A stretch of 31,586 nt of DNA, taken from the IMG/VR virus record IMGVR_UViG_3300017747_001100, positions 1 to 31,586 of that record; one strand, written 5' to 3'. The position numbers and the translations under genes are program-made. This document shows positions 1 through 31,586 of this stretch, in pieces. This DNA comes from a virus (taxonomy: Duplodnaviria; Caudoviricetes). The stretch's first letter is position 1. Each line of letters starts with the position of its first letter. The notes beneath the pieces are model-generated. The model saw only the letters and a list, made by a program, of their open reading frames with translations. It was not told the DNA's origin and did not search any database.

Positions 1-2
1 AA

Positions 3-1499
3 TTCATTCCATGGCGCGGGGCATACGCAATCGGCCTGCCGCACCTCATCGGAGGCCTGAGCGCGGCCCTCACGGGTACGTTGAGAGCCCTGCTCGACTC
101 GGCGCACATCAACAACGCCCCCGCCATGCTCAAGTTGAAGGGCGCAAAGGTCAGCGGTCAGAGCCAACAGGTCGACATTACGCAGGTTGTTGAAATTGAG
201 GCCGCGCCCGGCGTTGATGACATTAAAAAGATCGCCATGCCGATGCCTTTCAACCCGCCTTCGCAGGTGCTTTTTGAGCTGCTCGGCTGGCTTGACAAGG
301 CCACAAAAGGTGTCGTGACGACGGCGGAGGAGAAAATCGCCGACGTTAGCGCTCAAACCCCCGTCGGCACTACGCAGGCGCTCATCGAGCAGGGCGCAGC
401 GGTTTTCAGCGCCATTCACGCCCGGTTGCACGACGCGCAGGGCCGACTTTTGAAGGTCTTGGGGCGATTGAACCGCTGGTACCTGAGCGACATGCGTAAA
501 GGCGAGGTCGTAGCGGACCTCGAGATTGAAGAGGCGGACTTTCAACGCAATACGGACGTGGTGCCGGTCTCTGACCCGCACATTTTCAGCGAAACCCAGC
601 GCATGGCGCAAATTCAAGCGGTTCTTGCGCGTGCCGACCAGCGCCCCGACCTGTATGACGCCCGCGCCGTTGAAGAGCGCCTGCTGAAACAGCTGAAAAT
701 CCCCGCCTACAACGAGTTGCTCAAGAATACACCCTCGCCCAACGAGCTTTCCGCCGTGGATGAGAACGTCGCCATGTCGCTGGGGCAGAACGGCTACGCC
801 TATATGCATCAAGATCACTTGGCGCATATTCAGGCGCACTTGGACTTTGCGTTGAACCCCGTTTTCGGGGGCAACCCAATCATGGCGAGCATTTTCCTGC
901 CTCGCGTGCTTGAGCACATCAAGCAGCATATGATCCTCTGGTACTTGAACCGCTCTCAAGGCTACGTGACTAAGCTGCGCGGCGAGCCCGTGACCGAGAA
1001 AGAGTACGAAGACAAAGCGCTCACCGCTCAAATCGACAAAACCTACGCCCTCGTGTCGCAGCACGTCAAGTTGGACTCCGAAAAAGCCTTCGGGCAGGTG
1101 CTGCCGCTGGTTCAACAGCTGCTCGAGGCGATGAAAAAGCTCACCCCGCAACCCCAGTTGCCGCCCGAGGCGCAGGTGCTGCGGGAAACGTCGCTGGCCG
1201 AAACTCAGCGTCGCGCCCAGCGCGATCAGGCGGAGATGCAGCTCAAAGGGGCGGACATGCAACAGCGGGGGCAGCTCGACGTGGCCCGCCTGACCGCCGA
1301 GCAGGAACGCGCCGCCACTCGCGACCAGTTGGACGTGGCGTTGAATGCTGCGGACAACCTGACCCGCGAGCGCATAGAAACCGCACGCTTGACCCAACAA
1401 GACGACAAGCTGCGCACCGAGCAGTTCGAGACTGCCATTCGGCTTCAAAACGAAGCCCAACGTAACCTAGGAGTTGATCGTGGCCCAACCATCCAGTAA
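3..1499 (+). CDS. Portal protein (5' truncated by window edge)
   Basis: The frame is open from base 3 (FIPWRGAYAIGLPHLIGGLSAALTGTLRALLDSAHINN), so the TTG at 81 is not the real start. Podovirus portal-like segments (PVGTTQALIEQG, PVSDPHIFS, HQDHLAHIQAH) and a Gln-rich C-terminal coiled coil. Lies upstream of scaffold and capsid. Confidence 0.85.
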   Translation, partial: FIPWRGAYAIGLPHLIGGLSAALTGTLRALLDSAHINNAPAMLKLKGAKVSGQSQQVDITQVVEIEAAPGVDDIKKIAMPMPFNPPSQVLFELLGWLDKATKGVVTTAEEKIADVSAQTPVGTTQALIEQGAAVFSAIHARLHDAQGRLLKVLGRLNRWYLSDMRKGEVVADLEIEEADFQRNTDVVPVSDPHIFSETQRMAQIQAVLARADQRPDLYDARAVEERLLKQLKIPAYNELLKNTPSPNELSAVDENVAMSLGQNGYAYMHQDHLAHIQAHLDFALNPVFGGNPIMASIFLPRVLEHIKQHMILWYLNRSQGYVTKLRGEPVTEKEYEDKALTAQIDKTYALVSQHVKLDSEKAFGQVLPLVQQLLEAMKKLTPQPQLPPEAQVLRETSLAETQRRAQRDQAEMQLKGADMQQRGQLDVARLTAEQERAATRDQLDVALNAADNLTRERIETARLTQQDDKLRTEQFETAIRLQNEAQRNLGVDRGPTIQ

Positions 1500-1662
1500 C
1501 AACAGCATCAAAGACCTCGAAGCCGTCCCCTACCACAAGCGCATCGCCATGGGTGCGGCGCTCGACGGCACGAGCCTGCAGTCCAAAGGCGGAAAAGCCC
1601 CCGCCGCCCCCAGCAGCAAAGGAGGTGCCCTGGCCGGGGCCGCTGTCAAGCCCAAAAAGTAA
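1480..1662 (+). CDS. Small basic hypothetical phage protein (VPYHKRIAMG motif)
   Basis: AGGAG at 1469-1473 favours GTG 1480 over TTG 1474. Overlaps the portal stop. Lys/Ala/Gly-rich tail with two SKGG motifs. Confidence 0.6.
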   Translation: MAQPSSNNSIKDLEAVPYHKRIAMGAALDGTSLQSKGGKAPAAPSSKGGALAGAAVKPKK

Positions 1663-1668
1663 ACCTTT

Positions 1669-1857
1669 ATGACCCTAACCGTAACGCAGCTGATTGGCGC
1701 ATTCAAGACACGTCAGGCTGAAATAAGCCATTCTTTAGCGGTCGGAAACGCCGCGACATGGGAGGCGTATCAGCGCATGGTCGGCGAACACAACGGGCTG
1801 CAGAAAGCCCTTGAAATTATTGATAACTTTTTAGAGGATGAAGATGAACATGACTGA
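1669..1857 (+). CDS. Small conserved hypothetical protein upstream of GroES
   Basis: 62-aa helical protein (YQRMVGEHNGLQKALEII) with acidic C-terminus; fills the gap in the operon and overlaps the next gene. Confidence 0.7.
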   Translation: MTLTVTQLIGAFKTRQAEISHSLAVGNAATWEAYQRMVGEHNGLQKALEIIDNFLEDEDEHD

Positions 1858-2281
1858 ACCAGTAGCGTCGCAAGACGCTGAGATGGCTTGGGCTTTTCCG
1901 AGCGTAGATCCTGGTGCGCAGCCGTTAGGTGGTCGGGTGTTGGTGCAAATTCGCCGCAGCCGCAAAAAGACCACCAAAGCAGGAATCGTACTTGTTGAGG
2001 AAACCAAAGAGACCGAAAAGTGGAACACACAGGTCGCCAAAGTCATCTCGATTGGGCCGCTCGCTTTCCGTCATCGCGACTCGATGAACCCCTGGCCTGA
2101 GGGGTCGTGGTGCGCGGTGGGTGATTTTATTCGCGTCCCCAAGTGGGGTGGCGACCGTTGGGAGGTCCGAGTACCCGGCGAAGATCACATGGAAGACCCC
2201 GCCCTTTTCATGATCGTCAATGATCACGAGGTCATTGCCCGAATCACCGCCAACCCGCTCGAGACTAAGGCATTCCTATGA
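1850..2281 (+). CDS. groES: GroES/Cpn10-like co-chaperonin
   Basis: Cpn10 motifs QPLGGRVLV, mobile loop TTKAGIVL, AKVISIGP, VGDFI and IVNDHEVIARI. The start could be 1838, 1844 or 1850. Confidence 0.85.
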   Translation: MTEPVASQDAEMAWAFPSVDPGAQPLGGRVLVQIRRSRKKTTKAGIVLVEETKETEKWNTQVAKVISIGPLAFRHRDSMNPWPEGSWCAVGDFIRVPKWGGDRWEVRVPGEDHMEDPALFMIVNDHEVIARITANPLETKAFL

Positions 2282-3252
2282 GTACGGAAACCGAAGAGAA
2301 AATCCAAATCAAGGAGCAGGCCGATGGCTCAGCCACCGTGGACCTGCCTCAAGACCTGGCCCCGGTTGCCGGCGACGATGATGACAACGACGACGCACCC
2401 GAGTCAAAAGCCGACGCCAACTCAGCTGACGACCCGGCGGACGCCGACTCCGACGACGACACCGAAGCCCTCCGCAACGCCAAGCGCGAGCGCCGCCGCG
2501 CCAAGCGCGAACTAGCCCGCAAAACCAGCGCCGAGAAAGATCAGCGCCTGCAGCTGCTCCAGCGGCAGAATCAAGAGCTGATGGAGCGGTTGTCGGTGGT
2601 GGAGCGCAAGACGCACGCCGGTGAACTCGCTAAACTTGACCGCGCCGTTGAGGATCAAGAACTGCGACTCGAGTACGCCAAGCGCAAAATCGCCGAGGCC
2701 ACTCGCGCTCAGGACGGCGACGCCCTGGCGCAGGCGCAGGAGCTCTGGTACGAGTCGAGGCAGCAGCTTGAAGCGTTGAAAAACCTCAAAAAGGCGAGCA
2801 CCAACCCCAAGCAGGCCGCCAACCTGCCCGATCCGAGGGTGCAGAAGATGGCCGCCGCGTGGATCAACCGCAATGATTGGTACGACCCGCAACACCGCGA
2901 CACCGACTCCCGCATCATCAAACAGATCGACGAGGAGCTAACGGCCGAGGGGGGTTGGAACCCGGCTTCCGAGGAGTACTGGGAGGAGCTCGACGACCGG
3001 GCAAAAAAGTACTTGCCTCATCGGTATGATTCAGGCTATAATGCGGGGAATCAACGTCAAAAGCCCCGTAACATGCAAACCGGTACTGGTCGAGAGTCTT
3101 CAAACAGCGGCAACACCCGTGGCTCGTTTACACTGAGCCCCGAGCAGGTTCGCGCTATGAAAGACGCCGGCTTCTGGGATGACCCTGCCAAGCGCTCCAG
3201 CATGATCAAGCGCTACGCAGCCGAAGCCCGCCGTAACTCAACCCGTACCTAA
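2278..3252 (+). CDS. Putative capsid scaffolding protein
   Basis: Very acidic N-terminus, long coiled coil and short C-terminal helical motif (LSPEQVRAMKDAGFWDD). Located between portal and capsid; ATGA overlap with groES. Confidence 0.7.
   Translation: MSTETEEKIQIKEQADGSATVDLPQDLAPVAGDDDDNDDAPESKADANSADDPADADSDDDTEALRNAKRERRRAKRELARKTSAEKDQRLQLLQRQNQELMERLSVVERKTHAGELAKLDRAVEDQELRLEYAKRKIAEATRAQDGDALAQAQELWYESRQQLEALKNLKKASTNPKQAANLPDPRVQKMAAAWINRNDWYDPQHRDTDSRIIKQIDEELTAEGGWNPASEEYWEELDDRAKKYLPHRYDSGYNAGNQRQKPRNMQTGTGRESSNSGNTRGSFTLSPEQVRAMKDAGFWDDPAKRSSMIKRYAAEARRNSTRT
3013..3042 (+). promoter_or_regulatory. Candidate sigma70-type internal promoter (TTGCCT-N18-TATAAT)
   Basis: TTGCCT 3013-3018 and perfect TATAAT 3037-3042, preceded by an A-tract (3003-3008), in a locally AT-rich patch of a GC-rich gene. 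Confidence 0.4.
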
Positions 3253-3264
3253 GAGAGCACCATT

Positions 3265-3813
3265 ATGGACTCAAGACTAAAGAAATCTCTCACCGCCGGT
3301 GGTCGCGAAAGTCGCGCAAGCGAGGACCTCGATCGACTGCCGCCGGAGACTATGTTCGCCGCCTCACAGGACATCGACAAGATGTGGAGTGACGAGTGGA
3401 CGCAAACCGCCCTGCCGAAAGTGCCCGACATTCCCGGTTGGCACCTCTGCTGGCTTTCCACCACTAATAGCTACGACACGATTGACAAGCGAATCCGACT
3501 GGGGTACGTTCCGGTTACCGCCGATGAGTTACCTGGGTTTGAGAACTATCGCGTAAAAGCGGGCGAGCATGTGGGTCACATTTCGTGCAACGAGATGTTG
3601 CTGTTCAAGCTACCGGCTGAACTCTACCAGCGGGTCATGACGCATTTCCATTATCAAAAACCAATGGAAGCAACCAATGCAATCATGGAACGTATGGCCG
3701 AACTCCAGCAGGGCGCTGACAGCTCAGGACACAAACTCCTGAAAACGGAAGGCGAAGGCTTCGGTAATGTGGCGAAACAATCCGTTAACCGACCCCCGGT
3801 CTTCGAGGGTTAA
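3265..3813 (+). CDS. Conserved hypothetical head-module protein
   Basis: 182 aa between scaffold and capsid genes; GAGAG RBS-like sequence upstream; motifs PDIPGWHLCW, RIRLGYVPV, EMLLFKLP. Confidence 0.7.
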   Translation: MDSRLKKSLTAGGRESRASEDLDRLPPETMFAASQDIDKMWSDEWTQTALPKVPDIPGWHLCWLSTTNSYDTIDKRIRLGYVPVTADELPGFENYRVKAGEHVGHISCNEMLLFKLPAELYQRVMTHFHYQKPMEATNAIMERMAELQQGADSSGHKLLKTEGEGFGNVAKQSVNRPPVFEG

Positions 3814-3831
3814 ATTGGAGTTTACACAATC

Positions 3832-4446
3832 ATGTCTGCAACCTTAGCACCCTTTGGTTTGCGGCCTGCGTATCACCCTTCGGGGCTTGATCGTGCGCAG
3901 GGGCTAGCCAATGTAATTCAATCGGGGTATGCTCAGAACATTTTGAAGGGTCAGGCCGTCAAGCTCGACCCAACGACTGGGTATATCGTTCGTGCCGCGA
4001 GTGGAGACCCCATCTACGGCGTGTTTGATGGCGTCGAGTGGACTGACACCACTGGCCGTCGCCGTGTTTCGAACTGCTGGCCCTCGGGCACTTCGTATCA
4101 AACCGGCTCGCTAATTGCCTACATCTGGACCGACCCCCAAGTGGTCTACGAGATCCAGGCTGAAGGCTCAGTTGCTCAAACCGCCATCGGTCAAGAGTAC
4201 GACATCACCAACCCGTACAACCCAACCACGGGTGACCCGACGTTGGTGGGGCTGTCTCAGGCCACGCTGGGTACTACGGCGGCCTCCGCCAACGCCACCA
4301 AGACGCTCCGCGTCATTGACTTGGCGCCTTACCCAGGCAACGCATGGGGCGACACGTACACGATCGTTCGTGTTCAGATCGCCGAGTTCCAGTACGCTGG
4401 TATCTACGAGGGTGCGGCAACTGCTTACCCCGTAACCGTAGCTTAA
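3832..4446 (+). CDS. Putative capsid-associated (cement/decoration-type) protein
   Basis: 204 aa, beta-rich, directly upstream of the major capsid gene; GGAG RBS at 3817-3820. Confidence 0.6.
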   Translation: MSATLAPFGLRPAYHPSGLDRAQGLANVIQSGYAQNILKGQAVKLDPTTGYIVRAASGDPIYGVFDGVEWTDTTGRRRVSNCWPSGTSYQTGSLIAYIWTDPQVVYEIQAEGSVAQTAIGQEYDITNPYNPTTGDPTLVGLSQATLGTTAASANATKTLRVIDLAPYPGNAWGDTYTIVRVQIAEFQYAGIYEGAATAYPVTVA

Positions 4447-4461
4447 AGGAGGGCTTGACAA

Positions 4462-5379
4462 ATGGCAGCCCCAATGCGCAGTACCGACTTTCGGTCGATT
4501 GTTGAGCCTATTCTCAACGAGTGTTTCGACGGAGTCTATGATCAACGTGCTGATGAATGGTCGCGGGTTTTCCGCGAGCAAGAAGGCATTCCCCGTAACT
4601 ACCATGAGGAACCCGTTCTGTACGGTTTCGGCTTGGCTCCGCTCCTCCCGGACGGTAGCCCCGTCACCTATCAGCAGGGCGGTGTGCTGTTCCTGAAGCG
4701 TTACGTCTACTCGGTGTACGGTTTGGCCTTCGCTTTGACGAAAGTTCTCGTCGAAGACGGCGACCACATCCGCATCGGTTCGGTGTACGCTCGTCACCTG
4801 GCGCAGTCCTTGGTCGAGACCAAAGAGACCCTCTGCGCCAACGTGCTGAACAATGCCTTCACGGGCGGTCAGTACGCGGGCGGTGACGGCGTGGCGTTGA
4901 ACAGCGCCTCGCACCCCATCGTGAACGGCACGTTCAGCAACCTGCTGACCAACGCTGCGGTTCTCAGCCAAACTTCGCTTGAGCAGATGCTTATCCAGAT
5001 CCGCCAAGCCGTTGACAACAACGGTAAGAAGATTCGCCTCGTGCCACGGCAGCTCGTCGTCGCCCCAGGCAACATCTTCCAAGCCGAAGTGCTGCTGAAG
5101 AGCGTCCTGCGTGCGGGCAACGCCAACAACGACATCAACCCCGTAAAGTCCATCGGTCTGCTTGACGAGGGCGCAGCGGTGTTGTCGCGTTTGACGAGCT
5201 CAACCGCATGGTGGGTGCAGACCGACGCGCCCGAGGGCATGAAGCTCATGATGCGCCGTCGTCTCGAGAAGACGATGGAAGGTGACTTTGAAACCGACAC
5301 CATGCGGTACAAAGCCACCGAGCGTTATGACGTGGGCTTCACCGATCCACGGGCCATGTACGGTACGCCTGGCGTCTAA
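4462..5379 (+). CDS. Major capsid protein (HK97 fold, Mu gpT-like)
   Basis: Strong AAGGAGG RBS, highly biased codons, and motifs GGDGVALNSASHP, PRQLVVAP, GDFETDTMRYKATERY and GFTDPRAMYG. Followed by a hairpin. Confidence 0.9.
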   Translation: MAAPMRSTDFRSIVEPILNECFDGVYDQRADEWSRVFREQEGIPRNYHEEPVLYGFGLAPLLPDGSPVTYQQGGVLFLKRYVYSVYGLAFALTKVLVEDGDHIRIGSVYARHLAQSLVETKETLCANVLNNAFTGGQYAGGDGVALNSASHPIVNGTFSNLLTNAAVLSQTSLEQMLIQIRQAVDNNGKKIRLVPRQLVVAPGNIFQAEVLLKSVLRAGNANNDINPVKSIGLLDEGAAVLSRLTSSTAWWVQTDAPEGMKLMMRRRLEKTMEGDFETDTMRYKATERYDVGFTDPRAMYGTPGV

Positions 5380-5381
5380 AC

Positions 5382-5403
5382 AGCGGGGGCTTCGGCCCCT
5401 GCT
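5382..5403 (+). terminator. GC-rich hairpin after capsid gene (leaky terminator or mRNA stabiliser)
   Basis: AGCGGGGGC-TTCG-GCCCCTGCT: 9-bp stem with one G-U pair and a cUUCGg loop; no real U-tract. Confidence 0.6.
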
Positions 5404-5425
5404 CCTTCATTAGGAGAAAGACGAT

Positions 5426-5875
5426 ATGGCACAGACCTATTTTGGTTCCGCGTTACGCGCCGGTTCGGGCACTCTGACCGACACCACTGATGGTGGTTTT
5501 GTGGTGCTGATGCAAACCAGCACCGTAACCACTAACGCCGACGGCACCGCCTCAAGCACTAGCGTTACCATTCCTTCGGGTTCGCAGATTATCAATATCT
5601 TCATTGATCAGACGCAGAACGAAGTCGTGGGCGGGGGCACCGCAACCGCCATTAACGCAACCGTCGGCACCGCCGCAGCGGGTACTCAGTACCTTTCGGC
5701 GACGGACGTCATTGGTGGGGGTCGCGCGGCGCTCACGTTCACGGCTGCTCAGTTGGCTGCGATGGCTGACGTTGGTTCGAATACCGGCGTTTACCTTACG
5801 GTTGACCCGAACGGCACCATCAGCACCACCCAGGGCATTTACCGCTTCACAGTGGTATACGCTCAGAAAGGCTAA
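5426..5875 (+). CDS. Putative virion decoration protein
   Basis: 149 aa, Thr/Gly/Ala beta-rich, AGGAG RBS, directly after the capsid gene. Confidence 0.6.
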   Translation: MAQTYFGSALRAGSGTLTDTTDGGFVVLMQTSTVTTNADGTASSTSVTIPSGSQIINIFIDQTQNEVVGGGTATAINATVGTAAAGTQYLSATDVIGGGRAALTFTAAQLAAMADVGSNTGVYLTVDPNGTISTTQGIYRFTVVYAQKG

Positions 5876-5887
5876 AGGGGGCGTATC

Positions 5888-6790
5888 ATGGGCCAATTCA
5901 AACCAATGGTCAAAATGATGACCACTGAGCCTTCGGTAGTTTTGAAGCTCAAAAAAGGCGGTTCCGTCAAAGCCCCCAAAATGATGGACGGTGGGGTGAT
6001 GAGGGGTCTTGCGGCGACTCCCGGAGCCCGTGGCGGTATGAACCCGGTGGCTTCGCCGGCGCGGCCCTCTATGGCTATGCGTCGGAAAGCCATGATGGCT
6101 CGCCCCATGATGAAAGAAGGCGGCGAAACCAAGGCCGAGCACAAAGCCGAGATGAGTAAGATGGCGGGCACCGAGGCTAAGCTCAAAAAGCATGCCTCCC
6201 TGCCCGCGTCTAAGGCCCATAAGGGCTTGAAAACCGGCGGCGTAGTGATGGGCCAAGGCGGGTTCAAAGCTGGTGTTTTTAATGGTGCGGCGACCACCGA
6301 GAAAGGAGCCAAAGAGTATGTCAAAACCAAAGTTGACACTGCTTCGGGCGAGCATCACACTCCGAAGAAGACTGGCGACGTGGCAATGGGCAAACCCGGC
6401 GGCTACCTGAAGGGCGGAAGCGCCAAGTACGCCAAAGGCGGAGGCGTCATGGACAATGTCTCGACGTCAAAACCTGGCCCCACCGGCACCACCACTGGTG
6501 AAGTGAAGAAGGGCAACGCCGGCGGCTACAAGAAAGGCGGTGAAGCTAAGAAAGACAGCGATGTTGATCTTGGCTACTTTAACACCGTTGGACGCGATGG
6601 TTCCCCAGGTGGCGGTAAGAAAGGCGGTGCAATAAAAAAGCACTATGCTACGGGGGGTCTAGTCGATAGCGGACGCGCCGTAGCCATGCCCAAGCATTTC
6701 GTGTCGAACCCGGTCAAAAACAACCTGCAGTCCGGTACCTTCAAAAAAGGTGGCGGGGTTGAGAAAAAGGCCTACGGCGGCGCGTGCTAA
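5888..6790 (+). CDS. Lys/Gly/Met-rich low-complexity protein with repeated [YFLM]xxGG motifs
   Basis: 300 aa, basic; LKKGG, MMDGG, MKEGG, LKTGG, MGQGG, YLKGG, YAKGG, YKKGG, YATGG, FKKGG. Confidence 0.75.
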   Translation: MGQFKPMVKMMTTEPSVVLKLKKGGSVKAPKMMDGGVMRGLAATPGARGGMNPVASPARPSMAMRRKAMMARPMMKEGGETKAEHKAEMSKMAGTEAKLKKHASLPASKAHKGLKTGGVVMGQGGFKAGVFNGAATTEKGAKEYVKTKVDTASGEHHTPKKTGDVAMGKPGGYLKGGSAKYAKGGGVMDNVSTSKPGPTGTTTGEVKKGNAGGYKKGGEAKKDSDVDLGYFNTVGRDGSPGGGKKGGAIKKHYATGGLVDSGRAVAMPKHFVSNPVKNNLQSGTFKKGGGVEKKAYGGAC

Positions 6791-6794
6791 ACCG

Positions 6795-6818
6795 AGCGGG
6801 GGCTTAACGGCCCCTGCT
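6795..6818 (+). terminator. GC-rich hairpin with the same stem as 5382-5403
   Basis: AGCGGGGGC-TTAACG-GCCCCTGCT, 4 nt after the stop codon; weak U-tract. Confidence 0.55.
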
Positions 6819-6837
6819 TCACTTTGAAGGTCATGCC

Positions 6838-7140
6838 ATGAAGGTTGTATCTGTATCAAAAACCGGCACCGGCTCAAGCAGCTCAATCATCACGAATACG
6901 GAGATTACGCCGTTTAACGTGGGTTTTGGGGTAGTGGTGAGCGGAACGGTCAACTACACCGTTCAGCACTCGTTTGATGACCCGGCGGGCACTATTTCGA
7001 CTTGGTTTAGTCATCCGACCGTTGCAAGTCAAGCCGCCAACGCTGACGGTAATTACGCTTTTCCGGTGACTGCGATCAAGCTGCTCGTCAATTCGGGCTC
7101 AGGCACCGCAACGCTCAACCTAGTTCAGGCCGGAATCTGA
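6838..7140 (+). CDS. Small beta-sandwich-type virion protein (hypothetical)
   Basis: 100 aa, alternating beta-strand pattern, in operon. Confidence 0.65.
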   Translation: MKVVSVSKTGTGSSSSIITNTEITPFNVGFGVVVSGTVNYTVQHSFDDPAGTISTWFSHPTVASQAANADGNYAFPVTAIKLLVNSGSGTATLNLVQAGI

Positions 7141-7141
7141 C

Positions 7142-7381
7142 GTGGGTAAAGTTGGTTACTCAAGCGTAGCCAATCAAGCCAACACCTCTGATGGGTTTGC
7201 TCTTGATGTTGGGGCTCAAAATGTCATTGGCGGAACTGACTACGGCCTTGATGTGGGCGATAATGGTGTGGTTGATGTTTACGGAGCCACCCCAGTAACC
7301 ACTTTTTACATTCTTGACGAAACAAGCCCTGGGTATGTTCTTCAGGAAGATGACAGCAAAATTGTCTTGGAGGCCTCGTAA
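7142..7381 (+). CDS. Small acidic hypothetical protein with C-terminal ILDE..VLQEDDSKIVLE motif
   Basis: GTG start 1 nt after the upstream stop; TAATG coupling to the next gene. Confidence 0.65.
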   Translation: MGKVGYSSVANQANTSDGFALDVGAQNVIGGTDYGLDVGDNGVVDVYGATPVTTFYILDETSPGYVLQEDDSKIVLEAS

Positions 7382-7965
7382 TGGCTGATCAAAAGATCTC
7401 AGCAATGCCCGCAGCCGCCACCCTCACGGGCGCGGAGCTTGTGCCTTTGGTTCAGAGCGGGGCAAATGTCAGGTCGACAATCTCAACGCTGCGGGCGTTC
7501 GGGAGCAACTACGGGGGGTTTAGCAGCACGCTAGATCAGACCGGAAGCATCACTGCCGGCACGGCCATGACGTTCAATACAACCGACGTGGCCGACGGCG
7601 TTACCGTAGTGAGCAACAGCCGTATTACGGTTCCTGCTGACGGTATTTATAACTTGCAGTTCAGTTCACAGTTTAAGAACGTCGAGAACACTCAGGAAGA
7701 CGTAACCATTTGGTTCCGCGTTGATGGCGTAGACCTTGCAAACTCGGCCACTCAGACCACGATCCCCGCCAGAAAAAGCGCAAGTATTTTCGGGTACGGC
7801 GTAACGGCCTGGAACATTTTTCTTGACCTCAATGCCGGTCAGTATGTTCAAATTGTTTGGCTACCCACGGTTGCAACGCTCACAATGGAGCACCTGCCCG
7901 CGAGTGTTTCGCCCGCTTATCCGGCGATCCCATCGGTCATCGCTACGATGATGCAGGTGGCTTGA
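7381..7965 (+). CDS. Short fibre/spike protein with C1q/TNF-like C-terminal domain
   Basis: N-terminal MADQKISAMPAAATLTGAELVPLVQ, shared with the 10384 gene. C1q-like pattern MTFNTT..SRITVPADGIYNLQFS..LDLNAGQYVQI. Confidence 0.6.
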   Translation: MADQKISAMPAAATLTGAELVPLVQSGANVRSTISTLRAFGSNYGGFSSTLDQTGSITAGTAMTFNTTDVADGVTVVSNSRITVPADGIYNLQFSSQFKNVENTQEDVTIWFRVDGVDLANSATQTTIPARKSASIFGYGVTAWNIFLDLNAGQYVQIVWLPTVATLTMEHLPASVSPAYPAIPSVIATMMQVA

Positions 7966-7966
7966 T

Positions 7967-8371
7967 ATGCCCGCCAAAACTAAGGCGCAGTTTCGGCTTA
8001 TGAAAGCGGCGGAGCACAACCCTAAGTTCGCCAAAAAGGTCGGCATTCGGCCTGATACCGCCGCCGAGTATACCGAGTCTAACGTGAAGGGTAAAGCGTA
8101 TGCGAAACTTCCTGAGCGGCTTAAAGAGGGCGGCCCGAGTCTTGCGATCGGTCGTGGCGAGAAACTTCCGGCGTCTCAAGGCGCGGGTCTTACCGCCAAG
8201 GGTCGAGCGAAATACAACCGCGCCACCGGATCAAACTTAAAAGCGCCTCAGCCCGAAGGTGGCCCCCGGCGCGACTCATTTTGCGCCCGTATGGGCCCAG
8301 TGGCGCGTAAATCAGACCGCGGGTCGCGTGCCCGCGCCTCTATGAAACGCTGGAACTGCCCAGGGTGGTGA
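7967..8371 (+). CDS. Small basic phage protein, two modules (MPAKTKAQ..HNPKFAKKVGI plus DUF6321-like)
   Basis: The C-terminal half GAGLTAKGRAKYNRATGSNLKAP..RRDSFCARM..RWNC resembles DUF6321-type phage proteins (from recall); modules are joined at LKEGG. Confidence 0.65.
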   Translation: MPAKTKAQFRLMKAAEHNPKFAKKVGIRPDTAAEYTESNVKGKAYAKLPERLKEGGPSLAIGRGEKLPASQGAGLTAKGRAKYNRATGSNLKAPQPEGGPRRDSFCARMGPVARKSDRGSRARASMKRWNCPGW

Positions 8372-8374
8372 TCG

Positions 8375-9445
8375 ATGGCATACTCAGACACTTATGGTCA
8401 GGTTTACCCAGTACAGGTTCTGATAGATCACGCAGCACGACGCTGCGGCAAGTTAGCGGAAGAGCTTACTAGCGAGCAGCTTATTACCGCCCGCGAGGCT
8501 TTGGGCTTCGTCATGACAAACTTGATCAATATTGGCATTCAATATTGGGCGATTAAAAAGGAAGTCATTGGGTTAACCGCAGACAAATACATCTACTCGC
8601 TGCCCGTAGGTGCTAATGATGTCCTGAATGCGCTGTATCGGACCATGAACCGCCCAACGGGTAGTTATAGCACTTCAGCGGGTGGCACGGTAGCAAATGT
8701 TGCGGACAACGATGTCGATACGTTCTGCCAGCAAACGAGTGCTAATGGTAGCATTTCAGTCAATTTTGGCACTGACAATCCTGTTTATGCAGGTTCTATT
8801 GGTGTGCTGCCTTATGTGTCAGGTGGTGGCAGCGCCACTTGGACTTTTACGCTTGAGTATTCCACCGACGGAAGCACTTGGAACACGCTAGAAAACGTCG
8901 GAACCGTAGCGGTTACAGACAATGAATGGCTTTGGTATGACATTGACCCTGGCCAAACGGTTCAATATTACCGAATCAGAGCCTCTGGCGGCACGACGTT
9001 GGCATTAAGAGAGTGGTTTATAGGCAATAACGCTCGCGAAATCACCATGTCACGCCTAAATCGTGATGATTATACCAACCTGCCGAATAAAAACTTCACA
9101 GCCAACCAGCCGTATCAATTTTGGTTCAACAGGACAATCCCTCAACCGGAAATTTACCTCTGGCCAACGCCATCAGATCCGTTTGTGCAGATGACCGTTT
9201 GGTATTCAAAGCAAATCATGGACGTGGGTGAGCTTACAGACGAGCTACAAATCCCGCAGCGGTGGTACATGGCAACGCTAGCAATGCTAAGCCATCAGTT
9301 AGCCTTGGAACTGCCCAATGTGCCGTTAGACCGCGTGCAGTATTTGGAAAACCAGGCCGAAAAGTACCTAAATCAGGCCGAACAAGAAGAGCGCGACCGC
9401 AGTCCTATCTACTTCGCGGTAAATTTGGTTCCGTATACAAGTTGA
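8375..9445 (+). CDS. Head-tail adaptor/tail-ring-like protein with inserted discoidin (F5/8C)-like domain
   Basis: N-terminal helices, SRLNRDDYTNLPNK..QPYQFW..IYLWPTP adaptor-type motif, and a central LEYSTDGSTW..YYRIR jelly-roll pattern. Confidence 0.6.
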   Translation: MAYSDTYGQVYPVQVLIDHAARRCGKLAEELTSEQLITAREALGFVMTNLINIGIQYWAIKKEVIGLTADKYIYSLPVGANDVLNALYRTMNRPTGSYSTSAGGTVANVADNDVDTFCQQTSANGSISVNFGTDNPVYAGSIGVLPYVSGGGSATWTFTLEYSTDGSTWNTLENVGTVAVTDNEWLWYDIDPGQTVQYYRIRASGGTTLALREWFIGNNAREITMSRLNRDDYTNLPNKNFTANQPYQFWFNRTIPQPEIYLWPTPSDPFVQMTVWYSKQIMDVGELTDELQIPQRWYMATLAMLSHQLALELPNVPLDRVQYLENQAEKYLNQAEQEERDRSPIYFAVNLVPYTS

Positions 9446-9447
9446 TC

Positions 9448-10041
9448 ATGTCACTTTTATCTGGTTTTCATAAACATCACATCATCCCTCGGTATAAGGG
9501 AGGTTCAAACGCGCCTGAAAATCTTGTGTTGCTGCACCCTATAGACCATGCAATCACACATTTGGTGCTATTTAAAATATATGGAAATCCTGCTGATGGT
9601 TGGGCATACAACCGCATTCTTAATGGCTTAAAAGATGAACTAATTCCAAACCGCAAAGGTATTTCTAAGCCTTATATGAAAAAGCCCAAGTCTGATGAGA
9701 CTAAGGCAAAGATGTCTGCCGCAGCTAAGGGAAAGAAAAAATCGCCTGACGCCGTAGAGAAAATGCGCAAGGCGCTGATTGGCAGAAAAGCCACGGGTAA
9801 GTCTTTGGAAGTGTTGCATGCGCATCGGCACTTGGCTTGGAGCGCTGAGGCGCAGGCTAAAAAGTCTGAAAAAACCAAGGGTGTTTCTCGCCCATATGCG
9901 AGAAACTCTAAGCCTCCATCAGTTGAGGCATGTGCCGCTGGAGGCAAAGCTGGTAAAGGCCGCAAGCAAACTCCCGAGCAAATTGCAAAACGCGTCGCCT
10001 CTCGTCGCGCCACGCTAGCGGCTCAAGGGAGGACCGCGTAA
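9448..10041 (+). mobile_element. Free-standing HNH homing endonuclease with NUMOD3-like DNA-binding repeats
   Basis: HKHHIIPRYKGGSNAPENLVLLHPIDHAITH (HNH), followed by KSDETKAKMSAAAKGKKKS, KMRKALIGRK and GKGRKQTPEQIAKR (NUMOD3-like). Locally AT-rich. ATG at 9448 is preferred over the GTG at 9262. Confidence 0.85.
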
Positions 10042-10042
10042 A

Positions 10043-10384
10043 ATGCCTATATTTCTTGACACCACCGGCTACTCATCGTTAGCGATTGCTATATGCGACC
10101 GCTGCCGGATGAAGCGTCCGTATTCGGTGTTGATGAATGATCCGAACTTCACCGGCCTGCGGGTGTGTAACGAGGGCTGCGCGGATCAAAAAGACCCGTA
10201 TCGGCTGCCCGCCCGGCAAACCGAGCGCATTAATTTGCGGTTCCCGCGTCCGGACGTTTCGGTTGCGGCCATTCAGAACAACATTGTTACAAACAACGCA
10301 CAAAGCGTTATACTTTCGACCGAAGGCAATACCCAGACGCCCGAGAACAATGGGAACCTTGACGGAATAGCGATTTCACCATAA
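10043..10384 (+). CDS. Small Cys-motif (CDRC..C..C) phage structural-region protein
   Basis: AICDRC...RVCNEGCADQKDP..PRPD; GGGAGG RBS inside the HNH 3' end; TAATG coupling to the next gene. Confidence 0.7.
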   Translation: MPIFLDTTGYSSLAIAICDRCRMKRPYSVLMNDPNFTGLRVCNEGCADQKDPYRLPARQTERINLRFPRPDVSVAAIQNNIVTNNAQSVILSTEGNTQTPENNGNLDGIAISP

Positions 10385-11883
10385 TGGCTAATCAGACTAT
10401 CACGCAGTTGCCCACAGCCGCAGCCTTGACGGGCACGGAGCTTGTGCCGATTGTGCAAGGCGGCGGCACAGTCAAGACAACCGTGGCAAATATAGCTGCA
10501 ACACCAGCGCTCACGGGTTATAGCTTTTTGACCGCCACGAGCGAAGCGGGTTTAACAAGCTCACGCCAGTTAACGGTTACAGGCAGCGGTATAACGCTAA
10601 CCGACAACGGCGCGGGTTCAACCTTGGCTATGGCCTTGTCAGGAGCGCCTGCAAGCCTCGTAGTATCAGGCACGGGCATTCAGGTCAAGACCGGCGCAAC
10701 AACGCTCACAGGCCGCTCTATTCAAGCCGGAACGGCAGGTTTAAGCATTGCTGACGGTGACGGTATTGCAGGTAATCCAACGGTGTCTTTAACGGGTATG
10801 CCGCTTTACCTTGCGCAATCGTCAGGTGTGGGCCTGCTAACCCGAACCTCTGGTAATAGCGTCGGGGTTGTGACTTTGCAGGGAACAGCCAATGAAATCG
10901 ATGTGGCCAACGGCACGGGAGATAGCGCGAATCCAACCGTTGGTTTGGCCGATAACGCCGTGTTACCGGGCACACAAGGAGTGGTCGTTCCTACAGGAAC
11001 TACGGGTCAAAGATCAGGATCGCCAACGAACGGCGTCATCAGATACAACACCACATCACAGACCTTTGAGGGTTACGCTAATAGCGCATGGCGAGACTTC
11101 TCGCTGACGGGCGGCGTAACATCATTTTCAGCCGGCACAACCGGATTAACGCCAGGAACCGCAACAACAGGCGCTATTACATTAAACGGCATCTTGATCG
11201 GCGCAAACGGCGGCACAGGCGTTGCGAACACAGGCAAAACCATCACACTAGGTGGATCGCTTACGCTTTCCGGTGCGCATGATTTGACGCTCACGCAAAC
11301 CGGCGCAACCAACGTCACCCTGCCCACGACGGGAACCCTAGCGACCCTGGCGGGGTCGGAAACGCTGACCAACAAAACAATTAGCGGCTCAAACAACACA
11401 TTAAGCAATATTGCTAATGCTTCGCTGACTAATTCATCAATCACGATCAACGGTTCGTCAGTCAGTCTTGGTGGCTCGGTTACGGTCACGGCTACGGCGA
11501 GCAATGCGCTCACCATCGGCACGGGGTTGAGTGGTACAAGCTACAACGGCTCGACCCCGGTCACGATTGCGATATCGAATACGGGCGTATCCGCAGCGAC
11601 TTACGGGTCGGCCTCGATTGTTCCCGTGATTGCGGTAAATGCTCAGGGGCAAATTACAAGCGCCACGGATACGTCGATTGCGATTGCGGCATCCCAGGTC
11701 ACATCGGGAACCTTGGCCGTAGCGCAGGGCGGTACCAATTTGGCTTCGTACACGGCAGGTGACTTGTTATACGCATCGGCCACAACGACGCTTTCAAAGT
11801 TAGCGCTCGGCACGCAGGGTTATATGCTGAGAGCCGGAACATCCGCGCCGGAATGGGCGATTGTTGAAGGCGGTACTTTTTAA
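10384..11883 (+). CDS. Tail fibre protein
   Basis: Thr/Gly/Ser-rich; fibre motifs PTGTTGQR..GVIRYNT, NGGTG, TLTNKTI, VNAQGQITSA and AQGGT; ends in EGGTF. Confidence 0.75.
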   Translation: MANQTITQLPTAAALTGTELVPIVQGGGTVKTTVANIAATPALTGYSFLTATSEAGLTSSRQLTVTGSGITLTDNGAGSTLAMALSGAPASLVVSGTGIQVKTGATTLTGRSIQAGTAGLSIADGDGIAGNPTVSLTGMPLYLAQSSGVGLLTRTSGNSVGVVTLQGTANEIDVANGTGDSANPTVGLADNAVLPGTQGVVVPTGTTGQRSGSPTNGVIRYNTTSQTFEGYANSAWRDFSLTGGVTSFSAGTTGLTPGTATTGAITLNGILIGANGGTGVANTGKTITLGGSLTLSGAHDLTLTQTGATNVTLPTTGTLATLAGSETLTNKTISGSNNTLSNIANASLTNSSITINGSSVSLGGSVTVTATASNALTIGTGLSGTSYNGSTPVTIAISNTGVSAATYGSASIVPVIAVNAQGQITSATDTSIAIAASQVTSGTLAVAQGGTNLASYTAGDLLYASATTTLSKLALGTQGYMLRAGTSAPEWAIVEGGTF

Positions 11884-11892
11884 GGATCAATC

Positions 11893-13344
11893 ATGGCACA
11901 AACTGGTTACACGCCTATATCGCTTTATTACTCTACGACAGCGGCAGCGACGCCAAGCGCGGTCAATCTTGCAAACGGCGAACTTGCTATCAACATTACA
12001 GACGGCAAGTTGTACTACAAGGACAACGGCGGTGTCGTAAGGGTCATCGCGGGCACCGGCGGTACGGGTGTTGTTGCTGGGTCAAATACTCAAGTCCAGT
12101 TCAACAACAACGGCGTTTTCGGCGCATCTTCTGGCTTAACTTGGGATGGCTCGTTCCTCACCGCATCGTCGATCAAAGACAGCGCCCTGACTTCGGGTCG
12201 TGTGACCTATGCAACCACCTCTGGTTTGCTCACTGACTCAGCTAACCTGCTCTACTCCGGCACTGACCTGACCGTTTACGGCATCACCGTAGGCCGTGGC
12301 GCAGGGGCCGTGTCCACCAACACTGCGGTGGGTGCGAGTGCTTTGGCGGGAACTAACACTGGTGGCTTTACAACTGCGCTTGGCTACCAAGCCGGTTTTT
12401 CAAACACGAGCGGTCAGAACACCCTGGTGGGTGCTAATTCAGGTCAATACATCACAACTGGAACTAGAAATACAGGCACGGGTGTTTCAACCCTTGGTTT
12501 CAACAATGGCGCAGTATCAATTACATCAAATGACAATACTGCTTACGGTCATGCTGCCTTAACTGTATTGACTTCTGGCGCATCTAACACGGCCGTCGGT
12601 TCAGGCGCTCTTGGCTCCAACACCACCGCCTCTAACAACACTGCTGTGGGGTATCAGGCGGGGTACAGTAATACGACTGGGGCAGACAACACCGCTGTTG
12701 GTTACGCAGCCCTCTACGCCAACACCACCGGCGCAAATAATACTGCTGTTGGTTATGCAGCGTTGGACGCGAATACGACAGGAACTGAAAATGCGGCATT
12801 TGGAAAAGACGCTCTTGGGGCTTGCACAACCGGCATATGTAACACTGCTGTTGGTTATGGCGCTATGCGAAATCTTACAACTGGTTCTGGAAATGCGACG
12901 TTTGCTGTTTTTGGAAATGCGGGAAATTACAATCCACCATTTGACGTAACAACAGAAAATAATCGTTTAGTTGTTGGTTCTACTCAAACAACAAATGCCT
13001 ACGTTCAAGTTGCATGGACCGTCACTTCAGACGCAAGAGACAAGACAAACATTGCTGCTGTACCGCATGGTTTAGGATTTATCAATCAACTTAATCCTGT
13101 GTCATTCCAGTTCAAAACCTCAAGAGAAGATGACACGCCAAACGGCAATAAGCGTTATGGCTTTTTAGCCCAAGATATTCTTGCGCTTGAAGGTGATGAC
13201 CCTGTCATCATTGATACTGAAGTACCTGAGAAACTTAAGTATCAGGGCGAATCATTAGTCCCTGTGCTTGTCAAAGCAGTCCAAGAACTCTCAACCCAAG
13301 TGCAAGCACTGCAAGCTGAAATTTCAATCCTCAAAGGAGCCTAA
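11893..13344 (+). CDS. Tail fibre/receptor-binding protein with NTAVG repeats and C-terminal peptidase S74 autochaperone
   Basis: N-terminal GELAINITDGKLYYKD domain, about 14-aa NTAVG repeats, cleavage motif TSDARDKTNI, YGFLAQD and a terminal coiled coil. Confidence 0.85.
   Translation: MAQTGYTPISLYYSTTAAATPSAVNLANGELAINITDGKLYYKDNGGVVRVIAGTGGTGVVAGSNTQVQFNNNGVFGASSGLTWDGSFLTASSIKDSALTSGRVTYATTSGLLTDSANLLYSGTDLTVYGITVGRGAGAVSTNTAVGASALAGTNTGGFTTALGYQAGFSNTSGQNTLVGANSGQYITTGTRNTGTGVSTLGFNNGAVSITSNDNTAYGHAALTVLTSGASNTAVGSGALGSNTTASNNTAVGYQAGYSNTTGADNTAVGYAALYANTTGANNTAVGYAALDANTTGTENAAFGKDALGACTTGICNTAVGYGAMRNLTTGSGNATFAVFGNAGNYNPPFDVTTENNRLVVGSTQTTNAYVQVAWTVTSDARDKTNIAAVPHGLGFINQLNPVSFQFKTSREDDTPNGNKRYGFLAQDILALEGDDPVIIDTEVPEKLKYQGESLVPVLVKAVQELSTQVQALQAEISILKGA
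12319..12900 (+). repeat. Degenerate ~42-nt (14-aa) NTAVG coding repeats
   Basis: Recurrent aacac(t/c)gctgt(t/g)gg(t/g)ta units at about 12638, 12688, 12739 and 12841, plus more diverged copies. Confidence 0.75.
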
Positions 13345-13346
13345 TC

Positions 13347-13670
13347 ATGGCAACAAATTTTTCAACCACCATCAACGCGATGTACACCCTCGACACGCCC
13401 GATCCGGGCTTCGTGGTCAACGTACTCTGGACTGTTACTGGCGTGGACGGTCAGTACACCGCATCCATCGGCGGCAATACGCAGTTCAACTCTGCTGACC
13501 AGCAAGGACCATTCATACCCTATGCAAGCCTCACGCCAGAGATTGTGCTTGGCTGGATTCCTCAGAACCAGATCGACAGCGCACAAGCCTGTGTGCAGGG
13601 CCAGATCGACAGCTTGATTTCGCCTCCCGTTTCCCCGCAAAACACACCGCTTCCTTGGAGCCAAGCATGA
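13347..13670 (+). CDS. Fibre-associated small protein (putative fibre tip/assembly factor)
   Basis: 107 aa; VVNVLWTVTG..FIPYASLT..VLGW..PLPW pattern typical of genes following phage fibres; AGGAG RBS. Confidence 0.65.
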   Translation: MATNFSTTINAMYTLDTPDPGFVVNVLWTVTGVDGQYTASIGGNTQFNSADQQGPFIPYASLTPEIVLGWIPQNQIDSAQACVQGQIDSLISPPVSPQNTPLPWSQA

Positions 13671-13840
13671 ACCCTGTACAGATCAAATTAGAGCTTACGC
13701 TGGATGAAGTTAATGCCTGCCTGACCGCGTTGGGTAATCTGCCATTTGTGCAAGTTAGTCCGTTGATTGAAAAGATCCGTGAGCAGACCGTTCCTCAGTT
13801 GCCGGTTCCCGCGCCACAAGAGGTCAAAGCAGAATCATGA
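13667..13840 (+). CDS. Small helical protein (putative fibre chaperone)
   Basis: LELTLDEVNACLTALGNLPFVQVSPLIEKIREQ; ATGA overlaps at both ends; GGAG upstream of ATG 13667. Confidence 0.65.
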   Translation: MNPVQIKLELTLDEVNACLTALGNLPFVQVSPLIEKIREQTVPQLPVPAPQEVKAES

Positions 13841-14034
13841 GCGAAGATCTTGATAAGCGCCTCTCGGTACATGAGGCGATTTGCGCCCAACGCTACGAAA
13901 ATATCGAGAAACGCCTCGGTGACGGCAGCCGACGTATGCGCCACATTGAGTGGTTGCTGTACATCACGATTGCTGCCGTCCTGCTTGGGCCTGGAGTCGC
14001 GGCCATGTTCGTTAAGAAGCTGCTTGGCATATGA
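13837..14034 (+). CDS. Small membrane protein (holin-like, coiled coil plus C-terminal TM)
   Basis: LSVHEAICAQRY coiled coil, then hydrophobic WLLYITIAAVLLGPGVAAMFV; upstream of endolysin. Confidence 0.6.
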   Translation: MSEDLDKRLSVHEAICAQRYENIEKRLGDGSRRMRHIEWLLYITIAAVLLGPGVAAMFVKKLLGI

Positions 14035-14300
14035 ATTGGAGTGACGTCCTCAAGGCGGTTATCCCGGTCATTGTGGCTTCGCTTGCGTGGCTGCTTGGGC
14101 AGGTTGCTGACTTTTCAACACGTTTGACCAAGATTGAAGGCTCAATGCCAGCTTTAATCACCAAAGAAGGTGTGCCGACTGACTCGCCCATCAGTGCCGA
14201 GAAACGTGCTTTGCAGAAAGAGCAACTCATGCAACACATCAACGAACTTCAGGTCAAAGTCAGACTGCTTGAAGAGCGTGAAAAGCTGGGGAAAAGGTAA
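14031..14300 (+). CDS. Small membrane protein with N-terminal TM and coiled coil
   Basis: VLKAVIPVIVASLAWLLG TM followed by heptad-like C-terminus; within the lysis cassette. Confidence 0.6.
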   Translation: MNWSDVLKAVIPVIVASLAWLLGQVADFSTRLTKIEGSMPALITKEGVPTDSPISAEKRALQKEQLMQHINELQVKVRLLEEREKLGKR

Positions 14301-14797
14301 TGCTGGACATCATTGGCGGCGGTCTTTTCGGCACGATCTTCGGTGGCTTGTTTCGACTTGCGCCGGAGGTCTTGAAGTTTCTTGACCGCAAAAACGAGCG
14401 GCAGCATGAGCTTTCGATGTTCAACCGCCAGTGCGAGTTAGAGCAAATTCGCGGTGAAATGAAGTTGGCTGAGATTGGTGCCGAGCGCGACAAGGCTATT
14501 GATACGGGCGTTATGGCAGCATTTGAGGCCGCTATCAATTCACAGACCGAGATGGCTAAAGCTGCCGGTGGCTGGGTGGCATCGCTCTCGGCTTCAGTCA
14601 GGCCGGTAGTCACCTACTGGATTCTGGCTATCTGGTCAGCTTCGCATATCTGGTTTGCAATCATCGCCTCGCGTGAAGGCTTGCCAGTGCAGGAAGTCTT
14701 CAAGATGATCATGTCACCCGACTTTGCCGCGCTCGTAGCAGGCACATTTAACTACTGGTTCCTTGACCGTACCTTGAAGGCTAGAGGGTTAGCGTGA
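14300..14797 (+). CDS. Putative holin (GTA 3TM-holin-like)
   Basis: Gly-rich hydrophobic N-terminus, WVASLSASVRPVVTY motif, further TMs and YWFLDR ending; GTGA-coupled to the endolysin. Confidence 0.65.
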   Translation: MLDIIGGGLFGTIFGGLFRLAPEVLKFLDRKNERQHELSMFNRQCELEQIRGEMKLAEIGAERDKAIDTGVMAAFEAAINSQTEMAKAAGGWVASLSASVRPVVTYWILAIWSASHIWFAIIASREGLPVQEVFKMIMSPDFAALVAGTFNYWFLDRTLKARGLA

Positions 14798-15255
14798 AAC
14801 TGGACCTTGCCGCTGAACTGTGCCGAAGGTTTGAAGGCTTTTCAGCTAAACCTTACCTATGCCCTGCGGGGGTGTGGACGATTGGCTACGGGTCGACTTA
14901 CTACCAGAGCGGTGATCGGGTCACAAAAGACGACCCCCCGATTACCCGCGAATACGCCGAGCAGCTGCTCATGCATGAATTAGTCCACACCTACGCACCG
15001 GGGGCGGTTCGGGCCTGCCCGATACTGCTGGCCTTGGCGATTCAAAATAAAGATTGGGGAAAGTTAAACGCCGTCGTAGATTTCTGCTATAATCTAGGGG
15101 TGGGGCGCTTACAAACCTCGACTTTGAGGCGTAAAATAAACGCTCAAGACTGGGACGGTGCAAAAGAGCAGCTCATGCTCTGGGTGCGCGGGGGTGGAAA
15201 AGTGTTACGCGGTTTGGTGCTTAGGCGTCAGGCTGAATGCAACCTAATGGGGTGA
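14794..15255 (+). CDS. Endolysin, GH24 phage lysozyme
   Basis: FEG..PYLCPAGVWTIGYG (E-x8-C-x5-T), FCYNLG, STLRRKIN, GLVLRRQAE. Confidence 0.9.
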   Translation: MKLDLAAELCRRFEGFSAKPYLCPAGVWTIGYGSTYYQSGDRVTKDDPPITREYAEQLLMHELVHTYAPGAVRACPILLALAIQNKDWGKLNAVVDFCYNLGVGRLQTSTLRRKINAQDWDGAKEQLMLWVRGGGKVLRGLVLRRQAECNLMG

Positions 15256-15262
15256 GGAAGTT

Positions 15263-15427
15263 ATGAAAGAGGTATGGGAAAAACCACGGCCCAAATCACT
15301 CGGAAAACCCAAGTCTTTGAGCCCTAATCAAAAACGCGCCGCTAAAGCCTTTGCCAAGCGCTCGGGCACCAAATACCCTTCGCTTGTGGCTAATATGGCC
15401 GGAGCGAAAGCTAAGAAAGGCTGGTGA
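15263..15427 (+). CDS. 54-aa strongly cationic peptide (not in ORF track)
   Basis: Hand translation: MKEVWEKPRPKSLGKPKSLSPNQKRAAKAFAKRSGTKYPSLVANMAGAKAKKGW. GAGGA RBS at 15255-15258 region; fills the gap and its TGA overlaps GTG 15424. Confidence 0.7.
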   Translation: MKEVWEKPRPKSLGKPKSLSPNQKRAAKAFAKRSGTKYPSLVANMAGAKAKKGW

Positions 15428-16068
15428 CCGTCGTGACCGCCGCTTACGCTATGACTTATGACAATTTGGTCACCGACATACAGCAGTATCTCGAGCGCAC
15501 CGACACGGCAACCGTCGAGCGTATTCCGACGTTCATCGGTCTCGCTGAGCAGGTCATTGCGAGTCAGATTAAATTTCTAGGCAATCTGACGGTGCAAACC
15601 ACTCAAATGACCGCCGCTAATCCGGTCATTAACAAACCCGCTCGGTGGCACAAAACCGTCAGCATGAACATTACGGTAGCCGGAAGACGCCAACCGGTCT
15701 TGCTGCGCAAATACGAATACCTGCGCGAGTATTGGCCGGATCCCACTCAAACCGGGGTACCAAAGTTCTACTGCGATTACGACTACACTCATTGGTTTGT
15801 TGCGCCTACACCCACCTTGGCTTATGATTTTGAAGTTTTGTACTATGAGCGTATTCAGCCGCTCGATTCTTCAAATCAGACCAATTGGTTCACGGTGTAT
15901 GCGCCTCAGGCGCTGCTTTACGGGGCGTTGCTTCAGGCTATGCCGTTTTTGAAAAATGACGAACGCACCCCCGTGTGGCAGGCCCAGTACAACACCATCA
16001 TGCAAACTCTCACGGCTGAAGATAAGCTACGTATCGCTGATCGCCAAGCCATTGCTGCGGACAGTTAA
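15424..16068 (+). CDS. Head-tail adaptor / tail tubular A-like protein
   Basis: MTYDNLVTDIQQYLER..FIGLAE, GVPKFY..VAPTP..FEVLYY, PQALLYGAL. The start is GTG 15424 or ATG 15451. Confidence 0.7.
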   Translation: MTVVTAAYAMTYDNLVTDIQQYLERTDTATVERIPTFIGLAEQVIASQIKFLGNLTVQTTQMTAANPVINKPARWHKTVSMNITVAGRRQPVLLRKYEYLREYWPDPTQTGVPKFYCDYDYTHWFVAPTPTLAYDFEVLYYERIQPLDSSNQTNWFTVYAPQALLYGALLQAMPFLKNDERTPVWQAQYNTIMQTLTAEDKLRIADRQAIAADS

Positions 16069-16070
16069 TC

Positions 16071-17312
16071 ATGAGCTACACAAGCCCTTTTACGGGAGAC
16101 GTGGTACAACCGACTGACGTTTCTTACGAGTCGATCACGCTCGCTGCTAACCTGCAACTGGTTTGGCCAATTAACGGCAATCTCAGCACCGACACCCCGG
16201 CCGCTCGGATCATGGACGTAACGGCGTCCAGCGCTGGTCTCGAGCTGCGTATGCCTCCCGCTACACAGGTCTCAGTGGGTCAGGACGCGCTCATTAAAAA
16301 CACGGGCGCTAATACGTTCACCGTAAAAACCTACGGCGGGGCGAGTACGATCGTTTCTATTGCTTCGGGTGAAGCCAAATACGTTTACCTCACAAACAAC
16401 AGCACCGCTGCGGGAACCTGGGCTAACTTTGAATTCGGGGCTGGCACGTCTTCGGCCGATGCGGCGACGTTGGCCGGGGCCGGGCTGCTCGCTTCGGGTT
16501 TGACTTTGAACCAGAGCCACCCAGTATCGGCAGTCATAGCCGGGCAGGTGTTTGTAGATAGCGATCGAGCTAAAACTTACGTTTGGGGCGGCGGTGTGAC
16601 CACCGTGACGTTACCTTCGGCCGTGACCGTAGGTGATAGCTGGTTCATGCTTATTAAAAACAACGGCACAGGTACTTTGACGGTCGACGCTCCCGGTTCG
16701 CAGCAAATTGACGGTGCGCTCACAAAAGCATTTCAACCTAATGAGTCGGCTTTTATTGTCTCGACGGGAACTGCGTTTGTGACTGTTGGTTATGGTGTGA
16801 GCACGCAGTTTGCGTTTAACATCTTGAACAAAACCGTAACCGCCGGCGACTACACCCTGACCGCCTCTGAGGCGGCCAACACTATCATGATCTTTGATGG
16901 GGTGTTGACCAACAACGTCAATATCATCATTCCGCCAGTCGTTAATTTCTACATCGTCAGCAACCAGTGTTCGGCGGGTGGTTTCACTTTAACCATAAAA
17001 ACTGGCGCAGTCGGCGGCGGAACAGCTGTGGTTCCCGCCAGCGGGCAGGCGTCGTTATTTTGTGACGGTACCAACGTTCTCAACGCTAACACCACGCAAG
17101 CCGGTGGCACGTCTTTTGGTATCATTAACGGTTCGGCGGCTAGCCCTTCGCTTTATTTTAGCCTTGAAACCGACACCGGTATATACCGGCCCGGAGCGGG
17201 CAACTTCGGCATATCGATCTTAGGCACGCAACGCCTTAATCTCAGCGCTACCGGGTTAACCATCACCGGCGCGGGTACGTTTTCCGGCGGCGTGGCAGGG
17301 GGCGCATTCTAG
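16071..17312 (+). CDS. Tail fibre-docking/appendage protein with three tandem beta-domains
   Basis: Repeats LRMPP..LIKNTG..FTVK, VTLPS..LIKNNG..LTVD and IIIPP..IVSNQ..LTIK. C-terminal fibre motif GSAASPSLYF..DTGIYRPG; ends in GGAF. Confidence 0.6.
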   Translation: MSYTSPFTGDVVQPTDVSYESITLAANLQLVWPINGNLSTDTPAARIMDVTASSAGLELRMPPATQVSVGQDALIKNTGANTFTVKTYGGASTIVSIASGEAKYVYLTNNSTAAGTWANFEFGAGTSSADAATLAGAGLLASGLTLNQSHPVSAVIAGQVFVDSDRAKTYVWGGGVTTVTLPSAVTVGDSWFMLIKNNGTGTLTVDAPGSQQIDGALTKAFQPNESAFIVSTGTAFVTVGYGVSTQFAFNILNKTVTAGDYTLTASEAANTIMIFDGVLTNNVNIIIPPVVNFYIVSNQCSAGGFTLTIKTGAVGGGTAVVPASGQASLFCDGTNVLNANTTQAGGTSFGIINGSAASPSLYFSLETDTGIYRPGAGNFGISILGTQRLNLSATGLTITGAGTFSGGVAGGAF

Positions 17313-19615
17313 TGACCGCAAAAGTTTTCTCTCTTGATACGCGACCCGGTATCCAACGGGACGGCACCGTTTTCGATAAAGAGTATTACACCGACGGGCG
17401 TTGGGTACGGTTTCAAAAGTTTGGCGGCGATCTCGCTCGACCACGTAAGATGGGCGGGTATCGTGAAATTGTAAACGACCTGGCCGGCCCTTCGCGGGGT
17501 GTTTTTGTAGTGGTCAGAAGCCTTTACAACAACGTCTATAGCGGTTACAACGACGGGCTACAGGTCATACCGGTAAACAACAACGGGGTGGGTTCAGGGG
17601 TTACGGATTACAGTTTTGGTGGTCCGGTCTTGACAGTGGCTATAATTGATGGTGGGTCGGGGTACACCAGCGCCACATACACCAATGTGCCGCTCGAGTA
17701 CAACACACCCGGCTCAGGTTCGGGCACGGCGGCGGTTGCGACCGTGACCGTTACGGCGGGTGTCATCACCGCAGTAACCATCACCGGCGGCGGTGTCAGA
17801 TATGTGAAAGATGCTTTCCTGACCGCTGCGGACGCGAACCTGGGCGGCGGTGGTGGGACGGGTTTGCTGCTCAGGGTGGACACCGTAGACTCGCCGTTTG
17901 TAGCGTCAGATTTGAACTCTTGGCAGTTCGACACGTTTACCGACACCGTGGGCTATCAGACCAACTTGCTGCTCGCCCACCCGTCGCAAGATCTCCAAGA
18001 CATCGACAGCGAAACCAACACTCGGTTGCTCTGCGGACCGTTATCGGGCACGACGCTTTGGGCGGCGGGGTTGTTTGCGGTCACAGGGTGCACAGTCACG
18101 AGCGGCTCGAATACGGTCACGTTAGCCTCAGCTGATTTGAAAATTGCTGCTGGTCAGGTTGTAAAAGGCTACGGTATACCGGCCGGGACCACAGTTGTAT
18201 CGGTCGTTACAACCACGGTAACTTTGAGCCAAAACGCCACCGCATCGAGCACCACTTCGCTCACGTTTGACAACGAAGTTTCAATTTCGGGCGGTGTTGT
18301 AGCGTTGCATCCATATGTGTTTGTTTACGGCAACGACGGCCTGATTTGGAACTGCTCAGCCGGAGATATTGATGATTGGGTTTCGGCTGATGCTAATCGT
18401 GTGAACGCGGCCACGGGAAAGATCCTGCAAGGGTTGCCGGTGCGTGGTGGCTCAAATTCGCCGAGCGGTCTTTTCTGGTCATTGGACTCGTTGGTTAGAG
18501 TTTCTTACGCGCCTCAGTCTTTAGGTATTGCGGGTACGGGCAATTTCGCAGCCACCACCTACTGGCGTTATGACATTATAACGAGCCAGTCGTCGTTTTT
18601 GTCTTCCTCAGCGGTGATTGAGTATGACGGAATTTACTACTGGACGGGTGTCGACCGATTCCTACTGTATAACGGGGTTACAAAAGAGATCCCCAACACG
18701 TTTAACCAGAATTATTTCTTTGACAATCTGAACTACAATCAGCGCCAGAAAGTTTGGGCCACTAAAGTGCCGCGTTTTGGTGAGGTTTGGTGGTTTTACC
18801 CTCGGGGTGACGCCATCGAGTGTACCGACGCTGTGATTTACAACATTCGCGATAACACCTGGTACGATACGGGCGAGGCGATCGGAGCGCAACGTTCGGC
18901 GGGTTATTTTTCGCAGGTCTTCAGATTCCCCGTTCAGGCGGGCTATGACGTCAACGCTGCGGACACAATCAACACCGTGAGTATAACTGACGCGGGCTCA
19001 GGTTACACCGACGGAACCTACACCTACGAAACGCTCACTGGTGGCGGAGGTACAGGTGCTACAGCCACTATTGAGGTGATTAACGGTTCGGTGGCACTCA
19101 TAACGATCAATGATCGCGGCCAGGGCTACATGGTTGGCGAAACGCTAACAGCCGCGCTTGACGGCATAGGTATAGATTTTGAAGTCACGGTTGATAGTCT
19201 CATGCAACAGGTCTCGTTGTGGGAACACGAGATAGGCAAAGACCTTGTGCAGGGGACCTCGGTGTTGGCGATTGAAAGTTACTTTGTGACTTCTGACCTC
19301 GGGGTTGTTGCCGGGGGGCCGGCGACATTCTCCCCAGTGGGTGAAAACAAATGGACGCGTATTGAGCGCGTTGAGCCTAATTTTGTTCAAACTGGCAACA
19401 TAGACCTTTATGTTGTAGGTCGTCCGTACGCCGATGAAGTCGATCAGATCACCGGTCCTTATACGTTCTCACCGACGACAGGAAAAATAGACATGAAAGA
19501 GCAACGCCGTATATTGCGTTTGAAATTCGTTTCTAATGTTTCAGGGGGTGATTACATAACGGGTAAAATCATGGTCGGCGCGGACACAGGCGATGTTCGA
19601 GGATACTCAACATGA
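17312..19615 (+). CDS. Tail nozzle / DNA-stabilisation (P22 gp10, T7 gp12-type) protein with inserted domains
   Basis: 767 aa, aromatic-rich beta-propeller-like; WVRF..PRKMGG, FGEVWWFYP..YNIRDNTWY; position just before the ejection genes. Confidence 0.65.
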   Translation: MTAKVFSLDTRPGIQRDGTVFDKEYYTDGRWVRFQKFGGDLARPRKMGGYREIVNDLAGPSRGVFVVVRSLYNNVYSGYNDGLQVIPVNNNGVGSGVTDYSFGGPVLTVAIIDGGSGYTSATYTNVPLEYNTPGSGSGTAAVATVTVTAGVITAVTITGGGVRYVKDAFLTAADANLGGGGGTGLLLRVDTVDSPFVASDLNSWQFDTFTDTVGYQTNLLLAHPSQDLQDIDSETNTRLLCGPLSGTTLWAAGLFAVTGCTVTSGSNTVTLASADLKIAAGQVVKGYGIPAGTTVVSVVTTTVTLSQNATASSTTSLTFDNEVSISGGVVALHPYVFVYGNDGLIWNCSAGDIDDWVSADANRVNAATGKILQGLPVRGGSNSPSGLFWSLDSLVRVSYAPQSLGIAGTGNFAATTYWRYDIITSQSSFLSSSAVIEYDGIYYWTGVDRFLLYNGVTKEIPNTFNQNYFFDNLNYNQRQKVWATKVPRFGEVWWFYPRGDAIECTDAVIYNIRDNTWYDTGEAIGAQRSAGYFSQVFRFPVQAGYDVNAADTINTVSITDAGSGYTDGTYTYETLTGGGGTGATATIEVINGSVALITINDRGQGYMVGETLTAALDGIGIDFEVTVDSLMQQVSLWEHEIGKDLVQGTSVLAIESYFVTSDLGVVAGGPATFSPVGENKWTRIERVEPNFVQTGNIDLYVVGRPYADEVDQITGPYTFSPTTGKIDMKEQRRILRLKFVSNVSGGDYITGKIMVGADTGDVRGYST

Positions 19616-19860
19616 CTATCGCGTTGGTCTACGACCCTAGATATCATACTTTTGAGTCTTGGGCAGCGCTCATGTGTGAACTTTACGCTTCCAATCAATT
19701 ACAGGTTCCGATGTTTGATCTTGATTGGAAATCATGGGCTGCCGGGCTCAAAGCGATCGATGTGTTTGCAAACGAAGCCATCCCCGAACCTTATCAGTTT
19801 GACGACTGGCAAGAGTGGGCTATGGCAGTGGTCGGCGCAGTCAATCCAAGGGTGAACTGA
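19612..19860 (+). CDS. Small Trp-rich hypothetical protein
   Basis: 82 aa; ATGA overlap with the nozzle gene; PEPYQFDDWQEWA. Confidence 0.7.
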   Translation: MTIALVYDPRYHTFESWAALMCELYASNQLQVPMFDLDWKSWAAGLKAIDVFANEAIPEPYQFDDWQEWAMAVVGAVNPRVN

Positions 19861-19861
19861 C

Positions 19862-22800
19862 ATGGCTTTACCGGCATTGCCAAGCGGTTGGGAAAACTAC
19901 AATCCCTCGCAAAAAATCAATTGGTTTAACGCAAACCAAGTTGATGAAGGGACGCTTCGTAATTACGCCTCTCAGGCTGACATTGATTGGATGAAGAGCC
20001 AGGGTTATCAAGGGTCTTATGAGCCGATAGAAACCGAAGCTGTAACGGGGGTTAAACCTGGCGGCCTGGCTTCAGTTGCTTCGCAACCTGTCTACACACC
20101 CGAGCCTATTTATACCCCTGAGCCTGTCTATACGCCCGAACCAGTCTATACGCCACCTGACAACAGCGCCCAGATCGCATCACTAGCAGCGGAATTAGGC
20201 ATTCCTAAGTTTTTGGTTGCCAATTTCATTAACGCAGGATACACGGTTGACGATGTTCGGGGTATGTATCCAACGCAACCGGCTACACCCGAACCCGTGG
20301 TTACTTCAACCGTTACGCCTGTAACAGTAACGTCTGCAACCGGTGCATTGCCAACTGCTACCGCAGAAACATCTGGCACAGGCGCACTGCCAATAAGCAG
20401 TTTTGATACGAGTGGCAACGCTATAACTGGCACTACGTTTACAGAAGATCGTTATAACCCAGATGACCCCGCTTCGTCGCGTTACATAGCAGACCCTAAT
20501 GCGGGTCAGTATGTGTTTGATCCTGTTACGGGGAAGCCTAAATTACTGTCTGCTGATCAGGTTTATAACAATGTAGAGATTCCAACTTTCACAGATCGAA
20601 CCGTTTATCAGGGTGGCGGTGAAGATGCCGGCACTTTTGAATCTGCCGAGCAACAACGATCAGCTTGGCAAGCAGAGCAAGACCGCCGCGCAGCATTAAC
20701 GCCAGCGCAAAGAGCTATTGAAGATGCTAGATATACAGAAAATCTCGAAGGGGGTAATGAAACTCGATACAACACCGTAAATATTGGTGGCAAAGATTAT
20801 ACTGTCGCAGGTGATGGTAGCACTTTGGTTCGCATATCAGACAATCAATCAGGCTTAGGCTCAAAGCAAACCCGTTACGATATGCTTGACCCAGTAACAG
20901 GGAAAATAACGCAAGAAATTGGCGTCGAAGGTCCTGGGTTATGGAAAAGTTTTTTGACCAATCCTGTAACTGGTTTGATTCTTGGCTTAGCATTGCCTGG
21001 GGTTGGATCAGCTATAGGAAGTGCTTTAGGAGCCACAGGTGCCGCTGCGGGTGCTTTAGGCTCAGGTGTGTTGAACTTTGGCCTTCAGGTTGCTGCAGGC
21101 GCAGATCCAATTGATGCCTTAAAAGGGGCGGTGTTAAGCGCAGGAGCCGGGTTCGCAGGCGCTCAAGTTAGCTCAATGCTCCCAGCGGAACTAGCAAGCG
21201 CTGGTAAAGGCGCCATCACGCAACTCATTACGACAGGAAAACTTGATCCCGCAGCGTTAGCAACAAGTGTGGGCACAAGCTTCGCTACAGATGCTTTGGT
21301 TGCTGAAACAGGCGTTGATAAAGCCACCGCTTCAAAGCTCGTTTCCGCAGGTCTACAAGCCTTACAGGGCAATGAACTAGCCGCGCTTACATCACTTGCA
21401 CAAGCCGGTATTCAAAGTGGTTTAGCAGGAACGAACGCAACGGCTCAGTCGCCACAAGATCGCGCTGCGTTTCTTGAGGCCAATGCTTCGCCGCTAGGGC
21501 TTTCTGCGCTCTCGCCTAACCCCAGCGAAGATGAACTCATTAGTCTTGAACAGCGAACCAACTCAGCCAACCAGCTCCTGCGCGATTACACATCCCTAAA
21601 CAGTGATCTTTTTCGTGAAGGTGCGGTCAACCAGCTCACCGCACTAGGCATCAGCGCAGCCAAGGCAAACGAGCTTATTTCAAACGCCGATTCTCAGGTT
21701 GAGCAGCGCCGAGTCGCGACGGACGTCATGTCTCGGTACTCAAAGATTGACCCTGAGTTCGGCACACCGCAGCTTGATCGCAACACGGCGATTCAGCAGA
21801 TGGTTGCCGCTGGGATGAGCACCGACCGTGCCAATGAAATTTTGAACGGAGTTGACGCGCAGAACGCCATAAAACTTGAGAACAAGTTGAGCGTCCAGTC
21901 GGCTTATCAGAACTTTGTAAAAGGCACCGGCTCAGAGGAAGCTCTGCGCAGCGCCATGACCTCGGCGGGTTACACCGACGCCGATATCAACAATCAAGTC
22001 ACGCGAGGCCGAACCGTTCTTGAAGGTCAAAAGCTAACCGCAGGTGAGCAAGCGCAGCAACGCGCTGAGCTGCTGCCCGATATCCGCGCAGAAATCGCCG
22101 GTAAAGCAAACTTCAGCGACGCGTACGCCACTGCCCGTGAAAAGTTGGGGGCGGGCGCGGTGTTCACTTGGAACGGAAAGAGCTACAGCACCGCCACGTT
22201 TCAGGAAGACCCCAAGCTGGGCCTTGTGCCCGTTGCGGGTAGCGGGCGCGGCGAGGCCGCAGGCAAGACCGCCGAGCAAGAAGCCGCACTTGAGAACACT
22301 CGTCAACAGCTCGCCGCTCAAACCAAAAAGCCAATCGAGTCCTCGGGGCTGTGGTCGAATGTTTCTAACTTCCTGTCAACTCAAATGGCCGCCAGCAGTG
22401 CCGCCGCTAATGAGTATCTGAAAAACAACCCCAACAGTCCGATTACGCAGAGCGTCAGCACCGCATACGACGCAGCAGGTGAGCTGCTAAGCAATGTGGG
22501 CGGAGGAACGGCGCTGTTGGCGGGTAATAAACCCCTGGCGGATGCGTTCGTCAAGGGCGGCAGCGAGCTTCAGAAGATGGGGCAGTCAATCGGCACCGGC
22601 CCGCAGGATACCGCTAACTTCAATCAAACGATGCAGCTGCTCGATGCGGCTAAAGGCCCGCAGGAAAAACTCGCGGTGTTGGCGGGACGGGTTCTTGATG
22701 GCACGAGCGGTCTCGCCCGGCAGACCGTCATTGAGCTTAGGCAAGAGCTGCCCGCGCTGTTTTTAGGCGGCGCGGGTGCAAAAGCCGCGCTCATAGCTAG

Positions 22801-25015
22801 CGGACTGATTGACACCGCTGACACCGCCGGTGGGGCGGCGCTCGACGCCTATGACTCAGCGGTCAAGAGCGGTAAGACGCATCAGGACGCGCTCACCGAC
22901 GCCCGCAAGGCTGGGGCGGCTGCCGGCGCGACTGAGGCGGCTATACAGTTGACGATTGGAAAACTAGGCGAGCTAGCAGTTGGAAAGCTCGACAACATAG
23001 TCGCAAAAGCTGCGGGTCGAATCGGCGGCGAAACCGTAACCGAAGGCGCTCAGGAGGGTCTCGCTTCAGCTGCGGTTGACCTCGCTCTGACGGGCACGGT
23101 TGATGCGAATAAAGCCTTAACCCAAGCGATCATAGGTGGCGCGATTGGAAAAAGCACCTCGCTAGCCACGTCAGGGGTTGGCGCTGCGGAGGACATTCAG
23201 ACCGCGATTGATCAAAACGCTGTTAGCAACGCCGTGGGCAATCTTCAAACGCTCTACGGCGATACCGCCGCTGCCTCAATGGTGAACGCGTTGGTTGGCT
23301 CTGATAACCTCACGGTGGCTGGACAGACGCTGGCTTCTGACCTTTCAAACTTGATGGGTGATGCGGCGGCGGTCACAACCGCCAATACGTTGGTTTCAAA
23401 CGCTGCGATTGGGCAGGCTGCTGATACGCTAACCGCTCAGGGTCTAAGCGTCAACAACCTATCAACCGTAGTTGGTAAAACAGACACCGGCGGTGATATC
23501 ACGTTAGGCAACGCGCTCGGCTCCGCCATTACGGGCAACGGCCCCAGTGTTGCAGCTTCGACGGTCGTGGGCACAAAAGCTGACGGATCAGCATTAACGC
23601 TCGGCGACCTCAAAGCCACTGTGACCGGGGGGACGAGTGCTCAGATCACATCCGGCCTGACGGGTGATTTAAGCGCATCAGGTTCTGCGGCAACCGCCGT
23701 AGATACAAAGGCGGGAACGGATACTTCTGCAGCCACGGACACAACAGGCGGCGTAACAGCGGCAACCGACACAAAAGGCGGGGTAACAGCAGCCGTAGAC
23801 ACAACAGGCAAAGTTACGAGTGATGTTAAAACTGACGCAACCACAGGGGTAACGTCTCAAACGACTACAGACGCAAGCACGGGAACGTCAACCATTGTTT
23901 CAACTGACCCAACAACTAACACAAACACAAGCACTACGACTAACGCTGCTACGGGTATTACGACTCAGGTCACGACTAACACAAACACCAACATCACAAC
24001 CAGCGTAACGACTAATGCTACCACCGGCTCATCAACCACTATTACAACAGACGCGTCCGCCGGAACAAACACTAAGGTCACTGAAACCACTAACGGAACA
24101 ATTACAACGCAGGTCGACACGAATAATAACACGTCCGTAACTACGGCGGTCGACACGACCACCAACACCACAACGCAAACCACGGTCAACTCAAGCACCG
24201 GGGAAGTGAAGATTACGGTTACAGACACGGGAACCGGCGACATCATTGATACCGAAATAACGACGGTTGATAAACTCACGCCTGAAGAAGTGGCGATCAT
24301 TACGGTTGACCCGGTCAAGCCTGTTGAGCCCGTTAAACAGGCCACTCAGTCAAAAGCTCCTAGCTCCGGCGGCGGAGCGCCTGCGGCGCTGCTCGGCGGA
24401 ATGTCGCTCGCGGGCGGTGCGGTTGACTGGCTAGGGCCGCAGTTTTTGAAATCAAAAGAACGCGGAGGCTACCTTGACCCGCTGGCTGAGTTTCAGGCTC
24501 TTCAACAGGATGCTGAGCGTCAAGAGCTACTTAAACAAATACAACCCGAACTAGCAAACGTTTTAACGGAGCGCGGAGCGATGCCATATTACGCCTACGG
24601 CCAAGAACCTTCTATTGATGAAGCGTTGGGCTTGCCCTCAGAAGATTCCTCAGGGTATAATGATGAATCAGAATACGAACCCGTATTCAGATCGGGCGGA
24701 AAAGTTTCTCCGCTCAACCTGCAAATGATGTACGCCAAAGGTGGGCACACGCGTGAAGACTTCCGAGACGGTAAGCATGTGGCTGGCCCCGGTGATGGGC
24801 AGTCGGATGATATTCCGGCGTGGCTCGCGGACGGTGAGTTTGTTTTTCCGGCGGATGTTGTCAGCGCCCTGGGTAACGGGTCAACCAAAGCTGGCACCGA
24901 AAAGCTCTACGAGATGATGCATAGTATCCGCGACCGGGCTCGCTCGAAAGGCTCGAAAGACCTTCCTCCGCCGGCGCACAAGAGCCCGCTCGACTACCTG
25001 AAGAAAGGTAAATAA
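19862..25015 (+). CDS. Large mosaic internal virion/ejection protein (1717 aa)
   Basis: Long uninterrupted ORF after the nozzle. Contains Pro repeats, Gly/Ala hydrophobic segments, a Thr-rich region and a C-terminal GPGDGQSDDIPAWLADGEFVFPADVV domain. Confidence 0.7.
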   Translation: MALPALPSGWENYNPSQKINWFNANQVDEGTLRNYASQADIDWMKSQGYQGSYEPIETEAVTGVKPGGLASVASQPVYTPEPIYTPEPVYTPEPVYTPPDNSAQIASLAAELGIPKFLVANFINAGYTVDDVRGMYPTQPATPEPVVTSTVTPVTVTSATGALPTATAETSGTGALPISSFDTSGNAITGTTFTEDRYNPDDPASSRYIADPNAGQYVFDPVTGKPKLLSADQVYNNVEIPTFTDRTVYQGGGEDAGTFESAEQQRSAWQAEQDRRAALTPAQRAIEDARYTENLEGGNETRYNTVNIGGKDYTVAGDGSTLVRISDNQSGLGSKQTRYDMLDPVTGKITQEIGVEGPGLWKSFLTNPVTGLILGLALPGVGSAIGSALGATGAAAGALGSGVLNFGLQVAAGADPIDALKGAVLSAGAGFAGAQVSSMLPAELASAGKGAITQLITTGKLDPAALATSVGTSFATDALVAETGVDKATASKLVSAGLQALQGNELAALTSLAQAGIQSGLAGTNATAQSPQDRAAFLEANASPLGLSALSPNPSEDELISLEQRTNSANQLLRDYTSLNSDLFREGAVNQLTALGISAAKANELISNADSQVEQRRVATDVMSRYSKIDPEFGTPQLDRNTAIQQMVAAGMSTDRANEILNGVDAQNAIKLENKLSVQSAYQNFVKGTGSEEALRSAMTSAGYTDADINNQVTRGRTVLEGQKLTAGEQAQQRAELLPDIRAEIAGKANFSDAYATAREKLGAGAVFTWNGKSYSTATFQEDPKLGLVPVAGSGRGEAAGKTAEQEAALENTRQQLAAQTKKPIESSGLWSNVSNFLSTQMAASSAAANEYLKNNPNSPITQSVSTAYDAAGELLSNVGGGTALLAGNKPLADAFVKGGSELQKMGQSIGTGPQDTANFNQTMQLLDAAKGPQEKLAVLAGRVLDGTSGLARQTVIELRQELPALFLGGAGAKAALIASGLIDTADTAGGAALDAYDSAVKSGKTHQDALTDARKAGAAAGATEAAIQLTIGKLGELAVGKLDNIVAKAAGRIGGETVTEGAQEGLASAAVDLALTGTVDANKALTQAIIGGAIGKSTSLATSGVGAAEDIQTAIDQNAVSNAVGNLQTLYGDTAAASMVNALVGSDNLTVAGQTLASDLSNLMGDAAAVTTANTLVSNAAIGQAADTLTAQGLSVNNLSTVVGKTDTGGDITLGNALGSAITGNGPSVAASTVVGTKADGSALTLGDLKATVTGGTSAQITSGLTGDLSASGSAATAVDTKAGTDTSAATDTTGGVTAATDTKGGVTAAVDTTGKVTSDVKTDATTGVTSQTTTDASTGTSTIVSTDPTTNTNTSTTTNAATGITTQVTTNTNTNITTSVTTNATTGSSTTITTDASAGTNTKVTETTNGTITTQVDTNNNTSVTTAVDTTTNTTTQTTVNSSTGEVKITVTDTGTGDIIDTEITTVDKLTPEEVAIITVDPVKPVEPVKQATQSKAPSSGGGAPAALLGGMSLAGGAVDWLGPQFLKSKERGGYLDPLAEFQALQQDAERQELLKQIQPELANVLTERGAMPYYAYGQEPSIDEALGLPSEDSSGYNDESEYEPVFRSGGKVSPLNLQMMYAKGGHTREDFRDGKHVAGPGDGQSDDIPAWLADGEFVFPADVVSALGNGSTKAGTEKLYEMMHSIRDRARSKGSKDLPPPAHKSPLDYLKKGK
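20087..20155 (+). repeat. 18-nt tandem coding repeat, about 4 copies (P[VI]YTPE)
   Basis: cctgtctacacacccgag / cctatttatacccctgag / cctgtctatacgcccgaa / ccagtctatacgcca. Confidence 0.85.
23729..23818 (+). repeat. 30-nt tandem coding repeat, 3 copies (AA[TV]DT[TK]G[GK]VT)
   Basis: gcagccacggacacaacaggcggcgtaaca / gcggcaaccgacacaaaaggcggggtaaca / gcagccgtagacacaacaggcaaagttacg. Confidence 0.8.
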
Positions 25016-25017
25016 TC

Positions 25018-26064
25018 ATGTCACTGTTTGAAGGTTCCGCCCCCGATCCCGTCGAGCTAACAAAGACCTCAAAGGCTGAGGCTCCCGGTTACCTGACCAA
25101 CTACCTTACAAACCTGGCGCAGGCCGGCACAAGCGCATTGGGCACGACCACCCCTGCGGTGACCGATGCTGCGGGCAATGTAACAACTCCGGCAACGTTC
25201 GTCCCTAAGACCGGGGAAGATCTTATTGCTAGTATGCCCAGCTACTATGAAAATTTGATCAGCGGGACGGGTGTTGATACAACCAAGTTGCCTGGTCTGG
25301 CCAGTCTGACCCGATATCAAGATCCGCTCGATCAAGCCCTCACGGCAGGTAAATCCGCTATGGAGGTGGACGCAACGGATATTAGCAAATTCTACGACCC
25401 GTTCAAAGAAGACGTCATCAGTAAAATCGAAGAGCAAGGTCAGCTGAACCTACAACGCAATATCCTGCCCGCGCTCAAAGCGTTGGGCGTGTCGGGTATG
25501 GGCGGTGCGTTGGGCAGCGCCCGCACTGGCGCGATCAGCGGTCAGGCGCTAGCGGATTTTGCCTCAAGACTTGAAGGTGAAAAGCTCTCCGCTCAGCAGG
25601 CTATGTACAAAAACGCGATTGAAGCCGCGCTCAAAGAGCAAGGGCAGCAAACCGGAGCTGCCTCAGCTCTATCAAACTTAGGCGCTCAGGAGCAAACCGC
25701 CGCCACACAGGGTCTGAAGTCGTTAGGTGAGCTTGGGGCTGCAAAACTCGCCTATGATCAGAGCAAGATTGAAGCCCCGCTCAAACGTGCTTTGAACGTA
25801 GCGGAGATCATGCGCGGGTACACTTATCCGACTAGCACGACCGAAACCGCTGAAACTATTCCAACGGTCATGGGTCCTTCGCCTTTGTCTCAGATCGCCG
25901 GTCTTGGCTCACTCGTGGGTGCCGCATTTCCGACGGATCCGAAAACAGGCGCAGTTGGCGGGGCCGGGGGAGCATTGGTTGATTGGATTAAAAAGCAGTT
26001 TCCATCAGGTGATAGTAGTTCGGGCGGTAGTGCTGGCATATATGACGGCGGAACTTGGACATAA
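25018..26064 (+). CDS. Putative DNA ejection/pilot protein
   Basis: Helical Ala/Gln/Gly-rich; FYDPFKEDVI, GALGSAR, C-terminal PSPLSQIAGLG hydrophobic segment; position among internal virion genes. Confidence 0.6.
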   Translation: MSLFEGSAPDPVELTKTSKAEAPGYLTNYLTNLAQAGTSALGTTTPAVTDAAGNVTTPATFVPKTGEDLIASMPSYYENLISGTGVDTTKLPGLASLTRYQDPLDQALTAGKSAMEVDATDISKFYDPFKEDVISKIEEQGQLNLQRNILPALKALGVSGMGGALGSARTGAISGQALADFASRLEGEKLSAQQAMYKNAIEAALKEQGQQTGAASALSNLGAQEQTAATQGLKSLGELGAAKLAYDQSKIEAPLKRALNVAEIMRGYTYPTSTTETAETIPTVMGPSPLSQIAGLGSLVGAAFPTDPKTGAVGGAGGALVDWIKKQFPSGDSSSGGSAGIYDGGTWT

Positions 26065-26067
26065 ACC

Positions 26068-27699
26068 ATGACTACATCAAAAGGCGCATTGACCCCATCG
26101 CTTTACGCCGAAACCCCGGCTGAGCAGAAAAGCCTTCAAGAGTACCTCAAAATTCAAGAGGAGCTTGAGGCTGCCCTAACGAACCGGCAACGGCTTTTTG
26201 ACCCGGTGCTGCTCGCGATGGCGCAGGGGTTTTTAGCCCCTACAAAGACCGGAAAGTTTGGCGAATCGATCGGTAACGTAGCGGCGGCAGTCGGCCCCGT
26301 TCAGGAGGCCGAGGAAAAGCGCCGTCTTGAAAATATCGCTATGCGCCGCGACCTGGCCGCCGCAAAGCTCGGCGCTCAGCAGTCCGCCCGCGATGAGGAG
26401 ATGATGCGCGGGTTGCTCAAGCCCCCAGGGGCCGCTCCGGCTGCCGGTCAAGCGCCCGCCGCCCCGCCGGCTGCTTCAGAGCCCGCTCAAGCTCCCGCAA
26501 CTGCCGAGGCCGCACCAATGCCCCAAGTAGGCGCACCGTTAGCGCCTCGTCCTGCTGAAGCAGCCGTAGCGCCAGCTCAGACAACCCCCGCCGCGACGGA
26601 AGGCGCGACGATTGATCGTTTTACACCTGATCAGCTGAGCGCGATGGCTATCAGCAACAACCCGCGTGTTCAGGCGCTGGGTAAGGCTATCCTGAGCATA
26701 CGTGAAGACCAGCGTAAAAATATCACAGTCGTAGGTGGAAACCTAGTTGACACGCGCAACAATCGCGTTCTGTTTAGAGCGCCCGAGAAAGAAGAACAGT
26801 TCACGTTCCCAGGTATTGAAGGTTCGTTCCCTATGACGCCTTCTCAAGCTGAAAGCATTCGCAAAGAAATCGGAGGTATACCTGCCGGTTCAGCGCGAGA
26901 CGCCCGGCTGCGCGAACTTTTGAAAGGTGTTCCGAGCAGGGAAGATATCGAAGCACGCGGAGAGCTGCTCAAAGGCCGCGCTAAAAGCGCTTCTGCCGAA
27001 GAAGAAACTATCATGAAGGCAGGTAGTCTGTCAAATCAACTGCGAGCTTCAGCTGAGACATTGCTTGACTTATCAACTAATCCAAGGACTAAAGGCGGGT
27101 TCGGCGTCATCGCTGATCAGGGTATTTTGAATGCTATTGCTGGCGCGGTTCAAACCGGGCTCACAACCCCTGGCGGCTCAATAGGGTTCGGCGGTATTGA
27201 TGAAGCCGTAGCAAAACTCAAAGGCACCCCGGAGCAGATCGCCGCCCGAAGGCTCGCCGCCCGTGAGCAGGCAATGCTTGAGTTGAATTACCGCAGGGCA
27301 TACTTGGAAGGACAAGGCTCAGTTTCAAACATGGAGGGCGAAGTCACGCGCCTGCTCGGGCCTTCAGTTAGCGACACCCCGGAGGCCGCCGCAGCAAAAG
27401 CCCGACTCATCATCGCCCGAGCCGAGTTCGACAAGACCGTTCGGTCGGAGTGGATCAACGCTCGTAAACGTGGCGAGTCAGTGTACGAATTCAAAGAATC
27501 TGACGCTTACAAGAACGCGCTCAAAGAGCTTGATGACAAAGCTAAAGTCATCCGTGATGACCTGATTGCGCAGGCTGCTCGCAAGCCGGGCGGCAGCGCG
27601 GCGAGCCAAGCCCCGGCGCAGAGACCCGCCGAAAGGAAAATGCCCGACGGCAGCACGTGGGTTCTTCAACCTGACGGTTCGTATAAAGCCAAGAAGTAA
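26068..27699 (+). CDS. Putative DNA ejection protein
   Basis: Helical, with LLAMAQGFLAPTKTGKFGESIG, a Pro/Ala linker, GQGSVSNME motif and a short C-terminal hairpin motif (MPDGSTWVLQPDG). Confidence 0.6.
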   Translation: MTTSKGALTPSLYAETPAEQKSLQEYLKIQEELEAALTNRQRLFDPVLLAMAQGFLAPTKTGKFGESIGNVAAAVGPVQEAEEKRRLENIAMRRDLAAAKLGAQQSARDEEMMRGLLKPPGAAPAAGQAPAAPPAASEPAQAPATAEAAPMPQVGAPLAPRPAEAAVAPAQTTPAATEGATIDRFTPDQLSAMAISNNPRVQALGKAILSIREDQRKNITVVGGNLVDTRNNRVLFRAPEKEEQFTFPGIEGSFPMTPSQAESIRKEIGGIPAGSARDARLRELLKGVPSREDIEARGELLKGRAKSASAEEETIMKAGSLSNQLRASAETLLDLSTNPRTKGGFGVIADQGILNAIAGAVQTGLTTPGGSIGFGGIDEAVAKLKGTPEQIAARRLAAREQAMLELNYRRAYLEGQGSVSNMEGEVTRLLGPSVSDTPEAAAAKARLIIARAEFDKTVRSEWINARKRGESVYEFKESDAYKNALKELDDKAKVIRDDLIAQAARKPGGSAASQAPAQRPAERKMPDGSTWVLQPDGSYKAKK

Positions 27700-27711
27700 G
27701 GAGCCACCCCC

Positions 27712-29058
27712 ATGAGCACGTTGGCCGAGTACAACAACAATCCCGGTAACCTCAGACCGCCCAAAGGCGTAAAGTACGACGGGCAGATTGGGGTTGATGA
27801 AAAAGGGTTCGCTATTTTTGAAAACGCCGAGTACGGTCGACGGGCGCTGCTGAATGATATAAACATCAAGCTGAAACGCGGACTGAACACGCCGGACAAG
27901 TTTCTTGAGGTTTACGCCCCCCGAGGTGAAGAGAACCCTGACGAGGCCCGTGACAACTACCGCATACTGCTAGCCCAGTCGTTGGGGTTAGAAAGCACAA
28001 GCACCCCGTTCCCTAAAGACTCAGCTGAACGCATCGCCGACGCTATCACGAAGTTTGAAGGCGGCACGTGGGGTAAGCCCCCGGCTAAAAGCGCTGAGGG
28101 GGTCGGGCAGGGGAGCGACGAAACCAAAGAACCTTCACTCAAAGAGAAGGCCGGAAAACTGTTTGAAGATGCAAAAGGCGTAGCCGCGCAGGCGGCTGAA
28201 GAATACCCGGAGGCCGTTCGTGCCGGCATTGACGTGGGCGGCGCATTAGCCGGGCGCAAGCTCAGCGTCCTGGGTGAGGGGTTGCGTCGTGAGTACGAAG
28301 CGCAATCCGCAAGAACCCCGCCCGCTCAACCTAGGGCCGCCGCATCTTCCGCAGCCCCCGCTGGGCAACCACCGCCGCCGATCCCTACCGACCCCATGCA
28401 CACTCGGCAGCTGCAAGGCACCACTGACCAGGGTGCAACTGGTCGGGCTCGCCAGACCACTTACAACGAAGCCACCGCTCGGCAGGCCGCCGCAGCTGAT
28501 GAACAAGCTCGGGTTATTGAAGAGTTAAGAAGGCGAGGCGTAGTCTCAGGTGATTCGCGCTCGGTTGTTTCACGGATGCCCGGCATGACGTCAACGCCAT
28601 CAGGGGTCATGCTACCCAGCGGGCAAGTTTACGCCGACATACCGCCCACTCAGGGCACTTCCGCACCCCCGCCTCAACCCCAGCCCAGAGCGCCGCTCTC
28701 AGCACGTGCTTCTAGGGCTATGAATGTTGGCGCACGAGTTATGCCCGGAGCTTTTGGGCTACTAGGCGGTTTGGGCGCTGCCGAGCTGGGTCAGGAAGCC
28801 TACGGCCGGGCTCAAGAAGGTGATATTCCTGGTGCGTTAATAGCTGGTGCAGGTGCGGCGGGGTCGTTGGCTTCCGCCCTGCCTTTTCCGCAGACCCGCG
28901 TCGGAGGTCCCGCGATAGCTGCAGCCTCCCCACTGACACTCTACCTGTATGATAAAGCTAAAGAACGCGCCGTCAGTCAGGCTCAAGGTTACGGCGCTCT
29001 AGCCGCCGGTAGGCAACTACCCGCCCCGTCAATCTATCAAGGTTACTTCGGACCTTGA
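27712..29058 (+). CDS. Putative ejection protein with N-terminal NNPGN lysozyme-like domain
   Basis: NNNPGNLR..FAIFEN.EYGRRA..YAP..EN..AITKFEGG, then a Pro-rich linker and C-terminal Gly/Ala hydrophobic helices; AAGGAG RBS. Confidence 0.6.
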   Translation: MSTLAEYNNNPGNLRPPKGVKYDGQIGVDEKGFAIFENAEYGRRALLNDINIKLKRGLNTPDKFLEVYAPRGEENPDEARDNYRILLAQSLGLESTSTPFPKDSAERIADAITKFEGGTWGKPPAKSAEGVGQGSDETKEPSLKEKAGKLFEDAKGVAAQAAEEYPEAVRAGIDVGGALAGRKLSVLGEGLRREYEAQSARTPPAQPRAAASSAAPAGQPPPPIPTDPMHTRQLQGTTDQGATGRARQTTYNEATARQAAAADEQARVIEELRRRGVVSGDSRSVVSRMPGMTSTPSGVMLPSGQVYADIPPTQGTSAPPPQPQPRAPLSARASRAMNVGARVMPGAFGLLGGLGAAELGQEAYGRAQEGDIPGALIAGAGAAGSLASALPFPQTRVGGPAIAAASPLTLYLYDKAKERAVSQAQGYGALAAGRQLPAPSIYQGYFGP

Positions 29059-29116
29059 GGTTACCGTTGTTTTGCTGTGTCTCCTCTGGTGCTGCTTTTA
29101 CGACGATGAGCAGCTT

Positions 29117-29150
29117 AGACCCTCGGCCCTAAAGGCTGAGGGTCTTTTTT
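29117..29150 (+). terminator. Rho-independent terminator of the structural operon
   Basis: AGACCCTCGGCC-CTAAA-GGCTGAGGGTCT 12-bp stem followed by a T-run, between convergent operons. Confidence 0.85.
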
Positions 29151-29627
29151 CTACTTGTACTGCTTTTCGTAAAGCCACCGCGCCATGAGGAGTGCTTCGG
29201 CCCGGTCGGCGTACTTTTTCAAATGTAGCGGCGCGTCCGGAAAAAGCCTAATCGCCAGCGCTCGGCACTGCTCCTTGTCAGAGCTCAGGCCGAAGTGCCT
29301 TTTCCAAGTCGCCGGGGTAACGTAAGTCAACTCAAACCGACTAGCCGCCACCACGGCCCGAGCCACTCCGAATGAGTCCCCAAGGCTAAAAACTGAACTC
29401 ACCCCCTGCCCAGGCATCGCGTTAACACGCTCGAGAGCCACGGCCACCGGGATGTCCGGCTTGGAGTACCACCTGAGCATGCCGAAAAGCCCCGCAGCGT
29501 CCGCCTCGCTCTTGACGCTACCCGAACCCTTAGCGACGGTGGGCATGTCCTCTACGGCCTGATAGAGACCGTTGCTGAGCACCCCCACTGCACCGCTCAG
29601 GCCGGGGTCAATACCGATAGTGATCAT
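29151..29627 (-). CDS. ruvC: RuvC-like Holliday junction resolvase
   Basis: IGIDPG, ALERV, FSLG, PATWK, DRAEALL. ATG at 29627 gives an ATGA overlap with the upstream nuclease stop. Confidence 0.85.
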   Translation of the reverse strand: MITIGIDPGLSGAVGVLSNGLYQAVEDMPTVAKGSGSVKSEADAAGLFGMLRWYSKPDIPVAVALERVNAMPGQGVSSVFSLGDSFGVARAVVAASRFELTYVTPATWKRHFGLSSDKEQCRALAIRLFPDAPLHLKKYADRAEALLMARWLYEKQYK

Positions 29628-30460
29628 AGCGCCTCGTAGTGTTCGCACCCTTTGCGCTGCTCGTCAAGCGTCAAAGTGTGATTGTTCAGTTCGCAAACCC
29701 ACTTTCCTTCCGGCCCCGGCGCACACATGCGGCATGTGCGGCAGTGTTGAAGGGGCGGGGTCTCTTTGACGCACACCGCTTTCATGCTACAGAACTTACA
29801 GCCGAAACTGCTCCCGTCATCGCTGATGCCCGCCGGACGTAGCCGGGCCTCGGTGAGTTTGATGATTTTCTGTTGAAGTTTGGCTTGCTCGGCGGGCTCT
29901 TCGCGGATGCGCTCAACGTACAACGTCTCATCGTCTTTGCACACCGCGACGTACAACCCTCGAGTAAACCCGCCCAACGCCATACTGATCTGCATCTGAG
30001 CGTAGTGCGAAGGCTTAGCGCCCTGAACACCCTTTTTCAACAGCGAGCTGAAGCTATTTTTGTTGTGCGTTTTGATTTCGAGCAGGTGCGGCTTGTCGCT
30101 CTCGGGCACGTCCTTTATCACCCCATCAACCTTGGTGATAAAGTGGCCGGTGGGGTCCGTGAACTCGTACTGACGACCGTCCGGTTGTTTATCCCAGACG
30201 GCGAACCCCGCACGGCGCAGGTCAGCGACTATACGCGCCTCCTGCTGGTGCCCGGTCTCAAACAGGCGCAGCATGCGTCCGTCAAAAGCCTCGCGGGCGA
30301 AACCTCGCCAGTTCAGCCACACTTGACGCACGCACTCCTCGCCTATCGAAGACGAGCCAAGCCGCCCGAGATACAGATCGGGGTCTGCTTTCTCTTTCTG
30401 AATCGCAGCGTACACCCGGTCAATGATCTGCTGCTCAGGTTTGGGCGGAATGGCTACCAT
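29624..30460 (-). CDS. PD-(D/E)XK exonuclease, Cas4/AddB-like with Cys clusters
   Basis: LGSSSIGEEC, FETGH, DGVI..LLEIKT, YAQMQ, CKFC..C and an extra CRTC..C..C. The start is ATG 30460 or TTG 30469. Confidence 0.8.
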   Translation of the reverse strand: MVAIPPKPEQQIIDRVYAAIQKEKADPDLYLGRLGSSSIGEECVRQVWLNWRGFAREAFDGRMLRLFETGHQQEARIVADLRRAGFAVWDKQPDGRQYEFTDPTGHFITKVDGVIKDVPESDKPHLLEIKTHNKNSFSSLLKKGVQGAKPSHYAQMQISMALGGFTRGLYVAVCKDDETLYVERIREEPAEQAKLQQKIIKLTEARLRPAGISDDGSSFGCKFCSMKAVCVKETPPLQHCRTCRMCAPGPEGKWVCELNNHTLTLDEQRKGCEHYEAL

Positions 30461-30465
30461 GGTTG

Positions 30466-30969
30466 TCAATCCCAGGGGTTTGAAGAACTGCTAGCGGCAG
30501 CAGGCTTTTGAACGGCACGGGCCGGCGGAGGAGATTTTGCCACGGGGGCTGCGGGAGCCGCCGAGCCGGCCTGCTCGAACAAGAACGCTTTGATCTTGTT
30601 GCTCGCCTTGTAGCCGTTGCTGGCCGGCTCAATCGCGACCGCTGCGCGGAAAGGTTTCTCGAGCAGCTTGTCGGTGTCGTCGGCTTCGGGCCTGCCGCAT
30701 GCGGTGGCCCAAGCCACAAGCTGCTGACGGCCGATACGCTGCGCCTTTTCGCTAGGGTTGTTGATGTTGAAGTTTTGCCACAATAACCGACCAGCGTGCT
30801 CGCCCTTGACGACTTCAAATTTCGCCTTGATGTAAGAACCGTCGCCCCGGCTGGTTTCTTTCTCCTCGGCCTCGAGAGCCTTCAAAACATACTCGCCCTC
30901 GGGGATGGGGTCGTACTCGGCGGGGGCCGTAACGTCAACATCAGCAGCGTTGAATCCAAATTTAGCCAT
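30466..30969 (-). CDS. DUF669-type ssDNA-binding protein
   Basis: YDPIPEGEY, FEVVKGEHAGR, disordered Pro/Ala tail ending NPWD; AAGGAG RBS; adjacent to the Sak4-like gene. Confidence 0.75.
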   Translation of the reverse strand: MAKFGFNAADVDVTAPAEYDPIPEGEYVLKALEAEEKETSRGDGSYIKAKFEVVKGEHAGRLLWQNFNINNPSEKAQRIGRQQLVAWATACGRPEADDTDKLLEKPFRAAVAIEPASNGYKASNKIKAFLFEQAGSAAPAAPVAKSPPPARAVQKPAAASSSSNPWD

Positions 30970-30989
30970 GATTATTTCTCCTTTGAAAG

Positions 30990-31586
30990 TTATTTGGCTA
31001 TGGGGATGAGTTTTTCTACGTTCGCTATGGTCATCTCGATTTCATCGGGACAGTTATAACGATTCTTTGCGGCGTAGGCGGGGTTCTCAATAAAGTGCAG
31101 CAGTCGCTCGCCGGTGGTTACGCCTCGGGTCTTTTGATTGTTGAACCCGGTGTCTGATTTGCGGATGATGACTTTGAACGCCGCGAACGCAATCACATCC
31201 GCCCACTCCTGAAGCAGCGCGTTGCATCGGTTGGGTAGCTTGGGCTGGTAGCGATCATACGGCTCGGTGCGGGGGTCTTCAAACTTCACCACCGCCGCGT
31301 GCGCAATCAACACCACGTTCATACCGCGTTTCAGGCGCAGCACGTCCAACCCTTGCAGGATCTCGCGAAACTCCTCCGCCACTAGCATTTGACCCTTGCC
31401 GTAGGCGAGGTCTTTGGCGTCGTGCGAGGCCTCAACATTGCTCACAATGAGCGGCTCAATCAGCCAGTCAACCGAGTCAACCACCACGGTCTTGAACTGA
31501 TGATCTTCTTTGATCAGCGTCTTGATACTTTCAACCACGTCGTTGATATGCGCCGCACGAGGGAAACTCGTCACGTCGAGCGAATC
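30990..31586 (-). CDS. Sak4-like AAA (AAA_24) ATPase/recombinase, 5' truncated
   Basis: The frame is open to the window end (DSLDVTSFP). Walker B VVVDSVDW, YGKG, LIAH and AKNR; Walker A is expected outside the window. Confidence 0.8.
   Translation of the reverse strand, partial: DSLDVTSFPRAAHINDVVESIKTLIKEDHQFKTVVVDSVDWLIEPLIVSNVEASHDAKDLAYGKGQMLVAEEFREILQGLDVLRLKRGMNVVLIAHAAVVKFEDPRTEPYDRYQPKLPNRCNALLQEWADVIAFAAFKVIIRKSDTGFNNQKTRGVTTGERLLHFIENPAYAAKNRYNCPDEIEMTIANVEKLIPIAK

Follow-up and report, generated by a model that had tools for sequence, protein, structure and literature searches.

Gene content and lineage of the window

The window, by which we mean the whole stretch of DNA analyzed, is a 31.6-kb virus record that is ~56% complete. 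Its genes encode portal, GroES-like, scaffold-like, capsid, adaptor, nozzle, fibre, lysis and ejection-type proteins, identified with PHROGs and Pfam, with some labels taken from gene order. The features considered below are listed in Table 1. Matches to the capsid protein were found in 22 of 50,697 phage records, the closest being an uncultured spring phage (88%), the Caulobacter phages RW and RLK (75%), and the CRP-901/HTVC023P group (~41%), and on the basis of these matches the window is read as a short-tailed phage of the RW/RLK/CRP-901/HTVC023P lineage. IMG/VR holds ~2500 matching stretches of this lineage.

The window capsid protein has matches to protease-capsid fusion families, in their capsid part. 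No recognizable prohead protease was found by PHROGs or Pfam among the 38 proteins of the window, which represents ~56% of the genome, in agreement with the first-pass annotation made from the sequence. The 182-aa protein encoded between the scaffold and capsid genes has no family match. A similar gene occupies this slot in all isolates read, and the protein's conserved Cys-Asn-Glu and His residues are found in close relatives, with the Cys-Asn-Glu limited to them.

Several minor features of gene content were also observed. A GroES-like co-chaperonin (1838-2281, +) that is conserved across the lineage lies within the head module, and an HNH/NUMOD3 homing endonuclease (9445-10041, +) is inserted between the adaptor gene and a conserved gene for a Cys-rich 113-aa protein. 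The listed start of the endonuclease ORF is 9262, but an in-frame ATG at 9445 abuts the upstream stop. The ejection-slot proteins of MW202545 (L164 11375-14536) are unusually Cys-rich, one of them carrying a long Cys-Ser/Cys-Cys run followed by a C-terminal motif-like ASGG, and the same genome has a ketoacyl-ACP synthase-like gene and an ACP-sized gene between its tail and ejection genes (L164 14980-16358).

Table 1. Coordinates of the genes, motifs and module discussed in the text (window positions)
Feature	Position	Strand	Remarks
182-aa gene	3265-3813	+	conserved, between scaffold and capsid genes
LTAGG, possible N-terminal motif of the 182-aa gene	3289-3303	+	in 53/69 homologues; membership uncertain
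300-aa basic low-complexity protein, 10-12 motif-delimited modules	5888-6790	+	second gene after the major capsid gene
Motif LKKGG (residue 21)	5948-5962	+	invariant in 23 aligned homologues
Motif MMDGG (residue 32)	5981-5995	+
Motif MKEGG (residue 75)	6110-6124	+
Motifs LKTGG (residue 114) and MGQGG (residue 121)	6227-6262	+
Motifs YLKGG (residue 173) and YAKGG (residue 181)	6404-6442	+
Motif YKKGG (residue 214)	6527-6541	+
Degenerate GKKGG (residue 243) and motif YATGG (residue 253)	6614-6658	+
Motif FKKGG (residue 285) and degenerate KAYGG (residue 294)	6740-6781	+	before the C-terminal Cys
134-aa protein: basic module, LKEGG (8120-8134), DUF6321	7967-8371	+
1717-aa hypervariable protein	19862-25015	+	probable first ejection-gene slot, from gene order and a weak PHROG match of the next gene
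Motifs FRSGG (24686-24700) and YAKGG (24731-24745)	24686-24745	+	just before the C-terminal module
Conserved module, candidate reader or peptidase	24761-25012	+	degenerate motif-like first strand; homologous to tape-measure C-terminal modules
Invariant Ser-Asp (24803-24808) and invariant Glu (24836-24838)	within 24761-25012	+

A recurrent motif at module junctions

The 300-aa protein is rich in Gly (19%) and Lys (15%), with a pI of 10.1. It has no Pfam or PHROG family, and a Pfam scan was empty at E up to 10, while 4886 homologues were found among 7998 candidates scored. The first-pass annotation had described ten [YFLM]xxGG motifs and the degenerate copies GKKGG and KAYGG in this protein, and all of them lie at the residues it had assigned. 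It had further suggested testing whether the motif exceeds the number expected from composition, and whether it is conserved while spacers and copy number vary; both are the case. Shuffled versions of the protein contain a mean of 1.44 motifs compared to the 10 observed, and at least 9 were reached in 0 of 200,000 shuffles, although the pattern was chosen after the sequence had been viewed, so that this p-value is flattering. An independent check is provided by the family: each of its 72 ORFs, that of the window among them, has 6-14 copies. When 23 of the 120 listed homologues are aligned, most indels prove to be whole motif-to-motif blocks, consisting of a motif and the spacer that follows it, and family lengths range from 237 to 483 aa.

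Among 69 distinct family members, Tyr, Phe, Leu or Met occupies position -3 in 764 of 1154 GG runs, compared to a background of 0.135, and 401 of the 851 Tyr and Phe residues in the family anchor a motif. A consensus of [Y/F/M]-[A/K]-x-G-G-x-V emerges from 480 and 114 distinct sites, with Val at +2 after the GG in 41-53%, indicating that conservation continues past the di-glycine. Doubled motifs lie 8-9 aa apart, the second anchor often being Met, and several motifs are found 2-10 residues from a C-terminus, where cutting would gain little. Separately, the 300-aa protein ends in Cys (window 6782-6787), as do 60 of 69 distinct homologues.

The motif also occurs in two other proteins of the window, as had been noted at the outset. 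In the 134-aa protein, it lies between the two modules and is kept in 52/63 homologous ORFs, and relatives fuse, split or add modules at this point. The 1717-aa protein has two copies, and a motif is present in 81/81 homologous ORFs (the window is included in both counts). Taken alone, each of these two proteins is weakly enriched for the motif under the strict pattern (p ~0.03 each). The first-pass annotation had additionally noted two SKGG in the 1474/1480 peptide; they are present, but they lack the anchor and the motif is found in 2/28 homologues, and the peptide was rejected as a member. The capsid protein carries YQQGG (4669-4683, +), with a motif match in 79/79 homologues; this copy is presumably not cut and is probably structural.

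In a region that the window lacks, directly upstream of the portal gene, relatives encode giant mosaic proteins. Pfam matches were obtained for 13 of 20 giant proteins scanned and are mostly to polyvalent-protein domains, including LPD23, ART-PolyVal, GNAT, ParB and PcfJ. In 41 large polyvalent proteins we counted 117 motifs, compared to 16.2 in shuffled sequences (maximum 27 in 300 shuffles), with at least one motif in 35 of the 41; these proteins are mutually related and many are ended by the edge of the locus, so that the counts are not independent. The motifs tend to fall where homology between these proteins breaks: of 89 internal motifs, 65 have a homology breakpoint within 20 aa, compared to 30.9 +/- 4.4 for random positions, and conversely 85 of 423 breakpoint bins are near a motif, compared to 42.4 +/- 6.6 when shifted. 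Single polypeptides contain up to nine internal copies between enzyme domains, and in one polyvalent protein five long stretches, one of them an ART domain, are each fenced by motifs. Before the adaptor gene, too, the motif is where small basic modules are joined or separated, and small basic ORFs that are unrelated end in the motif, a basic tail and Trp, an ending found in 18 of the 170 short ORFs and in 12 of the 58 loci. At one locus (L067 6898-8970), six to seven small unrelated basic ORFs are found, most with this ending, in what looks like a cassette of tagged peptides.

The Ser-Asp/Glu module

The 24780-25012 domain, which had been suggested for examination, turned out to be the best lead. 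The last ~85 residues of the 1717-aa protein (24761-25012) form a module with ~60 conserved residues, for which a Pfam scan was empty at E up to 10. It has 13,581 cluster representatives and matches 119 phage records, often in tape measure proteins, and its Ser, Asp and Glu are invariant in 50 aligned sequences. Homology extends to the tape measure proteins of JBD30 (E=2e-23) and Douge (E=1.5e-15). The match to lambda gpH is weaker (E=3e-4 by pairwise profile comparison, with 0/300 shuffles scoring as high), and the lambda module has Lys-Tyr-Glu in place of Ser-Asp and keeps only the Glu and an acid. Module relatives at 77% identity were also noted in contigs binned as Limnohabitans and Burkholderiaceae (L171, L172), possibly a hint to the host or possibly mis-binned phage.

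The motif flanks this module. It brackets the module in tape measure proteins on the N side in 49/49 and on the C side in 49/49 distinct sequences, although the C-side count was made with a loose pattern and 5 of the 49 are probably chance, and the loci were picked by patterns that include the motif, which biases both counts. It also flanks the module in H66 gp59 and AP1, and in lambda gpH at 733 and 778. In HTVC104P, the module ends a motif-rich protein encoded between the portal and presumed scaffold genes, a position where prohead protease genes are often found, and the family of this protein contains 173 motifs in 52 homologues compared to 17.8 expected. The accessible part of the JBD30 paper states that no peptidase motif was seen in the module region and proposes a cut at 1066, after the module (PMC11445458), and no description of the motif, of its register or of the module as a peptidase was found in the open-access literature searched.

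We also compared the occurrence of module and motif across nine capsid-related genomes (the window and eight of the 22 records, three read in part). Both are present together in the window, RLK, HTVC023P, MW202545 and MinM2, and neither the module nor motif enrichment is found in CRP-901, MW202785, QDWS535 and MW202796; in this small sample, module and motif travel together. Whole-proteome motif enrichment was not significant in three of eight module-bearing genomes (RLK, MinM2 and H66) and was borderline in HTVC104P, and the whole proteome of crAss001 showed none, indicating that counts of this kind are too blunt to classify genomes; the ORF calling behind these counts also overlooked the MinM2 module.

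Natural tandem duplicates of the module provide further evidence on its organization. In single-copy modules the Glu is present in 58/58 distinct sequences. In the duplicates, it is found in 0/63 first copies (Asp in 56, Ser in 5, Thr in 2) and in 63/63 second copies, and the Ser-Asp is kept in the first copy only. These counts come from 93 of 95 loci that could be parsed and are not independent, the 63 sequences deriving from about two lineages of closely related loci, and 56 of the 63 first-copy changes are the mild Glu-to-Asp. The division of the conserved residues between the two copies suggests a site shared across a dimer, and a shared site of this sort would suit a binding site as well as an enzyme. 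Structure prediction gave a pLDDT of 60 and a pTM of 0.38 for the window module, with a best Z of 3.0 in a fold search that is uninformative at that confidence, and a pLDDT of 54 and a pTM of 0.17 for a natural tandem duplicate. A predicted complex of the module dimer with a motif peptide scored 0.11, which speaks neither for nor against binding.

The predicted cut and its alternatives

The only mapped cut at such a motif is that of T5 pb2, which was determined by mass spectrometry to be cut after R1127 (PMC10038345). The sequence at this point reads R|A-E-G-G, and the 1219-aa protein has only 2 sites of this type; the cut lies three residues ahead of the first Gly and leaves the published 92 residues. 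The AEGG site is kept in 28/28 T5-like loci and in 2/2 Vibrio relatives. As in the window, a small module follows the x|A-x-G-G site close to the C-terminus of a protein that is ejected, and its core reads Gly-Glu...Glu-Val. Unlike the window proteins, pb2 has one site, with Arg before the cut and an aromatic residue at P4, a position that is aromatic in 0/100 polyvalent-protein motifs, and the T5 enzyme may read this upstream side instead of the motif. A shallow profile comparison gave no homology signal between the T5 and window modules, and a protein search from the T5 module returned only near-identical T5 proteins among its matches. The accessible part of the pb2 paper names neither a motif nor an enzyme (PMC10038345).

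A second point of comparison is crAss001 gp45, or C1 (Pfam PF25725), a virion cargo protein in which x-A-x-G-G sites surround basic modules and a compact domain. Residues 214-245 were resolved by cryo-EM in the tail and residues 425-552 on the portal (PMC10172136). The protein contains eight x-A-x-G-G sites and each resolved piece lies between sites, the head piece starting at A425-F-G-G, a start that was noted before T5 was examined, though it may merely be where order begins in the model. Unlike the reading proposed here, the authors describe gp45 as one chain threaded through the portal, with no mention of cleavage in the text or the review file (PMC10172136). Shallow profiles gave no signal between the crAss and window modules, and an Atlas search linked the module to gp45 at 0.83, a weak lead that is below the Atlas reliability mark. 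The T5, crAss and window modules share only the motif and, as judged by eye, a Gly-Glu/Glu-Val-Val core. Given the lack of detectable homology of their modules, T5 and crAss support the register of the motif by resemblance only.

In lambda gpH, which is processed to gpH* and gpHC, a homologous module lies between two motifs. A cut at F733 would leave ~80 and 12.7 kDa, roughly fitting the published fragments of ~78 and ~14 kDa, for which both the site and the catalyst were stated to be unknown in 2025 (PMC12617516). The predicted F733|A734 bond is ~23 residues beyond the published end of gpH*, which the authors estimate at ~1-710 (PMC12617516). Lambda differs in having Lys-Tyr-Glu for Ser-Asp, as described above, and in that the processing belongs to tail rather than head assembly. 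The accessible parts of four further papers contain no mapped cleavage site at the motif (PMC2248197, PMC11447400, PMC11661146, PMC10713586), and no virion proteomics of the window's phage group was found in the literature.

Taken together, these data indicate that the motif is conserved, is located at module junctions, and flanks the module in both short- and long-tailed phages, and we consider it probable that motif-bearing proteins are cut at all. As to how, our preferred reading, which we put forward tentatively and with somewhat less than even confidence, is that the motif is a maturation cut site before A/K-x-G-G that is read by the Ser-Asp/Glu module acting as a dimer. The predicted bond lies between the hydrophobic residue and the A/K of [F/Y/M/L]-[A/K]-x-G-G-x-V. 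Motif-bearing proteins would be packed into the procapsid, where the module would first cut itself free. It would next divide the 300-aa protein into roughly twelve short peptides, most of them basic; cuts at the ten sites of that protein would give peptides of 6-67 aa with a net charge of 0 to +6. These basic peptides might neutralize the charge of the DNA, or fill or scaffold the head; the first-pass annotation had suggested that they may condense DNA or act on the host. From the giant polyvalent proteins the module would release individual effector domains of a size that fits through the portal. Acting likewise on tape measure proteins, it would free a C-terminal plug, which predicts the lambda cleavage at F733|A734. 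The packaging of these proteins could be achieved with one tag per protein; the presence of a motif at each junction fits cutting. With ~60 conserved residues, the module would make an exceptionally small peptidase.

An extension of this reading, which we regard as rather unlikely, is that an undescribed, tiny, dimeric acid peptidase and the x|A-x-G-G site constitute one ancient maturation system across tailed phages, freeing tape-measure plugs in lambda, T5 and others, cutting crAss C1 into head and tail pieces, and, in the abundant aquatic podophage lineage of the window, acting as a plug-and-play code through which any tagged effector domain or peptide can be packed within a polyprotein and set free inside the virion. 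If the module is an enzyme, it would represent a new and unusually small peptidase family. For the lambda gpH cut site and catalyst, a question open since 1974, the preferred reading names a bond and a residue. The crAss001 structure would receive a simpler reading, and polyvalent proteins without a zincin would acquire a processing rule. A motif that served only as a tag would still amount to a lineage-wide cargo code.

There are known precedents for motif-directed maturation of head cargo. The prohead proteases T4 gp21 and phiKZ gp175 mature head cargo by cutting after Glu and belong to recognizable families, and in maturation by such enzymes (T4 gp21, phiKZ gp175, SPN3US gp245), as in the system proposed here, one short motif directs one enzyme to many internal head proteins. 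Unlike in those phages, no such family was detected here, and most of the conserved residues follow the predicted cut. The sites of the adenovirus protease are likewise a short hydrophobic/Gly motif on basic core proteins, but no adenain-like gene was seen here and the predicted register is different. Encapsulin targeting peptides, which are short tags on capsid cargo, are terminal, whereas the motif here is also found at internal junctions. A further comparison is with the polyvalent proteins (Iyer et al. 2017): relatives of the window encode LPD23/ART-PolyVal/GNAT/ParB polyproteins beside the portal gene, and processing has been proposed for this class (PMC5512222). In the accessible part of that work, however, zincin MPTases are proposed as the processors and no cut motif is defined (PMC5512222), and most of the proteins here have no zincin.

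The motif could instead be an uncut docking or packaging tag, similar to encapsulin peptides, that binds the module, the portal or the capsid wall, with the 300-aa protein serving as a multivalent organizer and the doubled junction motifs being relics of fused tagged genes. We judge this somewhat unlikely. Small basic ORFs that end in the motif, a basic tail and Trp, motifs at extreme C-termini, and doubled motifs with Met as the second anchor are all consistent with a tag, as is the gp45 piece bound to the portal wing (PMC10172136), and the invariant acidic residues of the module could form the binding site. Such a tag does not account, however, for the exact coincidence of the mapped T5 cut with the motif or for the up to nine internal copies that separate enzyme domains, and tape measure proteins bracket the module with the motif despite not being head cargo. 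It is extremely unlikely that the motif simply reflects a composition rich in Gly and Lys and the expansion of local repeats and has no function in common: the 300-aa protein is of low complexity and contains a 3x sub-repeat, and whole-proteome counts are unremarkable in several relatives, but the shuffle tests, the proportion of family Tyr and Phe that anchor a motif, and the presence of the same motif at junctions of non-homologous proteins all argue against it.

If proteins are cut at the motif, the register and the enzyme are separate questions. The first-pass annotation had proposed a shared signal, either a multivalent tag or a polyprotein cut site, the latter by analogy with adenovirus, ubiquitin-type and C39 proteases, which cut after the di-glycine. 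The general idea stands, but cutting after Gly-Gly by a cysteine protease of the adenain, ubiquitin or C39 type is very unlikely, in spite of the surface likeness to the adenovirus consensus and a basic, core-like substrate. Conservation runs on past the GG to the Val at +2, the T5 cut precedes AEGG, the resolved crAss piece contains F426-G-G, and no protease of this kind was found, either among the window proteins or in the annotation of MW202545, a complete relative. If T5, crAss and lambda belong to one system, their register places the di-glycine analogy in the wrong register.

It is also conceivable, though unlikely, that the register is as predicted and that a different enzyme makes the cut, either a host protease, the 182-aa protein or a polyvalent zincin MPTase, with the module being a substrate or an anchor only. 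The absence of a match between the T5 or crAss modules and that of the window is in keeping with this, zincins have been proposed as processors of polyvalent proteins (PMC5512222), and the title of a 1973 paper in the reference list of the pb2 study points to host involvement in T5 tail-protein cleavage (PMC10038345). For each candidate there is nevertheless opposing evidence. A single host enzyme would be hard to reconcile with the occurrence of the motif in phages of Proteobacteria, Bacteroidetes and Actinobacteria, and at the 182-aa slot the Cys is absent in RLK, HTVC023P and MinM2 and the gene is present in CRP-901, which lacks the motif. HExxH occurs in just 7 of the 41 polyvalent proteins (many of the 41 being ended by the edge of the locus) and is zincin-like in 4, and zincins therefore cannot be the general processor of motif-bearing polyvalent proteins.

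A motif-like xxxGG was separately observed 8-9 residues after the zincin HExxH of polyvalent proteins at several loci (L378 6242-7141 (-), L017, L033, L036 and L072), one of these cases being in a genome without the module. In MW202785, a single motif follows a zincin signature.
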